Shown here: piece by piece, positions 1-64,000 of the stretch | Position numbering within the stretch: position 1 is the first letter of the stretch | How the letters are laid out: each line of letters begins with the position of its first letter | Assembly: GCA_016291085.1 (NCBI GenBank) | Contig: JAEEVW010000001.1 | Span: 64,094-128,093, forward strand | Source of the DNA: Prevotella sp. | GTDB lineage: Bacteria > Bacteroidota > Bacteroidia > Bacteroidales > Bacteroidaceae | Length of the DNA: 64,000 bases | Direction of reading: 5' to 3' | The notes under the pieces: model-generated | What the model was told of the DNA's origin: nothing | What the model saw: only the letters and a program-made list of their open reading frames with translations | Database searches by the model: none | Program-made: the position numbers and the translations under genes

Positions 1-180
1 TTCCAGCCAAGGCGTTCCGACTTTGTCGCGTGCATCCCAAAGGAATGCGTTTACCTGATCTTGGTGTGCAATGCGCTTGAGCCACGAAACAAGCGGACTG
101 GGAACCCATTTAGCCTTAGAGCCCATCTTGTTTCTTAGTATCTGATCAATGTCAATGGTCTTTGATGTTATTTCTGCCAT
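1..180 (-). CDS. N-terminal part of a lysophospholipid/glycerol acyltransferase-family protein (runs off the window)
   Basis: Own translation from ATG at 180: MAEITSKTIDIDQILRNKMGSKAKWVPSPLVSWLKRIAHQDQVNAFLW..., resembling the Bacteroidetes acyltransferase usually divergent from mraZ; minus-strand TAacTTTG box at 209-216. Confidence 0.6.
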   Translation of the reverse strand, partial: MAEITSKTIDIDQILRNKMGSKAKWVPSPLVSWLKRIAHQDQVNAFLWDARDKVGTPWLE

Positions 181-298
181 TTCTCTATCGTTGTCTCTAA
201 CACGGATGCAAAGTTACGGTTTTTTATTTAGAAATGATTGCACTTTTTGGGAAAAATGTGCAATAAAATAACTTTTTATATATTATTCACTAAAAAAA

Positions 299-324
299 GT
301 GGAGAAAAGTGGGGGATTGTGGGG
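299..324 (+). promoter_or_regulatory. MraZ binding repeats
   Basis: GTGGAG/GTGGGG/GTGGGG at exact 10-bp period (299, 309, 319) just upstream of the mraZ promoter. Confidence 0.8.
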
Positions 325-333
325 GAAAATAAT

Positions 334-341
334 TATCTTTG
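334..341 (+). promoter_or_regulatory. Bacteroidetes primary-sigma -7 element of the dcw operon
   Basis: TATCTTTG matches TAnnTTTG, ~30 nt before the mraZ ATG. Confidence 0.75.
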
Positions 342-372
342 CACCCAAATTCAAAAAATATAAGAGGTACAC

Positions 373-825
373 ATGCGATTTTTAGGTAACATAGAGGCTA
401 AATTGGACGTGAAAGGACGTGCTTTCCTTCCCGCCGCCTTCCGCAAGATTTTGCAGGCAGGTGGTGAGGAACGCCTTGTGTTGCGAAAGGATGTGTTCCA
501 GTCCTGTCTGGTGCTTTATCCTGAGAGCGTATGGAATGAGCAGATGGATTTGCTGAGGGCTCGCCTGAATCGCTGGAACCGCCAGGAACAACAAGTGTTC
601 CGCCAGTTTGTGTCGGAAGTGGAGCTGCTGACTCTTGATGGCAACGGACGTTTCCTGATTCCCAAGCGTTACCTGCGTATGGCAGAAATCGACCAGGATG
701 TGAAGTTTGTTGGCATGGACGATACGATAGAGATCTGGAGTAGCCGCAAGGTCGAAGAACAGCAGATGAAACCGGAAGACTTCGGTAATGCCCTCGAACA
801 GCTCATGATGGTTGAGCAAGAATGA
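373..825 (+). CDS. mraZ: Division/cell wall cluster repressor MraZ
   Basis: Two SpoVT/AbrB-like repeats (LDVKGR, LDGNGRFLIP); first gene of dcw. Confidence 0.97.
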   Translation: MRFLGNIEAKLDVKGRAFLPAAFRKILQAGGEERLVLRKDVFQSCLVLYPESVWNEQMDLLRARLNRWNRQEQQVFRQFVSEVELLTLDGNGRFLIPKRYLRMAEIDQDVKFVGMDDTIEIWSSRKVEEQQMKPEDFGNALEQLMMVEQE

Positions 826-845
826 ACTTTGGTAAATGACGAACA

Positions 846-1757
846 ATGATAACGACCGCTGAAACATACCACGTTCCTGTTCTCCTGAAAGAGAGCGTCG
901 ACGGGCTGGATATCCAGCCCGACGGCATTTATGTGGATGTTACTTTCGGCGGCGGTGGTCATTCAAAGGAAATCCTGTCGCGACTGGGGAAGAAGGGCCA
1001 TTTGTATAGTTTTGACCAGGATGCCGATGCAGAGAATAATATCGTGGATGATGATAGATTTACGTTCGTTCGCAGCAACTTTAGGTATATCGGTCAGTGG
1101 ATGCGCTACTATGGTGTGGAGCATATTGACGGACTGTTGGGTGATCTGGGTGTGTCGAGTCATCATTTCGACGACGAGACGCGCGGTTTCTCTTTCCGTT
1201 TCGATGCCCCGCTGGACATGAGAATGAACAAGCGCGCAGGGCAGACGGCGGCAGACATCCTAAATAACTATGATGAGGAACGGCTGGCCGATGTGTTCTA
1301 TCTCTACGGAGAGTTGAAGAATGCCCGTCGTGTCGCCAAGGCCATCAGTGACTATCGTCGTCAGCGAAGCATTCAAACCACGGGACAGTTGGCAGAGGCC
1401 ACGGAAGCCTTGATGCGTTCGGAGCGTGAAAAGAAGGACATGGCCCGGTTGTATCAGGCCCTGCGAATAGAGGTGAACAACGAGATGGATGCCTTGCGTG
1501 ACATGCTGAAAGGAGCCACTGCTCTGCTTCGCGAGGGAGGACGGTTGAGTATTATTACCTATCATTCGTTGGAAGACCGTATCGTGAAGAATGTGATGAA
1601 GGCGGGCAATGCCGAGGGTAAGGTGGAGCAGGATTTCTTCGGACGTATCTCATCGCCCTACCGGTTGGTCAACAAGGTTACGACACCTTCTGACGAAGAG
1701 CAGCTGCGTAACCCCCGCAGTCGTAGCGCAAAATTGAGAATAGCAGAAAGAATATGA
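846..1757 (+). CDS. rsmH: 16S rRNA m4C1402 methyltransferase
   Basis: HVPVLL, DVTFGGGGHS, DLGVSS, LDMRM, ALRIEVN, NPRSRSAKLR motifs. Confidence 0.98.
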   Translation: MITTAETYHVPVLLKESVDGLDIQPDGIYVDVTFGGGGHSKEILSRLGKKGHLYSFDQDADAENNIVDDDRFTFVRSNFRYIGQWMRYYGVEHIDGLLGDLGVSSHHFDDETRGFSFRFDAPLDMRMNKRAGQTAADILNNYDEERLADVFYLYGELKNARRVAKAISDYRRQRSIQTTGQLAEATEALMRSEREKKDMARLYQALRIEVNNEMDALRDMLKGATALLREGGRLSIITYHSLEDRIVKNVMKAGNAEGKVEQDFFGRISSPYRLVNKVTTPSDEEQLRNPRSRSAKLRIAERI

Positions 1758-2185
1758 CAGAAGAAGACAAAATAGTAGAAGATAAGAAACAAGAAGAGAG
1801 TTCGCTCAAGGAGACCATCCAACTAATTAAGGAGTCGGCCATCGAGGAAGATCCCAAACCTTCTGGTCAGTTAAACTTGCGTACCATATTAGGTGGCGAC
1901 TTGCTGACAACAGAGGTGGTTCGTTCGCAAATGTGGCTATTTGTGTTGATTGTTCTTTTTTCTATTGTCTATGTTGCCTTCCGTTACCAGTGTCAGCAGG
2001 ACATGATAGCCATCGATAAACTGGAAAAAACGCTGACAGGTGCGAAGTACAAGGCTCTGTCGTCGTCGAGTACTCTGACAGAGAAGTGTCGTGAAAGCCA
2101 CGTGCTGGATATATTGAAACAGAATCAGGACTCGCTGTTGCATCAGGCCGACCAGCCGCCTTACATCATTCAGGTTCCTGAATGA
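1754..2185 (+). CDS. ftsL: FtsL-like cell division protein
   Basis: Single TM followed by coiled coil; between rsmH and ftsI; ATGA overlap. Confidence 0.8.
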   Translation: MTEEDKIVEDKKQEESSLKETIQLIKESAIEEDPKPSGQLNLRTILGGDLLTTEVVRSQMWLFVLIVLFSIVYVAFRYQCQQDMIAIDKLEKTLTGAKYKALSSSSTLTEKCRESHVLDILKQNQDSLLHQADQPPYIIQVPE

Positions 2186-2213
2186 AGTGATAAGTGATGA
2201 GTGATAAGTGATA
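2186..2213. repeat. Heptamer tandem run (AGTGATA/G x4)
   Basis: agtgata-agtgatg-agtgata-agtgata between ftsL and ftsI. Confidence 0.85.
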
Positions 2214-2221
2214 AACGAGAG

Positions 2222-4354
2222 ATGAGTAGTTTTAACAATGATAAGGTGATGCCTCGCTATATGATGATTGCAGTGTTGCTGACAATCATCGGAATTGCTG
2301 TAATAGGTAAGGCCCTCTATATCATGACTGCTAAGAAGCAGTACTGGACGGAGGTGGCTGACCGTCTGAAGCGCGACAGCGTCAGCGTGAAGCCTAACCG
2401 AGGCAATATCCTCAGTTGCGACGGACAGTTGATGGCCACTTCTATTCCGGAATACAAGATTTTCATTGATTTCCAGGCTGCCGCTTTCGCAAAGGATGAC
2501 TCGTTGTGGTTGGACAAGGTCGATTCGTTGTGCGACGGGTTGCATAGGATTTTCCCCAAGAAGAGTGCCGCAGAGTTTAAGCATGACTTGGAAGAAGGTC
2601 GTCACAAAATCAATAAAGATGGTAGCAGAGGTTCGCGTTGGTGGAACATCTGGCCCCGTCGTATTGACTATAATACCTTTGTAGAGGTCAGTGAGTTACC
2701 CTTCCTGAATATGCCCCGCTACAAGAGCGGATTCACCTATGAGACCTATAATTCGCGCCGTCGTCCGTTCGGTTCATTAGCTTTACGTACCATCGGTGGT
2801 TTGTATGGCGCCAAGGATTCGGCCTATTATGGTCTGGAGCTCTCGAACGACTCTATACTGCGTGGCGTCCCTGGCATCACTGGTCGTCGTAAGGTGTTAA
2901 ATAAATATATGAACATCCCCGTGACGTTGCCTGTTGACGGCTGCGATATTGTGACGACCATCGATGTAAATATGCAGGACCTGGCGGAGCGCTCTCTGTT
3001 AGACATGCTGAGAAGGCCTGAGGTTCATGGCGAGATGGGTGTGGCCATCCTGATGGAAGTGACAACAGGCGATATTAAAGCTATTGTCAATATGATGCGT
3101 ACGGAGAACGATCAATATGTTGAAGCCGTCAACTCTGCCATCAGCTATCGTTGCGAGCCGGGTTCGGTGTTTAAAACCGCCTCTATTTTGGTGGCTCTAG
3201 ATGATGGTGTGTTGGGCAAAAATCCACAAGATACCAGTTACGTTATTCATACCGGTGGTGGCGTCATGCCAATGTATGGTCGTGAGATGAAAGACCACAA
3301 CTGGCGTCGTGGTGGCTATGGAGATATCAATGTGGCACGTACGCTGGAGGTCAGTTCGAATATCGGTGTGAGCCATGTGATAGACAAGTTCTACCATAGC
3401 GAGGCAGAACGATATGTCAAAGGACTTTACCGTGTAGGCATTGGTGAAGACTTGAAGTTGCAAAACATTCTTCCGGGTTATCGTCCCCCACTCATTCGTA
3501 TGCCTAAACGTAAGAAGAACGGACGCTATGATGACAATTGGTATGCCACCACGTTGCCTTGGATGTCGATAGGTTATGAGACTCAGATTGCACCCATCAA
3601 TACGGTAACGTTCTATAATGCGATCGCTAATAATGGTAAGATGATGCGTCCCCGTTTTGTCAAGAAGATAGTGAAAAACGGTGAGACAGTCAAAGAGTTT
3701 GAACCAGAGGTCATCAAGGAGCGCATTGCTCGTCCGGAGGCCCTTAAGACATTGCAGACCATTTTGGAACATGTGGTGAGCCAAGGTCTGGGACGTAAGG
3801 CTGGTTCTCCGCTGTTTAAGGTTGCTGGAAAGACAGGTACCGCCCAGGTATCGCAGGGTAAGTTTGGTTACAAGAGTGGTGTGGTGCAATACTGGCTCTC
3901 GTTTGCAGGTTATTTCCCTGCAGACAATCCCCGCTACACGTGTATCGTATGTATTAAGAAGTCCGGTCTGCCTGCTTCGGGTGGTGGCATGAGTGGTGTC
4001 GTGTTCCATCATATTGCTGAAGGCGTGATGGCCCGTCACCTGAAGATGAGTGTGGACGATGCCCATGACGAAAACTCTGTTGTGATACCTGACGTAAAAA
4101 ATGGTGATGCTACATCGGCTAATTACATATTGGGTGAGTTAGGCGTTAATAACCGCGTGAGCCAATCGGCCAAGGTGTATGGCGAGAATGTCACGCCAGA
4201 TGTGACAGGTATGGGAGCCAGGGATGCTGTCTACTTGTTGGAGAGCCGAGGACTGAAGGTCAAGGTGCATGGCCGCGGAAAGGTGAAGTCACAGAGCTAT
4301 TCTGCCGGTAAGGCCATTGTTAAGGGTAGTGAGTGTGTGTTGGTGATGAATTAA
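2222..4354 (+). CDS. ftsI: Class B PBP / septal transpeptidase with C-terminal PASTA
   Basis: EPGSVFK (SxxK), SSN, KTGTAQ; N-terminal TM; ATG at 2222 preferred to GTG 2201, which lies in the repeat. Confidence 0.93.
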   Translation: MSSFNNDKVMPRYMMIAVLLTIIGIAVIGKALYIMTAKKQYWTEVADRLKRDSVSVKPNRGNILSCDGQLMATSIPEYKIFIDFQAAAFAKDDSLWLDKVDSLCDGLHRIFPKKSAAEFKHDLEEGRHKINKDGSRGSRWWNIWPRRIDYNTFVEVSELPFLNMPRYKSGFTYETYNSRRRPFGSLALRTIGGLYGAKDSAYYGLELSNDSILRGVPGITGRRKVLNKYMNIPVTLPVDGCDIVTTIDVNMQDLAERSLLDMLRRPEVHGEMGVAILMEVTTGDIKAIVNMMRTENDQYVEAVNSAISYRCEPGSVFKTASILVALDDGVLGKNPQDTSYVIHTGGGVMPMYGREMKDHNWRRGGYGDINVARTLEVSSNIGVSHVIDKFYHSEAERYVKGLYRVGIGEDLKLQNILPGYRPPLIRMPKRKKNGRYDDNWYATTLPWMSIGYETQIAPINTVTFYNAIANNGKMMRPRFVKKIVKNGETVKEFEPEVIKERIARPEALKTLQTILEHVVSQGLGRKAGSPLFKVAGKTGTAQVSQGKFGYKSGVVQYWLSFAGYFPADNPRYTCIVCIKKSGLPASGGGMSGVVFHHIAEGVMARHLKMSVDDAHDENSVVIPDVKNGDATSANYILGELGVNNRVSQSAKVYGENVTPDVTGMGARDAVYLLESRGLKVKVHGRGKVKSQSYSAGKAIVKGSECVLVMN

Positions 4355-4369
4355 TAAAATAAGGTATAT

Positions 4370-5830
4370 ATGAAGCTGATAGAACTGTTGAAGTATGTTA
4401 CGCCTCAGGGCATAGTCGGTAATCAAGAGGTCGACATCACGGGTGTGAACATTGACTCCCGTAAGATAGAGAAGGGCCATCTTTTCGTGGCTATCAAGGG
4501 AACGCAGACGGATGGCCATCGCTTTATTCCCAAGGCTTTGGAGTTAGGTGCTGTTGCCGTATTGTGTGAAGACCTGCCCGAGGAGTTGAAGACAGGAGTC
4601 ACCTATGTGCAGGTGGCATCGACGGAAGAATCTGTTGGCTCTGTTGCTACTGTGTTCTATGGTGAGCCTTCGAAGCAGCTGAAACTGGTCGGTGTGACAG
4701 GAACGAACGGCAAGACCACCATCGCCACCTTATTATATAATATGTTCCGTAAGTTCGGACACAAATGCGGACTGCTCTCTACTGTCTGCAACTATATTGA
4801 GGATGAGGCCATCCCTGCTGACCACACCACACCAGACCCCATTGAACTCAACAAACTGTTAGCCCGAATGGTGGAGGCAGGTTGTGAATACGCCTTTATG
4901 GAATGCTCCAGTCATGCCATAGCCCAAAAACGTATTGGTGGACTGGTGTTTGCCGGAGGGCTGTTTACCAATCTGACACGCGACCATCTGGACTATCACA
5001 AAACCTTTGAGAACTATCGTGATGCCAAGAAAGCCTTCTTTGACGGGTTATCGAAAGACGCCTTTGCCATTACGAATGCTGATGACAAGAACGGCAGCGT
5101 GATGGTTCAGAACTGCAAGGCACAGGTAAAGACCTACAGCACCCGGACGATGGCTGATTTCCGTGCCCGTATCATAGAGTGCCATTTTGAGGGCATGTAT
5201 CTGGAGGTCGATGGTCGTGAGGTTGGGGTGCAGTTTATTGGAAAGTTCAATGTCAGCAATCTGCTGGCAGTCTATGGTGCCGCAGTGATGTTGGGCAAGA
5301 GCCCCGAGGATATCCTGTTGGTGCTCAGTACGTTGAAGAGTGTTGCTGGCCGATTGGAACCTATTCGCTCTCAAGAAGGAGTGACCGCTATAGTAGACTA
5401 TGCCCATACCCCTGATGCCTTGGAGAATGTGCTCAATGCTATTCACGAGGTGCTGGACGGAAAGGGTGGACGGATTATCACCGTATGTGGGGCTGGCGGT
5501 AACCGTGATAAGGGCAAGCGTCCGCTGATGGCACAGGAAGCTGTTAAGCAGAGCGATCGAGTAATCATTACTTCTGACAATCCTCGTTTTGAGGAGCCTC
5601 AGGACATCATTAACGACATGTTGGCAGGGCTCACTCCTCAGCAGATGAAGAAGGTGGTGAGCATTGTAGACCGCAAGGAAGCTATTCGTACGGCTTGTAT
5701 GATGGCCCAGAAGGGTGATGTCATCCTCATTGCCGGAAAGGGCCATGAGGACTATCAGGAAATCAAAGGTGTGAAACACCATTTTGATGACCGCGAAGTC
5801 GTAAAAGAAATCTTTGGCCTTTCGGAATAA
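4370..5830 (+). CDS. murE: UDP-MurNAc-L-Ala-D-Glu--mDAP ligase
   Basis: [25 protein letters not shown] (mDAP specificity), AGKGHE. Confidence 0.98.
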
Positions 5831-5855
5831 CGGAATAACGAAAAAAGACGATAAT

Positions 5856-7127
5856 ATGCTATATTACATCTTCAGATTTTTGGAACAGTATGATATTCCG
5901 GGTGCCCATATCTGGTCGTACATCTCGTTCCGTTCGTTGTTGGCATTAATCATGTCATTGCTCATCTCCGCATGGTTTGGTGAGTACTTCATCAAATGGA
6001 TGAAGCGTCGTAATATTTCTGAGACAGCCCGTGACCCCAGCATTGATCCGTTTGGTGTGGAGAAAAAGGGTGTTCCCACTATGGGTGGCATCATCATCAT
6101 CGTGTCAATACTCATACCAGTCCTGCTCTTAGGCCGTATGCGTAACATTTATCTATTACTGATGATAGTTACCACCGTATGGCTAGGATTCCTTGGTTTC
6201 ATGGATGACTATATCAAGATATTCCGTAAGAACAAGGAAGGATTGAGAGGTGTCTATAAGATTATCGGACAGGTGTCAATCGGTTTCATTGTGGGTCTGA
6301 CGCTTTGGTTAAGTCCTGACGCAGTAGTACGCGAGAATGTCTCTGAGTCTCGGCAGAATCAGGAAGTCGTCATCAAGCACAAACCGGAAGCTGTCAAGTC
6401 GCTGCAAACCACCATTCCGTTCATCAAGAACCACAACCTCAACTACTCAAATGTTTTGTCCTTCTTGGGCAAATACAAGGTCGCTGCGGGTTGGGCATTA
6501 TTCATTCTCATGACGATTATCGTCGTTACCGCCGTGTCGAATGGAGCAAACTTGAATGATGGTATGGATGGTATGTGTGCAGGCAACTCGGCTATCATCG
6601 GAATTGCCTTGCTCTTGTTTGCCTATGTTTCATCGCATATCGTCTATGCGGCCTATTTCGATATCATGTATATCCCCCATTCCGAGGAGTTGGTGGTGTT
6701 TCTCTCGGCGTTCATTGGTGCCATGATAGGTTTCTTGTGGTATAACGCCTTCCCTGCTCAGATCTTTATGGGTGATACTGGATCGCTGGCTATTGGTGGC
6801 ATTATTGGCGTCTGTGCCGTGATAATCCACAAGGAACTGATGCTCCCTATCCTCTGCGGCATCTTCTTTATTGAGAGTCTGAGTGTTATCATCCAGACGC
6901 AGTGGTTTAAAATACAGAAGCGTAAGGGTAAGCGCGTCCGTGTGTTCCGTGCCACACCCATCCATGATAACTTTCGTCGTCTGGACTCTCAGCTTGACCC
7001 TACCAGTACTTACATCTTGAAAAGCTGGCCCCATCGTCAGTTCCATGAGTCGAAAATTACTTTCCGTTTCTGGATTGTAACCATTATATTGGCAGCATTG
7101 ACAATTATTACATTGAAGATAAGATAA
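5856..7127 (+). CDS. mraY: Phospho-MurNAc-pentapeptide transferase
   Basis: PTMGG, DDYIK, NLNDGMDG, FMGDTGSL; multi-TM; start refined to MLYY. Confidence 0.97.
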   Translation: MLYYIFRFLEQYDIPGAHIWSYISFRSLLALIMSLLISAWFGEYFIKWMKRRNISETARDPSIDPFGVEKKGVPTMGGIIIIVSILIPVLLLGRMRNIYLLLMIVTTVWLGFLGFMDDYIKIFRKNKEGLRGVYKIIGQVSIGFIVGLTLWLSPDAVVRENVSESRQNQEVVIKHKPEAVKSLQTTIPFIKNHNLNYSNVLSFLGKYKVAAGWALFILMTIIVVTAVSNGANLNDGMDGMCAGNSAIIGIALLLFAYVSSHIVYAAYFDIMYIPHSEELVVFLSAFIGAMIGFLWYNAFPAQIFMGDTGSLAIGGIIGVCAVIIHKELMLPILCGIFFIESLSVIIQTQWFKIQKRKGKRVRVFRATPIHDNFRRLDSQLDPTSTYILKSWPHRQFHESKITFRFWIVTIILAALTIITLKIR

Positions 7128-7130
7128 ATT

Positions 7131-8462
7131 ATGGGTAAAATAGCAATATTAGGAGCTGGCGAAAGCGGTGCAGGAGCTGCCGTGTTGGCCAAGAAGCAAG
7201 GCTTTGATGTGTTTGTCAGCGACATGTCGAAGATCAACGATAAATATAAGAATTTGATGGACGACCACCAAATAGAGTGGGAGGAAGGGCATCATACGGA
7301 AGAAAAAATTCTGGATGCCGATGAGGTTATCAAGAGTCCTGGTATTCCCGACACTGCTCCGATGATTGTCAAAATCAAGGAGAAGGGTATTCATATTATC
7401 AGTGAGATAGAATTTGCTGGTCGTTATACACGGTCGAAGATGATTTGTATTACGGGTTCGAATGGTAAGACAACTACTACCAGCCTGATCTATCACATCT
7501 TTAAGGAGGCTGGCTATGATGCCGGTTTGGCTGGCAATATCGGTAATTCTCTGGCTTTACAGGTAGCTGAGGACCCACACGACTATTATATCATTGAGTT
7601 GTCGTCTTTCCAATTGGACAATATGTACGATTTCCGTGCTAATGTGGCCATTCTGCTGAACATCACTCCAGATCATCTTGACCGCTATGATTTCAAGATG
7701 CAGAACTATGTGGATGCCAAGATGCGCATCATCCAGAACCAGACTCCTCAGGACGCCTTCATCTATTGGAACGACGACCCAATAATCAAAAGGGAATTGG
7801 AGAAGTATGATATCAAAGCCATCCAGTATCCTTTCTCGGAACTGAAGGAAAAAGGCAGTATTGGTTATATTGAGGAGGGTCAGTACAAAATAGAGCAGCC
7901 AGAGCCTTTCAATATGGAACAGGAGGCCCTCAGCCTGACGGGTAAACATAATATCTATAACTCTCTGGCAGCAGGTATCGCCTCGAATGTTGCCGGTATC
8001 AAGAAAGAGGTAATACGTCGGTCGCTTAGCGATTTCCCAGGCGTGGAACACCGCTTGGAGAAGGTGTGCATGGTTCGTGGCGTGCAGTATATCAACGACT
8101 CAAAAGCCACCAATGTTGATGCCTGCTGGTATGCCTTGGAGTCGATGAAGACCAAGACCATTCTGATTATTGGCGGCAAAGACAAGGGTAACGACTATGA
8201 CCCTATCAAACCACTGGTCAAGGAGAAGTGTGCCGGACTGGTCTATCTCGGAGCAGATAACCAGAAGTTGCACGACAATTTTGATTCGTTGGGCATTCCC
8301 GTCCGCGATACCCATTCCATGAAGGAGTGTATTGAGGCATGCTATGATATGGCAGAGCCAGGAATGACCGTTCTGTTGTCACCATGCTGTGCCTCGTTCG
8401 ACCTGTTCAAAAACATGGAGGACCGTGGCGAGCAATTTAAGGAATTGGCTCGAAATCTCTAG
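7131..8462 (+). CDS. murD: UDP-MurNAc-L-Ala--D-Glu ligase
   Basis: TGSNGKTTT, ELSSFQL, NITPDHLDRY, NDSKATN, LLSPCCASFD. Confidence 0.98.
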   Translation: MGKIAILGAGESGAGAAVLAKKQGFDVFVSDMSKINDKYKNLMDDHQIEWEEGHHTEEKILDADEVIKSPGIPDTAPMIVKIKEKGIHIISEIEFAGRYTRSKMICITGSNGKTTTTSLIYHIFKEAGYDAGLAGNIGNSLALQVAEDPHDYYIIELSSFQLDNMYDFRANVAILLNITPDHLDRYDFKMQNYVDAKMRIIQNQTPQDAFIYWNDDPIIKRELEKYDIKAIQYPFSELKEKGSIGYIEEGQYKIEQPEPFNMEQEALSLTGKHNIYNSLAAGIASNVAGIKKEVIRRSLSDFPGVEHRLEKVCMVRGVQYINDSKATNVDACWYALESMKTKTILIIGGKDKGNDYDPIKPLVKEKCAGLVYLGADNQKLHDNFDSLGIPVRDTHSMKECIEACYDMAEPGMTVLLSPCCASFDLFKNMEDRGEQFKELARNL

Positions 8463-8491
8463 GATTACCTAGGAATTCCTAGGATAACCTA
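8460..8491. repeat. Decamer tandem run with CCTAGG core (x3)
   Basis: aggattacct-aggaattcct-aggataacct between murD and ftsW. Confidence 0.8.
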
Positions 8492-8505
8492 AAAAAGAAA
8501 ATGAA

Positions 8506-9756
8506 ATGAACAAGAAAATAGGCAATATCTTCAAGGGCGATAAAGTCATCTGGATGGTGTTCTTCTTCCTCTGCATGATCAGTATCGTGGAAGTGTTCTC
8601 TGCTTCCAGCGGACTGACCTATAAGAGTCAGAACTACGTAGGTCCTATTGCTTATCACGCCTTTACCATTTTGGCAGGTGTGGTTGTGGCTATCATCACG
8701 TTGAACATCCCTTGTCGTTATTTCAAGTTGATGACTCCCTTCCTGATGTTGATTTCTGTGGTGACGCTGCTATGGGTGTTGTTGGCAGGAACGAAGGTGG
8801 GTGACGCAGGACGATGGATTAACCTGTTTGGCTTCACTTTCCAACCCTCGGAGATTGCCAAGGGAACCATTGTGCTGGCTGTGGCACAGATTCTTGCTGC
8901 CATGCAACGCGAGAACGGAGCCGACAAAAAAGCCTTTAAGTGGATTCTTTGGATTTTGTTGCCGGCCTGTGTGTTGATAGGACTGGAAAACCTATCTACA
9001 GCCGCCATGCTCTTTGCTGTAGTCTTCCTGATGATGTTCATCGGACTGGTTCCCATGAGGCAATTGGCTAAACTAGCTATTGTTATTGTTGCATTAGCTG
9101 TCGTGGCGTTGTCAATGGTTATGTTGGTGGGTCACGAAATCAGTGATGAAGAGAAACAGCTGACCAAGACGGAACAGCTAGACCAGCCTAAGCAAAAGAA
9201 GAACTTCGTTGAAAAGATGTTCCATCGTGCTGACACTTGGAAGAGTCGTATTATGAAGTTTGGCAAGGCTAAGCCAACGCCCCAGGAGTATGACCTTGAC
9301 AAGGATGCCCAGGTGGCCCATGCCAATATCGCCATTGTGTCGAGTGGTATTATTGGTAAGGGGCCTGGCCAGAGTACAGAGCGTGACTTTCTGTCTCAGG
9401 CTTTCTCGGACTTTATCTACGCCATCGTCATTGAGGAACTGGGTATTGCGGGAGCTTTCGCTGTGATGTTCCTTTACATAGTGCTGCTTTATCGTTGTGC
9501 CCGTATTGCCAGTCGCTGCGAGAATAACTTCCCCGCATTCCTGGCTATGGGTCTTGGTTTGCTACTGGTCATTCAGGCCACCTTTAACATGATGGTGGCA
9601 GTAGGTCTGGCACCTGTTACGGGACAGCCTCTTCCCTTGATTTCCAAAGGCGGTACGTCGACCATTATCAATTGTGCCTATATCGGAGCCATTTTGAGTG
9701 TTAGCAGATCAGCAAAAATGAAGAAAGCGAAAGAAAAAGAGGCAAAGATAGCATGA
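8506..9756 (+). CDS. ftsW: SEDS peptidoglycan polymerase FtsW
   Basis: RWI..FQPSEIAK, SDFIYAIVIEELG, LPLISKGGTS; multi-TM; dcw position. Confidence 0.95.
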   Translation: MNKKIGNIFKGDKVIWMVFFFLCMISIVEVFSASSGLTYKSQNYVGPIAYHAFTILAGVVVAIITLNIPCRYFKLMTPFLMLISVVTLLWVLLAGTKVGDAGRWINLFGFTFQPSEIAKGTIVLAVAQILAAMQRENGADKKAFKWILWILLPACVLIGLENLSTAAMLFAVVFLMMFIGLVPMRQLAKLAIVIVALAVVALSMVMLVGHEISDEEKQLTKTEQLDQPKQKKNFVEKMFHRADTWKSRIMKFGKAKPTPQEYDLDKDAQVAHANIAIVSSGIIGKGPGQSTERDFLSQAFSDFIYAIVIEELGIAGAFAVMFLYIVLLYRCARIASRCENNFPAFLAMGLGLLLVIQATFNMMVAVGLAPVTGQPLPLISKGGTSTIINCAYIGAILSVSRSAKMKKAKEKEAKIA

Positions 9757-9772
9757 TTTAACGGAAAATTAG

Positions 9773-9780
9773 TACTTTTG
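9773..9780 (+). promoter_or_regulatory. Internal promoter upstream of murG
   Basis: TACTTTTG (TAnnTTTG) in the ftsW-murG gap. Confidence 0.55.
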
Positions 9781-9804
9781 CACGGTATTCAATATACAAC
9801 GCAT

Positions 9805-10920
9805 ATGAACGACGAATTAAGAGTAATAATCAGTGGTGGCGGCACGGGTGGACACATCTTCCCTGCCGTGTCGATTGCCAATGCCATCAAGGCAATGCAC
9901 CCTGATGCCAAAATATTGTTTGTAGGAGCGCTGGGACGTATGGAGATGCAGCGCGTGCCAGCCGCAGGCTACGAAATCAAAGGCCTGCCTATTCAGGGTT
10001 TCGACCGTAAGAACCTGTTGAAGAACGTGAAGGTGCTCTATAAGATTTGGAAGAGCCAGCGTATGGCGAAGAATATCATCAAGGAGTTCTGTCCGCAGGT
10101 TGCTGTTGGGGTGGGTGGCTATGCCAGTGGTCCGACACTGAACAAGGCTGCAGCGATGGGTATTCCCTGCCTCATTCAAGAGCAAAACTCCTATGCAGGA
10201 GTCACCAATAAGCTGTTGGCTAAGAAAGCTGCCAAGATTTGTGTGGCTTACGAAGGCATGGAGCGCTTCTTTCCGGCAGATAAAATCCTGTTGACTGGCA
10301 ATCCCGTCCGTCAGCAATTGCTGGAGAATACCCAGACCAAGGCAGAGGCTCTTCGTTCCTTTGGTTTGGATGCATCGAAGAAGACCATCCTTATTGTGGG
10401 AGGCAGTCTTGGAGCCCGCACGGTCAACGAGAGTGTTTTGAAACATCTCGATGCCATCCGTCAGAGCGATGTCCAGTTCATCTGGCAGACAGGAAAGTAC
10501 TATCATGGTCAGATTACGGAGCAGCTGGCCAAGGAACCGAAAGTTGACAACCTTGTTGTGACCGATTTCATCAGTGACATGGGTGCTGCTTATAAGGCTG
10601 CAGACTTGGTGGTCAGCCGTGCAGGAGCAGGCTCTATTAGCGAGTTCTGCCTGTTGGGAAAACCTGTGATTCTGGTACCGTCACCGAATGTGGCAGAAGA
10701 CCATCAGACCAAGAACGCTCTTGCTTTGGTGAACAAGAATGCGGCCCTTTATGTCAAGGATGTTGAGGCTCCGGCTCTGCTTATCCCGATGGCTATCGAT
10801 ACCGTTCAGGACGATGCGAAATTGAAGAGCCTTAGTGAGAACATCTTGAAGATGGCCTTACCCGCTTCAGCGGAAATCATTGCCAAGGAAGTGGTCACCC
10901 TCGCCAATCAACAACGTTAA
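9805..10920 (+). CDS. murG: Lipid II GlcNAc transferase
   Basis: SGGGTGGHIFP, GGYAS, EQNS, GNPVR, GGSLGA, SRAGA; start refined to MNDELR. Confidence 0.98.
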   Translation: MNDELRVIISGGGTGGHIFPAVSIANAIKAMHPDAKILFVGALGRMEMQRVPAAGYEIKGLPIQGFDRKNLLKNVKVLYKIWKSQRMAKNIIKEFCPQVAVGVGGYASGPTLNKAAAMGIPCLIQEQNSYAGVTNKLLAKKAAKICVAYEGMERFFPADKILLTGNPVRQQLLENTQTKAEALRSFGLDASKKTILIVGGSLGARTVNESVLKHLDAIRQSDVQFIWQTGKYYHGQITEQLAKEPKVDNLVVTDFISDMGAAYKAADLVVSRAGAGSISEFCLLGKPVILVPSPNVAEDHQTKNALALVNKNAALYVKDVEAPALLIPMAIDTVQDDAKLKSLSENILKMALPASAEIIAKEVVTLANQQR

Positions 10921-10929
10921 GAATAGAAT

Positions 10930-12306
10930 ATGGAATTAAAAGATATCAAATCAGTATACTTCGTAGGAGCCGGTGGCATTGGCATGAGTGCCCTCGTACG
11001 CTACTTCATTCACCGTGGAGTAGTCGTAGGAGGCTATGATAAGACGCCAAGCACGCTGACCCGTCAGTTGGAAAAGGAAGGAGCACTCATTCATTATGAG
11101 GAAAATGTCGACGAAATCCCTCATGCCTGTCGAAGGGCCGATTCATGTCTGGTGGTCTATACTCCAGCCATTCCTGACGACCATCAGGAAATGAAATACT
11201 TCCGTGAGAATGGTTTCGAGATTCAGAAGCGTGCCCAACTGTTGGGAACGCTGACCCGTCAGCACAAGGGACTCTGTGTGGCAGGAACCCACGGCAAGAC
11301 GACGACATCGACCATGTGTGCTCATATTATGCACCAGAGCCATTTGGATTGTAACGCCTTCCTGGGAGGCATTTCGAAGAACTATGGCACCAACTACATC
11401 CTGTCCGACTCCGACTATGTGGTCATCGAGGCTGATGAGTTCGACCGTTCCTTCCACTGGTTGTCGCCCTATATGACAGTCATTACCTCGACAGACCCCG
11501 ATCATCTGGATATTTATGGCACTAAGGAGGCTTATCTGGAAAGTTTCCGTCACTATACGGAACTGATTCAGCCAAGAGGTGCCCTGATTATCCATCGTGG
11601 CTTGGAGATGCAGGAAAATCTGCCTGATGGCGTGCATCGCTATGACTATGCGTTGAACGAGGGCGATTTCCATGCTGAGAACATCTGCATCGCCAATGGT
11701 GAGATTACCTTCGATTTTGTCTCGCCTATTGAGAGCGTTAAGAACATTCAGTTGGGACAGCCTGTGCCCATCAATATCGAGAATGGTGTGGCTGCTATGG
11801 CGATGGCTCAGCTGGCTGGCTGTACGGCAGAGGAGTTGCGCATTGGTATGAAGACCTATGGTGGTGTGGATCGTCGTTTCGATTTCAAGATCAAGAACGA
11901 CCGCCATGTGTTCCTTTCGGACTATGCTCACCATCCGAAGGAGATCTATCAGAGTGCACGCAGTATCCGTGAACTCTATCAAGACCGGAAGATTACTGCT
12001 ATTTTCCAGCCTCACCTCTATACGCGCACTCGCGACTTCTACAAGGACTTCGCTGAGGCACTGAGCTTGCTCGACGAGGTCATTCTCACCGAGATATATC
12101 CTGCCCGTGAACTGCCTATCGAAGGTGTTACTTCGCAGCTTATCTACGACAACCTGCGTCCAGGCATCGAGAAGCAGATTATCCGTAAGGACGATGTATT
12201 GTCACTCGTCAAGTCACGCGACTTTGACGTGCTGATTGTGCTGGGAGCTGGTGATCTTGATAATATGGTGCCTGAGATAACCGGAATATTAAATAGAAAG
12301 AAATAA
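10930..12306 (+). CDS. murC: UDP-MurNAc--L-Ala ligase
   Basis: GAGGIGMSA, AGTHGKTTT, EADEFDRSF, DYAHHP, FQPHLYTRT. Confidence 0.98.
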   Translation: MELKDIKSVYFVGAGGIGMSALVRYFIHRGVVVGGYDKTPSTLTRQLEKEGALIHYEENVDEIPHACRRADSCLVVYTPAIPDDHQEMKYFRENGFEIQKRAQLLGTLTRQHKGLCVAGTHGKTTTSTMCAHIMHQSHLDCNAFLGGISKNYGTNYILSDSDYVVIEADEFDRSFHWLSPYMTVITSTDPDHLDIYGTKEAYLESFRHYTELIQPRGALIIHRGLEMQENLPDGVHRYDYALNEGDFHAENICIANGEITFDFVSPIESVKNIQLGQPVPINIENGVAAMAMAQLAGCTAEELRIGMKTYGGVDRRFDFKIKNDRHVFLSDYAHHPKEIYQSARSIRELYQDRKITAIFQPHLYTRTRDFYKDFAEALSLLDEVILTEIYPARELPIEGVTSQLIYDNLRPGIEKQIIRKDDVLSLVKSRDFDVLIVLGAGDLDNMVPEITGILNRKK

Positions 12307-12316
12307 GCAATCCTAC

Positions 12317-13078
12317 ATGAGCATCACCTGGAAGAAATCATTCATCATCTTGATAGATGTCGCCCTGACTGTCTATCTCGTCTTCGCCATCACGACATTC
12401 AATCGTCCTGATGAACTCTCCAATGTGTGTTCTGAGGTGAAGATAAATATCCAGGAAGGTGAGGTGAAAGGGTTCCTGAATCCAAACGAAATCAAGTCGC
12501 AGCTCCAGCATGCCCGACTCTATCCTTTGGGCGATCCTATGAGTCAGGTGTCTGGACGCAAGATAGAGGAGAACTTATCGAAAAACCCGCTCGTTGAGAG
12601 TGTTCAGTGCTATAAGACCCAAACGGGCCGTGTGTTCATTACTTTGTCACAACGTCTGCCTGTAGTCCGTGTCAAGGCGGAAAACGGTGACGACTATTAT
12701 GTCGACACCCATGGCAACATCATGCCTAATACGCAGCATGTCAGCGACTTGGTGGTGGTAACGGGACATGTGACACGCAAGTATGCCAAGAGTGTGCTGC
12801 CTCTTGTGGGCAATTTCCTGATTCAGAATAAGATGTGGCGTGCCGAGGCCGAACAGCTCAACGTGCTTGCTGATGGTTCCATGGAGTTGATACCCCGAGT
12901 TGGCGATCATATTGTCTATCTTGGTCAGCCTACGAATCTCGACAAGAAGCTAAGCCGTCTGGAGAAGTTCTATAAATACGGACTCTCAAAGGCTGGCTGG
13001 AACAAATATTCCTATATCAGTCTGGAGTTCGACAATCAGATTATCTGTAAGAAAAACAAGAAAATAAATCAAATATAA
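12317..13078 (+). CDS. ftsQ: Cell division protein FtsQ/DivIB
   Basis: N-terminal TM plus POTRA-like region; between murC and ftsA. Confidence 0.88.
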   Translation: MSITWKKSFIILIDVALTVYLVFAITTFNRPDELSNVCSEVKINIQEGEVKGFLNPNEIKSQLQHARLYPLGDPMSQVSGRKIEENLSKNPLVESVQCYKTQTGRVFITLSQRLPVVRVKAENGDDYYVDTHGNIMPNTQHVSDLVVVTGHVTRKYAKSVLPLVGNFLIQNKMWRAEAEQLNVLADGSMELIPRVGDHIVYLGQPTNLDKKLSRLEKFYKYGLSKAGWNKYSYISLEFDNQIICKKNKKINQI

Positions 13079-13084
13079 AGAGAG

Positions 13085-14539
13085 ATGCCAAAGGAATTTA
13101 TCGTAGCTATTGAACTGGGATCATCAAAGATGACCGGTATTGCGGGAAAGAAGAATCTTGACGGCAGTATTCAGGTGTTAGCCTGTGTAAAGGAAGATTC
13201 TTCTTCGTTTATCCGCAAAGGTGTGGTTTACAACATTGACAAGACTGCCCAGTGCCTGACCAACATCATCAGCCGTCTGGAGAAACAGCTCAAGACGGGT
13301 ATTACACAGGTGTATGTGGGTGTTGGCGGACAGTCTATCCGCTCTATTCGCAACCTGATTTCCAAGGACCTGCCTGATGGAACACAAGTCACACAGGACA
13401 TGGTGATTGAACTGATGGATTCTAATCGTAACATGAAATATCCTGATCAGGAAATCCTCGATGCTGCAGTGCAGGAATACAAAGTCGATTCACAATACCA
13501 ACTCGATCCCGTTGGCATCCAGTGCTCGCGTATTGAGGGTAACTTCCTGAACATCCTGCAGCGTAAGGCATTCTACAAGAACCTGAATAAGTGTTTCGAG
13601 ACTGCCGAAATCAATGTGGCAGAGATGTACCTCGCTCCATTGGCTTTGGCCGATAGCGTGCTCACTGAGGCTGAGCGTCGTTCTGGTTGTGCTCTGGTTG
13701 ACCTCGGGGCCGATACCACTACGGTGAGTGTCTATTCCAAGAATGTGCTACGACATCTGGCTGTCATTCCTCTGGGTGCCAACAATATCACTAAGGATAT
13801 AGCCTCGTTGCAGATGGAGGAAAGCGATGCCGAGAAGATGAAGTTGAAGTATGCTTCTGCTTTTACCGATAACAACGATATCGACAACAACATGAAATAC
13901 TCTATCGACCAGGATCGTCAGGTTGAGGTGCGTAAGTTCATCGAGATTGTCGAAGGTCGTTTGGAGGAGATCATTGCCAACGTGTGGTGTCAGATTCCTG
14001 AAGAATACTGTGACAAACTTCTGGGCGGAGTCATCCTCACGGGTGGCGGCGCCAACCTGAAGGACATCGAGAAAGCCTTTCAGAACTACACGCATATTGA
14101 CAAGATCCGCATAGCCAAGTTTGTCACGCAGACCATTACCTCGTCCATTGCCGACATCAACGCCCACGATGGTATGATGAACACTGTGCTTGGATTGCTG
14201 GCAAAGGGCGACATCAATTGTGCTGGCAGCGATTTGGACTACAACAACGACCTCTTTGCCAGCCAGCGTCCACAGATTACTCCGGAGACGCTGGAGCAGC
14301 GTCGTGCCCGTCAGGCCTCAGAGACTCCTGCTGGTGTGGTTCGTACAGCCGACGAAATTCGTCGTGCAGAGGAAGAAGCGCGCCAGAAAAAGGAGGAAGA
14401 AGAGCGTGTGGCTCGTGAGAAAGCCGAGGAGGAAGCCCGCGAGCAGGAGCGTATCCGTAAGGAGAACAGCACTTGGAACAAACTTGGCCGTTGGTTGAAG
14501 CGAGCTGCTAACGAGATTGTCAAGGAAGAAGATGAGTAA
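13085..14539 (+). CDS. ftsA: Cell division protein FtsA
   Basis: IELGSSK, VDLGADTT, LTGGGANL actin fold; C-terminal amphipathic helix. Confidence 0.96.
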   Translation: MPKEFIVAIELGSSKMTGIAGKKNLDGSIQVLACVKEDSSSFIRKGVVYNIDKTAQCLTNIISRLEKQLKTGITQVYVGVGGQSIRSIRNLISKDLPDGTQVTQDMVIELMDSNRNMKYPDQEILDAAVQEYKVDSQYQLDPVGIQCSRIEGNFLNILQRKAFYKNLNKCFETAEINVAEMYLAPLALADSVLTEAERRSGCALVDLGADTTTVSVYSKNVLRHLAVIPLGANNITKDIASLQMEESDAEKMKLKYASAFTDNNDIDNNMKYSIDQDRQVEVRKFIEIVEGRLEEIIANVWCQIPEEYCDKLLGGVILTGGGANLKDIEKAFQNYTHIDKIRIAKFVTQTITSSIADINAHDGMMNTVLGLLAKGDINCAGSDLDYNNDLFASQRPQITPETLEQRRARQASETPAGVVRTADEIRRAEEEARQKKEEEERVAREKAEEEAREQERIRKENSTWNKLGRWLKRAANEIVKEEDE

Positions 14540-14565
14540 AGGACGAAACGAAGAAAAGAAGTATT

Positions 14566-15897
14566 ATGGCAGATAATAATGTATTGCTCGATTTTGGCGA
14601 GCCGGAAAAAGAGAATAGCATCATCAAAGTGATTGGTGTTGGTGGTGGTGGCGGTAATGCCGTTAACCATATGTATCGCGAAGGCATACACGATGTGACC
14701 TTCGTGCTGTGCAACACTGATAATCAGGCTCTGAACGACTCACCCGTTCCTGTCCACCTGCAGCTGGGTAAGGAGGGCCTTGGCGCTGGTAACCGTCCTG
14801 AAAAGGCCCGTGCAGCTGCCGAGGAGAGTCTGGACGATATCAAAAACGTGTTGAGCGATGGCACACGTATGGCCTTCATCACTGCCGGTATGGGTGGTGG
14901 TACAGGAACTGGCGCAGCTCCTGTCATTGCCCGTGTCTCGAAGGAGATGGGCATTCTGACGGTGGGCATCGTCACCATTCCGTTCCGTTTCGAGGGCGAT
15001 CGCAAGATTGACCAGGCGCTGGATGGTGTCGAGGAGATGTCGAAGCATGTCGATGCCCTGTTGGTGATCAACAATGAGCGCCTGCGCGAGATTTATCCTG
15101 AACTCACTGTGCTCGATGCCTTTGGCAAGGCTGACGATACGCTCAGCGTGGCTGCTAAGTCAATTGCTGAGATTATCACCGTCCACGGACTTATCAACCT
15201 CGACTTCAATGACGTGAAGACCGTCCTGAAGGATGGTGGCGTGGCCATCATGTCTACTGGCTATGGCGAGGGCGAAGGCCGTGTCAAGAAAGCCATCGAC
15301 GACGCTTTGAATTCTCCGTTGCTCAACGAGAACGATGTCTTCAACTCCAAGAAGATCCTGCTTAGCATTTCATTTGCAGGCAACAAGGACGGCAGTGGTT
15401 CGCTGATGATGGAGGAGATGAATGACGTCAACGACTTCATGGGTAAGTTCGGCAACGACTTCGAAATCAAGTGGGGACTGGCTACCGATCCAGAACTGGG
15501 CAAGAAGGTAAAGGTCACCATTCTGGCAACAGGTTTTGGCATCGATCGTGTCGATGGTATGTCAAGCCACCGTCAGCATCGCAACACCCAGGAGGAGGCC
15601 ACCCGTATTGCTGCCGAGCAGGAGAAGGAGGCCCAGCGTCAGGATCGTCGAAATCGCTACTATGGAGGCGACGGACAAAGCAAGCGCTACAAGCGCCGTC
15701 CGCACATTTATCTGTTCCGTCCTGAGGACCTCGACAACGACGATGTCATCTCTGCTGTTGAACAGACTCCGACCTATAAGCGTACTCGCGAGATATTGGA
15801 CAGCATCTATTCGCAGGCCAGTGGTGAAGAGCCCCCTCAGAAGGAAGAAGCTCCCCAGCAGGATAACCCTGTGCAGGGAACGATTAAGTTTGGTTAG
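14566..15897 (+). CDS. ftsZ: Cell division protein FtsZ
   Basis: GGGGGNAVN, GMGGGTGTG, NLDFNDV. Confidence 0.99.
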   Translation: MADNNVLLDFGEPEKENSIIKVIGVGGGGGNAVNHMYREGIHDVTFVLCNTDNQALNDSPVPVHLQLGKEGLGAGNRPEKARAAAEESLDDIKNVLSDGTRMAFITAGMGGGTGTGAAPVIARVSKEMGILTVGIVTIPFRFEGDRKIDQALDGVEEMSKHVDALLVINNERLREIYPELTVLDAFGKADDTLSVAAKSIAEIITVHGLINLDFNDVKTVLKDGGVAIMSTGYGEGEGRVKKAIDDALNSPLLNENDVFNSKKILLSISFAGNKDGSGSLMMEEMNDVNDFMGKFGNDFEIKWGLATDPELGKKVKVTILATGFGIDRVDGMSSHRQHRNTQEEATRIAAEQEKEAQRQDRRNRYYGGDGQSKRYKRRPHIYLFRPEDLDNDDVISAVEQTPTYKRTREILDSIYSQASGEEPPQKEEAPQQDNPVQGTIKFG

Positions 15898-16850
15898 AAT
15901 ACCGCTTTAACGATCTGGCGCACATTGTCCGTCTTGGCCATCGTGTAATAGTGGATGGCAGGCGCACCGTTAGCCAGTAGTTCGCGGCTTTGCTCAATAG
16001 CCCATTCTATGCCTACCTGGTAGGCGTCGAGTGGGTTCTTTGTTTTGTTCAACTCGCTGACCAGTACCTGTGGAATATCAATGTGGAATGAACGGGGCAG
16101 CAGGTCGATTTGTCGCTGGCTGGAGATGGGTTTCAGACCAGGGATGACGGGTACGGTGATGCCAGCCTCTCGCAACTGTTTTACAAAATGGAAATACTGG
16201 CTATTGTCGAAAAACATCTGTGTCACGATATAATCGGCACCAGCCTCAACCTTTTCCTTCAGATGCTGGATGTCGGTATCCAGATTGGCGGCTTCATAGT
16301 GCTTCTCCGGATAGGCTGCCACACCCACGCAGAAGTCTGTCGAAAGACCGTTCTTCACTGTTGGGTCTAAGTATTGTCCCTCATTCAGATTGTGAATCAT
16401 TCCCACCAGCTCTGAGCTGTGGCTGAAACCGTCAGGTTCTGGAATGAAGAAACGCTGTCCGGGTATGGCGTCGCCACGCAAGGCTACGACGTTCTGAATG
16501 CCCAGGAAGTGCAGGTCCAGCAGTTCGCTCTCAACTTTACTGCGCGAGGCACCACCGCAAATCACGTGCGGCACGATTTCCAGTTGCGGAAAACGTCGCA
16601 TGATGGCTGCCACGATAGCAATGGTGCTAGGTCGCTTGGCCAGTGTCATCTTCGTGTAGGTGCCGTCACTGTTGAGCACGTATTCTACCTCGTCGCGATG
16701 GCAGGTGACATTGATAAACGGTGGTTCGAACTCCATCAGCGGATCAATGCTGTCATAGAGTCGGGTGACATCGCTGCCTTTTAGGGGCGGTACCAGTTCG
16801 AAGCTGGCAAACGGGTGTTGTGAGCTGTTCAGAATGTCGATAACTTTCAT
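15894..16850 (-). CDS. metF: 5,10-methylenetetrahydrofolate reductase
   Basis: SFELVPP, VVALRGD, AAYPEKH, GADYIVTQMFFD, HYYTM. Confidence 0.96.
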   Translation of the reverse strand: MKVIDILNSSQHPFASFELVPPLKGSDVTRLYDSIDPLMEFEPPFINVTCHRDEVEYVLNSDGTYTKMTLAKRPSTIAIVAAIMRRFPQLEIVPHVICGGASRSKVESELLDLHFLGIQNVVALRGDAIPGQRFFIPEPDGFSHSSELVGMIHNLNEGQYLDPTVKNGLSTDFCVGVAAYPEKHYEAANLDTDIQHLKEKVEAGADYIVTQMFFDNSQYFHFVKQLREAGITVPVIPGLKPISSQRQIDLLPRSFHIDIPQVLVSELNKTKNPLDAYQVGIEWAIEQSRELLANGAPAIHYYTMAKTDNVRQIVKAVF

Positions 16851-16877
16851 TGTTCTTTTCCATTTTTCGTGATTCCG

Positions 16878-20555
<3,678 letters not shown>

Positions 20556-20578
20556 TGATGTTTGGTTTCTCTTTCTTC

Positions 20579-22084
20579 TTATCCGCAGTGGAAGTATTTC
20601 GTGACCAGCTTTTGGATTTCCTCCTGATACCCCTCAATATTCTTGCGCAACGTCTTGTCATCGAAGGCACGCAGCTGGGCGATGATACCGTCAATCATAG
20701 CAGGCGAGAACACGTTATGCCCCTCGAATACCTTACGCTGGCGCTCCAGACAGTCGGCACTGGCCACACACGAGTCAGGCAGCTGGTCGAGGGTTTCCAA
20801 ACGAGCGGCATTCTCTGCAGCATGGATGTTCACGTTGACGTAGGTCTTTTCGGCCACCTCCAGCGCGTTCTGCATCTCGAAGCCGTGACGACAGGCTACA
20901 CACAGTCCTGCCAACAGCTGATACAGGTCGGCACTGCCATCTGGCGAGCGCATCTCCACCGTCTGTTTGATGCTCGTGTCGTAGTTGGTCTTTGGCTCCA
21001 ACGGATTGGCAGCATGACTCATATCCACATGTGCTGCCCAACCAAGTGGCACGCGTACCAGCACCGAGCGGTTGCGGTCGCCCCAGCAGACATTCGTTGG
21101 AGCCTCCTGATGAGGCACCAAACGGAAATAACTCGTCGGATTCTTATTGCCGAAAGCGGTAATTGATGGTGCCAGTTCCATCATGCCTGCAATCATCTTG
21201 CGCGCACTCTCGCTGAGCACACCATTGGTTAGCATCTGGTTCTTGCCGTCCTTCATCATACGCATATGGATATGCAGACCTGAACCCGCCTTACCTGTTG
21301 TGATCTTCGGAGCGAAGGTCACGTCGTACCCCATCTGATAACCCAGGTTGCGGATAATCCACTTCGCCAGCATCAATTGGTCGGCAGCTTGTTCTACAGG
21401 CACGGGCAGGAACTCAATCTCGTTCTGCTCGTAGTTCTTGCCATCGATGGTGAAATTACCCACCTCCGAATGGCCGTACTTGATCTGACCGCCAGCCTGA
21501 GCAATATACTGCATGCACTGCGTGCGGAACTCATTGGCCTTGGCGTAAGGAGCCGACTCGTGATAACCCTTCTGGTCCTGGGCTGGGAACACCTGCTCAT
21601 CGTCGCTGATGACGTAATACTCCAGCTCACCCATCGCCTGATACTCCATACCCGTCACCTCGCGGAAAGCCTCAGCAGCTTTGTGCAGCGTATATTCAGG
21701 CGACGACTCCAGCGGGTTGCCGTCCTTGTCGAAATACGAGCACAGCAGCGATACGGTGGGAATCTCAGCAAACGGATCCACGAAAGCCGTACGGAAGCGG
21801 GGCAACACATACAGGTCGCTCGATCCTGCCTGGATAAACGAGAACAGGCTACTACCGTCCACACGCTCGCCACATGTCAGAATGGTCTCCAGATAGTCCA
21901 GGTCGTTGATGACGAAGTTCAGCGTCTTCAACTTCCCGTCACCGCCCGGATACATGAAGTTCACCATGCGGATGTCGTTATTCACGATGTAGTCGATGAT
22001 GTCGGCCTTGGTCAGTTCCGAAGCTGGTTTCTGAAGTGCCGATACTATCAGATTGGCGTTCAGTTTCAAGTGCTTATTCTCCAT
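20579..22084 (-). CDS. glnA: Glutamine synthetase family protein (GSI-like)
   Basis: DGSS, MGELEYY, HSEV, GSGLHIH, RNRSVLVRVP, EMRSPD; start refined to MENKHL after promoter box 22114-22121. Confidence 0.9.
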   Translation of the reverse strand: MENKHLKLNANLIVSALQKPASELTKADIIDYIVNNDIRMVNFMYPGGDGKLKTLNFVINDLDYLETILTCGERVDGSSLFSFIQAGSSDLYVLPRFRTAFVDPFAEIPTVSLLCSYFDKDGNPLESSPEYTLHKAAEAFREVTGMEYQAMGELEYYVISDDEQVFPAQDQKGYHESAPYAKANEFRTQCMQYIAQAGGQIKYGHSEVGNFTIDGKNYEQNEIEFLPVPVEQAADQLMLAKWIIRNLGYQMGYDVTFAPKITTGKAGSGLHIHMRMMKDGKNQMLTNGVLSESARKMIAGMMELAPSITAFGNKNPTSYFRLVPHQEAPTNVCWGDRNRSVLVRVPLGWAAHVDMSHAANPLEPKTNYDTSIKQTVEMRSPDGSADLYQLLAGLCVACRHGFEMQNALEVAEKTYVNVNIHAAENAARLETLDQLPDSCVASADCLERQRKVFEGHNVFSPAMIDGIIAQLRAFDDKTLRKNIEGYQEEIQKLVTKYFHCG

Positions 22085-22190
22085 AATTGTTTGAAGTTTA
22101 TGTAATTTGGCGACAAAAGTACACAAAAAAAATGATATCTGCAAATGATGTGCAGAATTTATGGTAGTAAAGTCGCTTGATAGGTGAACT

Positions 22191-22219
22191 AAAAAAAGGA
22201 CGTCAACGACGTCCTTTTT
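22191..22219. terminator. Intrinsic terminator closing the hipA transcript (potentially bidirectional)
   Basis: AAAAAAAGGACGTC-aac-GACGTCCTTTTT. Confidence 0.85.
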
Positions 22220-22310
22220 CAATGCGAACCTCCAGCACTGTCGCTACGTAGTATACTGGATTAAGAGCCTCCCGACATGCGGGAGGCGGCTATAATGCAG
22301 AGGGCAATAT

Positions 22311-23825
22311 TTAATTCCGTTCTAAATAGCGGGGTAGGAACAACTCCTCTACGAATTGGCGCAGGGCTTCCTGCGTCATTTTCGTACCACCCTTTTCAAT
22401 GGCCAGTTTTCCATTGGGTGACTTTGCACTGAACGTCACTTTAAACTCCTGTCCATTGAGTTTGGCCGTCAAGCGCATGGCACCATTGCCCATTTCCTCC
22501 CATTGGGCATTCTCCACATGCACGTCACCCAGCATGAAGCTGAAAACATGCGGCTTATAGCCATGCAGTCCTGACAGCAGGTCTGGCGACATCTCGGCAA
22601 AGTGGCGCTCAACCTTGTCAATCCAAGGCTCGCTGACGCCATAACGTGCAGCAACTGTTCTAAACTCCATGACGGCATCTACACATTCCTTGATGATGGC
22701 ATTGGGATTCTTGATGTTATAGATACGTCCCAGCGTCAACAGGTCATTGGCATTAACATTCATGGTCTTGCCGTTGAGGCTTAGATAGTGGGCAGGATCG
22801 AACTTGTTGCCAGAATTGAAACAGGAGAACGTTAGGTCATAGGCAGGTGTGATATGCCAGTCGCCCCCTTCTTTCATCATAAACGAAAAATTCTTGATGT
22901 GGGCATCTACGTTGGTAGTTAGAATATTGAACACGGCTCGACGATAGGTCTCCTCTACTTCAGCGTATGGCAGCTGCAGTTTCAGGCAGACATCCATCAG
23001 GTCCTCATACGAAGAAGCATCTGGCATCATAGCGGCCAACGTCTGCGTGTGAAGTTTCTGTCCGTTCTGACGGTCATAGCGTTCTGTCAGGAAATGGCGC
23101 TCACTACCAATATCAATCAGTTGCGAAGGCATCATGTGAATAGCACACAACTGTGCCATATCGTAGTATGCCATCTCGATACGGGTTAGCGGATAGTGCT
23201 CATGTTCCTCGAACTTCAGCAGATAATAGGTATAGTCATCCGACAAGTGAATCTGCCCGCTACGAATCTCACCATTCTTTTTGTTGATGGCAATAACTGC
23301 TTTTGCATGATTGCCGCCAGCCGACGTGCCCACCTCGTAGAGCACATCCATATTCAAATGCTGCGTGTTAGCTGTCACCTGCTCACGGTTTTTCAGAATC
23401 TCCTTAGCTCGCAGATAAAGATCATTCAAGGCAATATCCTTGTTTTCGTCGATAGGGATAGCTGGCTCAAACTCCAAGGCACCCATGCCACGACTTCCGA
23501 TAAAGGCTAACTTGTCAATGGGGGTTATCTGCTTTGAACTCAAATGATGTTCTGCTACCCATGCGTTATAGACGGCATTACCCCATCCGCCTGGCAGTGA
23601 GTCGGCGATGAAGGCAGGCAGTCCAGAAAAGATATCTCTGTCCGTTTCTCCTAAAAACGGCAGACTGTAGCGAGGGTTATGAATGGATGCCGTCAGTGGT
23701 GCGATATCCACGCCACGGCTGATAAACTCCTTATCATAACTGAAGATGGCACGCTTGCGCTGAGGGTCCCACATAATGGTGCCTACAGGCTTGCCCCATA
23801 TCTTAACCAATACTACGTTTTCCAT
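22311..23825 (-). CDS. hipA: HipA-family Ser/Thr kinase toxin with extra C-terminal domain
   Basis: N-terminal IWGKPVG..FSYD coupling domain, SAGG..K loop, NVDAHIKNFSF, PAYDL; start refined to MENVV. Confidence 0.92.
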   Translation of the reverse strand: MENVVLVKIWGKPVGTIMWDPQRKRAIFSYDKEFISRGVDIAPLTASIHNPRYSLPFLGETDRDIFSGLPAFIADSLPGGWGNAVYNAWVAEHHLSSKQITPIDKLAFIGSRGMGALEFEPAIPIDENKDIALNDLYLRAKEILKNREQVTANTQHLNMDVLYEVGTSAGGNHAKAVIAINKKNGEIRSGQIHLSDDYTYYLLKFEEHEHYPLTRIEMAYYDMAQLCAIHMMPSQLIDIGSERHFLTERYDRQNGQKLHTQTLAAMMPDASSYEDLMDVCLKLQLPYAEVEETYRRAVFNILTTNVDAHIKNFSFMMKEGGDWHITPAYDLTFSCFNSGNKFDPAHYLSLNGKTMNVNANDLLTLGRIYNIKNPNAIIKECVDAVMEFRTVAARYGVSEPWIDKVERHFAEMSPDLLSGLHGYKPHVFSFMLGDVHVENAQWEEMGNGAMRLTAKLNGQEFKVTFSAKSPNGKLAIEKGGTKMTQEALRQFVEELFLPRYLERN

Positions 23826-24135
23826 GACTTGCTCGTTTGCGTTGTTTGTTTTGCATCTTGAATAACAGGTTAGGGTCTGGCAGCATCTCTGGAATGGTGT
23901 CTTCCAGATTATCGGCAAAACCGATGGCCTGAAGCATGGCAATAAAGTGTGCCAGCGTGAGGTTGAAAGTCAGCCCGTTTTCAAAACGGCGGATAGTACT
24001 CAAGCTGATACCCGTCTTTTCAGACACTTCCTGCTGGGTAATTTCCATGGCTATCCGTGTAGCCTTGAATCGCTGGCCAAGGAAGAGGATAATTCTTGCT
24101 GGCGACTGGTTTTGTGCATCTAATCTCGTACTCAT
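23803..24135 (-). CDS. XRE-family HTH protein, HipB-like antitoxin/repressor
   Basis: ITQQEVSEKTGISLSTIRRFENG; overlaps the hipA start by 23 nt. Confidence 0.9.
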   Translation of the reverse strand: MSTRLDAQNQSPARIILFLGQRFKATRIAMEITQQEVSEKTGISLSTIRRFENGLTFNLTLAHFIAMLQAIGFADNLEDTIPEMLPDPNLLFKMQNKQRKRASHGKRSIG

Positions 24136-24248
24136 GGGTGCAAAGATACGGATTATTCTATAAAGATGTTCAGTAGGTCCTCATATTTTACAGATTATTA
24201 ACGTTGCGGTCTTTTATGAACGTATATACAATGTTTTTTTGTATAAAA

Positions 24249-24262
24249 GTTCATATATGAAC
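24249..24262. promoter_or_regulatory. Palindromic operator candidate for the XRE protein
   Basis: Perfect GTTCATATATGAAC; extra half-site TATGAAC 24215-24221; promoter box CAAAGATA at 24141-24148. Confidence 0.55.
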
Positions 24263-24285
24263 GAATATCCACGAGCAAAAACTCT

Positions 24286-24467
24286 TTAAGTAATCATCAT
24301 CTGTCGCCCGCTCTCTGTCATCAAGCTCTTCGCCACAGGCAAACTGTCTTCGCTCACGCGCCCAAGTCTCTGGCCATGTGCGATGGCCATAATGCAGTGG
24401 GATTATATCGATTTGAGGGTTCAAGAGAGAGTACCATACGAGGCCTTTCGGGATTAGAAATCCCTGC
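24286..24467 (-). pseudogene. Frameshifted HIRAN-domain remnant
   Basis: MVLSLEPSNRYNPTA / frameshift / IMAIAHGQRLGRVSEDSLPVAKSLMTESG resembles the HIRAN pattern EP.N.YD..AI....G.KLGYV. Confidence 0.5.
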
Positions 24468-24520
24468 CTAAAGTGGAAATTCGGCTCGCCTTCCTATGGC
24501 ATACTTCGGGGTTAGTGTTT

Positions 24521-24660
24521 TTATATATATATAAGAATAAAAAGAAAAAACTATGCCCCATGTGCCCCAATCTCTGGGAATCCCTTTGTACAAAGGGTGC
24601 TTTTGGGGGCTATGTTTGCTAAAAACTATGCCCCAACCCCGCCCCAACAGTGCCCCTTAC
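24521..24660. other. Origin-like block: (TA)n tract, GCCCC iterons, 16-bp palindrome
   Basis: tatatatata; CTATGCCCCA x2 plus further GCCCC copies; CCCTTTGTACAAAGGG perfect palindrome. Confidence 0.45.
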
Positions 24661-24687
24661 AAAAACTTGATGTTAGCTTTTGCGTAT

Positions 24688-24744
24688 ACGCGAACGGTCG
24701 TTTGGGCTAACGCGCACGGTTGTTTGGGCTAACGCGAACGGTTG
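24688..24744. repeat. 22-nt tandem repeat (2.6 copies)
   Basis: acgcgaacggtcgtttgggcta / acgcgcacggttgtttgggcta / acgcgaacggttg. Confidence 0.85.
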
Positions 24745-25012
24745 CGAGAAGGCTTCTCAGTCCCTCCCACAACGGCTTTTGCACCCTACACGGACGGGGA
24801 TTGTACTCTGTAAGGAACTATCTGAACAAAAAGCGGGTGGCAACGTGTAGGCATATACCCGTTCGCGAATGAAGTAGGGGTACTTGCAGTCCCCCGAGGT
24901 AGCAAAACGTAATTCTGTACGGCCATTAACCGAGAATTCCTGCGACAGGGTGCTAGCCCGGTTTATGCTCCGTGCGGAGTTCGCAACGCCACACTCTGAC
25001 CCCCGGTCAGAG
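24741..25012. ncRNA. Candidate large structured non-coding RNA
   Basis: Closing stem GTTGCGA (24741-47)/TCGCAAC (24981-87), long-range CCTACACG/CGTGTAGG and GCACCCT/AGGGTGC pairs, several local hairpins, terminal CTCTGACC-ccc-GGTCAGAG. Confidence 0.5.
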
Positions 25013-25074
25013 AATTTCTCTGCGCCGTCCTTAGAAAAACTCAAATAAATTTGACCGTTGGTCAATTTTATCGC

Positions 25075-25245
25075 AACTCAGCAAACGAAATGCAAGCATT
25101 TCTTTGCATTCGCTGCTCTAAAATTTGGTTTTCGTTCGGTTTACACTATCTTTCTCCTTTGGAGAAGATAGGCTGCACCTCGAAAATGAAAATAAATTGA
25201 GATTTATTTTGCATTTTGCTCGGTTTACACTATCTTTGCAAACGA
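25075..25245 (+). repeat. Hairpin-rich promoter-carrying element with 18-nt direct repeat
   Basis: TCGGTTTACACTATCTTT at ~25137 and ~25220; hairpins GAAATGC/GCATTTC and AAAATAAAT/ATTTATTTT; ends in TATCTTTG box 25231-25238. Confidence 0.55.
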
Positions 25246-25294
25246 ATTAATCAATATCGACATGATGACGAAGGAATTTAATTAATATTTGCAT

Positions 25295-25963
25295 ATGATG
25301 AAAAGAACAATTCTTACTTTCGTTGTGGGCGTGCTGTGGTGTGGCATGACGGCGTCGGCACAATGGCGCATCGGTGTCACGGGAGGTGCGACGTACAACG
25401 TATTCTCGATGGATAAACAGTATCTGACCGACTACCAGATTGACGGTCGGTGGGGTTTCACTGCGGGCGTCTCAGGACAGTATGACATCAACAACTGGCT
25501 GGCCGTGCGGGCCGACCTGAACTGGACGCAGAAGAACTATCGCAAGCACCGCGCGATTCTGGACATGATGGACTATAAATACCAGAACAACTACGTGCAG
25601 CTGCCCGTCATGGCATCGTTCAGCGTGGGTGGTCAGAAACTGCGTGGATTCTGCAACCTCGGTGTGTATGGCGGCTATTGGCTGAACAGCTATTACAAAG
25701 GCAGCGACTTTAACAATTTCGGGGAGTATCTGTATTCCTTTTCTTACAAACAGGAATTCAACTCTGACAGGGACCAGCGTCTGGACTTCGGTCTGCTGGG
25801 AGGTCTGGGCGTGGAATATCGCTTCGCACCGCATTGGGCAGCACAGGCCGAGGTGCGCTACTACTACAGCACCGTCAGCACTACGAAGCAGTATATGCGG
25901 GTGAAGGACTATCGCTACAACGCCACAACGGCCATACAACTGGGAGCGTACTATGTTTTTTAA
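25295..25963 (+). CDS. Outer-membrane beta-barrel (PorT/porin family) protein
   Basis: Signal peptide (..ASA), alternating beta strands, terminal YYVF. Confidence 0.85.
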   Translation: MMKRTILTFVVGVLWCGMTASAQWRIGVTGGATYNVFSMDKQYLTDYQIDGRWGFTAGVSGQYDINNWLAVRADLNWTQKNYRKHRAILDMMDYKYQNNYVQLPVMASFSVGGQKLRGFCNLGVYGGYWLNSYYKGSDFNNFGEYLYSFSYKQEFNSDRDQRLDFGLLGGLGVEYRFAPHWAAQAEVRYYYSTVSTTKQYMRVKDYRYNATTAIQLGAYYVF

Positions 25964-25977
25964 GTGAAAAGTGAAAA

Positions 25978-27561
25978 ATGAAGATGAAACACAAGATATT
26001 TTCCATGATAGGAGCGGGGCTCCTGCTGGCGAGCACTTGGTCGTGTCGTCAGGACAGCGACCTGCTGTCGGCTTATGACCACAAAGACAACTTGGTGTTT
26101 GCTGCGGCTGACACATCGTTTGCCGCCAAGTTCAATATTATATGGAATGGCATGAACCAGAATTACTGCCTCTGGGACTACGAGCGCGAGTACGGAATGG
26201 ACTGGGATGCCGTTTACGACGAGTATTACCCTCAGTTTGCGGCCCTCGACAAGCGCGACTCCGTGCCTGACGACGAGTTGAAAGACCTGATGCAGAAGAT
26301 GCTCAGCCCGTTGCACGACCACCATATGCATATTGATGTGAAAAATCACAAGACGGGTCATACGGTGGTTTATATGCCCGGCCTGGAAAGAAATGCATCG
26401 CGCGACGATTATATGATTGCTGCGAAGAACAAGCCTTCACTGCGGTATTACGCCAATGTGACCAATGGCGAGGTGGAGACCGATGCCGACGGCAACGCCA
26501 TTGCGATGCAATATTCCACCGCGCTGAGCGACCTGATTACCGCGTTTGCGCAAACGCCGGGCATAGGTTTTCTGTGGATTAAAGCCAGGATTCAGGAGTT
26601 GCAGGACAAACCGTCGCGCACGGAGTTGGAGGACTTCCAGTTGCAACAGCTAAACGACCTGCTTAAATCGATTATGCTGGTGGGTAACACCCTTCAGGGG
26701 CAGACCCTCATCAACGCTTGGAACAGTCTGCAGTCGAAGTACAGCTTCCTCAATGTCCCCGGATTCGATTATATCGATCCTGGTTTCGATGAGAAGGGCA
26801 TCGGTATTCATTTCGCCCTGCTGAAGGGGAACATCGTTTATCTCTACATCAGCGGGTTCGCGCTGACGCCCTATCTGAACGAAGAATACAGTGCGAAAGT
26901 CTTCGGCATGAGCCATCCGACTACCCAGCAGCGTGTTGCACTGGTGAAACAGGTGTGGCAGGCATGGTTCGACATCGTTCAGCAACTGAACAAGAGCGGC
27001 CAGCTCTCGGGCGTCATCCTCGATGTGCGCGGCAATATGGGTGGCATGGTCAACGACATGCAATACTTCGTCGGGGCCCTGACGCCATCGGGTGGCCACC
27101 AATATGGCTACCAGCGCTACAAGCGTGGCAGTGGCCGTTACGACTACTCGCCGCTGATGCCTGCTATCTGTTGCACGATGAGCGATCCCCACGAAATCAT
27201 CGAAAAGCCCATCGTCATCCTGACCAACTGTCTGTCCGTCAGTATGTCTGAAATGTCGACAAGGTTCATTCACGACCTGTCGAACGGCACGCATATCGGT
27301 AAGCGCACCTGGGGCGGTGAGTGTCCGCTGGCTACCAACGACGATAATTCCTACAACTATTCCGGGCACTTCGGTGTGGATGGTGTCACTGCCGTCTATG
27401 GCTATATACCTACGGTGGCCAGCTTCAGTAACGACAAGAAAATCGAAGAGGGCCAGGGCATCATGCCCGACATCGAGGTGGATCTGGACGAGGCGCTGTT
27501 CAATGCCACAGGTCAGGACACCCAGCTCGACCGCGCCCTGCAGTTTATCCGTAATCATTAG
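25978..27561 (+). CDS. S41-family peptidase lipoprotein
   Basis: Lipobox TWSC; ILDVRGNMGG; SVSMSE (SAAE-like); GIMPDIEV; QLDRAL. Confidence 0.85.
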   Translation: MKMKHKIFSMIGAGLLLASTWSCRQDSDLLSAYDHKDNLVFAAADTSFAAKFNIIWNGMNQNYCLWDYEREYGMDWDAVYDEYYPQFAALDKRDSVPDDELKDLMQKMLSPLHDHHMHIDVKNHKTGHTVVYMPGLERNASRDDYMIAAKNKPSLRYYANVTNGEVETDADGNAIAMQYSTALSDLITAFAQTPGIGFLWIKARIQELQDKPSRTELEDFQLQQLNDLLKSIMLVGNTLQGQTLINAWNSLQSKYSFLNVPGFDYIDPGFDEKGIGIHFALLKGNIVYLYISGFALTPYLNEEYSAKVFGMSHPTTQQRVALVKQVWQAWFDIVQQLNKSGQLSGVILDVRGNMGGMVNDMQYFVGALTPSGGHQYGYQRYKRGSGRYDYSPLMPAICCTMSDPHEIIEKPIVILTNCLSVSMSEMSTRFIHDLSNGTHIGKRTWGGECPLATNDDNSYNYSGHFGVDGVTAVYGYIPTVASFSNDKKIEEGQGIMPDIEVDLDEALFNATGQDTQLDRALQFIRNH

Positions 27562-27594
27562 ATGTAACTAACAACTTATAACAACTGACAACAA

Positions 27595-28908
27595 ATGACT
27601 AAAAGACCTATTGTGCGTGTAGCGTGGATGTTGTTGCTGCTGATGACGGCAACGATGGCGTGGGGCCAGAATCTGGCAGTGATGGACCAGCTGAAGGCTG
27701 ATCCGAGACGTGGATACGGTAACGACTATCCGTATCGGCAAACCGACGACGTGAAACTCACCAAGGCCCCGAAGGGCTATTGGGCGTTTTATATCAGCCA
27801 CTATGCGCGTCACGGCTCGCGGTATTATTGGAATGCGATGATGTATAGGGAGGTGGACTCGCTGCTGAAGGTGGCTCATGAGAAGCAGTTGCTGACGCCT
27901 GCCGGTGAGGCGTTCCGTGAGAAGTTCATGGCGGCCAAGGGCGAGCTGCAGGCGGGTGTGAGCGAACTGTCGGAACTGGGCTGGCAACAGCACCAGGGCA
28001 TTGCCCGCACTATGTATAACAACTTCCCTGAGGTGTTTAAAAAGGGTGGTAACGTGCTGGCCGTCTCGTCGCTGGCTGGGCGTTGCGTCATCAGCATGGC
28101 GGCATTCTGTCAGGAACTGGTGCAGTGTAACCCGAAGCTGGAAATCAGGGAACAGTCGTCGCGCATGACGCTGGACGGTGTGGTGCCTACCGACGGACAG
28201 AATCCTGTGAAGCATCACTACCCCAAGGGTCTGAAGCCCCGCTACGAGCAACATCGCGACCAGTTCAAGGAGGTCAACGTGCTGAGGGACCGCATCGCAC
28301 AGCGCATGTTTACCAGCACCGAGGGACTGCCGGGCCGTCTGCACCACATCACCAGCAATATGATCAACCTCTACACCTCGCTGCCCAGCATCGGTCATGA
28401 GGGCATGATGGGTAACATCATTACCGACGAGGAGATTGCGGCAGAGTGGGAAGGCGGCAACCTGGGGTCGTACTCGTGGGTGTTCGGACCGCACGTGCAG
28501 ATGATTCCCATCGTCGAGGATATTATCCGCAAGGCCGATGCTGTGCTCAATGGCTCGAGCGATCATGTGGCCGATCTGCGATTTGGACACGACACCTGTC
28601 TGGGTCCGCTGACGGTGCTGATGGGCATCAACGGTGCTGACAAGGACCCCGAGGACCCCAACGAGGTGAAGTACTACTACCAGAACTGGGAGACCTGCAA
28701 GGCCAGCAACATCCAGCTGGTATTTTACGCCCCCAAGAAAACTCTAAACTCTAAACGCTTAACTCTAAACTCTAACGACATTCTGGTGAAGTGCCTGCTG
28801 AACGGCGAGGAGGCTACACTGCCCGTGCCCACCGACAGCTATCCTTATTATAAATGGAGCGACTTCAAGAAGTTCTACACAGAGCGTTTTGCACAATATA
28901 AGCAATGA
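27595..28908 (+). CDS. Exported histidine acid phosphatase
   Basis: ARHGSRY, RFGHD; signal peptide. Confidence 0.88.
   Translation: MTKRPIVRVAWMLLLLMTATMAWGQNLAVMDQLKADPRRGYGNDYPYRQTDDVKLTKAPKGYWAFYISHYARHGSRYYWNAMMYREVDSLLKVAHEKQLLTPAGEAFREKFMAAKGELQAGVSELSELGWQQHQGIARTMYNNFPEVFKKGGNVLAVSSLAGRCVISMAAFCQELVQCNPKLEIREQSSRMTLDGVVPTDGQNPVKHHYPKGLKPRYEQHRDQFKEVNVLRDRIAQRMFTSTEGLPGRLHHITSNMINLYTSLPSIGHEGMMGNIITDEEIAAEWEGGNLGSYSWVFGPHVQMIPIVEDIIRKADAVLNGSSDHVADLRFGHDTCLGPLTVLMGINGADKDPEDPNEVKYYYQNWETCKASNIQLVFYAPKKTLNSKRLTLNSNDILVKCLLNGEEATLPVPTDSYPYYKWSDFKKFYTERFAQYKQ
28738..28774. repeat. Heptamer run (CTCTAAA) in frame in the phosphatase
   Basis: aaactctaaactctaaacgcttaactctaaactctaac; encodes KTLNSKRLTLNSN. 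Confidence 0.85.
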
Positions 28909-29813
28909 TGAAAGAATATAGAAATGTTCAACGTTCTTTGACCGAGGTCAAAGCGACTACGTCGATTACATCGTTCTTGCTGCTGGGGCTGACAGCCCTG
29001 ATGCTGGCCTGTCAGGGCAACAAGGGCGGGGAAGCCGCTATCCAGGAGGACGGGCTCTTTGATGCCGAGGCGCGTGCGGAGTCCTTGGCACCTGAGGAGA
29101 AGGCGGCGGTCAAGAAAGCCAAGGTGGTCAGGCTGTACGAGATTCCTGCCCCGCTGAAGGACCGCCCGGAGCAGATCCTGCACAGAAAAGGCTATACGAC
29201 ATCGTATAACAGCCAGACGAAGACGCCCAACTGGGTGGCATGGCACCTGACGAAGGCGCACACCTATGGTTCCAACCAGCGCAGCAACGAAGTGTTCATG
29301 GAGGACAGTGACGTGAAGACTCCACGAGCTACCGACAACGACTACTATAATTCGCGCTGCGACCGTGGTCACATGTGTCCTGCAGGCGACAACAAGTGGG
29401 ACAAGCAGGCTATGGCGCAGTCGTTTCTCTTTACCAATGTCTGTCCGCAAAACCATGGGCTGAACAAATACGAATGGAACGACGTGGAGATGCTCTGTCG
29501 CGACTGGGCCCGTGAGTATGGTGCCATCGACATCGTCTGCGGACCGGTCTATAAGTCCTCGGGCGAGCAGAAAACCATCGGCAAGAACAAGGTGTGGGTG
29601 CCCGAAGCCTTCTTCAAGGTCGTTCTGTGCCGACAGGGCAAGGCGAAAGCCATTGGTTTCCTGTATCGCAACGAAGGCAAAAAACAGCCCATGGCCGATG
29701 CGGTGCGTACCGTAGACGAAATAGAACGCCTAACGGGCCTCGATTTCTTCCCCGAACTCGACGACGCCACAGAGGATCGTATCGAGGCGACGGCTACGCT
29801 GTCAGACTGGTGA
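28905..29813 (+). CDS. DNA/RNA non-specific endonuclease (NucA/EndoG family), probable lipoprotein
   Basis: DRGHMCPA, NVCPQ, W..VE; LMLAC lipobox. Confidence 0.92.
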   Translation: MMKEYRNVQRSLTEVKATTSITSFLLLGLTALMLACQGNKGGEAAIQEDGLFDAEARAESLAPEEKAAVKKAKVVRLYEIPAPLKDRPEQILHRKGYTTSYNSQTKTPNWVAWHLTKAHTYGSNQRSNEVFMEDSDVKTPRATDNDYYNSRCDRGHMCPAGDNKWDKQAMAQSFLFTNVCPQNHGLNKYEWNDVEMLCRDWAREYGAIDIVCGPVYKSSGEQKTIGKNKVWVPEAFFKVVLCRQGKAKAIGFLYRNEGKKQPMADAVRTVDEIERLTGLDFFPELDDATEDRIEATATLSDW

Positions 29814-30345
29814 ACTGCATTTCCCTTTGCAGACTGGTGAACTGCTGGCGGACGGCCTTGCGGGCTTGTCCGAGGCGGTTTTCCACCTGTTTGTAGGGCA
29901 GGGAGAGTTGTTGGGCGATGTCGCTGACCTTCAGACCGTCGTAGATGTGGAGACGATAGACGCGTCCGCAGGCTTCGGGCAGTCGGGCCAGTGTGCGCTC
30001 CATGCGTTCCATAAGCATACGGGCGTTGATGATGGATTCTGTAGTGTCGTCAGCCATCAGACCTCTGACGTCAGACTTCTGAATGTAGTGTTCGTATTCG
30101 TCCCTGACACGTCGACGACGGTAGTAGTCGGCAATGCAGTGGCGCGCCATGGTATAGGTGAGGCAGGGCAAGGTAATAGGAGTAATGAGCTGATGCCCAC
30201 GGAGCAGACGGATGAACAGATCCTGTACCATATCCTCTGCCTCGCAGGCATCAGCTATGCGCAACGCGATGAAATCGACGATTTCACCGCGATGCTGAGC
30301 ATAATAGTTTGAAATAATAAGTTGTTGATTAGTCATTTTGCTCAC
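29794..30345 (-). CDS. ECF RNA polymerase sigma factor
   Basis: AEDMVQDLFIRL (region 2); LARLPEACGRVYRL..YDGLKVSDIAQQL (region 4); ATGA overlap with GH43. Confidence 0.9.
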   Translation of the reverse strand: MSKMTNQQLIISNYYAQHRGEIVDFIALRIADACEAEDMVQDLFIRLLRGHQLITPITLPCLTYTMARHCIADYYRRRRVRDEYEHYIQKSDVRGLMADDTTESIINARMLMERMERTLARLPEACGRVYRLHIYDGLKVSDIAQQLSLPYKQVENRLGQARKAVRQQFTSLQREMQFTSLTA

Positions 30346-31379
30346 TCATTCACCACCTTTTGGATGGTGCCGTCCTCGTTGTAGAACAGGCGCTGCACCT
30401 TCAGCGAACGCAGGTGGGTGATGTCGTTCGAGGGTACGCAGTCGTGATAGCACAGATACCACTGGCCCTTGTACTCGACGATGGAGTGGTGGGTGGTCCA
30501 GCCTACGACGGGATCGAGGATGACACCTTGATAGCGGAAGGGACCATAGGGGTTGTCGCCGATGGCGTAGCACAGGAAGTGGCTGTCGCCAGTGGAGTAA
30601 GAGAAATAGTACTTGCCGTTGTACTTGTGCATCCATGAAGCCTCGAAGAAGCGGTGGGGGTCGCCGGCCTTCATGGGTTCGCCATTCTCGTCGAGAACGA
30701 CCACATCACGAGGAGCCTCGGCAAACTGCAGCACATCGTCGCTCATGCGTACCACACAGCTGGGAATGGCAGGATTGTTGGCAGTGGTGAAGAGCTCACC
30801 CTTGTGGTCGGGGGCTGCACCAAGGTCGATGAGGCCATTCTGGTCGCCATACTTGCCAAAGACGGGAGCCAGACCGTTAGGCAGCGGATGCCACCACTGG
30901 AGCTGTCCGCCCCAAAGTCCGCCAAAGTAGCAGTAAATCTGTCCGTCGTCATCCTTGAACACGCAGGGGTCGATAGAGAACGAGCCGCGGATGGGCTTAT
31001 CCTGAGGAACGAACGGACCTTCGGGCTTGTCGGCTACAGCCACACCCAGACGGAACACACCGTCATAGGCCTTGGCAGAGAAGATGAGGTAGTACTTGCC
31101 GTCCTTCTCGACGCAGTCGTTGTCCCACATCTGCTTCTCGGCCCAGGGCACATCCTTCACGTCGAGGATTACACCATGGTCGGTGACTTCACCATTTTCA
31201 ATATCGTCCCACGACAGTACGTGGTAGTCCTTCATCTGGAAGTGACCGCCATCGTCGTCAAAGCACTCGCCGGCATCCCAGTCGTGGCTGGGGTAGATGT
31301 AGAAGCGGCCGTTGAACACATTGGCTGAGGGGTCAGCCATATAGTCACTAGGAAAAAGATAACGAGGTAGTTTTGCCAT
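30342..31379 (-). CDS. GH43 beta-xylosidase/arabinofuranosidase (XynB-like)
   Basis: ADPS, YPSHD, SIDPCVF, FFEASW, WTTHHSI. Confidence 0.93.
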   Translation of the reverse strand: MAKLPRYLFPSDYMADPSANVFNGRFYIYPSHDWDAGECFDDDGGHFQMKDYHVLSWDDIENGEVTDHGVILDVKDVPWAEKQMWDNDCVEKDGKYYLIFSAKAYDGVFRLGVAVADKPEGPFVPQDKPIRGSFSIDPCVFKDDDGQIYCYFGGLWGGQLQWWHPLPNGLAPVFGKYGDQNGLIDLGAAPDHKGELFTTANNPAIPSCVVRMSDDVLQFAEAPRDVVVLDENGEPMKAGDPHRFFEASWMHKYNGKYYFSYSTGDSHFLCYAIGDNPYGPFRYQGVILDPVVGWTTHHSIVEYKGQWYLCYHDCVPSNDITHLRSLKVQRLFYNEDGTIQKVVNE

Positions 31380-31388
31380 AATAATAAG

Positions 31389-32489
31389 TTATTTATAAAG
31401 ATTGATAATTTCGTCGACAACAGGCTTCTCTTTGTACTGTCGGTCGAAGAGCAGCGGATAGTTGGTACGTCCCTTGATGGGCCAGCCGTTAAGCCATGAG
31501 CCACCATCGCTGACACCCCACAGATTAATGCGCGAGATTTGCGAGCGGTGCTTATAATAAATCTTAAATAGCTCCATCCAGCGCAGCTCCACTTCCCTGG
31601 CCTTAGCGATTGTAAGTCCGTTAACATAAGGATTATATTTCTTCTGCAACTCAAAGTTCTGGGCGATATCAGCACCACCGAAACCCTCTGGGTTGGGAAG
31701 CACGTTGAGATCGAGCTCAGTCATCATGACCTTCACGCCACAGGCTGCAAAGGCATCGATGCTCTTCTCGTATTCGTTCAAATCAGGATAGTCCAGACCA
31801 TTATGGCTCTGCATGCCCACACCATCGATGCGCAGACCCTTGGCCTTCAGGTTCTTTACCAGACGGCATACGGCTTCGCGCTTCATGGCACCAGCCATCG
31901 AATAGTCGTTGTAGTAGAGCTCGGCATCGGGGTCAGCCTCATGAGCAGTACGGAAAGCTATCTCGATGAATTCCTCGCCTAACAGCCGGTAGTATGGGGA
32001 GTTGCGGAACGAGCCGTCGTCGTTGATAGCTTCGTTGACGACATCCCAACCGTGTATCTGACCCTTGTAGTGTCCCACAACGGTCTTGATATGTTTGATG
32101 AGGCGTTCTTTCAGCACTTCCTTCGAGGCAGGAGAGGCTGTGTAGCCATTGGTGAACCACCAGTCAGGGGCCTGCGAGTGCCACACCAGGCAGTGGCCGA
32201 TAATCTTCAGGTTGTGCTGTTGACAGTAGTTGACGAACTTGTCAGCTGTGCGGAAGTCGAAAATGCCTTCAGCAGGGGCCAGCGATTCGGGTTTCATGCA
32301 GTTCTCAGCGACAGCACAGTTGAAGTGCTTGTCGATTACGACATCAGCCTCGGGCACCTGTCCGTCGCTCTGCCACTGGTTGATAGCAGCACCGATGAGG
32401 CAGTACTTGCCCATGGCGTCCTTCAACCCTTGGGCATTGGCGGTGACCATACAGCCTACCGCCATTATGCTGATGAGTAGTTTCCTCAT
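31389..32489 (-). CDS. GH10 endo-1,4-beta-xylanase (XynA-like)
   Basis: ENCMK, GHCLVWHSQ, WDVVNEA, YYNDY, GMQSH, TELD. Confidence 0.96.
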   Translation of the reverse strand: MRKLLISIMAVGCMVTANAQGLKDAMGKYCLIGAAINQWQSDGQVPEADVVIDKHFNCAVAENCMKPESLAPAEGIFDFRTADKFVNYCQQHNLKIIGHCLVWHSQAPDWWFTNGYTASPASKEVLKERLIKHIKTVVGHYKGQIHGWDVVNEAINDDGSFRNSPYYRLLGEEFIEIAFRTAHEADPDAELYYNDYSMAGAMKREAVCRLVKNLKAKGLRIDGVGMQSHNGLDYPDLNEYEKSIDAFAACGVKVMMTELDLNVLPNPEGFGGADIAQNFELQKKYNPYVNGLTIAKAREVELRWMELFKIYYKHRSQISRINLWGVSDGGSWLNGWPIKGRTNYPLLFDRQYKEKPVVDEIINLYK

Positions 32490-32495
32490 AAGGGT

Positions 32496-33893
32496 TTACT
32501 TGTTACGTGCTTCAATCTTCTTGTTGATATCGTCGATGACCTCGTCAGTCAGCTCGTAGCGTGAGATGATGAACATAGCCAGAGCCAGCAGCATGGCGGG
32601 GATGACACAGACGAGCCACAGGATACCCTCCTCGGCAAACGGAGTCTGGTCGATGACATTGCTGTTATAGCCGACGTAGGCCAACACAGCGGGACCCACG
32701 ATGCTACCGAAGGTCATACCGGCCTTGAAGAACAGTCCCGTCAGGGCATTCACGATACCTGAGATACGACGACCTGTTGTGTACTCACCATAGGAGATGA
32801 CCTCAGGCACCAGTGCCCACATGTAACCTGTAGCCACGATGACACCCGTTGACTTGATGAACTGTGCCACGTAAATCATCATCATGCTGGGGCTCTCCAT
32901 CTTGGAAATGACGTAGAGCATGGCCATACCGATGATGGCGGCACCCAGGAAGATGTAGAACATGTTCTTCTTGCCGACCATACGCTTGAACCAAGGCACG
33001 AGGGGCATGAACAGGAAGGCAGGCAGTGAGCCCAGCGCCATGAAGACAGACAACTCCTGAGCCGAGCCGTGCAGGTTGCTGTTGATGAAATAGGCACCAG
33101 CGGCATTACCCACCGACATCATGGCGAAGGCGGTAATAAAGAAGAATGCCAGCACGCGCAAGGGACGGTTGCGAAGGAACTCCATCCACAAATCGCTGAC
33201 CTTCACGTCTTCCGTGGCCTTGGCGTCCATGACGACGCGCTCCTTACACTGTGTGAAGCAGAACAGCAACAGGCAGAAACCAACGATGGCGTAGATGGTC
33301 ATCGTGGTGAACCATGCTGAAGGATCTTTTGGAAGACTATCGGACGGTGCACCAGCAATCAAGGCGATGAACAGGGGCAGACCAGAGTTCACAGCCAGAC
33401 CACCCAGGTTGGCCATAAACATACGCACTGAAGTGAGAATGGTAATCTCGTCCGTGTCGCGGGTCAGCGATGAGTTCAAGGCGCCGTAAGGTACATTAAT
33501 AAATGTATAGAGCAGCTGCATAGATACGTAAGTCACGTACGCATAAATTAGCGAAGGAGCAAAGCCATTGTAGAAGCAGAGGATGGCAAAGCCTGACAGG
33601 GGGATACCCACATAGAGCAGGTAAGAGCGGTATTTTCCGAAGCGTGGGTTGCTCTTGTCGATGAGGGTTCCCACAATGGGGTCCCAAATGACGTTGGCCA
33701 CATTACCCACCAGGAACATGACAGCCACCGCAGAAGGGGTCAGTCCGTAGATATCGGTGTAAAAGAACAGCAGGTAGGTGCAAATTACCTGGAAGATTAG
33801 ATTTTGTGCCAGGTCGCCAGAGCCGAATCCGATGCGCTGCAACCAGGAGAGTTTGTAGAAGCCTTTCGCTCCCTGAGTGTCGTTAGATGCCAT
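32496..33893 (-). CDS. GPH-family MFS transporter (xyloside/cation symporter)
   Basis: GFGSGDLAQN, WDPIVG..ID, FGKYR; ~12 TM; start refined to MASNDT. Confidence 0.92.
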   Translation of the reverse strand: MASNDTQGAKGFYKLSWLQRIGFGSGDLAQNLIFQVICTYLLFFYTDIYGLTPSAVAVMFLVGNVANVIWDPIVGTLIDKSNPRFGKYRSYLLYVGIPLSGFAILCFYNGFAPSLIYAYVTYVSMQLLYTFINVPYGALNSSLTRDTDEITILTSVRMFMANLGGLAVNSGLPLFIALIAGAPSDSLPKDPSAWFTTMTIYAIVGFCLLLFCFTQCKERVVMDAKATEDVKVSDLWMEFLRNRPLRVLAFFFITAFAMMSVGNAAGAYFINSNLHGSAQELSVFMALGSLPAFLFMPLVPWFKRMVGKKNMFYIFLGAAIIGMAMLYVISKMESPSMMMIYVAQFIKSTGVIVATGYMWALVPEVISYGEYTTGRRISGIVNALTGLFFKAGMTFGSIVGPAVLAYVGYNSNVIDQTPFAEEGILWLVCVIPAMLLALAMFIISRYELTDEVIDDINKKIEARNK

Positions 33894-34061
33894 ATGAATA
33901 GTTTTTATTAAAATTCTGGTTGCAAAGTTAGTGCTTTTCGCTGAATTCGACATTTTTCAGTGTAACAAATAGTATGCATTTTTGTAGCATAGACTAAAAA
34001 TAACGCCCAAAATGAGCGATATTTCTCATATATTTACTACATTTGCAAAAACTATCGAGCA

Positions 34062-35696
34062 ATGAAACGACAAATTCTATTCTTCTTTTTGGCTCTGGTT
34101 GGCACACTGTCGATAGAAGCCAAGGTACAATTGCCCCGTCTGTTTCAGTCGGGCATGGTGTTACAACGCAACAAAGCCATTCCTGTGTGGGGCAAGGCCA
34201 ATGCGCAGGAAAAAGTGACAATCCGTTGGAACAAGCGCGAGTACGCCACTGTAGCTGACGATGCAGGCCGTTGGCGCATCGACCTGCCGAAGATGAAAGC
34301 AGGCGGTCCTTACGTTTTAGAGGTGAGAGGCGAGGATGGAGAGGTAAGTGAAATTTCCGATGTGCTGGTGGGCGATGTGTGGCTCTGTTCAGGACAGTCG
34401 AACATCGACGTGACCATCGAACGTGTCTATCCGCAATATGTCGATGAAATCGAGCATTTTGATAACAATAAGATTCGTTTGTTCCGTGTTCAGAACGAGA
34501 CGAATACCCATGGTGTGCAGGACGACATCCGTCCGACGACTATCAATTGGAAACCCCTGACGAAGCAGAATGCATGGCTCTTCTCAGCGCTGGGTTCGTT
34601 TCTGGGCATCCGCATGTTCGAAAAGACCAAAGTGCCTCAGGGCATTATCGTCAACAGCTGGGGCGGTACGCCCATTGAGGCGTGGATAAGCGCTGATTCG
34701 CTCATGGCAGACTATCCCATGCAGATCAAAAAGCTGGCGTTCTATCAGAACGACAACTATGTGAAGGCGCAGATGCAGGCTAACAACGAGGCCAACAAGC
34801 GGTGGGATGAGTTGCTCAACAAGATAGATGGCACGACGTTTTATCCTCTTCCATCCTACCAAGACTCCGACTGGAAGACCATCAACCAGAACGACTGGAA
34901 CTGGCGTGGCATTGGCTCCGTCTGGCTCCGTCAGCATATCTATATAGATAAGGAACACGCGGGAAAGCCTGCACGGTTGTTGCTGGGCACACTGTTTGAC
35001 CAGGACATCACCTATCTGAACGGCAAGGAGATAGGCCATACCTACTACCAGTATCCTCCGCGTCGCTATGATATTCCCGAGGGCCTGCTTCAGGAGGGCG
35101 ACAATGTCATTGCCGTGCGCTTTATCAATAAATATGGTGCTGTCCACTTCATCAAGGATAAACCCTACCTGTTGGCATTCGGCGAAGACCGTTTTTCGCA
35201 GAACCCTATGCCCAAGGACATCATCCCCTTGAGCGACACGTGGAAATTCCATCTGGGCGCAGAGATGCCGTCGTGTCCCAGTGGTGACGTGTCGTTGCAG
35301 AACCAGGCCACCACGCTCTATAATGCTGTGCTCTATCCGCTGGCTCCCTACGCCCTGAGTGGAGTGGTATGGTATCAGGGTGAGTCGAACACAGGGAATC
35401 CAGGACCTTATGCCGATTTGTTGCGTAAGCTGATGGGAAATTGGCGCACGCTGTGGAACGAGCCAACACTGCCTTTCTGCATTGTGCAGTTGGCGAAATA
35501 CATGTATCCGTCAGACCCAGGCTATGCCAATTGGCAAAAATTGCGCGACCAACAGCGCATCGTGGCAGAGGGTGACCCCTATGCTGAGGCTGCTGACATC
35601 TTTGACTTAGGCGAGGAAAACGACATCCATCCCCTGCGCAAAAAGGAGGCTGCAGAAATCGTTGGCCAGTACTTTGACAAATTGATAGCCAAGTAA
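34062..35696 (+). CDS. SASA-family (sialate O-acetylesterase-like) carbohydrate esterase
   Basis: SGQSN, WYQGESN, DIHP; signal peptide; divergent from the xylan genes. Confidence 0.88.
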   Translation: MKRQILFFFLALVGTLSIEAKVQLPRLFQSGMVLQRNKAIPVWGKANAQEKVTIRWNKREYATVADDAGRWRIDLPKMKAGGPYVLEVRGEDGEVSEISDVLVGDVWLCSGQSNIDVTIERVYPQYVDEIEHFDNNKIRLFRVQNETNTHGVQDDIRPTTINWKPLTKQNAWLFSALGSFLGIRMFEKTKVPQGIIVNSWGGTPIEAWISADSLMADYPMQIKKLAFYQNDNYVKAQMQANNEANKRWDELLNKIDGTTFYPLPSYQDSDWKTINQNDWNWRGIGSVWLRQHIYIDKEHAGKPARLLLGTLFDQDITYLNGKEIGHTYYQYPPRRYDIPEGLLQEGDNVIAVRFINKYGAVHFIKDKPYLLAFGEDRFSQNPMPKDIIPLSDTWKFHLGAEMPSCPSGDVSLQNQATTLYNAVLYPLAPYALSGVVWYQGESNTGNPGPYADLLRKLMGNWRTLWNEPTLPFCIVQLAKYMYPSDPGYANWQKLRDQQRIVAEGDPYAEAADIFDLGEENDIHPLRKKEAAEIVGQYFDKLIAK

Positions 35697-35744
35697 TTGC
35701 CAAGTTTTTTGGTTTTTTGCTCAGTTTGTACTATCTTTGCATCC

Positions 35745-36449
35745 ATGAACAAGAAATGGAACGATATTCGTGTGGTGGCGTTTGATGCTGACGACACGCT
35801 GTGGGACTGCCAGTCGTGGTTCGACGAGGTGGAGCAAAAGTGCTGTGAACTGCTCAGCCCGTGGGCTACAGCGCGCGAAGTCAGCGAGGGGTTGTTTGCC
35901 ACAGAGCGCAAAAACTTGTCGCTGACGGGTTATGGCACGAAAGCCTTTACCCTGTCGCTTGTCGAGAATGCAGTGCGAGTGACTCACGAACAGTTGACAG
36001 GCGACATCGTGATGAAACTGCTGGATTTGGGTCGCGAGTTGTTGCTGTTTCCCACGACGCCCTTGCCCGAGGTGCAGGAGACGATGGAAAAACTTTCCCT
36101 GTCGCGACGTTTTCAGTTGGTGGTGTTCACCAAGGGTGAGCTACTGGATCAGGAGAATAAGCTGCATCGCTCAGGATTGGAGCAGTACTTCTCGCATATG
36201 GAAACGGTGTCGAACAAGACAGAGAAGGAATATCGCCAGTTGTGCGAGAATCTGGGGGTGGCACCAGAACAGACAGTCATGGTGGGCAACTCGTTCCGTT
36301 CTGACATCGCCCCGGCATTAGCAGCAGGAGCCTATGCCATTCATATTCCTTACCATGTGGTGTGGGAACTGGAGAAGTCAGAGGAGTTTCCCCATGAGCG
36401 ACTACAAAAAATCGCCCATTTCAACGAAATCTTGGAGATCTTAGGCTAA
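35745..36449 (+). CDS. HAD-family hydrolase
   Basis: FDADDTLW, TKG, MVGNSFRSD; start refined to MNKKW. Confidence 0.9.
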   Translation: MNKKWNDIRVVAFDADDTLWDCQSWFDEVEQKCCELLSPWATAREVSEGLFATERKNLSLTGYGTKAFTLSLVENAVRVTHEQLTGDIVMKLLDLGRELLLFPTTPLPEVQETMEKLSLSRRFQLVVFTKGELLDQENKLHRSGLEQYFSHMETVSNKTEKEYRQLCENLGVAPEQTVMVGNSFRSDIAPALAAGAYAIHIPYHVVWELEKSEEFPHERLQKIAHFNEILEILG

Positions 36450-37788
36450 GCAATACATAGCCACTTCCTATCAACAGATAGATACATGCGAGTTGCAGTA
36501 TGGAGAGGTGAATGCCCTCTATGCTGCAACCTGGTAGATGTGCGATACCCTCTAGCAGATGGTTCATCAGGATAACTATGTACGAGAGGGCAACGACTAG
36601 CAGCGACTGCAAACCACTCCACCAAAACGTGCAGATGCTGAGCAGGGCCAGGTAGAGCAGTAGGGTGGCCAGGGGGATGACTACGAAATTACTAAGCAGG
36701 AAGTAGGTGGCGAAACGTCCGAAATAGTAGGCTATCAGCGGTGCTGTGCCGATTTGTGCCGCCAAGGATACGCTGGTCAGTCCCCATAGCGCTTTCAGCC
36801 AGCGGTGTTCCATTTGTATGTGCAGAGGGATGATGCGTTCCAGTATGGGACAGAAGAGTTGGATAGCCAGTACAGCCATGAACGACAGTTGGAAGCCCAT
36901 ATCATAGAGTGACAGCGGATTCACCAATAACATGACGATGGCGGTAAATGCCAGTGTGTTGACGGACATGCGTTCGCGATGTCCCAGCGACAACAGGGCA
37001 TAGATGCTGATCATGAAGGCAGCACGCACCACGCTGGGTGACAGTCCTACCAAAAAGGCAAAGGCCCATATCGACAGTACGATGAGCACCTGTGAGGCGA
37101 TGCGGAATCGTCGCCAGCCCACGAAGAGTGTGACGACGGTATAGATAATCATCAGGTGCAGTCCGCTGAGTGCCAGAATGTGCGAAGCACCCACCAGGGA
37201 ATAGGTTTCTTTCAATGTTGTATCGAGTTTCGACTTCTCGCCTAACGTCATGGCAGCCACCACACCATAGGCTTTGTCAGTGACTCCCCATTGCCGATAG
37301 TGATCCAGCAAACGGTGACGCCACAACAGGAAACGGAGCCTGATGCGTTCCAATCGTGACAAGTTGGCCAATGACAGTTGTTGCTGTTGCCAGTCGCCCT
37401 GTCTGGCATACAGTTCGCCCGAGAACCCATGGCAAGCCATATAGCGTTGGTAGTCGAAGTGCCCTTGTTGCCACGCGTGTACCTTATTAATATATGTGCT
37501 AATCTGCAGTCCGTCACCCAGCTTGACTTTTTCGCTGTAGGGGTTTCTCGCTAGTCGCCCTTTAATTTTGTGGCGTCCTTGCGTAGTCAGCAGGTCCACC
37601 ACGATGACTTTCTCTTTCACGACGGGTTCGCTGACAACGACTGCCTTGATGGTTATGCGCTCCTTAGGCCAGTTAATGTCGAATCGCTGTTTAAGTCTTG
37701 GTCCCACAACGAATACGATGGCTGCTACCAGACAGAGTGCTAAAGGTAGTACGGGGGTGCGGCTCAGAAACGATGACAGACGGGACAT
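36421..37788 (-). CDS. comEC: ComEC/Rec2-family membrane protein (no MBL domain)
   Basis: GASHILALSGLH, SPSVVRA, GFQLSF, SLAAQIGTAP. Confidence 0.9.
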   Translation of the reverse strand: MSRLSSFLSRTPVLPLALCLVAAIVFVVGPRLKQRFDINWPKERITIKAVVVSEPVVKEKVIVVDLLTTQGRHKIKGRLARNPYSEKVKLGDGLQISTYINKVHAWQQGHFDYQRYMACHGFSGELYARQGDWQQQQLSLANLSRLERIRLRFLLWRHRLLDHYRQWGVTDKAYGVVAAMTLGEKSKLDTTLKETYSLVGASHILALSGLHLMIIYTVVTLFVGWRRFRIASQVLIVLSIWAFAFLVGLSPSVVRAAFMISIYALLSLGHRERMSVNTLAFTAIVMLLVNPLSLYDMGFQLSFMAVLAIQLFCPILERIIPLHIQMEHRWLKALWGLTSVSLAAQIGTAPLIAYYFGRFATYFLLSNFVVIPLATLLLYLALLSICTFWWSGLQSLLVVALSYIVILMNHLLEGIAHLPGCSIEGIHLSILQLACIYLLIGSGYVLLSLRSPRFR

Positions 37789-37799
37789 GTCTTAGGCGA

Positions 37800-38504
37800 T
37801 TACAGGTAAAAAACGCTCTCTGGGCCCATACAGAACAGCAGGTCCAGAATTGACAGATTGGACAGAAAACCATGCTTATGCTGGAACACTTGCCAATATT
37901 TTTTTTGCACAAATGTGGCGTCGGGTAGGGGGTGCTTGGCGTGGATGACGTCGCGATAGTCTACGATGTCTGAGGTCTGATGGCTGATGGTTGATGTGTA
38001 TGACGAGGTGTGTTCCACAGAGGGGTGGATGTCGATGAGTTCGCACATTTTCTGTCGGATGGCCTCGTTGAAATCGACCAAAAAATCGTATTTCTGCTCG
38101 AAGAAGGGACGGATGTCGTCCGCATAATAGTCGAAGAAAGGACTCTCACTATAGGCACTCTGCAGTGCGTTCCAGTGTACTCGCCGCCACTGGTTGTGGT
38201 CGCTAATGCGAAGGTCTTTGACCAATTGAGAATTGAGATTTGAGAATTGAGAATTATGATTACCTTTGTTTGCGGCAATTTCATTTTGTGTCATATCAGA
38301 ATTCTCAATTCTCAATTCTCCATTATGAATTACGGGAACTGTGAGGGCCTGCAGGCCGTTGGCGGTGGCGATGATGCAACGGTTCCGGTAGGTTTGTTTC
38401 TGGTAGGAGTCGTACTGTTCGATGAGACAATGGTCATAGCGGTAGAGTTTCTGATACCATTGTACGGGACCAAAATAGGTGGTTTGCAGCAGTGCCGTCG
38501 TCAT
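37800..38504 (-). CDS. WbqC-family protein with repeat-derived inserts
   Basis: KQTYRNRC, LTVPV, AYSESPFFDYY, NLSILDLLFCMGPES. Confidence 0.9.
   Translation of the reverse strand: MTTALLQTTYFGPVQWYQKLYRYDHCLIEQYDSYQKQTYRNRCIIATANGLQALTVPVIHNGELRIENSDMTQNEIAANKGNHNSQFSNLNSQLVKDLRISDHNQWRRVHWNALQSAYSESPFFDYYADDIRPFFEQKYDFLVDFNEAIRQKMCELIDIHPSVEHTSSYTSTISHQTSDIVDYRDVIHAKHPLPDATFVQKKYWQVFQHKHGFLSNLSILDLLFCMGPESVFYL
38224..38331. repeat. Inverted pair of AATTGAG/CTCAATT heptamer runs in frame in wbqC
   Basis: aattgag x4 ... attctca x3 flanking a ~40-nt spacer; encodes NGELRIENSDMTQNEIAANKGNHNSQFSNLNSQL. Confidence 0.85.
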
Positions 38505-39001
38505 GGCAAAAAGGTGTTGTTGCGATTATAGAGCACCGTGACGACGCGTCCGATGATGTCGTGCTCAGGAATGAGTCCCATGTAGCGCGAATCCAGCGGG
38601 TTCTGCTTGTTGATGGCCTCAAGCCAATAGTAGTCCGTCTGGGCACAAGTCTTCAGACCAGGTACCAACAGGGGACCGCCTTTGGTGCGGATGGTGTCGC
38701 CGGGAATGGCCTTGCAACGTGCAATACAGATGCCTTCAGGAAACCCTTTGGGAGCGTTGAAGGCCACGATGTCGCCTTTCTCGACGGGTTGACGCATCAG
38801 TCGGCTATAGGGAAGCAGTCCGTTACCTTCGATGCGGAGACCGTAGCTGCAGCGGTTGATGAGCAGGCGGTCACCGTTTTGGTAGAGTGGAGCCAGTCCG
38901 TCGCCTGTGACGCCATGAATGGACAAAGCCAAGGTACGCACTGCCAGCATCAGCGCAAAAGCCAATGCGAACGCTATCACGTACTTCAGCCAGTTAGCCA
39001 T
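38501..39001 (-). CDS. S26 signal-peptidase-like protein lacking catalytic Ser and Lys
   Basis: GVTGDGLAPLYQNGD and CIARCKAIPGD align with LepB boxes B and D; DSRYMG box E. Confidence 0.8.
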   Translation of the reverse strand: MANWLKYVIAFALAFALMLAVRTLALSIHGVTGDGLAPLYQNGDRLLINRCSYGLRIEGNGLLPYSRLMRQPVEKGDIVAFNAPKGFPEGICIARCKAIPGDTIRTKGGPLLVPGLKTCAQTDYYWLEAINKQNPLDSRYMGLIPEHDIIGRVVTVLYNRNNTFLP

Positions 39002-39011
39002 ATCTCACCTC

Positions 39012-40448
39012 TTACTTGATATTGTCCACCAAACGGAACAAGCGACTCCAGCGGATGCCCCCAAAGCCGGAACGATCAGGGTCTGAGCTCCACCAGATGA
39101 AGATGGGTTTACCCACGATATGGTCTTCCGGAACAAAGCCCCAGTAGCGTGAGTCGAGCGAGTTGTGACGGTTGTCGCCTTGCATCCAGTAGTAGTCCAA
39201 CTTGAAGGTATACTTCGTCGTCTCCTTGTCGTTAATGTATATCTTGCCGTCCTTCACCTCCAGTTTGTTGCCTTCGTAGGTGCGGATGGGACGCTCGTAG
39301 ATGGGCAGGTTCTTCAGTGTCAGATCGATGCTCTCACCCTTCTTGGGAATCCAGATGGGACCGTAGTTGTCGCGTGTCCAGTGCATGTTACCGTTCAGCG
39401 GATAGATGTCCAGATCGTTGGCATCTGTGTTCAGTTCAACGCTCTCGACGATGTCCGTCAGTTTCTTCAGTTCCTCGACGGCATGGTTGGTCAGCGGCAT
39501 GTAACCCTGGGTGTTCAGGCTCATCAGGTCTTCCATCGTGATACCCAGGTCCTTCATCAAGTCGTCGTCCAAACGCTGCTTCAGCTTTACTTTATAGGTA
39601 TACTGTACGTTGTCGGGCTCCTTGTTGGCCTTACCGTTGATGTAGATGACGCGGTCCTTGATTTGCAGTGTCTGACCAGGCAGGCCCACACAACGCTTTA
39701 CATAGTTCTCGCGACGATCGGTAGGACGCGTGTCTATCAGTCCGTATTCACCGGGATTGTGCTCAATGGCCTGACGTCCGGCTTGATAGATGGCGTTAAA
39801 ATAGATGGGCAGTTGTTCCTGGGTCAGCGAATCGGGATTCGGACGCTGCGGATACAGCTGATAGCCTATCTGGTAGCACATCTGGTAGAAGTCATAAGCC
39901 TGATACTGGGGAGCCGAACAGATGGTGTCGCCTGCGGGGAAGTTAAACACCACAATATCGTTCAACTGCACCTTGCCCAAGCCCTTTACCCTACGATAGT
40001 CCCAATGGGGCCATTCGATATACGACTTACACTCAAACAGCGGCATCGTGTGCTGGGTCAGCGGCATCGTCAGCGGTGTCTCAGGAATGCGTGGGCCATA
40101 ACTCACCTTCGATACGAACAGGTAGTCACCCGTCAGCAACGACTTCTCCAACGAACTTGACGGAATGACGTAGTTCTGGAAGAAGAACAGGTTGATGAAG
40201 TATACGGCCACCAGTGCGAACACAATGGCGTCAACCCACGACATGATGAACTTCGTGGGGCCTTCAGCTTCTTTCCACCACTGCCACTTGATTTTCTTGG
40301 TGATATAGACGTCGTAGATGAAAGGAATGACAAGCAGTCCCCACCACGACTTCACCCAATAGAGGAATAGCAAGTAGAGTGCCAGTACGACAATGAACTT
40401 CGCCCACTGTACCTTCATATTCAGCTTTTTCTTTTCTCTTTTTTCCAT
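39012..40448 (-). CDS. lepB: Signal peptidase I
   Basis: IPSSSLEKSLLTGD, YVKRCVGLPG, GDNRHNSLDSRYWGFVP. Confidence 0.96.
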   Translation of the reverse strand: MEKREKKKLNMKVQWAKFIVVLALYLLFLYWVKSWWGLLVIPFIYDVYITKKIKWQWWKEAEGPTKFIMSWVDAIVFALVAVYFINLFFFQNYVIPSSSLEKSLLTGDYLFVSKVSYGPRIPETPLTMPLTQHTMPLFECKSYIEWPHWDYRRVKGLGKVQLNDIVVFNFPAGDTICSAPQYQAYDFYQMCYQIGYQLYPQRPNPDSLTQEQLPIYFNAIYQAGRQAIEHNPGEYGLIDTRPTDRRENYVKRCVGLPGQTLQIKDRVIYINGKANKEPDNVQYTYKVKLKQRLDDDLMKDLGITMEDLMSLNTQGYMPLTNHAVEELKKLTDIVESVELNTDANDLDIYPLNGNMHWTRDNYGPIWIPKKGESIDLTLKNLPIYERPIRTYEGNKLEVKDGKIYINDKETTKYTFKLDYYWMQGDNRHNSLDSRYWGFVPEDHIVGKPIFIWWSSDPDRSGFGGIRWSRLFRLVDNIK

Positions 40449-40450
40449 AA

Positions 40451-41167
40451 TCAGAATTTAAACATATCGCTAATTGTCAACAGTCCCTGATGCTCTTTGG
40501 TATACTCTGCAGCCAGTACAGCACCCAAGGCAAAGCCCTGACGCGAGTGGGCATCGTGGGTGATGGTGATGATGTCCGCTTCCGAGTCGTAACGCACGGT
40601 GTGAATACCTGCCACCTCGCCACGACGAATGTGGTCGATGCGAAGCAACTTTGGATCTGTCGTGTCTTCGGCCCAAGCCTCCTTGCGGTCGATATTCTCC
40701 AAAATGCCCTCAGCCAGTGTGATAGCCGTGCCGCTGGGATGGTCCAGCTTGTGTACGTGGTGTGTCTCTTCCATCTCCACGTCATACTGGGGGAACTGGT
40801 TCATAATCTTCGCCAGATATTTGTTTACTGCCGAGAAGATGGCCACACCAATCGAGAAGTTCGATGCCCAGAACAGCGTCTGTCCTTCTTCCGAGCACAT
40901 GCGCTTCACGTCGTCGCCATGTTCTTTCATCCAGCCCGTAGAACCGGAAACCACCTTCACACCATGTTTAAAAGCACGCAGATAGTTGCCGTAGGCAGCC
41001 TGTGGAGCCGTAAACTCTATCGCAACGTCGGCACTCTTAAAGGCCTCCGAATCGAAGTCCTGCTGATTATCAATATCGATAATACTCACAATCTCATGAC
41101 CACGACTCAGGGCGATTTGCTCGATCATTTTGCCCATCTTGCCGTAGCCGATTAAAGCTATTTTCAT
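40451..41167 (-). CDS. dapB: 4-hydroxy-tetrahydrodipicolinate reductase
   Basis: GYGKMG, SGSTG, SNFSIG, ETHHVHKLDHPSGTA; start refined to MKIAL. Confidence 0.97.
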   Translation of the reverse strand: MKIALIGYGKMGKMIEQIALSRGHEIVSIIDIDNQQDFDSEAFKSADVAIEFTAPQAAYGNYLRAFKHGVKVVSGSTGWMKEHGDDVKRMCSEEGQTLFWASNFSIGVAIFSAVNKYLAKIMNQFPQYDVEMEETHHVHKLDHPSGTAITLAEGILENIDRKEAWAEDTTDPKLLRIDHIRRGEVAGIHTVRYDSEADIITITHDAHSRQGFALGAVLAAEYTKEHQGLLTISDMFKF

Positions 41168-41202
41168 AATAAAATGTATTAATACGCCTGCAAAAGTACA
41201 AT

Positions 41203-41238
41203 AAAAAATCGGACTGACCAAGAATCAGTCCGAATTTT
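41203..41238 (-). terminator. Intrinsic terminator after the GH5 gene
   Basis: TCGGACTGA-N7-TCAGTCCGA with flanking A/T tracts. Confidence 0.75.
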
Positions 41239-41243
41239 CTCAT

Positions 41244-42626
41244 TTACCTCTTGTTTCTGGTATCTGATATCACCCATTTTTTGCCGTTGTTGATGTAGAT
41301 GCCTTGCCTCAGCTGGGTGGGTGAGAGTCGGCGTCCTGCGAAGTCGTAATAGTCTCTCGGGTAGGTGGAATCAGAGAGGCGTATGGGCGTGATGGCGGAA
41401 TAGCCATCTTCACCGTAGTAGCCCTTGATGATGGCGTCCTTGAGGTCAGACTGGTTGAACTCGGGTACGCTGCGGTGATCGCCATCTGACAGTCCCATCC
41501 AGTAGAAGGTTCCCATACCGTTGGCCTTGGTCTGCTCAACGAAATAGCGGGCAAAGGCGAGCAGGTTGCTGCGGTAGTTTTCATAACCCTTATCGGTGGT
41601 GGTGCCCCACTCACCGAAGATGACGGGTGCACCTTTAGAGGCGAGGTGTTTCTTGACATCGTTGAGTATTTGCTTGGTCTCGCTCTTGGCATTGCTGAGG
41701 TTCTTGACGTCGATATAAGAATGGACTTCGAATATGAGGTGATTGGCGACATTGTCGGTGGGCAGCTTCATCTCTTTCAGAGGATCCTGCAGATGGCTGT
41801 TCCACGAGCCGCTACCGCAACTGGCACAATAGGTGTTGACGATGAGGTTGCGCAGGGCATTGTTGCCACCGGTGGCGCGGACAGTATTGACGAAACTCTG
41901 GGCATAGCTGTTGATGGCATCGTATGCCGAAGTGGCTACGTTGACATCATAATGCGTTGGAGTGGCAAACGAGGCGAAGCACCAGGAGTCGTAGGGATCG
42001 AGCATCTCGTTGTACCCCTCGAAGAGCAGGTGTTCATCGTAGTCCTTGAACTCCTCGGCAATCTGCTTCCATACGGCCTCGAAACGGCTTTTCTGCTTGT
42101 TATAGTCATCCATGCTGGCCACGAGCCAAGCAGTGTTGGCGCCTCCTGTGTCGTGATGGACGTTGAGAATGCAGTACATGCCTTGACTGATGACGTAGTC
42201 GACCACTTCGTGGACACGTTGCATCCAGTCGGCTTGAATCTGTGTGCCGATGTCGTCGGTGGAGGGATCCCATGGAGTTAGTGCCTGTTTGGCGTTGTCC
42301 CATTTGACAGATTTGAACGTGGCCTCCATGTGGGGATACCATGTGACAGGTACGCGGATGGCGTTGAAACCAGCCTCCTTGAACATCTTCATCAGTTCGG
42401 GTTTAGTGACGGGCTGTCCCCATGCAGTTTCGTAGCTGGACGGTGAGCGGTCGGACCAATTCTCGATCCACATATTGTTGACGTCGCCCGAATTGCTGTC
42501 GAACGTATTGCCCAGGTTCCAGCCTACGCGCATGTTAGATACTGCTGAGGTGGCTGTCTCGAAATCGCCAGCCTTTGCCGTCAGTCCACATGCGGCAAGC
42601 AACAGGATAGTTAATGTTTTCTTCAT
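41244..42626 (-). CDS. GH5 endoglucanase/xyloglucanase with T9SS-type C-terminal domain
   Basis: GWNLGN, RVPVTW, NVHHD, YNEM, GEWG; tail YYDFAGRRL..GIYINNGKK. Confidence 0.9.
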   Translation of the reverse strand: MKKTLTILLLAACGLTAKAGDFETATSAVSNMRVGWNLGNTFDSNSGDVNNMWIENWSDRSPSSYETAWGQPVTKPELMKMFKEAGFNAIRVPVTWYPHMEATFKSVKWDNAKQALTPWDPSTDDIGTQIQADWMQRVHEVVDYVISQGMYCILNVHHDTGGANTAWLVASMDDYNKQKSRFEAVWKQIAEEFKDYDEHLLFEGYNEMLDPYDSWCFASFATPTHYDVNVATSAYDAINSYAQSFVNTVRATGGNNALRNLIVNTYCASCGSGSWNSHLQDPLKEMKLPTDNVANHLIFEVHSYIDVKNLSNAKSETKQILNDVKKHLASKGAPVIFGEWGTTTDKGYENYRSNLLAFARYFVEQTKANGMGTFYWMGLSDGDHRSVPEFNQSDLKDAIIKGYYGEDGYSAITPIRLSDSTYPRDYYDFAGRRLSPTQLRQGIYINNGKKWVISDTRNKR

Positions 42627-42653
42627 CCTTAGTAGTTCTTTCTTGTTTCTAAT

Positions 42654-43913
42654 TCAGCAGCCTTTTGTGGCCATGATTTGGAGGACCATATCGTCCGTCT
42701 TGCACATGGCATCGGCACCGATGCTCGTCAGGTTGTGGATGCTGCGGTCGACGTCGTCGTCGACAATGCCTTCCGACGAGGTGACACACTTGCCCTCCAT
42801 AGCGAGTAGCGAGGAGAGCAGGGCGGTAGAGACGCCCGAGGAAATCTTCAGCGAGCATGCGGGCTTGGCACCATCGCAGATCATACCCGTCAGGTTGGCT
42901 ATCATGTTCTTGACGGAATAGCAAATACGGTTGTAGTCACCTCCCATTAAGTAGGTGATGCCACAACTGGAGCCGATGCTGGCTACCACGCAACCGCAGA
43001 GGGCGGACAGCTTACCTAACGACTGCTTGATGTAGATGGCCGTCAGGTGGCTGAGCATCAGGGCACGGATGAGTTCCTCGGAGGTATTCTCGTTCTCCTT
43101 GGCGTATACGCAGACGGGGTTGGTGGCACAGATGCCCTGATTGCCCGAGCCCGAATTGCTCATGACGGGAATCATGGCTCCGCCCATGCGGGCATCACAG
43201 GCTGAGGCAGTACGCGATATGATGTGCGAATAGATGCTGTTGCCAAAGATGCCTTTTGACAGTGGACGGTCGATGGTCTTTCCGAGGTTGTGCCCGTAGT
43301 TGCCCTTCAGCGCCTCACGGGCTGCATTCATATTATAGGTGCGGGCCTCTTCGATGAAACGTATCTCGTCGAGGGGTGCTGTCGTGGCAAAGTCGTAGAC
43401 CATGCGCATATTCAGGGCTATCTCATCATCGTCAGTTTTCTCGCTGACATCCTTAAAGTCTGTCACGAAACGGGTATGTCCACCCGCAATGATAGCGGTG
43501 GATTTCTTGTCGCCAGCGGAACAAGTGATCTCGGCATATAGTTTTTCGCAGATATGTTCTTTGAGACCAATGGTGATGCGGTTCTCGGCGATAAATTGCT
43601 TAGCTTCCTCGAGGGCTTCAGGTGTCAGGTCCTTCAGTACTTCCAATTGGTACTCGCTCTTGCCAATGAGGGCCCCAAGGGCTATGGCGATGGGCAGACC
43701 AATCATGCCTGTTCCAGGAATGCCCACACCCATGGCGTTCTTCAGAATGTTGGCACTCAGCGTGGCCTCTATGTGTTCCGGACGACATCCCAGTTGTTCG
43801 GTGGCTTTGGCCGTACATAGTGCTACACACATGGGTTCCGTACAGCCAATGGCAGGAACGACTTCTTTGTTGACCAATGCGATAATGCGGTTTCTAGTTT
43901 CTTTGTCAATCAT
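42654..43913 (-). CDS. L-cysteine desulfidase / serine dehydratase alpha-like (YhaM/CdsB family)
   Basis: PAIGCTEP, KNAMGVGIPG, SNSGSGNQG, LSALCG, CDGAKPAC. Confidence 0.88.
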   Translation of the reverse strand: MIDKETRNRIIALVNKEVVPAIGCTEPMCVALCTAKATEQLGCRPEHIEATLSANILKNAMGVGIPGTGMIGLPIAIALGALIGKSEYQLEVLKDLTPEALEEAKQFIAENRITIGLKEHICEKLYAEITCSAGDKKSTAIIAGGHTRFVTDFKDVSEKTDDDEIALNMRMVYDFATTAPLDEIRFIEEARTYNMNAAREALKGNYGHNLGKTIDRPLSKGIFGNSIYSHIISRTASACDARMGGAMIPVMSNSGSGNQGICATNPVCVYAKENENTSEELIRALMLSHLTAIYIKQSLGKLSALCGCVVASIGSSCGITYLMGGDYNRICYSVKNMIANLTGMICDGAKPACSLKISSGVSTALLSSLLAMEGKCVTSSEGIVDDDVDRSIHNLTSIGADAMCKTDDMVLQIMATKGC

Positions 43914-43925
43914 ATGCTCAATTAT

Positions 43926-45140
43926 TTATCTGACAGTTGTATTTAGGTTGCGTTGCAGGAAGAATTGCTTGGTGCGCAGGAAATAGAGTAGCGTACCGAT
44001 GGCGTTGACGAGGGCTACCGTCCAGAACGAGGCGGCATAGCCCAGATGCTCTGCCACGATGCCGCCAGCCAGTATGCCCAGTCCCATTCCAAGATCCCAC
44101 GATACGAGGATGGTGCTATTGGCAGTGCCTCGCTGGTTGTTGGGTGCTACGTTGATGGTCATGTTCTGGAAAGCCGGCCACATGTGACCATTGCCCAGTC
44201 CGATGAGCAGTGCTGAAGCATAATAGCTCGTCATGACGGCCGTATGGCTGTCGGGCAAGAGCGTTGGTATGGCGACAAACAAGGTATAGCCCACCAGCGA
44301 GGTAAGTATGCCTGTGCTGGCATTGTGGGTGACCAGTCCCTTGCGCAGGGCTTTGCTACCCTGCAAGCGACTCATCATAAGTCCTACGGAACAGAGCATG
44401 AAATAGGTTCCTGTGCCACCCGTCACGCCCAACTGTTCCTTGCCGTAGATGGCCAAATAGTTGCTGAGCACGCCAAAGCAGAATCCGAACGTCACCATGT
44501 TGACGCCTAACAGCCATCCTCGGAGCAGGAAGAATCGGTCGAGCGACAGGCGCGACTTGTTGGCGATTTTCTCTCTGGGTTGTATGTGAATAGTGGCCAC
44601 CGTGGCCCATCCCGCACAGGCAATGATGAGTGCTGTCCAGAAGAGCAGTTCGAAGCTGTGGGTATAGCGGTATATAAAGATGGCGATAGTGGGAGCAATG
44701 GCCATAGCGAGGTTGTTCGACAGGCCGTAGTATCCGATGCCCTCTGTGCGACGCGATGAAGGCAGCACGTCGATGGCCACAGTGGAATTGGCAACAGTCA
44801 GTGCACCAAAAGGTCCTCCATGCAAAGTGCGGACAATGGTGAACAGCAATAATGTCGAAGCCGCCAGATAACCCACAAAGAACAATGAGAAGAAGGCGAA
44901 GCTGACCATCAGCACCGTCTTGCGGGGAAACGAGTCTACCATGAAACCACTGAACGGACGGAACACCAATGCCGTGATGGTATAGCCCGAGAGCACCAGT
45001 CCGATGATGTCCTTGGTAGCCCCGAAGTGCTCGCTCAGATAAAGCGGCAACAACGGTGTCAACTCGTAGAAGGCAAAGAACAGCGCAAAGTTGGCTATCA
45101 TCACCTTACAGTAGTTCCTATTCCATAGTCGTTCTTGCAT
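43926..45140 (-). CDS. MFS transporter
   Basis: RPFSGFMVDSFPRK motif A; ~12 TM; start refined to MQERLW. Confidence 0.9.
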   Translation of the reverse strand: MQERLWNRNYCKVMIANFALFFAFYELTPLLPLYLSEHFGATKDIIGLVLSGYTITALVFRPFSGFMVDSFPRKTVLMVSFAFFSLFFVGYLAASTLLLFTIVRTLHGGPFGALTVANSTVAIDVLPSSRRTEGIGYYGLSNNLAMAIAPTIAIFIYRYTHSFELLFWTALIIACAGWATVATIHIQPREKIANKSRLSLDRFFLLRGWLLGVNMVTFGFCFGVLSNYLAIYGKEQLGVTGGTGTYFMLCSVGLMMSRLQGSKALRKGLVTHNASTGILTSLVGYTLFVAIPTLLPDSHTAVMTSYYASALLIGLGNGHMWPAFQNMTINVAPNNQRGTANSTILVSWDLGMGLGILAGGIVAEHLGYAASFWTVALVNAIGTLLYFLRTKQFFLQRNLNTTVR

Positions 45141-45162
45141 TCGCTGGCAAAGGTAGTAAAAA

Positions 45163-45245
45163 TAAGGTAAAAGTGAATAGTGAAAAGTGAAAAAATATGC
45201 TGCCGCCACGAAAAATCTCTAAACTCTAAACACTAAACTCTAAAC
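45163..45245. repeat. Dispersed repeat copy A in a divergent promoter region
   Basis: taaggtaaaagtgaatagtgaaaagtgaaaaaatatgctgccgc then CTCTAAA x4; near-identical to 53436-53488. Confidence 0.85.
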
Positions 45246-45264
45246 TTTTTCTTATCTTTGCAGC

Positions 45265-46566
45265 ATGAATATCAATGAGAAGACGTGGAAATTCGTTCGC
45301 GAGCATGCTGACGAGGATGTGCGGAAAGTTGCTTTGCTGGATACGAAAGATCCAGAGGTAGACCTAAAGACAGCATTGGATCAGATAGCGGGTAGACAGA
45401 CAGCGCGACGGAAGCTGCCTTCGTGGGCATCTGTGGATGGCATCATCTACCCTCCTCATCTCAACATGGAGCAGTGTTCGTCGGAACAGACGGCACGATA
45501 TAAGGCAAGCCTCACCCCCAGCCCCTCTCCATTGCGTGCCAAACTCCCACCTTTAGGTGGGAGAAAGGGCGAGGGTAGTGGTATGTTTGTAGATTTGACG
45601 GGAGGCTTTGGCATTGATTTCTATTGGATGTCGCAAGGGTTTCAGAAGCGCCAGTATGTGGAGCAGAACGAAGCGCTTTGTGAGATGGCCCGCCATAACT
45701 TCAGCGTGTTGGGTCTGTCCTGTTCGGTGTGTTGCGGCTCTGCCGCAATCTATCTGGCGCAGATGCCCCACGCCAGTCTGGTTTATATGGACCCTGCACG
45801 CAGAAACGAACATGGTGGGCGCACCTATGGCATAGAGGACTGTACGCCCAACGTGCTGGAACTGATGCCCCAGCTGTTGGAAAAGGCGGACCGCGTGATG
45901 CTGAAACTGTCGCCTATGCTCGACTGGCGTAAGGCTGTTGATGATATCCAAAAGCATCATGCCAACGTCAGTGAGGTGCACATCGTTAGCGTCGACAATG
46001 AATGCAAAGAGCTGTTGTTGGTGTTGGGTAAAGAGCCTGTAGACGGTTTGCGAGTGGTTTGCGTAAACGGGGAAAGCCACTTCGATTTTATTCCCAAGGC
46101 GGGAATGTCTTGTTCCCAGGCCGGGAATGTCTTGTTCCCAAGGTGGGAATATTCTTCCCCCTCCGAGCTCGTTGACAGCCCGCTTTATCTTTATGAGCCT
46201 AATGCTAGTATCATGAAGGCTGGTTGCTTTGCGGAAGTGGAGGAGCGATTTGAGGTCCAACAGGTTGCCATGAATTCGCACCTGTTCCTGTCGTCCGATG
46301 AAATCGAGGATTTTCCTGGGCGCAAGTTCCGGATTTTGGCCATTTCATCGATGAATAAACAAGAGATTAAGCATACATTCAGTGAAATAATTAACCAAAA
46401 ATTAACTTCGATGGAATCGGCGAATATTGCAGTCCGCAATTTCCCGATGAGCGTTGATCAGTTGCGTAAAAAGCTGAAACTGAAGGATGGAGGCGACACG
46501 TTTATCTTTGCCACCACACTGGCCTTAGGGGAACATAAGTTGCTGATTTGCCGTAAAATTGGTTAA
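45265..46566 (+). CDS. Class I SAM-dependent methyltransferase with THUMP-like C-terminus
   Basis: EQCSSE, DLTGGFGID, DPARR, KLSPMLD, LYEPNASIMKAG. Confidence 0.85.
   Translation: MNINEKTWKFVREHADEDVRKVALLDTKDPEVDLKTALDQIAGRQTARRKLPSWASVDGIIYPPHLNMEQCSSEQTARYKASLTPSPSPLRAKLPPLGGRKGEGSGMFVDLTGGFGIDFYWMSQGFQKRQYVEQNEALCEMARHNFSVLGLSCSVCCGSAAIYLAQMPHASLVYMDPARRNEHGGRTYGIEDCTPNVLELMPQLLEKADRVMLKLSPMLDWRKAVDDIQKHHANVSEVHIVSVDNECKELLLVLGKEPVDGLRVVCVNGESHFDFIPKAGMSCSQAGNVLFPRWEYSSPSELVDSPLYLYEPNASIMKAGCFAEVEERFEVQQVAMNSHLFLSSDEIEDFPGRKFRILAISSMNKQEIKHTFSEIINQKLTSMESANIAVRNFPMSVDQLRKKLKLKDGGDTFIFATTLALGEHKLLICRKIG
45510..45575. repeat. REP-like palindromic insert in frame in the methyltransferase
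   Basis: CTCACCCCCAGCCCCTCTCC...CTCCCACCT-tt-AGGTGGGAG...GAGGG; encodes LTPSPSPLRAKLPPLGGRKGEG. Confidence 0.75.
46091..46157. repeat. 22-nt palindromic tandem repeat (x3) in frame
   Basis: ttcccaaggcgggaatgtcttg / ttcccaggccgggaatgtcttg / ttcccaaggtgggaatattc. Confidence 0.85.
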
Positions 46567-46624
46567 TTTTTTTTGTTTTTTTCTCGCAAATTCGTATCTT
46601 TGCACAATTAAAAAAAGATAGAAC

Positions 46625-47779
46625 ATGCCATCAGTAGAGATTCGGAAAGTCACCACCAAGAAAGAGTTGAAACACTTTATCCAACTCCATTATGACCTGT
46701 ATCGGGGCAATGCCTACGATGCACCAAACCTGTATGCTGACGAGATGCATACCTTGAGTAAAGACAAGAATGCCGCCTTTGAATTCTGCGAGGCAGAATA
46801 TTTTCTGGCCTACAGGGACGGAAAAGTGGTAGGTCGTGTTGCAGGTATCATCAACCACAGGGCCAACGAAAGCTGGAAGCGCGACAGCGTGCGCTTTGGC
46901 TGGATAGACTTTGTGGACGACCTGGAGGTATCGCGAGCCTTGCTGGATGCTGTGGCCGAGTGGGGACGTTCGAAGGGTATGACGGAAATAATCGGTCCGT
47001 TGGGCTTTACCGATATGGATCCCGAGGGCATGCTCATCGAAGGTTTTGACCAATTGGGTACGATGGCCACCATCTATAACCACGCCTACTATCCTCAACA
47101 TATGGAGCAGCTGGGCGGCTGGGAGAAGGATAACGACTACGTTGAATACAAACTTATCGTTCCTGAAAAGGGAATGCCCGAGAAGTTCCGCAAGGTGTCG
47201 GAGATGGTGATGAAACGCTACAATCTCCACCCCATGCATCCCAAACGTAGTCAGGTGTTTGGAAAGGAACAGTACGGTCGTAAGGTGCTCGATGTGGTCA
47301 ACAAGTCGTTTGGCCATCTGTACGGCTATTCGCAGATGACGGAGCGTCAGATTGACGAATACCTGAAGATGTGGTTCCCCATGCTCGATATGGACATGCT
47401 CTGCTTGATAGAAGACTGGAACACCCCCAACCACGAGGTCATTGGCGTGGGCATCTCGATTACCAATATGACGCGAGCTTTGCAGAAGTGTAGGAACGGA
47501 CGTCTGTTCCCCTTCGGCTGGTGGCATTGCCTGCGGGCCTTGAAGTTCCATAAGGCCGAGTGTCTTGACCTGATGCTCATCGGCATTCTGCCCGAATACC
47601 AGCAGAAGGGTGCCAACGCCCTGTTGTTCTACGACCTCATCCCTATCTATCAGAAGTACGGCTTCAAGTGGGGCGAAACCAATGTCGAGATGGAAACAAA
47701 CGAAAAGGTGCAGAGCCAGTGGCAGTATTTGGAACACATCCAACACAAGCGCCGCAGGTGTTATAAGAAGAACTTATGA
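46625..47779 (+). CDS. GNAT-family N-acetyltransferase (YghO-like)
   Basis: [41 protein letters not shown]. Confidence 0.85.
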
Positions 47780-49704
47780 ACGAAGAAAACATTATAATCG
47801 AAGAACAAGTACAGTATACTGACGACAATATCCGCCACTTGTCGGATATGGAGCATGTACGCACTCGTCCTGGCATGTACATCGGACGTCTGGGCGACGG
47901 TTCTCTGCCTGAGGACGGTATCTATGTGTTGCTGAAGGAAGTTATCGACAACAGCATCGACGAATTCAAGATGCATGCCGGCACGCGTATCGAAATTACT
48001 ATCGACGACAACCTGCGTGTCTCTGTGCGCGACTACGGCCGAGGCATCCCTCAGGGTAAGCTCATCGAAGCCGTCTCTGTGCTGAATACGGGTGGTAAGT
48101 ACGACTCGAAGGCCTTTAAGAAGTCGGTGGGTCTGAACGGTGTGGGTGTGAAGGCCGTGAATGCCTTGAGTTCCCACTTCGAAGTGGCCAGCTATCGCGA
48201 GGGCAAGGTGCGTCGCGCGTCCTTCGAGTGTGGTATCCTGAAGACCGACGAGACGGAGGATTCGCAGGACGAGAACGGCACGTACATCTATTTCGAACCC
48301 GACAACACGCTGTTCAGGGATTATCGGTTCCAAGACGACATCGTCGAGAACATGCTCCGTAACTACACCTATCTGAATACGGGCCTGGCCATCATGTATA
48401 ACGGGCGTCGCATCCTCAGTCGTCATGGACTCGAAGACTTGCTGAAGGATCGTATGACGAACGACTCGCTCTATCCTATCATCCATCTGAAGGGTGACGA
48501 TATCGAGGTTGCCTTCACCCATGCCAACCAGTATGGCGAGGAGTATTACTCGTTCGTCAACGGACAGAACACCACACAGGGTGGTACGCATCAGAGTGCC
48601 TTCAAGGAACATATCGCCAAGACCATCAAGGAGTTCTTTGGCAAATATGAGTATGGCGACATCCGAACGGGTATGGTAGCCGCTATCGCCATCAATGTCG
48701 AGGAGCCTGTCTTCGAGAGTCAGACGAAGATCAAGCTGGGTTCTACACAGATGGCTCCTGACGGGGAGACCATTAATAAATATGTAGGCGATTTCATCAA
48801 GCAGCAGGTCGACAACTACCTGCACATCCATCAGGATGTTGCGGAGGTCATTGAGAACAAGGTAAAAGAGAGCGAGCGCGAGCGCAAGGCGATGGCTGGT
48901 GTGACGAAATTGGCTCGTGAACGTGCCAAGAAGGCCAACTTGCACAATCGTAAGTTGCGCGACTGCCGAGTTCATTTCTCGGATGTCAAGGATAACCGCA
49001 AGGAAGAGTCGTGTATCTTCATTACCGAGGGTGACTCAGCCAGCGGAAGCATTACCAAGAGCCGTGACGTCAATACCCAGGCAGTATTCTCGTTGCGTGG
49101 TAAACCGCTGAACTCGTTCGGACTCACCAAGAAGGTCGTTTACGAAAACGAAGAGTTCAACCTCCTTCAGGCTGCTCTCGATATTGAGGAAGGTCTCGAC
49201 ACACTCCGTTATAATAAGGTCATTGTGGCCACTGATGCTGATGTCGATGGCATGCATATCCGCCTCTTGATCATCACCTTCTTCCTGCAGTTCTTCCCAG
49301 AACTCGTCAAGAAGGGGCATGTCTACGTGTTGCAGACCCCATTGTTCCGCGTTCGTAACAAACGCACGAAGATTCGTAAAAAGGAAATGCGCGAGGATGG
49401 TAAGAAGGGCGACTTCGTGGTACGCTATTGTTACAGCGAAGAGGAGCGTATCAAGGCTATTCAGGACTTAGGGCCAGATCCCGAAATTACTCGATTCAAG
49501 GGCCTTGGAGAAATCTCGCCCGAGGAGTTTGCGGGCTTTATCGGACCCGATATGCGTCTGGAACAAGTCACGCTGCAAAAGAACGACCAAGTACAGAAAC
49601 TATTGGAATACTATATGGGCAAAAACACGATGGAGCGCCAGAACTTCATCATCGATAACCTCGTCATCGAGGAAGACAAGCCCGAAGACTACGATTATGA
49701 ATAA
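47776..49704 (+). CDS. parE: DNA topoisomerase IV subunit B
   Basis: [36 protein letters not shown]; short Bacteroidetes ParE-type architecture ending MERQNFII. Confidence 0.88.
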
Positions 49705-51274
49705 AACAATTAGATTTGTGTGTGCAGCGATTCTGTCGCTGCAAATATGTTATGCCTCAGCCCAAATGACCATCCGTATGGGCGAAGATTCCCCCCTGCG
49801 TAAATTGCAGATTGCAGAGATGGCTATTACCAATCTTTATGTCGACTCTGTCAAAGAGGAGAAACTTGTCGAGGACGGTATTCGTGGCATGATTGAGAAA
49901 CTGGACCCTCACTCCAGTTATCTGACGGCAAAAGAGGTGAAGGAAGCTAACGAACCCCTGCAGGGCAATTTCGAAGGTATTGGTGTGCAGTTCAATATGG
50001 TCGAGGACACGTTGCTCGTCATACAAACAGTCTCGAACGGACCTTCTGAACGCGTGGGAATTCTGGCCGGCGACCGCATTGTCAGCGTCAATGATACGGC
50101 CATAGCAGGTGTTAAGATGTCGAAAGAGGAGATCATGAAGCGCCTGCGTGGACCAAAGGGCACTGTGGCCATGCTGGGCATCGTCCGTAGGGGTATTCAA
50201 GACAAGCTGACGTTCAAGGTCATTCGCGACAAGATTCCCGTTCATAGCATCGATGCTGCTTATATGGTACGTCCCAAGGTGGGCTACATCCGTATTGGCA
50301 ATTTTGGGGCCACTACGCATGATGAGTTCTGCGAGAGCATGAAGAAATTGCAGCAAGAGGGCATGCAGTCGCTCATCCTTGATTTACAGGAGAATGGCGG
50401 TGGTTATCTTCATGCTGCCGTACAGATTGCCGAGGAGTTCCTGCAGGAGAACGACCTCGTCGTCTATACCGAAGGACGTCGCATCCAGCGTTCAGAGTAT
50501 AAGGCCAGAGGTGGGGGACTCTTCACCAAGGGCAAGGTCATTGTGCTCGTCGACAGCTATACGGCCTCTGCAGCTGAGATTGTCTCTGGTGCCATTCAGG
50601 ACCACGATCGTGGCATTGTCGTCGGGCGAAGGACCTTTGGCAAAGGCCTCGTTCAGCGTCCCATTGAACTGCCCGATGGCTCTATGATTCGTCTGACCGT
50701 TGCCCACTATTACACGCCCTCAGGACGCTGTATCCAGAAACCTTACGAAAAGGGTAAGCAGAAGGACTATGCGGAGGATATGCTTCATCGACTGAAGAGT
50801 GGTGAGCTGATGAGTGCCGATAGTGTCCATTTTGCCGACTCGCTGAAATACTATACGCTCAAGGAACATCGCGTCGTCTATGGCGGTGGAGGCATCATGC
50901 CCGACGAGTTTGTTCCCCTCGACACTACCAAATATACGCGATTCCATCGGGAACTGGCAGCGAAATCAGTCGTCATCAATGCCAACCTGCACTATGTCGA
51001 CCAGCACCGGAAATCGTTACATCAGGACTACGAAACCTTCGACGCCTATCGTCGGCGTTTCGAAGTGCCACAGCGTATCATAGACGATATTATGGCTGAG
51101 GCAGAGAAGCAGAATATCAAGCCAAAAGACGAGGCAGAGCGCCAGCGCACCCTGCCTTATCTGCGTCTTCAGTTGAAAGCGCTCATTGCCCGTGACTTGT
51201 GGGGCATGAACGAATATTTCATGATTATGGGCGAGACCAATGACGCCCTGACGAAGGCGTTAACACTCCTTTAG
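49697..51274 (+). CDS. S41 carboxy-terminal processing protease (PDZ)
   Basis: [33 protein letters not shown]; start refined to MNKTIR. Confidence 0.93.
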
Positions 51275-52441
51275 CCGTTCGGCCATCGCACGTCCCAGAG
51301 CCTCGCATGCTGCCTTTGTCTCAGCGGTGAGGCTCTGTTTGATTTCCACGGGCTCGCCGACTGCTTCGTAATGCAGGTGCTCGTCGTTCCACTTCTGAAT
51401 CTCTGCGACAGCTTTCGAGGCCCATCCGAAGGAACCGAACCAACCCAGCAGGTGGTTCTTGATGTCCTTGCCAGCCAACTCTGAGAGCAGCACGTCCATC
51501 TCGTGATACAGGGCGGTATTGTAGGTGGGAGCACCCACGATGAGACCCTTGTAGCGGAACACGTCACGAATGATATACGAATGGTGGGTCTTCGAGACGT
51601 TGTATATCACGATGTTCTTTACACCAGCCTCTGAGGCAGCACGGGCAATGACCTCTGCTGCACGTTCGGTGTTACCATACATCGTACCATAGCAGATGAC
51701 CAGTCCTGGCTCCGTCTCGTACTTCGACATGCGGTCGTATTCGCCAATCACCTTGTCAATATACTGGTGCCATACGGGACCATGTGTGGCACAGATGTAG
51801 TCCAGCTTCACATCAGCCAGTTTCTTCAGGGCGTTCTGCACGGGGGTGCCATACTTGCCCACGATGTTCGAATAGTAACGTACCATCTCCAGCCAGAAGG
51901 TGTCGCAGTTGATCTGCTCGTCAATGACACCACCGTTCAGGGCTCCGAAGCAGCCAAAGGCATCTCCGCTGAACAGCGTGGTGCCACACAGCGTCACCAT
52001 CGTCTCTGGCCAGTGCACCATCGGGGTCAGCACGAAGTTCAGCGTTTGCTTGCCAAGCTCGATGGAATCGCCGTTTTTTACTTCCAGAGTGCCCTCTGTG
52101 ATGCCGTAGAAGCCCTCCATCATCTGGAAGGTTTTCTTATTGCCCACAATCTGAATCTCAGGATAGAACTTCTTGATGAGTGCGATGCTTCCGCTGTGGT
52201 CGGGCTCCATGTGGTTAACGACCAGATAGTCTACCTTGCGATCGCCAATGACCTCGTGGATGTGCTCCAGATACTGTGTGAAGAAGTCGACTTCTACAGT
52301 GTCGATCAGACATACTTTCTCATCATCGATGAGGTAGGAGTTGTAACTGACGCCGTTGGGCAGGGGCCACAAGCCCTCGAACAACGATTTGTTTCTGTCG
52401 TTGACACCAACGTAATAGATGTTTTCGGTAATTTTTTGCAT
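51260..52441 (-). CDS. fprA: Flavodiiron protein FprA
   Basis: SYNSYLI, HMEPDHSG, HWPETM, SGDAFG, YGTMYGNT. Confidence 0.92.
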   Translation of the reverse strand: MQKITENIYYVGVNDRNKSLFEGLWPLPNGVSYNSYLIDDEKVCLIDTVEVDFFTQYLEHIHEVIGDRKVDYLVVNHMEPDHSGSIALIKKFYPEIQIVGNKKTFQMMEGFYGITEGTLEVKNGDSIELGKQTLNFVLTPMVHWPETMVTLCGTTLFSGDAFGCFGALNGGVIDEQINCDTFWLEMVRYYSNIVGKYGTPVQNALKKLADVKLDYICATHGPVWHQYIDKVIGEYDRMSKYETEPGLVICYGTMYGNTERAAEVIARAASEAGVKNIVIYNVSKTHHSYIIRDVFRYKGLIVGAPTYNTALYHEMDVLLSELAGKDIKNHLLGWFGSFGWASKAVAEIQKWNDEHLHYEAVGEPVEIKQSLTAETKAACEALGRAMAERLKEC

Positions 52442-52446
52442 AACTT

Positions 52447-53403
52447 TTATTCTTGATTAATGGATTGTTCCAATTTTTCCTTTCGGGCAGTTCCGAATTC
52501 GGGCGATACGTAATTGTAGAGACTGCGACAGACCTCGGCAGAGAATTTCTTGCCTTGTTCCATGATGCTGTCCCACTGCTGCTCGCTCAGTCCTTCTTCC
52601 AACTGACTGTGTGTGACGCCGTTCAACAACAGGCCATAAAGGAATCCAGCATTGAAATTGTCGCCTGCCCCAATGGTGCTTACTGTTTCTGTTTCGGCAA
52701 TGGGGTACTGCTTCTTCAGTCCGTTGTCGGCAAACAGCTGGATGGGGTTTGCTGCATTGGTATAGATGAATTTCTTCGTGTAGAACATGATTTGTGAACG
52801 GTACACCTGCTCGGCATCGTTCTTCTTGAAGAGTATCTCAAAGTCTTCTGCCGAACCACGCACAATGTCTGCCAACTCAAAATTCTCCAGTAAGTTCGGG
52901 GTCAGCTTCATCACTTCATATTGGTGTGACGCACGGAAATTGACGTCGTAATACAGGATGGCACCATGTTCACGGGCATAGTCCAGGAAACCCTTCACCT
53001 GAGGACGGATGACGGGATTGATGGCATAATACGAGCCGAAAAGCACAATGTCGTCCTTGTTAATCTCAGGAAACGTAAAGTCCAGCCTGTCATGGGGATG
53101 GTCCTTATAGAAGATGTATTCCGCATCGTTCTGGTCGTTCAGAAAGGCTAGCGACAGGGGTGACTTTGAGTCGGGATAGACGTTGACACAGCCGGCGTCG
53201 CAACCATTGTCTTTCAGAAACTGGATAATCATCCGTCCTACGCGGTCGTTGCCTGTCTCACTGATGAAACTGGTTTTGACGCCCGATCTACTGAGCGAGA
53301 TGATAGCATTGAATGTCGATCCTCCTGGCACAGCCTGAATGGGCTGTTCGTTACGGAAGATGATGTCGAGCACGGTCTCGCCGATTCCTATTATTTTTCG
53401 CAT
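52447..53403 (-). CDS. PfkB-family carbohydrate kinase (fructokinase-like)
   Basis: GIGETVLD, PGGS, YDVNFR, STIGAGDNFNAG; start refined to MRKII. Confidence 0.92.
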   Translation of the reverse strand: MRKIIGIGETVLDIIFRNEQPIQAVPGGSTFNAIISLSRSGVKTSFISETGNDRVGRMIIQFLKDNGCDAGCVNVYPDSKSPLSLAFLNDQNDAEYIFYKDHPHDRLDFTFPEINKDDIVLFGSYYAINPVIRPQVKGFLDYAREHGAILYYDVNFRASHQYEVMKLTPNLLENFELADIVRGSAEDFEILFKKNDAEQVYRSQIMFYTKKFIYTNAANPIQLFADNGLKKQYPIAETETVSTIGAGDNFNAGFLYGLLLNGVTHSQLEEGLSEQQWDSIMEQGKKFSAEVCRSLYNYVSPEFGTARKEKLEQSINQE

Positions 53404-53435
53404 TTTATTAGAATTTTCTGCAAAGATACGAAAAT

Positions 53436-53519
53436 TAAGGTAAAAGGGAATAGTGAAAAGTGAAAAATTTGCTGCCGCTATGAAAAAAAGTTCAAAGTTC
53501 AAAGTTCAAAGTTCAAAGT
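53436..53519. repeat. Dispersed repeat copy B in a divergent promoter region
   Basis: taaggtaaaagggaatagtgaaaagtgaaaaatttgctgccgc then AAAGTTC x4. Confidence 0.85.
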
Positions 53520-53541
53520 ATTTTGTATTTTTGCACCCGAA

Positions 53542-54768
53542 ATGACGAAATATAATGTTACAACGCTCGCAAATGGCCTTCGTGTCATCCATTTGCCGTC
53601 AGCATCACCAGTGGTTTATTGTGGCATCGGCATCAATGCCGGAGCCCGTCATGAGGCACCAGGCGAAGAAGGACTGGCCCACTTTTGCGAACACACCACG
53701 TTTAAGGGAACCCATCGGCGCTCGGCCCTGCAGATCCTGAATTGTCTGGAGAGTGTGGGAGGCGACCTGAATGCCTTTACCAACAAGGAAGATACGGTGT
53801 TCTATGCGGCTATCCAGCGCGAACACTTTTCTAGGGCTGTCGACTTGCTTTGCGACATTGTTTTTTGCAGTGAATATCCCCAACACGAGATAGAACGTGA
53901 AATCGACGTCATCTGCGACGAAATAGAGAGTTATAATGACTCGCCTGCCGAACTGATTTACGACGAGTTCGAAAACCTGATCTTCCGTGGGCATCCGTTG
54001 GGTCATAACATCCTGGGTACGCGCCAGCAGGTGCAGCAGTTCACCTCGCTCGACGCCCGTCGTTTCACCCAGCGTTACTACCATCCCGACAACGCCATCT
54101 TCTTCGTCTATGGCGACATCGACTTCGACCGCATGGTGAAGATGCTCGAAAGGCGTGTGAACAATGAAAGAATAGTGGAAAGCAGTTTGGTTTTGTGTGG
54201 TCCTTCTTCCGTCATCCCTCAGCCCTCTGACATCAAACCTCAAACCTCCCACCACCAGGCTCACGTCATGCTGGGCGTCCAGACCTTTAGCTACGACGAC
54301 CCGCGTCGCATGCCATTGTTCCTGCTGAACAATATGTTGGGCGGTCCAGGCATGAATGCCCGTCTGAACCTCTCCCTGCGCGAGCGTCACGGACTGGTCT
54401 ATACCGTCGAGAGTTCGCAGGTCAGCTATAGCGATACGGGGTGCTGGAGTGTCTATTTCGGATGCGACCATCACGACGTGAAACGTTGTCTGCGACTGGT
54501 ACATCGCGAATTGGACCGACTCGTGCAGCATCCGTTGTCAGAACGCCAGTTGCAGGCGGCAAAACGTCAGTTGAAAGGCCAGTTGGCCATCGCTTGTGAC
54601 AATCGTGAACAGTTTGCCCTCGACTTTGCCAAACATTTCCTGCATTATGGTCGCGAACGTAGCATCGACGAGTTGTTGCAACACATCGAAGCCATCACTC
54701 CAGCCCAGATCCAAGATGTCGCTCAAGAGCTCTTTGCTCCCGATAAATTGCAGCTTCTCACGCTCTGA
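53542..54768 (+). CDS. M16 (insulinase-family) zinc peptidase
   Basis: HFCEH (HxxEH), LNAFT, R..HGLVY; small heptamer-like insert ~54218-54248. Confidence 0.92.
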   Translation: MTKYNVTTLANGLRVIHLPSASPVVYCGIGINAGARHEAPGEEGLAHFCEHTTFKGTHRRSALQILNCLESVGGDLNAFTNKEDTVFYAAIQREHFSRAVDLLCDIVFCSEYPQHEIEREIDVICDEIESYNDSPAELIYDEFENLIFRGHPLGHNILGTRQQVQQFTSLDARRFTQRYYHPDNAIFFVYGDIDFDRMVKMLERRVNNERIVESSLVLCGPSSVIPQPSDIKPQTSHHQAHVMLGVQTFSYDDPRRMPLFLLNNMLGGPGMNARLNLSLRERHGLVYTVESSQVSYSDTGCWSVYFGCDHHDVKRCLRLVHRELDRLVQHPLSERQLQAAKRQLKGQLAIACDNREQFALDFAKHFLHYGRERSIDELLQHIEAITPAQIQDVAQELFAPDKLQLLTL

Positions 54769-54891
54769 TTTCATAAAAAACAATAATATTTTCGGAAAAA
54801 TTTGTTTCTTTATATAATAATGTGTACCTTCGTGCCCGATTTTTGCGCGATGGCGCATATTTTTTTATTTTTAGATGTTTTATAAAACAAG

Positions 54892-57324
54892 ATGAACGTA
54901 ATTACAAAGACCATTCAATTGCCCGATGGAAGAACCATCACAATTGAGACCGGGAAAGTGGCAAAGCAGGCCGATGGCAGTGTGATGCTCCGCATGAACA
55001 ACACTGTGCTGCTGGCTACTGTTTGTGCCGCAAAAGATGCAGTTCCCGGAACAGATTTCATGCCTCTGCAGGTAGACTACAGAGAGCAGTATGCCGCTGC
55101 AGGACGTTTCCCCGGTGGCTTCACCAAGCGCGAGGGTAAAGCCTCGGACAACGAGATTCTGACCAGTCGTCTGGTCGACCGTGTGCTCCGTCCCCTGTTC
55201 CCCTCCAATTATCACGCAGAAGTTTTTGTCAACGTAATGCTGTTCAGTGCCGATGGTGTTGACCAGCCCGATGCATTGGCAGGTTTTGCTGCATCAGCCG
55301 CGTTGGCATGTTCAGATATCCCCTTCGAGTGCCCCATCAGTGAGGTTCGCGTGGCTCGCGTCAATGGCGAGTACGTCATCGATCCTACCTTCGAGCAGAT
55401 GAAGGAGGCCGACATGGATATCATGGTCGGTGCCTCTGCCGAGAACATCATGATGGTGGAAGGTGAGATGAAGGAAGTCAGTGAGCAGGATCTGCTCGGT
55501 GCCCTGAAGGCTGCTATGGACGCTATCAAGCCCATGTGCGAGTTGCAGGTTGAACTGAGCAAGGAACTGGGCAAGGATGTGAAGCGCGAGTACGACCACG
55601 AGATCAACGACGAGGCACTTCGCGAACGCATGAACAAGGAGCTCTATCAGCCCGCCTACGACATCACTAAGCAGGCTCTCGAGAAGCACGCCCGTGCTGA
55701 GGCCTTCGAGAAGATTTTGGCCGACTTCAAGGAGAAATTCTTCGCAGAGCGCAAAGCTGCCGCTGAGGCAGCAGCCGCCACTGGTTCTCCTGCGGGTGAT
55801 GCCGTCGAGATCTCCGACGACGACTACGAGGCCATGATGGACCGCTACTACCACGATGTAGAGCGCGACGCCATGCGCCGTTGCATCCTCGACGAGGGCA
55901 TCCGTCTCGATGGTCGTAAGACCACCGATATCCGTCCCATCTGGTGCGAGGTTTCTCCCCTGCCCATGCCTCACGGAAGTTCTATCTTCACCCGTGGTGA
56001 GACGCAGTCGCTGACCACCGTGACGCTGGGTACCAAGCTCGACGAGAAGCTCGTCGACGATGTGCTCGACAAGAGCTATCAGCGCTTCCTGCTGCACTAC
56101 AACTTCCCCCCGTTCTGCACGGGTGAGGCTAAGGCACAGCGTGGCGTAGGTCGTCGTGAGATTGGTCACGGACATCTCGCATGGCGTGGTCTGAAGGAGA
56201 TGATTCCTGCCGACTTCCCCTACACCGTTCGTGTCGTCAGCCAGATCATGGAGTCTAACGGTTCTTCCAGTATGGCTACCGTCTGTGCTGGTACGCTGGC
56301 TCTGATGGACGCTGGTGTTCCCATGAAGAAGCCTGTTTCAGGTATCGCTATGGGTCTGATCAAGAATCCTGGTGAAGACAAGTACGCTGTTCTGAGCGAC
56401 ATCCTTGGCGACGAGGACCACTTGGGCGATATGGACTTCAAGACCACCGGTACGAAGGATGGTCTGACCGCTACCCAGATGGATATCAAGTGCGACGGTC
56501 TGTCGTTCGACATTCTCGAGAAGGCACTGATGCAGGCTAAGGCTGGTCGTGAGCACATCTTGAAGTGCATCACCGATACCATCGCCGAGCCACGTCCTGA
56601 GCTGAAGCCCCACGTTCCTCGTATCGAGGCCTTCGAGATTCCGAAGGAGTTCATTGGTGCTGTCATTGGCCCGGGCGGAAAAATCATCCAGCAAATGCAG
56701 GAAGACACCGGTGCTACCATCACCATCGACGAGGAAGACGGCGTTGGCAAGATTCAGGTCAGCGGTCCTAACAAGGAGTCAATCGACGCTGCTATCGCCA
56801 AGATTCGTGCTATCGTGGCTATCCCCGAGGTGGGTGAGGTTTACGAGGGTACTGTTCGTAGCATCATGCCTTACGGATGCTTCGTGGAGTTCATGCCTGG
56901 CAAGGATGGTCTGCTCCACATCTCTGAGATCGACTGGAAGCGTCTCGAGACTGTCGAGGAGGCTGGCATCAAGGAGGGTGACAAGATCACCGTCAAGCTG
57001 CTCGAGATTGATCCGAAGACAGGTAAGTTCAAGCTCTCTCACCGTGTGCTCATCGAGAAGCCCGAGGGCTATCAGGAGCGTCCTGCCCGTGAACGTGGCG
57101 AGCGCCGTGAGCGTCCTGATCGTGGCGAGCGTCGCGATCGTGGCGAACGTCGTGATCGTGGTGATCGTGGTGATCACAATAAAGAACGGAATGGCGAACG
57201 AAGTGAGCGTCGTCCCCGTCCTGAGCGTGGCGATCGTCCCCGTCCCGAGCGCAACGAGGAATACCACGAGCCCACCAACGAGCCCAAGGACTTCACCGAC
57301 GAACTCGACAAGATGGACTTTTAA
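54892..57324 (+). CDS. pnp: Polyribonucleotide nucleotidyltransferase
   Basis: [33 protein letters not shown] and S1 domains. Confidence 0.99.
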
Positions 57325-57326
57325 TG

Positions 57327-57349
57327 AGTTGACAGTTGACAGTTGACAA
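57327..57349. repeat. Heptamer run (AGTTGAC x3)
   Basis: agttgacagttgacagttgacaa just after the pnp stop. Confidence 0.8.
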
Positions 57350-57431
57350 TTTGTCCACTTCATAAACAACTAAAGGTTCTGGCCCAAACAGGGCTGGAAC
57401 CTTTTCACTTAACTAACACTTCATACATTTT

Positions 57432-57950
57432 ATGGAAACAGACAGAATCCGACTTCGCCCGTGGAGCGAAAACGACAAAGAAGCACTTTTCAAGTATGCT
57501 TCTGACCCCGATGTGGGGCCTGGTGCCGGATGGTCACCCCATCAGAGTGTGGACGAAAGTCTCGACATTATCCGCACCCATTTCAGCAACGACCACACCT
57601 GGGCCATCGAACTGAAATCCACCGGTGAAGCCATTGGCGCTATGGGCTATATGCTTTCTGGCGAGAGCAATATCAGCATAGGCGAGAACGATGCCGAGGT
57701 GGGCTATTGGGTCGCCAAGCCCTATTGGAATCAAGGCATTTGCACTGAGGCACTCCGCTTGCTCGTCGACTACTGTGCCAAGCTGAAGACCATACAGAGC
57801 CTCTGGGGCGACTATTTTGTCGACAACCCAGCCTCGGCCCGAGTCATGGAGAAGTGCGGCTTCCGCGAAACGGGCACAACAAGCTATTGCTCCCACCTCT
57901 ATGGCGGAAGCAATCGTCCTGTGAAAATCTTGAAATTGGAATTGAAGTAA
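57432..57950 (+). CDS. RimJ/RimL-type GNAT acetyltransferase
   Basis: RLRPW, EVGYWVAKPYWNQGICTEA, NPASARVMEKCGF. Confidence 0.9.
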   Translation: METDRIRLRPWSENDKEALFKYASDPDVGPGAGWSPHQSVDESLDIIRTHFSNDHTWAIELKSTGEAIGAMGYMLSGESNISIGENDAEVGYWVAKPYWNQGICTEALRLLVDYCAKLKTIQSLWGDYFVDNPASARVMEKCGFRETGTTSYCSHLYGGSNRPVKILKLELK

Positions 57951-57956
57951 TCCCAA

Positions 57957-58017
57957 AGAGGGGGTGACCTTACTCGAAGGTCTAATCTATCACAATACCC
58001 CTCTCTGTTTCCCTGTT
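57957..58017. terminator. Hairpin between convergent GNAT and hicB
   Basis: AGAGGGGGT...ACCCCTCTCT with inner GACCT/AGGTC. Confidence 0.5.
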
Positions 58018-58429
58018 ACTTGATGCTAAGCAATGCCTGTCCTATAGCGTGGATACCATCAAGTATTTTTTGTCTTTGCTTGGCGCTGGGGCGCTTGAAG
58101 CCATTGGCATAATTGCTCAGAAGACGTTCATTAATTCCTGTAGCACGTGCAATAGCAGCAATCGTTGTCATACCTTCTAAACTCTGAAGCAGCGACGCGG
58201 TATCTGTTAAGCACCATTTAAATTCATAGTCGCCATCGACCAACCACTGAGGAACTTCGTCACCATCCTCAATCATTCCCTGGATATGAAACTCGAGCGA
58301 TTCTTTTACTTCCTTCTTTAGCTTGGAGTATGTCTTTGCGGTGACCAACACAACTCCAGGGACATTCCCACCTAATGTAGCGGCAAAATTCTTATTGCAC
58401 CATTCTACTTCAACTTTAATTTTTTGCAT
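58016..58429 (-). CDS. hicB: HicB-family antitoxin with C-terminal HTH
   Basis: MQKIKVEVEW..NFAA..VPG..TAKT..LKKEVKESLEFHI; IAAIARATGINERLLSNYANGFKRP. Confidence 0.88.
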   Translation of the reverse strand: MQKIKVEVEWCNKNFAATLGGNVPGVVLVTAKTYSKLKKEVKESLEFHIQGMIEDGDEVPQWLVDGDYEFKWCLTDTASLLQSLEGMTTIAAIARATGINERLLSNYANGFKRPSAKQRQKILDGIHAIGQALLSIK

Positions 58430-58459
58430 TACATTCGGCTCTTTTGTTATTTCCGGGTG

Positions 58460-58510
58460 CAAAGGTAGTAAAAATAATACTTATCTCCAAACTTTTTGAG
58501 TATTATTTTT
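58460..58510 (-). promoter_or_regulatory. hicB promoter with inverted-repeat operator
   Basis: TACCTTTG box (58460-67, minus); AAAAATAATACT-N17-AGTATTATTTTT. Confidence 0.65.
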
Positions 58511-58532
58511 AATACTTTTATTATTTTTCTAC

Positions 58533-58580
58533 AAAAATGGGCGAAAATAGGGGGACACCCCCTAAAATCGCCCATAGATC
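58533..58580 (-). terminator. Intrinsic terminator after hicA-2
   Basis: ATGGGCGA..TAGGGGG/CCCCCTA..TCGCCCAT with minus-strand U-tract. Confidence 0.8.
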
Positions 58581-58600
58581 AACAGCAATATAATATTTCG

Positions 58601-58807
58601 TTACCTTCTAGGAAATTTAATTCCTGCTTGTGACTCAATGGAACGGAGTAAGCATACTGGGACGTCATCATTCATTTTATGACCACTTACAGTCACCAAT
58701 CCAGGCTTTGTAGAGTGTCTATATTGACGGTGACTACCTCTTTGTCTTACTAAATACCATCCATCCTTCTCGAGGATACGAATCACTTCACGAACGTTAT
58801 AAACCAT
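58601..58807 (-). CDS. hicA: HicA-family mRNA interferase (copy 2)
   Basis: REVIRILEKDGWYLVRQRGSHRQYRHSTKPGLVTV; start refined to MVYNV. Confidence 0.93.
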   Translation of the reverse strand: MVYNVREVIRILEKDGWYLVRQRGSHRQYRHSTKPGLVTVSGHKMNDDVPVCLLRSIESQAGIKFPRR

Positions 58808-58996
58808 ACAAGAAACACTAAATAAAGGGTTGGACAAATTGTGAATTCTCCTATTGGATGCATCCTCCTATTATGCGTTTTGGACTAGGAAATCCGTAAG
58901 AAATAATTTCATAATTTACTCTTTTCTTTAATGTTTAAATTTTTTTTAATGCTTTTTTTTTAAAATATTCGCATTTCCGTATGGTATTGATGGTCT

Positions 58997-59025
58997 TAAT
59001 CGCTATTAATCCAAGTGCAAAGATA
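58997..59025 (-). promoter_or_regulatory. hicA-2 promoter with conserved +1 motif
   Basis: CAAAGATA box 59018-25; TAATCGCTATTAATC 58997-59011. Confidence 0.7.
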
Positions 59026-59117
59026 CAGTTTAATAATCAATAATCCAAGACTTTTTAAATAATTAACTTTTAGAACACATTCAGTTCTGGAATAGAATGA
59101 GGAAAGCTGAAATGGTG

Positions 59118-59164
59118 AAAAAGTGGGCGAAGTAGGGTAGACCCATGCACTTGCCCACTGATCG
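59118..59164 (-). terminator. Intrinsic terminator after hicA-1
   Basis: AGTGGGC..GGGT/ACCC..GCCCACT with U-tract; homologous to 58533-58580. Confidence 0.8.
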
Positions 59165-59174
59165 ATAGCGATAA

Positions 59175-59426
59175 TCAAACAACAATGTCACGAAAACGTA
59201 AGCCGGTATTATTTTGGATGTTTGCGATAATTCCCCGAGGGAGCTCATGCGACAATTTTCCAGCAACAGTAATCACATGTGGATTACCTGCTTTATGAAA
59301 TTGACGATGATCGCCACCCCCCATAGGAGCCATTATCCAACCATTTTGCTCTAAAGCCCAAATGATTTCAGACACCCTAAACACCTTCTTTTGTTTTCTC
59401 CCTTTTTGTTTTCTTTTGTTTGCCAT
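59175..59426 (-). CDS. hicA: HicA-family mRNA interferase (copy 1) with basic N-terminal extension
   Basis: SEIIWALEQNGW..GGGDHRQFHK..VITVAG..ELPRGIIANI. Confidence 0.85.
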   Translation of the reverse strand: MANKRKQKGRKQKKVFRVSEIIWALEQNGWIMAPMGGGDHRQFHKAGNPHVITVAGKLSHELPRGIIANIQNNTGLRFRDIVV

Positions 59427-59485
59427 ATTCCAAATCTAAATATGTTGTTCACTAAACATCATAGTTATAGAATGGAACATAGGAC

Positions 59486-59513
59486 TAATCGCCATTAATC
59501 GGTTGCAAAGATA
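59486..59513 (-). promoter_or_regulatory. hicA-1 promoter with conserved +1 motif
   Basis: CAAAGATA box 59506-13; TAATCGCCATTAATC 59486-59500. Confidence 0.7.
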
Positions 59514-59615
59514 TATGTTTTTCTCCTTTCTACCTAAAAACAATGAAAAAAATTTGTGTGTATTTGTTTTTTTTTCTATTTTTGCACTTAGAAAGCAATT
59601 TAAATCCTAAACTAT

Positions 59616-62600
59616 ATGTCACATATTTCATCCATCTTAGAGCCAGAGTACGCTGCAATATTAAAGGCTCGTTTCTGCAAACAGTATATGCCTAGTTTGA
59701 AAGAGTTTTTATCGGATTTTGATATTTCTGAAACGCTCACCGATGATAAACAGGCCTGTAATTCTTTAAAAATGCACTTCCTATTGGATAAGTATGACGA
59801 TATTAAGCAGAAAGATGAGGGAAAAAGAAAAAAACAGATCAAAAAATTGAAAGAGAATTGTAAGTGGCATATTAAAAATGTTACAGACGAAGAATTGTTA
59901 TTAGCAATCGAAGAATTTTTCTTTATTACAGAGAAGACAGATAAAATTAATGAGGCCAAGAATAACAATAGCCAGGTTCTTGATGAAAAGAATACTATAA
60001 GCGGAAAAAGAAACAAGTTATTAGAAAATTTGTTCAAATATGGATTTAAAGGTGACGAGCAGTCCAGTATTGCAGATACAACAATGTTTGCTATTGCTGA
60101 GTATTTTGGAATAAAAAAAGAAATACAAGATTTAGGAAAGTTATTTGAAACATATGAATGTATTGCATATGCTTTGAAAGAAAAGAATCCTGAAGAATCT
60201 GGAGTCTGGCAGTTCCATAATGCACTGAGGTTATTTAGTTGTGTTAGAAATGGTGTAGTACATCCTGATTTTCAATATGATGGTGAAAAATTAACTCGTT
60301 ATCATGAGTTTATAATTTTTACTTATATTGGATATGTTTTGGCTTGTCGTAGAATATGGAAGGCCTTTAATTATGAGCCAATATTGTCAGCAATGCTTAA
60401 ATATAACAAAGAAAAGGATGAGATTGAAAGAGCAAAAACACTAACGTTATTTGAATTTCCGAAAGAATCAAAGAAGGATTTTAGCTTGCCCGCAGAAACA
60501 GTTGAAATAAGAATAGAAAAAGGACATCGAAATATCAAAATAAACAGTAAAGATGAAGATGGAAAGGTTATCAAAGTTAATAGGTTTAATGATGATGACA
60601 ATCATTATTTCATAAAAGTCTGCAAATATAAAAAATTCACAATTCATATTACGTGTGACGATAGCACTGTGCCTCTTGTTATCGAAGACGAGCTGGATTA
60701 CAATTCTTGGTTTTTTTGTTACAAAGTTATTCTGCCAGATAATTGGACTCCGTCATCTATAGAGTATGAAAATCTGAGCAAAGGAACACAGAAATTGATA
60801 TCCGTAGTTGCTAATTCGGTTAATCAAACCATTCGCGAAGAAATTAAGAATGCCATACAACATGAACTAGCTGCACTTCAGCCACTTTTCCAACTAGCAA
60901 AAGATGGTACCAAAGATCAAGAAGAATTAGATAACTCTTTAAATGAGATCTTGGTTCAGTTAAAAAATGTCGGTAATACGACTGATGATACAAAGAATCA
61001 GATAGAACAAATTCATCTACAAATTGGTGGTTTGCATAAAAGATTTTTGGGTAGGCTCGATGAGTTTTCTGACAGTTTCTATGATTTAAAAGAGAAGAAT
61101 AAGATTATCGTTGAGAAAGTAGATACCCTAATTGAATTTGCTAAGCAAAACAGGAAGTTTATATGGACTGCTACCTCTGTTATAGGACTGGGCTTTGTTT
61201 GTTGTATCTTATTCAATTTTGATTCTTTGCAATCTCCTATCTTATCATCCTTCAAGATTCTTGTCATTATAATTCTTATAGTCAGTTCCTATTGCCTTTA
61301 TAGGCAATCTAAACCGCTAAGATTTATTAAAGGTAAATTAACGCGTTTTATTGCTTTGGGGCTTATCGTGCTATTTTCTTGGTTTGGTTTAAAATGCGCA
61401 ATTGATACGGGGAGGGAATTCTTTGTCAATCATTGTTATGATTTTGCCGAAAAAGATCCTGAAAGGAATCAGGAAGTTGCCAATCTCATGGAATCAATAT
61501 TAGAATCTAATCCTAATGATGAAGAGACGAGAATGAAATTGACAAGATACTATCTTGACTATGCTAATGATGCAGAAAAAGCATTCATAATAGCAAGCCC
61601 CATGCTTGACGATATTGAAAAACATCCAAGGGGCATTTTGGCAATTATTGAAGCTCTATATAGCCAAGGGAAGGACTTTTGGAAGGTTCGCGATCTTCTT
61701 GAGAGTTATAAGAAAACTAACGACTGTGATTCAAATGTTGTTAATCGGATAGAAGGAATTATGAATGTTTGGGGACAAGGTCAGACAAGTAATATTAATA
61801 AGGGTTTTAGTTTACTAAGATTGTCTGCTGATAATGGTGATATAGAGGCCCAATATTACCTTGGTTATGCCCTATCACATGAGATGACTGATTGGGAAAA
61901 ATCAAAATTGTCAGGACATGTAGAAACTTCTGAATTTGACCTGATTACTAGTATTGAATATCTACGCAAAGCTGCCATATACAAACCAAAAGCAGCATTG
62001 GAACTTGGGCGTTTGTATGCAGATCTAAATGTTAGAGATAGTGCTGAGGTATATCTAAATAAGGCAAGATTACATTCAAGTGGTGAATTATACAAGGAAT
62101 CTTTGTATAGATTAGGATTACTATACGAAGGTACGGATGAAGGAAATCAATTCATAAAGAAAGCTGCTTTTTTGGACTATGTGCCAGCTATACTATATAA
62201 GGCCAATAAAGAAGACGATCATAAGTCTGCTATAGAGTTGTATAATAGTCTAGATGGCTATCATGGATATAGATATATTTTACCCATAGCATTTCATCAT
62301 TTGGCATTAGGACAAAGAAATAAAGCATTGAAGGCTTTACAGGATGGAAGACCTTTTGGAAAATTCGATATGAACTTCATCGTTGGAATAGATTCTATTA
62401 TGCATTCATATGATGATGCCCAACAAGCAAAAAGCCAAGCAGATTCTTTGTTAAAAGAACACTGGAATCTTTTAGCAAAAAAAGATTCTACAGCCGCAAT
62501 GAAATATATAATGGAGTCTGCGAAACAAGGTTGTCTTTATGCCGAAATGATTTGTGTTTTCAGAGATGCAGAGCGTAATGGAACTTCAGATCGTCAAGCA

Positions 62601-63101
62601 TTTAGGCTAACAGAAATAGGTGAAGAAATTCCTTTTGCCTATGTTCTTCTTTCTTATCTTGCTCATAAAGAGGAACGTTTTATGTCTTTGGGGTTCCCCT
62701 TTTCTGATTATTTTGCGAATCAAGCAATTGGGAAAGGACATCCTGCTGGGAGACTGATGCTTGATGTCCCCTCCTATTATCTTGATTATATTCAAAAATC
62801 AATAAGTAATAAAGGTTTTGCTGCATATCAATATAATATAAGACAAAGAGCACTGCGCATAAACAAAAACAAACGTTTGAATATAATATATAGTTATAAA
62901 GCTGAGAAAACTATAACTGATAATAAATTAGAAGCTAAGAGTTATAACTTCTGGGATTATGTCAGTAGGGCCAACAATGTTGATTTACATGAACTAAATA
63001 TGGATCCCATTGTATTTCCAGAAATATCAGATATCGAACTGCTAAATGAATTTAGTGACAAAATCATAGACAATCAGCAAGAAACACCTTTTATAAAATA
63101 A
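59616..63101 (+). CDS. 1161-aa membrane protein: HEPN-like RxxxxH domain, beta domain, coiled coil, 3 TM, Sel1/TPR repeats
   Basis: RNGVVH at aa 211-216; heptad region ~385-512; TMs ~515-535, 542-562, 578-596; Sel1-like SADNGDIEAQYYLG, KAALELGRLY, ESAKQGCLYA; promoter TATTTTTG 59577-84. Confidence 0.75.
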   Translation: MSHISSILEPEYAAILKARFCKQYMPSLKEFLSDFDISETLTDDKQACNSLKMHFLLDKYDDIKQKDEGKRKKQIKKLKENCKWHIKNVTDEELLLAIEEFFFITEKTDKINEAKNNNSQVLDEKNTISGKRNKLLENLFKYGFKGDEQSSIADTTMFAIAEYFGIKKEIQDLGKLFETYECIAYALKEKNPEESGVWQFHNALRLFSCVRNGVVHPDFQYDGEKLTRYHEFIIFTYIGYVLACRRIWKAFNYEPILSAMLKYNKEKDEIERAKTLTLFEFPKESKKDFSLPAETVEIRIEKGHRNIKINSKDEDGKVIKVNRFNDDDNHYFIKVCKYKKFTIHITCDDSTVPLVIEDELDYNSWFFCYKVILPDNWTPSSIEYENLSKGTQKLISVVANSVNQTIREEIKNAIQHELAALQPLFQLAKDGTKDQEELDNSLNEILVQLKNVGNTTDDTKNQIEQIHLQIGGLHKRFLGRLDEFSDSFYDLKEKNKIIVEKVDTLIEFAKQNRKFIWTATSVIGLGFVCCILFNFDSLQSPILSSFKILVIIILIVSSYCLYRQSKPLRFIKGKLTRFIALGLIVLFSWFGLKCAIDTGREFFVNHCYDFAEKDPERNQEVANLMESILESNPNDEETRMKLTRYYLDYANDAEKAFIIASPMLDDIEKHPRGILAIIEALYSQGKDFWKVRDLLESYKKTNDCDSNVVNRIEGIMNVWGQGQTSNINKGFSLLRLSADNGDIEAQYYLGYALSHEMTDWEKSKLSGHVETSEFDLITSIEYLRKAAIYKPKAALELGRLYADLNVRDSAEVYLNKARLHSSGELYKESLYRLGLLYEGTDEGNQFIKKAAFLDYVPAILYKANKEDDHKSAIELYNSLDGYHGYRYILPIAFHHLALGQRNKALKALQDGRPFGKFDMNFIVGIDSIMHSYDDAQQAKSQADSLLKEHWNLLAKKDSTAAMKYIMESAKQGCLYAEMICVFRDAERNGTSDRQAFRLTEIGEEIPFAYVLLSYLAHKEERFMSLGFPFSDYFANQAIGKGHPAGRLMLDVPSYYLDYIQKSISNKGFAAYQYNIRQRALRINKNKRLNIIYSYKAEKTITDNKLEAKSYNFWDYVSRANNVDLHELNMDPIVFPEISDIELLNEFSDKIIDNQQETPFIK

Positions 63102-63134
63102 TCAATTCACAATTTTATTAAAACCAGTACAATT

Positions 63135-63662
63135 ATGAAAAAAAGTGTAATCGTGTTAGTTGTATTAATAGCAATGATGGCTTGTGGCACAAAGAGTGAA
63201 AATGCTTCTCAAAAGCAGAGTGAAGAAGAATTACGATCAGCTATAGTTGGTTCATGGTATGTGGTGACAGGAGAGAATAGGTCCATCACCGTTGATAGTA
63301 CAGAAATAGCGCAAGCGAATCAAAGTGAATTTAAGGGCCTAGGAATGACTATGAGGAGAGAATTCTATAAAGATGGTCGATACTTTGAACGTGAGATTAC
63401 TAAAGTAACTGCCTATGAAGATACGGCAGGACTGCTGTTATACTCTATTAAAGGGACATGGGAAATTAGTGGAGACACATTAATATTAACTTCAAGAGTG
63501 GAAGATGTTGTGCATCCTGAACATACAAGAATTACGGCGAAAAGTGGTGCAATAAGAGCAAAGGAGATTATTAAAAGGATCTCTAATGATAGTCTAATCA
63601 TTCAGGATAATGTCAAAGATAAGAATGGCGTAGTTCAGGATTTAATTATGTTAAAAGAATAG
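63135..63662 (+). CDS. Lipoprotein, lipocalin-like fold candidate
   Basis: Lipobox AMMAC; IVGSW motif; GTWEISGDTL. Confidence 0.75.
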   Translation: MKKSVIVLVVLIAMMACGTKSENASQKQSEEELRSAIVGSWYVVTGENRSITVDSTEIAQANQSEFKGLGMTMRREFYKDGRYFEREITKVTAYEDTAGLLLYSIKGTWEISGDTLILTSRVEDVVHPEHTRITAKSGAIRAKEIIKRISNDSLIIQDNVKDKNGVVQDLIMLKE

Positions 63663-63696
63663 ACAGCGAGAAATAGCCATTCTAATAATATAGGTT

Positions 63697-64000
63697 ATGC
63701 TAACAGCTGTTGACTGTTGTTTTGAATACACCTTGCGGATGCCTCAAAATGAACAAGAGGCGTTCGCAACGTTCTGTGCATTGAATGTGATCAGGGCTGG
63801 GATGAAGGAGGGTGTTGTTTCGAAGGAGAAAGGCTTTGGTATTACGAAGTCGTACGTTTCAAAATTGGCCACATTCATTGCTGAACACCCAGAGTTGAAG
63901 CTGGTTGATAATATGTACCTTGACAACAGCATCAAGCCAAACTGCGTCTTTTTCATCTGCATGGGGGTGCAGTTCAGTTATCATAGCGTAGCCCTCAATG
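63697..64000 (+). CDS. Hypothetical protein, truncated by the window end
   Basis: Open frame from ATG 63697 (or 63739): MLTAVDCC..MPQNEQEAFATFCALNVIRAGMKEG..GVQFSYHSVALN. Confidence 0.6.
   Translation, partial: MLTAVDCCFEYTLRMPQNEQEAFATFCALNVIRAGMKEGVVSKEKGFGITKSYVSKLATFIAEHPELKLVDNMYLDNSIKPNCVFFICMGVQFSYHSVALN

What the first reader, a model, noticed from the sequence alone, without database searches (positions are those of the whole stretch)
58016..59513. Two self-contained hicA cassettes and one separately transcribed hicB
Seen: each hicA has its own TAnnTTTG promoter, the same +1 motif TAATCGC(C/T)ATTAATC (TAAT-N4-ATTA dyad), and a homologous terminator (AAAA.TGGGCGAA..TAGGG..CCC..GCCCA..GATC); the two HicA proteins are highly diverged (GSH vs GDH, one with a KRKQKGRKQKK extension). 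hicB has its own promoter and a different operator. Known: canonical hicAB is bicistronic. Inference: a modular toxin array controlled by one antitoxin or by another regulator, with conserved non-coding frames around diversified toxins.
Basis: partly seen in the sequence, partly recalled or inferred. Interest (0 to 1): 0.65.

Follow-up and report, generated by a model that had tools for sequence, protein, structure and literature searches.

The report
Self-locking stand-alone hicA toxin cassettes
In a rumen Prevotella-type bacterium, two hicA toxin genes are separate one-gene units whose conserved ends should let each toxin messenger RNA pair head-to-tail and hide its own start codon, a control style known from a different class of toxins, while the antitoxin gene hicB has its own self-regulated promoter.

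Summary
Both hicA genes (PF07927, 32% identical) have a TAnnTTTG promoter box, a shared 15-nt motif and a related hairpin plus T-run. Motif and hairpin occur nowhere else in the 3.6-Mb genome.

The same frames surround 25 distinct hicA cassettes in related rumen Prevotella contigs. The cargo is always hicA, in arrays of 0-3 cassettes before one hicB.

The "+1 dyad operator" is better read as RNA. It is the 5' arm of a 12-14 bp helix with a box just before the terminator. In that helix G-U outnumbers A-C 57 to 9. Cognate arms pair better than non-cognate ones. The helix appears in the minimum-energy fold of 20 of 21 full transcripts.

An "anti-start" element next to the 5' arm pairs with the AUG and codon 2, with compensatory changes.

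hicB keeps the palindrome-bearing promoter that drives the whole hicAB operon in canonical relatives.

My reading is an uncoupled HicAB module whose toxin mRNAs carry a lock like that of type I toxins. No transcript data could be obtained.

The module flanks a hypervariable gene for a HEPN (RNase-motif) membrane protein; in relatives that gene is Cas13b. This is a new variant of a known kind.

The parts
58016..58429 (-). hicB: 137-aa antitoxin-type protein with an N-terminal HicB-like domain and a C-terminal Xre-type helix-turn-helix
   Evidence: Pfam matches are only sub-threshold (HicB_lk E=0.053, HTH_3 E=0.026). Homologues carry PF15919 or are named HicB. The AlphaFold model has pLDDT 93.7. 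Its best-ranked PDB matches are HicB3 6u0i and the antitoxin 3k6q, though weak (E about 0.01, TM 0.34-0.38; probability 0.96-1.0); Xre/C-protein HTH folds follow.
58455..58516 (-). hicB promoter and operators. O1 is the palindrome AGTATTAAAAATAATACT (58516..58499). The -33 TTTG lies within 58493..58485. O2 is AGTATTATTTTTACTACC (58481..58464) and overlaps the -7 box TACCTTTG (58467..58460). Predicted +1 is about 58455.
   Evidence: The region is nearly invariant in 14 loci, and the perfect palindrome is unique in the genome. The same layout drives the whole hicA-hicB operon in the canonical relative L054.
58533..58575 (-). hicA-1 intrinsic terminator: nested G+C hairpin followed by UUUUU
   Evidence: The hairpin is conserved with compensatory changes in type-B cassettes.
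58576..58589 (-). hicA-1 3' box AUUGCUGUUGAUCU, the 3' arm of the end-to-end helix
58601..58807 (-). hicA-1 coding sequence (type B HicA, with the GSH motif)
   Evidence: PF07927 E=5e-21. Match to 4c26/6g26 HicA at E=7e-12. dN/dS 0.19-0.42.
58803..58812 (-). hicA-1 start region CUUGUAUGGU, which pairs with the anti-start element
58860..58877 (-). Conserved block CGCAUAAUAGGAGGAUGC inside the otherwise variable 205-nt leader of hicA-1; function unknown
   Evidence: Alignment of three type-B cassettes
58977..58985 (-). hicA-1 anti-start element ACCAUACGG
   Evidence: Pairs with the AUG region in the minimum-energy fold. Duplex energy is -8.8 kcal/mol here and -18.8 and -19.5 in the orthologues.
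58999..59025 (-). hicA-1 -7 box TATCTTTG (59025..59018), predicted +1 at about 59013, and 5' box GGAUUAAUAGCGAU (59012..58999)
   Evidence: The TAnnTTTG box spans -12 to -5 in Bacteroidota (PMC9723704).
59118..59158 (-). hicA-2 intrinsic terminator: hairpin followed by UUUUU
59158..59172 (-). hicA-2 3' box AUCGCUAUCGAUCAG, the 3' arm of the end-to-end helix. The fold extends the helix over the stop codon.
59175..59426 (-). hicA-2 coding sequence (type A HicA, with the GDH motif and a K/R-rich N-terminal extension)
   Evidence: PF07927 E=2e-8. Match to 4c26 at E=9e-4. dN/dS 0.19-0.45.
59422..59431 (-). hicA-2 start region GGAAUAUGGC, which pairs with the anti-start element
59474..59485 (-). hicA-2 anti-start element GUCCUAUGUUCC
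   Evidence: duplex -12.2 kcal/mol
59488..59513 (-). hicA-2 -7 box TATCTTTG (59513..59506), predicted +1 at about 59501, and 5' box CGAUUAAUGGCGAU (59501..59488)
59577..63101 (+). Divergent neighbour: -7 box TATTTTTG (59577-59584) and a 1161-aa protein (59616..63101) with a conserved N-terminal RNxxxH (HEPN-type) motif, transmembrane helices and Sel1/TPR-like repeats. It belongs to the locus context, not to the cassettes.
   Evidence: Nucleotide identity with L001 ends at 59521.

Best explanation
This is a HicA/HicB toxin-antitoxin module in which toxin and antitoxin expression have been uncoupled.

**hicA cassettes.** Each hicA is an autonomous one-gene cassette.
- A Bacteroidota-type promoter (TAnnTTTG) starts the transcript 1-2 nt before GAUUAAU.
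- The first 12-14 nt (5' box) pair with a 3' box that directly abuts the terminator hairpin. The whole 385- or 482-nt mRNA is thereby closed into a panhandle.
- The next element downstream of the 5' box (the anti-start) pairs with the AUG and second codon.
- The full-length toxin mRNA is therefore predicted to be compact, long-lived and poorly translated. This is the logic of type I toxin mRNAs such as hok and aapA1, applied here to a type II protein toxin in a phylum that does not rely on Shine-Dalgarno pairing.

**hicB.** It is transcribed separately from the ancestral hicAB operon promoter. That promoter keeps two palindromic operators (AGTATTA-N4-TAATACT type), presumably bound by HicB's own Xre-type HTH.

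**Array and role.** One HicB presumably serves a variable set of 0-3 HicA cassettes of four types. The module sits in a low-GC island at the edge of a hypervariable defence-gene slot and probably acts as a toxin arm or addiction module there.

**Shown by computation:** the genes, the frames, their uniqueness and conservation, the complementarity, the G-U bias, the covariation, the folds and the promoter homology.

**Inferred:** the transcription start and end points, the effect on translation and stability, neutralisation by HicB, and the biological role.
For: **Anatomy and uniqueness:**

**Conservation and cargo.** The 5' motif found 3 genuine species genomes (a fourth hit, Thermincola, lacks hicA and looks like chance) and 14 metagenome contigs. 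Every complete case is followed by a hicA homologue. Only 2 of 401 genomes of the genus carry a variant of the motif.

**End-to-end helix.**
- In 23 distinct 5'/3' combinations, positions -1..10 give 205 Watson-Crick, 57 G-U, 9 A-C and 5 other pairs.
- On 25 rows, 89.7% of cells are paired against 21-65% when partners are slid. Covariation score and percent paired were reached by 0 of 500 shuffles.
- RNAalifold finds the helix unaided.
- Cognate duplexes average -16.0 kcal/mol, non-cognate -14.0 (permutation p=5e-5) and shuffled -5.2.
- The helix has 9-10 of 10 pairs in the minimum-energy fold, with pair probability 0.88 or more, in 20 of 21 full transcripts of 325-499 nt.
- The window's mRNAs fold at -121.9 kcal/mol (z=-6.3) and -126.6 kcal/mol (z=-4.8), both as panhandles.
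- Pairing begins at position -1/-2, exactly where a TAnnTTTG box spanning -12..-5 puts +1 (PMC9723704).

**Anti-start helix.** AUGGGA pairs with UCCCAU, AUGAGA with UCUCAU and AUGGAA with UUCCAU. It is 82% paired, and 3 of 6 pairs changed on both sides.

**Coding genes.** dN/dS is 0.1-0.45 at dS 0.3-2 or more. The catalytic His is kept.

**hicB unit.** The promoter and operators are conserved in 14 loci and match the operon promoter upstream of hicA in the canonical relative L054. HicB homologues at 55-63% identity sit 19-34 nt after hicA.

**Other.** The genome holds no other hicA or hicB. An internal hicA terminator that raises the toxin:antitoxin ratio is published for IncI2 plasmids (PMC11878559). 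5'-3' pairing that keeps a toxin mRNA stable and inert is published for aapA1 (PMC5416894).
Against: - There are no transcript data.
- The helix sequences are highly conserved, so true double-sided covariation is limited to about 3 pairs per helix. The shuffle test can be inflated by relatedness.
- The second GAUURA repeat (positions 10-15; G, U, U invariant) is more conserved than the helix needs. This leaves room for a protein-binding role.
- The 3' arm lies upstream of a terminator hairpin that would block the 3' trimming which activates hok and aapA1, so how the lock would open is unknown.
- No antisense promoter was found.
- The simple terminator scanner did not call these bulged hairpins.
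- All data come from MAGs and metagenome contigs of a narrow lineage.
Confidence: 0.62

Rival explanations
1. The 5' motif is a DNA operator at +1. HicB or another repressor binds GATTAAT-N3-GATTAA, and perhaps also the inverted copy at the 3' end to loop the DNA, so both hicA promoters are repressed together. On this view the RNA complementarity is a by-product of two copies of one binding site.
For: The motif overlaps the predicted +1, the classic place for a toxin-antitoxin operator. The second GATTRA repeat is nearly invariant although only partly used in the helix. HicB has an Xre-type HTH. This could coexist with the RNA role.
Against: - The 3' box is not a faithful inverted copy. It differs systematically at positions 6, 7 and 10, always in the G-U-compatible direction (57 G-U against 9 A-C). 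That is unexpected for a protein site.
- Flanking positions -1 and -2 covary.
- hicB's own promoter carries a different, perfectly palindromic operator (AGTATTA-N4-TAATACT), inherited from the operon promoter of canonical relatives. That operator is absent from the hicA promoters.
- The hicA motif is a direct repeat, not an inverted one.
Confidence: 0.2
2. The conserved frames are recombination handles. The inverted boxes and shared terminators let cassettes be duplicated, deleted or swapped, by homologous or site-specific recombination as in an integron-like array, and have no regulatory role.
For: - Cassette number varies from 0 to 3, and four HicA types occur in different orders before one conserved hicB.
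- Leaders and terminator variants are mosaic between types.
- L050-L053 keep a 5'-box remnant without hicA.
- An earlier scan note (e1-5219105) describes repeat-mediated deletion of a hicA in another genome.
Against: - No integron core sites are present: the 3' box GTTAATC/GTTGATC does not fit GTTRRRY.
- Each cassette has its own promoter and terminator.
- Frames keep type-specific features across genomes (for example UGGAUUAAUAG in all type-B cassettes) and are not homogenised within an array.
- Recombination does not explain the G-U bias, the anti-start/AUG covariation, or why the helix starts at +1.
- Recombination between frames probably happens, but as a consequence.
Confidence: 0.1
3. 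The hairpins are weak, and the three genes are read through as one hicA-2/hicA-1/hicB polycistron. The module would then be an ordinary hicAB operon with a duplicated toxin gene and internal secondary promoters.
For: The generic terminator scan did not call the hairpins. Co-transcription persists across the published internal hicA terminator (PMC11878559). No transcript data are available.
Against: - Both hairpins are long, G+C-rich and followed by five U.
- They are conserved with compensatory changes.
- A complete promoter with -33 and -7 boxes and two operators lies between hicA-1 and hicB.
- The hicA-1 to hicB spacing is 171 nt, against 0-35 nt in most canonical relatives (one 83 nt).
Confidence: 0.08

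Closest known systems
HicA^T B operons of IncI2 plasmids, with an internal intrinsic terminator between hicA and hicB (Lin et al. 2025, PMC11878559)
   Same: hicA precedes hicB, and a hairpin terminator after hicA separates toxin transcript levels from antitoxin transcript levels.
   Different: On the plasmids there is one hicA, the hairpin sits in a 24-bp gap, the genes are still co-transcribed, and no 5'-3' pairing is reported. Here there are full stand-alone cassettes (1-3 of them), a 171-nt spacer holding a complete autoregulated hicB promoter, plus the end-pairing and anti-start helices.
E. coli K-12 hicAB with promoters P1 and P2 (Turnbull and Gerdes 2017, as cited in PMC11878559; otherwise from my own knowledge)
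   Same: Expression of HicA and HicB is differentially controlled. HicB represses through an operator at a promoter, and one transcript yields HicB but not HicA.
   Different: In E. coli a single bicistronic unit achieves selectivity through a leader that is too short. Here the transcription units are physically separate and the toxin mRNA folds on itself.
Type I toxin mRNAs with 5'-3' long-distance pairing: hok/Sok fold-back inhibition and aapA1/IsoA1 of Helicobacter pylori (PMC5416894, PMC9841398)
   Same: The toxin mRNA is monocistronic, its two ends pair, and the translation start is sequestered. The full-length form is predicted or shown to be stable and translationally inert.
   Different: Those toxins are small membrane peptides, the antitoxin is an antisense RNA, activation is by 3' trimming, and the hidden element is a Shine-Dalgarno sequence. 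Here the toxin is a HicA RNase with a protein antitoxin, no antisense promoter is seen, the 3' arm is protected by the terminator, and the AUG with codon 2 is what is hidden.
Cas13-triggered activation of type II RNase toxins as backup defence (LshCas13a in E. coli, PMC11042736)
   Same: It links a HEPN RNase effector functionally to type II mRNA-interferase toxins. Here hicA cassettes are physically linked to Cas13b or to a HEPN membrane protein.
   Different: The published link is indirect, involves unlinked chromosomal toxin-antitoxin loci, and is heterologous. No genetic linkage or dedicated toxin cassettes were described.

Membership tests
HicA toxin family (PF07927) | HicA domain over the Pfam gathering score | tested here: met
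   75 bits and 34.6 bits against a cut-off of 27. PDB HicA 4c26/6g26 matched at E=7e-12 and 9e-4.
HicA toxin family (PF07927) | Catalytic histidine (H24 of B. pseudomallei HicA) in the G-S/D-H motif | tested here: met
   GSH (His25) in HicA-1 and GDH (His39) in HicA-2 align with the H24A position of 4c26.
HicA toxin family (PF07927) | Growth arrest by mRNA cleavage when expressed | not testable with these tools
   Needs expression in a laboratory strain. Purifying selection (dN/dS 0.1-0.45) only shows that the genes are maintained.
HicB antitoxin family | N-terminal HicB-like (partial RNase H-like) domain | tested here: inconclusive
   Pfam HicB_lk reaches only E=0.053, and a profile against PDB HicB3 only E=0.88. 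However, homologues carry PF15919 or the HicB name, and the best-ranked structural matches are HicB3 6u0i and antitoxin 3k6q, with weak scores (E about 0.01, TM 0.34-0.38; probability 0.96-1.0).
HicB antitoxin family | C-terminal DNA-binding domain and an operator at its promoter | tested here: met
   Xre-type HTH fold hits at probability 0.97-1.0. Two conserved palindromic sites flank the -33 and -7 boxes. Binding itself was not tested.
HicB antitoxin family | Binds and neutralises the cognate HicA | not testable with these tools
   It is the only HicB-like gene in the genome.
Canonical type II toxin-antitoxin operon | Toxin and antitoxin co-transcribed from one autoregulated promoter | tested here: not met
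   At sequence level, hairpin plus U-run follows each hicA, a full promoter and operators precede hicB, and the gap is 171 nt. Relatives at 55-63% HicB identity are canonical. Transcript evidence is lacking.
Type I toxin-antitoxin systems | Toxin mRNA locked by 5'-3' pairing with a sequestered translation start | tested here: met
   Predicted and supported by covariation, but not probed experimentally.
Type I toxin-antitoxin systems | Antisense or divergent small RNA antitoxin, and a small hydrophobic peptide toxin | tested here: not met
   No TAnnTTTG promoter lies on the opposite strand within 57.9-59.7 kb except that of the large gene. There is no Rfam hit. The toxin is a HicA RNase. It is therefore not filed as type I; it only works like one at the mRNA level.
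Integron gene-cassette array | attC sites with RYYYAAC / GTTRRRY cores, promoterless cassettes, an adjacent intI | tested here: not met
   The 3' boxes GTTAATC/GTTGATC do not fit GTTRRRY, and every cassette has its own promoter and terminator. No systematic search for an integrase gene was made.

The most novel reading that the evidence does not exclude
The locked hicA cassettes may be a dedicated second-stage RNase arm wired to the neighbouring HEPN effector, which is Cas13b in L028, L034 and L044 and the HEPN membrane protein with Sel1 repeats here.

When the effector fires on infection, bulk RNA and translation collapse. The short, unstructured hicB message and HicB are no longer renewed. 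The compact panhandle hicA mRNAs then outlast them, or are opened by an effector cut, and HicA is made.

This would give a genetically linked backup abortive-infection step. It would also make the defence gene hard to lose. It would be a type II toxin using a type I-style RNA timer, coupled to CRISPR-Cas13 or HEPN immunity.
Probability: 0.15. Interest if true: 0.85.

Novelty: new variant of a known kind. Interest (0 to 1): 0.68.

Why it matters
Type II toxin-antitoxin systems are usually described as one autoregulated operon in which a labile protein antitoxin sets the control. RNA folding of the toxin message is regarded as the hallmark of type I systems.

This locus suggests that a protein-toxin family can adopt the type I solution: a stand-alone toxin mRNA with paired ends and a hidden start codon. 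It does so in Bacteroidota, where translation starts without Shine-Dalgarno pairing, and here the AUG itself is what is hidden.

It offers a compact and testable model with two short helices and clear compensatory mutations. The questions it opens are how toxin translation is gated in this phylum, how one antitoxin can serve a changing set of toxins, and why such modules sit beside HEPN/Cas13b effectors.

The lineage is narrow (a few rumen Prevotella species), so the generality is unknown.

Tried and rejected
- **Rfam**, at permissive threshold over 57.0-60.5 kb: only a sub-threshold 6A hit.
- **PADLOC**: no meaningful hit for any of the four proteins.
none found. It is always hicA, plus one chance hit in Thermincola.
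- **Generic sigma-70 and terminator scan**: uninformative for this phylum and for bulged hairpins.
- **Antisense promoter** for a type I-style RNA antitoxin: none by the TAnnTTTG consensus.
- **HicB by sequence alone**: weak. It needed homologues and a structure model.
- **My idea that the L028 type-C cassette reads into the CRISPR array**: dropped. The repeat orientation matches cas13b, so hicA is convergent.
- **Cas13b in the window's own genome**: not found, but the control genomes were also silent, so this negative is weak. The window's large protein shows no similarity to Cas13b.
- **Concerted evolution as the cause of frame conservation**: rejected, because frames keep type-specific features across genomes.
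- **Survey of hicA in 25 relatives**: mostly canonical tight hicA-hicB pairs. Several loci were mis-oriented and were not analysed further.
Full report
**1. What is in the window**

On the - strand between 58016 and 59513 lie three small genes.
- hicA-2 is 59175..59426 (83 aa).
- hicA-1 is 58601..58807 (68 aa when started at the ATG).
- A 137-aa gene lies at 58016..58429.

Both upstream genes match Pfam HicA_toxin above threshold: 34.6 and 75 bits against a cut-off of 27. They match solved HicA structures 4c26 and 6g26. In those alignments His39 and His25 fall on the catalytic H24 position. The two proteins are 32% identical.

The third protein reaches only sub-threshold Pfam scores: HicB_lk E=0.053 and HTH_3 E=0.026. 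Other evidence supports a HicB assignment.
- Homologues at 54-59% identity carry PF15919 or are named HicB-family.
- An AlphaFold model from 22 homologues has pLDDT 93.7.
- Its best-ranked PDB matches are HicB3 (6u0i) and the antitoxin 3k6q, with weak scores (E about 0.01, TM 0.34-0.38). Xre/C-protein helix-turn-helix domains follow for the C-terminal part.

The genome (3.63 Mb, 96.6% complete) has no other hicA or hicB detectable by tblastn. G+C falls from about 54% to 30-42% from 58000 onward, so the module lies in a low-GC island.

**2.

Each gene is preceded by a Bacteroidota -7 box: 59513..59506, 59025..59018 and 58467..58460.

The motif GATTAATRGCGATTA (coding strand) follows both hicA boxes. 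With 0 or 1 mismatch it occurs nowhere else in the genome. The related hairpin plus T-run after each hicA, together with its ..GATC.. flank, is also unique to these two places.

**3. The frames are conserved far beyond this genome and always carry hicA**

HicB relatives at 78-99% identity come from red deer, roe deer, cattle and other rumen assemblies. Scanning species genomes and JGI metagenomes for the promoter plus motif gave 3 genuine genome hits and 14 metagenome contigs. A fourth genome hit, in Thermincola, looks like chance. Every complete case is followed by a HicA homologue.

Twenty-five distinct cassettes fall into four HicA types.
- Type A is the kind of the window's hicA-2.
- Type B is the kind of hicA-1, with a 205-230 nt leader.
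- Type C mostly lacks the catalytic His.
- Type D has the GDH motif.

Arrays hold one to three cassettes before one conserved hicB: A+B here, A+C+B, A+C, A alone or D alone. Some contigs have none.

dN/dS within types is 0.1-0.45 while dS is 0.3 to more than 2. The coding regions are therefore old, selected genes, and the near-invariant flanks are under their own constraint.

The architecture is rare. It is present in 2 of 401 genomes sampled from the genus and in three species genomes when searched by the hicB promoter pattern.

**4. What the frames are: an RNA end-to-end helix**

In every cassette a box GCYRTTRATC lies immediately before the terminator hairpin. It is the reverse complement of the 5' motif.

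I anchored the two boxes and counted pairs in 23 distinct 5'/3' combinations. Positions -1 to 10 gave 205 Watson-Crick, 57 G-U, 9 A-C and 5 other pairs. Transitions on a DNA inverted repeat should give G-T and A-C about equally. The 57:9 bias fits pairing in the sense-strand RNA.

Further tests agree.
- On a 25-row alignment, 89.7% of cells pair, against 21-65% when partners are slid. No shuffle of 500 reached the observed pairing or covariation score. Double-sided changes occur at positions -2, -1 and 9, for example U-A, G-C, G-U and A-U at position -1.
- Cognate box pairs bind better than non-cognate ones: -16.0 against -14.0 kcal/mol (permutation p=5e-5). Shuffled boxes give -5.2.
- I folded whole predicted transcripts of 325-499 nt. 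This 300-480 nt-range helix appeared with 9-10 of its 10 pairs in the minimum-energy structure, at pair probability 0.88 or more, in 20 of 21.
- RNAalifold recovers the helix together with the terminator stem.
- The window's two mRNAs fold as panhandles: -121.9 kcal/mol (z=-6.3) and -126.6 kcal/mol (z=-4.8).

In flavobacteria the TAnnTTTG box occupies -12 to -5 (PMC9723704; the motif is also described for Bacteroides in PMC7366714). That places +1 at about 59501 and 59013, which is 1-2 nt before the helix. Pairing in the alignment decays exactly upstream of that point.

**5. A second helix hides the start codon**

Right after the 5' box lies an element that pairs with the AUG and second codon. 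The pairs found are UCCCAU with AUGGGA, UCUCAU with AUGAGA, and UUCCAU with AUGGAA. In type B this pairing spans the long leader, with duplex energies of -8.8 to -19.5 kcal/mol.

In a fixed register on 15 short-leader cassettes, this helix is 82% paired and 3 of its 6 pairs changed on both sides. Both helices together are 90.2% paired, against 26-49% when slid.

In the window the elements are 59485..59474 with 59431..59422 for hicA-2, and 58985..58977 with 58812..58803 for hicA-1. The helix covers the AUG that opens the K/R-rich extension of HicA-2, so that extension is probably translated.

**6. hicB is a separate, ancestral transcription unit**

Between the hicA-1 terminator and hicB lie several elements.
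- A perfect palindrome, AGTATTAAAAATAATACT, which is unique in the genome.
- A -33 TTTG.
- A second, related site that overlaps the -7 box.

All of these are nearly invariant in 14 loci.

In relatives whose HicB is 55-63% identical, hicA sits 19-34 nt before hicB. In the one such locus where the palindrome scan found it (L054), the same promoter and operator layout lies upstream of hicA. Among the interpretable hicA loci in 25 related genomes, most are likewise followed by a hicB-like ORF within 0-35 nt.

So the window's lineage kept the autoregulated promoter for hicB alone. The toxin genes moved into upstream cassettes that lack that operator.

**7. Mechanism proposed**

Toxin and antitoxin are uncoupled. 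hicB is autoregulated through its HTH. Each hicA is transcribed on its own into a closed mRNA that hides its start and is predicted to be stable but poorly translated.

This is the logic of hok and of aapA1, where 5'-3' pairing makes the full-length message stable and inert (PMC5416894). An internal terminator after hicA that raises the toxin:antitoxin ratio is known from IncI2 plasmids (PMC11878559). There, however, the genes remain co-transcribed and no end pairing is described.

Several things remain inferred: the start and end points, the effect on translation and stability, neutralisation of both toxins by the single HicB, and how the lock would open. The 3' arm is shielded by the terminator, and I found no antisense promoter.

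**8. Rivals**

- **A DNA operator at +1** cannot be excluded and may coexist with the RNA role, because the second GATTRA repeat is more conserved than the helix needs. It does not explain the G-U bias, the systematic differences between the two arms, the covariation, or why hicB's own promoter uses a different palindrome.
- **Recombination handles** would explain the variable cassette number and the mosaics, but not the RNA-specific signals. No integron-type core sites are present.
- **Read-through as one polycistron** cannot be ruled out without transcript data.

**9. Context**

The cassettes lie divergent to a 1161-aa protein (59616..63101). It has a strictly conserved RNxxxH motif, transmembrane helices and Sel1/TPR-like repeats. 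Homologues at 26-58% identity occupy the same place in most related loci.

The window and the red-deer MAG L001 are 97.5% identical from 56000 to 59521. They are unalignable beyond that point, 8 nt upstream of the hicA-2 promoter box. The module therefore borders a swap-prone gene slot.

In L028, L034 and L044 the neighbour is Cas13b (NF038190, E=2e-149, 1e-83 and 2e-84). In L028, two hicA cassettes with no hicB in the 13 kb fetched bracket cas13b and a six-repeat CRISPR array.

Cas13a activity is reported to activate type II RNase toxins indirectly as a backup defence (PMC11042736). This makes a functional link plausible but unproven.

**10. Verdict**

The array is modular, hicB is separate, and the genome offers a single antitoxin gene, but the "operator" is mainly an RNA element.

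This is a new variant of the HicAB kind, with type I-like control of the toxin mRNA. It is restricted, so far, to a few rumen Prevotella lineages.

Noticed in passing
L028:954-6834; L034:1-1935; L044:1-1929: In some relatives the large gene divergent to the hicA cassette is Cas13b (NCBIfam NF038190, E=2e-149, 1e-83, 2e-84). In L028 a type-D and a type-C hicA cassette bracket cas13b and a CRISPR array of six 36-nt repeats. No hicB lies in the 13 kb fetched.
   Followed up: partly
window 59616-63101: The 1161-aa neighbour has a strictly conserved (L/V)RNxxxH motif (RNGVVH at aa 211) followed by a conserved CRRxW stretch, then transmembrane helices and Sel1/TPR-like repeats. Homologues at 26-58% identity flank hicA arrays in most related loci. 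It shows no similarity to Cas13b.
   Followed up: partly
window 59521: Nucleotide identity with the red-deer MAG locus L001 (97.5% over 56000-59521) stops abruptly 8 nt upstream of the hicA-2 -7 box. The large gene beyond that point is a different, only 32%-identical version, so there is a recombination breakpoint at the edge of the hic module.
   Followed up: partly
L050:2250-2500 (also L051-L053): hicB with its full promoter and operators is kept, but no hicA ORF is present. Only a remnant of the 5' box (TAATTAATGGCGATTGATC) lies upstream, and a WYL-domain gene lies downstream. HicB may therefore have a role independent of HicA.
   Followed up: no
L002:1941-2380, L003:2533-2900, L017, L018, L020-L022, L026-L028: Type-C HicA cassettes are under purifying selection (dN/dS 0.1-0.38), but most have lost the catalytic histidine (GNxxFYRH, GRRSYYQH and similar in place of GDH/GSH). 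They may be non-catalytic RNA-binding paralogues.
   Followed up: no
window 58860-58877: A block CGCAUAAUAGGAGGAUGC is conserved in the otherwise variable 205-230 nt leaders of type-B cassettes. It contains an AGGAGG directly fused to an AUG that opens a tiny, variable ORF of 6-15 codons. Its function is unknown.
   Followed up: no
window 59438-59431: A further TAnnTTTG match (TAGATTTG) lies on the - strand 4 nt before the hicA-2 AUG. If used, it would give a nearly leaderless hicA-2 mRNA without the 5' box and anti-start. It may be chance.
   Followed up: no
window 59488-59497 and 58999-59001 region (positions 10-15 of the 5' motif): The second GAUURA repeat of the 5' motif is almost invariant (G, U, U in 25 of 25), although only its first two bases pair consistently in the end-to-end helix. 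This points to an extra constraint: a protein site, a junction geometry or an alternative pairing.
   Followed up: partly
window 54892-57950: The normal-GC flank holds polynucleotide phosphorylase (810 aa, with a long R/E/D-rich C-terminal tail) and a GNAT acetyltransferase (PF13302). The drop to 30-42% G+C starts at hicB.
   Followed up: no

Follow-up and report, generated by a model that had tools for sequence, protein, structure and literature searches.

A variable inner-membrane protein family of ruminant-gut Prevotella-type Bacteroidales, probably a membrane-tethered HEPN-like effector with a predicted periplasmic Sel1/TPR solenoid

Near the right-hand end of the window, by which we mean the whole 64,000-nucleotide stretch of Prevotella sp. 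DNA analyzed here, lies a real open reading frame of 1161 aa that we refer to as BIG (protein P0001). It is found among the following genes and features:

57432..57950, plus strand: GNAT acetyltransferase gene (Acetyltransf_3, 105 bits), 172 aa, a gene of the conserved frame
58016..58462, minus strand: hicB-like antitoxin gene with an HTH (weak HicB_lk_antitox match, 14 bits, and HTH_3 match)
58601..58837, minus strand: hicA1 (HicA_toxin 75 bits, cut-off 27)
59175..59426, minus strand: hicA2, divergent to BIG (HicA_toxin 34.7 bits, cut-off 27)
59522..64000, no strand: variable cassette of promoter, BIG, lipoprotein gene and N158, continuing past the window end to ~64158 in window-equivalent coordinates
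59577..59584, plus strand: -7 promoter element TATTTTTG (TAnnTTTG), 32 nt before the ATG, read from the sequence
59616..63101, plus strand: BIG, a multidomain inner-membrane protein (open reading frame and translation; homologues)
63135..63662, plus strand: lipocalin-like lipoprotein of 175 aa, 33 nt downstream of BIG, with the lipobox ...AMMAC
63697..64000, plus strand: N158, a conserved cytoplasmic protein of 158 aa, running past the window to ~64173 (L008 6791-7267)

Directly upstream of BIG, and on the minus strand, are hicA2, hicA1 and hicB, the hicAB array that the initial annotation had placed beside the gene. A HicA toxin with an adjacent HicB is thus present, the HicB being weakly matched by profile and conserved in position and sequence. 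In every locus for which upstream sequence is available hicA adjoins BIG, and the order GNAT, hicB, hicA, BIG, N158 forms a conserved frame in about 17 loci, this five-gene frame being found again in differing chromosomal contexts. The GNAT gene also lies upstream of hicB in L009 and L042-45. N158, for which there was no Pfam match, follows BIG in about 10 loci; it is fused to a GNAT domain downstream of BIG in L001, L005 and L026, and elsewhere the two are split and their order is permuted. Orthologues of the 175-aa lipoprotein (Lipocalin_4 E 0.001, below the cut-off) come after BIG in L001, L003, L022 and L039-41, and different signal-peptide or lipoprotein genes occupy this place in L010, L032 and L035. 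A lipocalin domain at the C-terminus of P0047 was considered as evidence for a shared compartment and left unused (BLAST match of 31 residues, E 0.01, no Pfam match). The TAnnTTTG element at 59577..59584, which we take to be the Bacteroidetes-type -7 consensus, lies to the right of 59521 and within the variable cassette. Housekeeping genes make up the right flank of the locus in this genome. The DNA of BIG is strongly AT-rich, as had been pointed out, with a GC content of 0.31-0.35 versus 0.53-0.57 upstream (0.32 versus 0.54 for the islet).

The searches gave BIG 8 close homologues and 41 representative ones, most of them 1100-1390 aa long, and a profile-based protein search seeded with alignment A2 yielded those 8 close homologues again and nothing further. 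Assignment to a known family was dropped, since no match of BIG in Pfam, NCBIfam or PADLOC exceeded the cut-off. BIG represents a previously undescribed and unannotated family of ruminant-gut Prevotella-type Bacteroidales. AlphaFold2 (AF2) models of aa 1-385 (pLDDT 87.5) and of full-length BIG (pLDDT 79.5), together with sequence searches, give the following layout:

59616..60380, plus strand: all-alpha N-terminal domain, aa 1-255 (AF2, pLDDT ~90)
60246..60263, plus strand: RNxxxH motif, R211-N212-G-V-V-H216 (LFSCVRNGVVHP), invariant in alignments A1, A2 and A3
60381..60758, plus strand: Ig-like beta-sandwich, aa 256-381 (AF2 strands; weak Foldseek matches)
60780..61109, plus strand: helical, coiled-coil-like linker, aa 389-498 (AF2, lower confidence)
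61158..61391, plus strand: three transmembrane (TM) helices, aa 515-533, 542-560 and 574-592 (hydropathy scan, family loop charges)
61458..62972, plus strand: Sel1/TPR-like alpha-solenoid, aa 615-1119, ~505 aa (AF2, Pfam, Foldseek)

The order of these parts is that of the initial annotation; the bounds have shifted, from ~290-375 to 256-381 for the sandwich and from ~385-512 to 389-498 for the helices that follow, and the solenoid measures ~505 aa instead of ~560. Nothing hydrophobic and signal-like is present at the N-terminus (MSHISSILEPEYAAILKARF...), which bears out the earlier statement that there is no signal peptide. Ten AF2 helices fall within residues 1-250 (12-33, 54-62, 68-81, 91-115, 128-139, 154-163, 173-190, 192-199, 201-214 and 223-250), and we propose aa ~86-255 as a HEPN-like core. 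The beta-sandwich weakly resembles filamin-, Ig- and PEGA-type sandwiches in Foldseek, and the tandem Big_7 protein P0027 is matched by the sandwich region in 8 stretches. The linker (AF2 helices 389-404, 408-430, 435-454, 459-478 and 482-498) is among the least conserved parts of BIG, and the N-domain and the Sel1 region are the most conserved.

Hydropathy and AF2, which places the TM helices at ~514-531, 541-563 and 574-607, both support the three membrane segments first proposed. BIG relatives have three or one TM helices in this region and no other number, and K/R-rich segments occur in the family before TM1 and within the TM2-TM3 loop; six relatives have DUF2207_C membrane-domain matches, counted per protein irrespective of position. 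Since the number of TM helices is odd and the charges follow a positive-inside pattern, the solenoid is predicted to be periplasmic, in agreement with the original view that the repeats lie outside the cytoplasm. The solenoid itself is confirmed as a Sel1/TPR solenoid. Among 30 family members Pfam found Sel1 in 12 (best 6.9e-7), TPR_27 in 11 and TPR_8 in 10, P0001 itself falling under the Pfam Sel1 cut-off (17.7 versus 30.7 bits), and Foldseek matched the BIG solenoid to the Sel1-repeat proteins 6ok3 (2.8e-5), 4bwr, 8sxq, 6deh, 1ouv and SEL1L. In the fold of aa 615-1119 BIG resembles bacterial Sel1-repeat proteins that are secreted or periplasmic (Oxalobacter 6ok3, E. coli c5321 4bwr, Legionella LpnE and LceB, Helicobacter HcpC; Foldseek E 2.8e-5 to 8e-4); unlike these soluble proteins, which have neither anchor nor cytoplasmic domain, it has both.

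The RNxxxH motif is where the initial annotation had put it, with R211 and H216 at nt 60246-60263. Rx4H occurs twice in BIG (R211 and R299) and about one occurrence is expected for a protein of 1161 aa with 46 R and 26 H, so the motif alone is not above chance, as had been cautioned. Its conservation, however, is above chance as judged from the alignments: R211, N212 and H216 are among just 18 invariant columns of 385 in a 28-sequence alignment with a mean column identity of 31%, RNxxxH is invariant across 30 full-length relatives with a mean column identity of 27%, and it occurs in all members that cover the region (~40 relatives), with a single RNLVH variant. The R/H pair, together with the polar N, has therefore passed the conservation check proposed for it at the outset. 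In HEPN domains, as described, the conserved motif is Rx4-6H, its arginine is followed by a polar residue (N, D or H), and it is located at a helix end and in the loop that leads to a long helix (PMC3710099). R211-N212-x3-H216 has this spacing and a polar residue in this position, and at the level of secondary structure the AF2 model places R211 and N212 at the end of helix 201-214 and H216 in loop 215-222, ahead of the long helix 223-250. The same pattern is present in an experimentally validated defence HEPN protein, Tha-1, as R265NSIMH270 (PMC11087260).

Comparisons of fold and profile were less telling. HEPN domains are four-helix up-and-down bundles. Among the top 50 matches that Foldseek listed in PDB and BFVD for the confident model of aa 1-385 there was no HEPN protein and most were beta-sandwiches, the latter at E >= 0.003 with nothing at E <= 0.001; these listed matches, mainly to Ig-like sandwiches, offered no HEPN assignment by fold. 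Profile searches of PDB gave no HEPN match, and P0001 had no Pfam match and reached the threshold of no curated HEPN profile. Sub-threshold Pfam matches of single members were to DUF4145 (0.0055-0.022), Cas_Csm6_HEPN (0.022) and HEPN_Apea (0.57), so that three different HEPN families are represented among the weak matches. When a DUF4145 alignment made from Bacteroidales genomes was compared by hhalign, the lRNxxxH of BIG fell in register with its GNxavH (P 0.012-0.022, probability 2-4%). An assignment by profile was set aside, as the PDB profile searches and hhalign amount to similarity at the level of the motif. With no HEPN fold match and profiles below threshold, 'HEPN' as applied to BIG denotes the motif and its secondary-structure placement, and it is in this sense that the HEPN-like RNase domain of the initial annotation stands: motif invariance and placement favour it, and Foldseek and the profiles do not. 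From these features the likeliest identity of the N-domain is that of a divergent, metal-independent RNase of HEPN type, and BIG is probably a new family of membrane-tethered HEPN-like effector.

BIG is hypervariable. It is 26-58% identical across loci whose hicB is 79-91% identical, and N158, GNAT and HicB taken together are 64-91% identical where BIG is 26-58%. The DNA of L009 shows 97% identity as far as 59521 and then once more starting at L008 7253, and between these flanks lie a BIG allele of 31% identity and an N158 homologue of 28% identity. The N- and C-domains of BIG reassort between alleles. A relative 99% identical to BIG differs exclusively from codon 753 onwards; synonymous and non-synonymous changes both cluster there, which indicates recombination, and positive selection between these two alleles was rejected as an explanation. 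N158 was also considered as a co-diversifying cognate antitoxin and rejected, being 84% identical where BIG is 26-30%, although the L009 copy is at 28%; as the variation in N158 does not follow that in BIG, we see no evident cognate inhibitor. BIG is thus swapped and reshuffled between strains inside a fixed frame, as expected of an arms-race gene.

The genomic context of the family bears on what it may do. One BIG relative is flanked by Cas13b, matched at E 2.7e-139, and by a WYL gene of the CRISPR type, and a WYL gene flanks two further relatives; the Cas13b adjacency was seen at one locus only. PADLOC-DB v2 had no match for BIG, the lipoprotein or N158, and plasmid and phage searches returned no BIG copies. 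The association with a defence island, which had been named at the outset as a point to check, is partial: the constant HicAB and the Cas13b and WYL neighbours speak for it, and the PADLOC result and the housekeeping right flank speak against it. As a fast-diversifying protein with a HEPN-like and Sel1 layout and a constant HicAB neighbour, BIG is a credible candidate for a new sensor-effector of conflict or defence, for which a defence role is plausible on these sequence grounds.

Several known systems share parts of this design. Csx28 of type VI-B CRISPR systems is a small membrane-tethered HEPN protein in anti-phage defence. The HEPN-TM proteins of phage-inducible chromosomal islands are also anti-phage (PMC12948488, PMC11087260). 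BIG is like both in that its HEPN-like domain is membrane-tethered and one relative adjoins Cas13b. However, HEPN-TM and Csx28 are small and have no extracytoplasmic sensor, and BIG has, beyond the HEPN-like part, an Ig-like domain and the large solenoid of Sel1 repeats predicted to be periplasmic; the likeness is one of description, PADLOC having been negative. With the HEPN Abi-type effectors (Tha-1 of S. aureus prophages, PMC11087260; ApeA; AbiD/F; DUF4145, PF13643) BIG shares RNxxxH, its helix-end and loop placement, an all-alpha domain and a conflict context, and DUF4145 is the best, albeit sub-threshold, Pfam match of one BIG member. It differs from them in having no significant match to a curated profile or solved structure, in its order of N-terminal HEPN-like domain, Ig-like sandwich, helical stalk, three TM helices and ~500-aa solenoid, and in being a separate family restricted to ruminant-gut Bacteroidales. 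It should be noted that fusions of DUF4145 HEPN domains with Sel1, a zinc ribbon, TM and SH3 had already been listed for Firmicutes in 2013, and that AbiU2 occurs in operons with Sel1-repeat genes (PMC3710099). The earlier remark that no named system has this architecture therefore needs qualifying, as HEPN, TM and Sel1 are already combined in the DUF4145 family.

Two further proteins offer parallels for signaling across a membrane. In Ire1, the eukaryotic unfolded-protein-response sensor, a sensor beyond the membrane is connected through a TM segment to a cytoplasmic KEN RNase that is activated by oligomerization. The KEN domain is counted as HEPN (PMC3710099), and BIG would follow the same logic of sensor, TM and HEPN-class RNase, by analogy only: its domain order is reversed, its sensor fold is different and the sequences are unrelated. 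The kinase or pseudokinase that precedes KEN in Ire1 and RNase L is also missing from BIG, with no kinase match in Pfam and no kinase-like alpha/beta domain in the AF2 layout. DdvA of Myxococcus xanthus is a TM protein whose periplasmic TPR-containing domain controls anti-phage defence across the membrane; it is an anti-sigma factor, and its proteolysis frees an ECF sigma factor (PMC11506125). BIG is likewise a membrane protein with a TPR-like domain, predicted to be periplasmic, but it carries its own putative effector domain and has no linked sigma factor within the window.

Based on this analysis we can propose a working model in which BIG is a one-protein sensor-effector with a periplasmic Sel1 sensor, a cytoplasmic HEPN-type RNase and an abortive-infection-like outcome, a reading for and against which we see the balance as even. 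The N-terminal ~500 residues, comprising the RNxxxH helical domain, the Ig-like sandwich and the helical stalk, would lie in the cytoplasm, and three TM helices (one in some relatives) would lead to the ~500-residue Sel1/TPR solenoid in the periplasm. The solenoid could there bind a ligand, be it a protein or part of the envelope, possibly the lipocalin-like lipoprotein encoded downstream. We infer that an event in the periplasm, for example one caused by phage injection machinery, by damage to the envelope or by a partner being lost, would rearrange the stalk and TM helices, so that two HEPN-like domains meet and form an active dimer, the RNase site of HEPN proteins being a composite of two subunits. 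At the outset the route had been conceived as envelope sensing that would lead to coiled-coil dimerisation and RNase activation. The dimer would then cut RNA and bring about growth arrest of the infected or stressed cell, in the style of abortive infection.

This model has to be weighed against others that account for some of the same observations. The N-domain may be no nuclease at all, RNxxxH serving in binding or structure, and BIG may be an envelope scaffold or receptor whose diversity would be driven by phages or bacteriocins exploiting the periplasmic part. We regard this as unlikely: although HEPN has no fold-level or curated-profile support, the ~10 helices of the N-domain exceed a minimal HEPN and the Sel1 region is conserved as much as the N-domain, an R-N-x3-H that stays invariant, at a helix end and loop, in a family of 27-31% identity is what marks a site of catalysis or ligand binding. 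Three independent features (spacing, polar residue after R, secondary-structure position) moreover fit the HEPN consensus, and adsorbing phages cannot reach an inner-membrane protein.

The nuclease could instead belong to a selfish, addiction-type module in which BIG is the toxin, a neighbour (N158, GNAT or HicB) neutralizes the RNase and the Sel1 part merely anchors or regulates it. The occurrence of the GNAT-hicB-hicA-BIG-N158 frame in different chromosomal contexts and the N158-GNAT genes, fused in some loci and split or permuted in others, would suit such a module, and HEPN toxins neutralized by a modifying enzyme are known, according to a passage on HEPN-MNT in PMC11087260. The identities of 64-91% for N158, GNAT and HicB against 26-58% for BIG are nevertheless the opposite of tight toxin-antidote co-evolution, plasmid and phage copies are lacking in our searches, and a conserved ~500-aa periplasmic solenoid is hard to explain as an anchor alone, which makes this reading quite improbable. 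Poorer still are the prospects of BIG as an Ire1-like housekeeping stress sensor that monitors the envelope or periplasm and cleaves specific transcripts with no part in phage defence. Its sensor-outside, TM, HEPN-inside arrangement is the Ire1 logic, the genes near it on this chromosome are housekeeping ones, and the PADLOC, plasmid and phage searches were negative; yet a BIG identity of 26-31% is unexpected between genomes with 97%-identical flanks, as is a mosaic, low-GC, swappable cassette for a housekeeping gene, and the constant HicAB and the Cas13b and WYL neighbours point to conflict systems.

A bolder form of the sensor-effector model, which we put forward tentatively and expect to be wrong somewhat sooner than right, is that Bacteroidales possess, in BIG, a single-chain trans-envelope immune receptor of a new class, in which the Sel1 solenoid, possibly with the lipoprotein, detects phage entry or an envelope breach and directly activates the HEPN RNase, the domains being reshuffled at a hicAB-flanked hotspot. 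Should the N-domain prove not to be an RNase, the family would still be a conserved, unannotated membrane protein whose ~250-aa cytoplasmic domain has no structural relative in PDB detectable here by Foldseek. If the N-domain is an RNase under periplasmic control, a single polypeptide would both perceive infection or damage to the envelope beyond the cytoplasm and carry out the response, and BIG could be counted with the small number of systems that work, or have been proposed to work, from the envelope, among them DdvA, Zorya and Kiwa. The immune-receptor reading, if true, would also make BIG a bacterial counterpart of the Ire1 logic and a defence candidate from rumen Prevotella, whose phage defence has to our knowledge been little studied. 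Finally, the fixed hotspot, with divergent mosaic BIG alleles held between conserved hicBA and N158/GNAT, offers a natural experiment on the recombination of sensors and effectors.

The gene studied here, BIG, is an uninterrupted ORF at 59616..63101 (+) encoding a 1161-aa protein (P0001) that lacks a hydrophobic leader or signal peptide and has about 510 residues ahead of its first transmembrane (TM) helix, TM1. The motif LFSCVRNGVVHP places R211 to H216 at nt 60246-60263; ORF, missing leader and motif position are all as the initial annotation had given them. GC content is 0.31-0.35 across the gene versus 0.53-0.57 in the pnp/GNAT region, and is back to about 0.55 roughly 1 kb past the window end. 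AlphaFold2 models predicted from family alignments (pLDDT 87.5 and pTM 0.89 for aa 1-385; pLDDT 79.5 for the full length), together with a hydropathy scan, bear out the anatomy proposed earlier, with domain boundaries slightly shifted.

Predicted domain layout of BIG
aa 1-250: ten helices (AlphaFold2)
aa 256-381: beta-sandwich (AlphaFold2)
aa 389-498: helical stalk (AlphaFold2)
aa 515-533, 542-560, 574-592: three TM helices (hydropathy scan; three also in AlphaFold2)
aa 615-1119: alpha-solenoid (AlphaFold2)

The N-terminal HEPN-like and C-terminal Sel1 regions are the two best-conserved parts of the protein, while the sandwich, stalk and TM segments are the most variable. Eight stretches of P0027, a protein of tandem Big_7 Ig domains, match the sandwich (window 60381-60758); it is unusual for a predicted-cytoplasmic Big_7-like sandwich to stand between such a HEPN-like region and a stalk, Big_7 being mostly extracellular. 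P0001 by itself stays under the Pfam cut-offs for repeats. Across the family, Pfam finds Sel1 in 12 of 30 members (best 6.9e-7), TPR_8 in 10 and TPR_27 in 11, and the full-length model matches the Sel1-repeat structures 6ok3 (2.8e-5), 4bwr, LceB, LpnE, HcpC and SEL1L, so that the description of this region as Sel1/TPR-like holds. Family members have three TM helices, or one in P0019 and P0026, and never two or four; since the number is always odd, the HEPN-like part and the repeats are predicted to lie on opposite membrane sides throughout. K/R is frequent in the 15 residues ahead of TM1 and in the TM2-TM3 loop (typically 3-6 each), against 0-2 in the TM1-TM2 loop, and by the positive-inside rule the N-terminus would be inside and the C-terminus outside, in agreement with the extracytoplasmic repeats originally proposed.

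Rx4H occurs twice in BIG, at R211 and R299, where about one occurrence is expected from 46 R and 26 H. The caution that the motif could have arisen by chance was thus well placed, and because Rx4H by itself is at chance level, the evidence for it lies in its conservation. A word-indexed search returned eight relatives at 34-99% identity, and HMMER, run exhaustively with aa 1-520, returned 41 representative clusters, mostly of 1100-1390 aa. A full-length alignment of 30 sequences, with a mean column identity of 27%, shows no change at R211, N212 or H216, and these residues make up three of the 18 invariant columns among 385 in the N-terminal alignment; RNxxxH is found in every member covering the region, with a single exception (RNLVH). 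The second Rx4H, at R299, is not conserved.

Three independent features of the N-domain agree with the published HEPN definition (PMC3710099): the Rx4H spacing, the polar N directly after R, and the predicted placement of R and N at the end of helix 201-214, with H216 in a loop and an extended hydrophobic helix (223-250) after it. Tha-1, a HEPN protein whose defence function has been validated by experiment, carries the matching RNSIMH (PMC11087260). At the level of homology the assignment found no confirmation. When the aa 1-385 model was compared with the PDB and BFVD by Foldseek, the matches were weak, Ig-like or PEGA sandwiches, with no HEPN structure among the top 50 listed; Pfam gave nothing for P0001, and profile searches of PDB sequences were negative. 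When every member was scanned against Pfam at E <= 10, sub-threshold matches of single members fell to three separate HEPN families: DUF4145 (0.022, or 0.0055 for the excised core), Cas_Csm6_HEPN (0.022) and HEPN_Apea (0.57). Against a DUF4145 alignment built from Bacteroidales genomes, hhalign aligned the family's lRNxxxH with GNxavH (P 0.012-0.022, probability 2-4%). The HEPN claim stands for its motif features, including the R/H conservation on which it depended; for the fold, no HEPN match came from the Foldseek hits listed, nor a significant one from the curated profiles. Because these tests gave no confirmation, we call the domain only HEPN-like, rather than a proven family member; a genuine HEPN RNase seems to us somewhat more likely than not.

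Our set comprised 18 loci that carry BIG at full length and several partial ones, from ruminant-gut metagenomes and MAGs; the labels Prevotella sp. and uncultured Bacteroidaceae are borne by one locus each, both of deer origin. The reported adjacency to hicAB is general: wherever upstream sequence exists, BIG and hicA, the latter in one or two copies, are divergently transcribed, with hicB beyond hicA. In the window, two hicA genes only 32% identical accompany one hicB (58016-59426), and across loci the hicA adjoining BIG is only 48-59% conserved and hicB 79-91%. A TAnnTTTG element lies 32 nt ahead of the BIG ATG. BIG is often followed on its own strand by a gene for a lipoprotein or a protein with a signal peptide, lipocalin-like in many loci, and then by the gene for N158, a cytoplasmic 158-aa protein with no Pfam match; no intrinsic terminator separates BIG and these two genes on the plus strand. 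One distant relative, P0047, has a C-terminal extension (~1270-1387) that weakly resembles the lipocalin-like lipoprotein over a short stretch (31 aa, E 0.01; no Pfam support), which, if real, would be a fusion of the two. Three loci carry N158 fused to a RimJ/RimL-type GNAT as a 332-aa protein, and in the window, L009 and L042-45 the GNAT is a separate gene upstream of hicB.

Placement of N158 and GNAT
L001:13980-14978, L005:8185-9183, L026:3859-4857: fused N158-GNAT genes, downstream of BIG
Window 57432-57950 (GNAT) and 63697-64000+ (N158): unfused, at opposite cassette ends

Because of these two placements, the same five genes (GNAT, hicB, hicA, BIG, N158) recur in circularly permuted order, in different chromosomal surroundings, an arrangement that a circular intermediate or a past tandem array could explain.

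Within this frame the BIG gene itself is a swappable mosaic, on the grounds of allele exchange, region-wise identity and an internal breakpoint. The L009 locus is 97% identical in DNA to the window genome from pnp to window 59521 and again from just before the N158 stop codon (position 7253 of L008, the stretch running past the window end); between these flanks it has a BIG allele 31% identical and an N158 homologue 28% identical (hhalign probability 97%). This allele type is also found in L023, with a different hicA2. The PNPase gene (54892-57324) encodes a low-complexity C-terminal tail of ~90 residues, rich in R, E and D (window 57100-57324). Across loci, identity is 79-91% for hicB, 73-87% for GNAT and mostly 48-84% for N158, while BIG ranges from 26 to 63% by region. 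The N versus C regions are 48% and 28% identical in L005, 51% and 66% in L001, and 63% and 49% in L003, the two ends having different histories. In P0002, a 99% relative found in three sequencing runs (L039-L041), codons 1-752 are identical to BIG and 49 codons differ in 753-1161 (window 61872-63101), 31 synonymously and 18 non-synonymously, indicating a recombination breakpoint after codon 752. Positive selection between the two was ruled out, the pattern of change being that of a recombination mosaic.

The proposed association with defence islands is borne out in part. In one locus a 1304-aa BIG relative precedes a gene for a 238-aa lipoprotein, a further hicA and then, directly, Cas13b (NCBIfam NF038190, E 2.7e-139; also called by PADLOC), within which the sequence stops; upstream of its hicB-hicA pair are a 276-aa lipoprotein gene and, before that, a CRISPR-type WYL regulator.

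BIG relative/Cas13b locus
L035, 11094-15098 (+); neighbours at 2786-4030 and 9883-10894

L001 and L003 each have a WYL gene and, at a distance of a few kb from hicBA-BIG, encode a 1243-aa soluble protein (L001:1866-5597 (-), L003:903-4634 (-)) with RNASVH at residue 180; the hydrophobic helix that comes next resembles the one in BIG (hhalign against the N-domain of BIG: P 0.0017). No Pfam, NCBIfam or PADLOC model matches this protein, which may represent the HEPN-like module in a second form that lacks the membrane part. Against a defence role, no PADLOC model matches BIG, our searches found no copies on plasmids or phages, and the right flank in the window genome is ordinary (SpoIIE-type phosphatase, AAA ATPase, GH97, MatE).

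Weighing these points, we see an evenly balanced case for BIG being a membrane-tethered HEPN-like RNase governed from the periplasm. The Sel1 solenoid would control RNase activity, perhaps via the lipoprotein; by analogy with HEPN dimers and Ire1, a signal would lead to dimerisation and then cleavage, as part of abortive infection or of some other response to conflict. That BIG is a scaffold without catalysis, its motif binding a different ligand, is unlikely in our judgement; the negative fold searches speak for it, the invariant R211, N212 and H216 against it. We consider it rather improbable that BIG serves as the toxin in an addiction module, with a neighbour as its antidote. An envelope-stress RNase outside defence, favoured by the ordinary right flank and disfavoured by the constant hicBA neighbourhood and the Cas13b and WYL genes at some loci, seems more doubtful still.

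Among known systems, Csx28 is a membrane-anchored HEPN defence protein. HEPN-TM of PICIs is of this kind also (PMC12948488, PMC11087260), and in DdvA a periplasmic TPR domain controls defence across the membrane (PMC11506125). The view that no named system has this architecture holds, among the systems compared, for the domain order of BIG but not for the HEPN-TM-Sel1 combination, since DUF4145 HEPN domains joined to TM and Sel1 appear in a 2013 listing for Firmicutes (PMC3710099). Compared with all of these, BIG represents a distinct, unannotated family, with its order of HEPN-like domain, Ig-like domain, stalk, three TM helices and long Sel1 solenoid, fixed at a hicBA-flanked hotspot and highly polymorphic.
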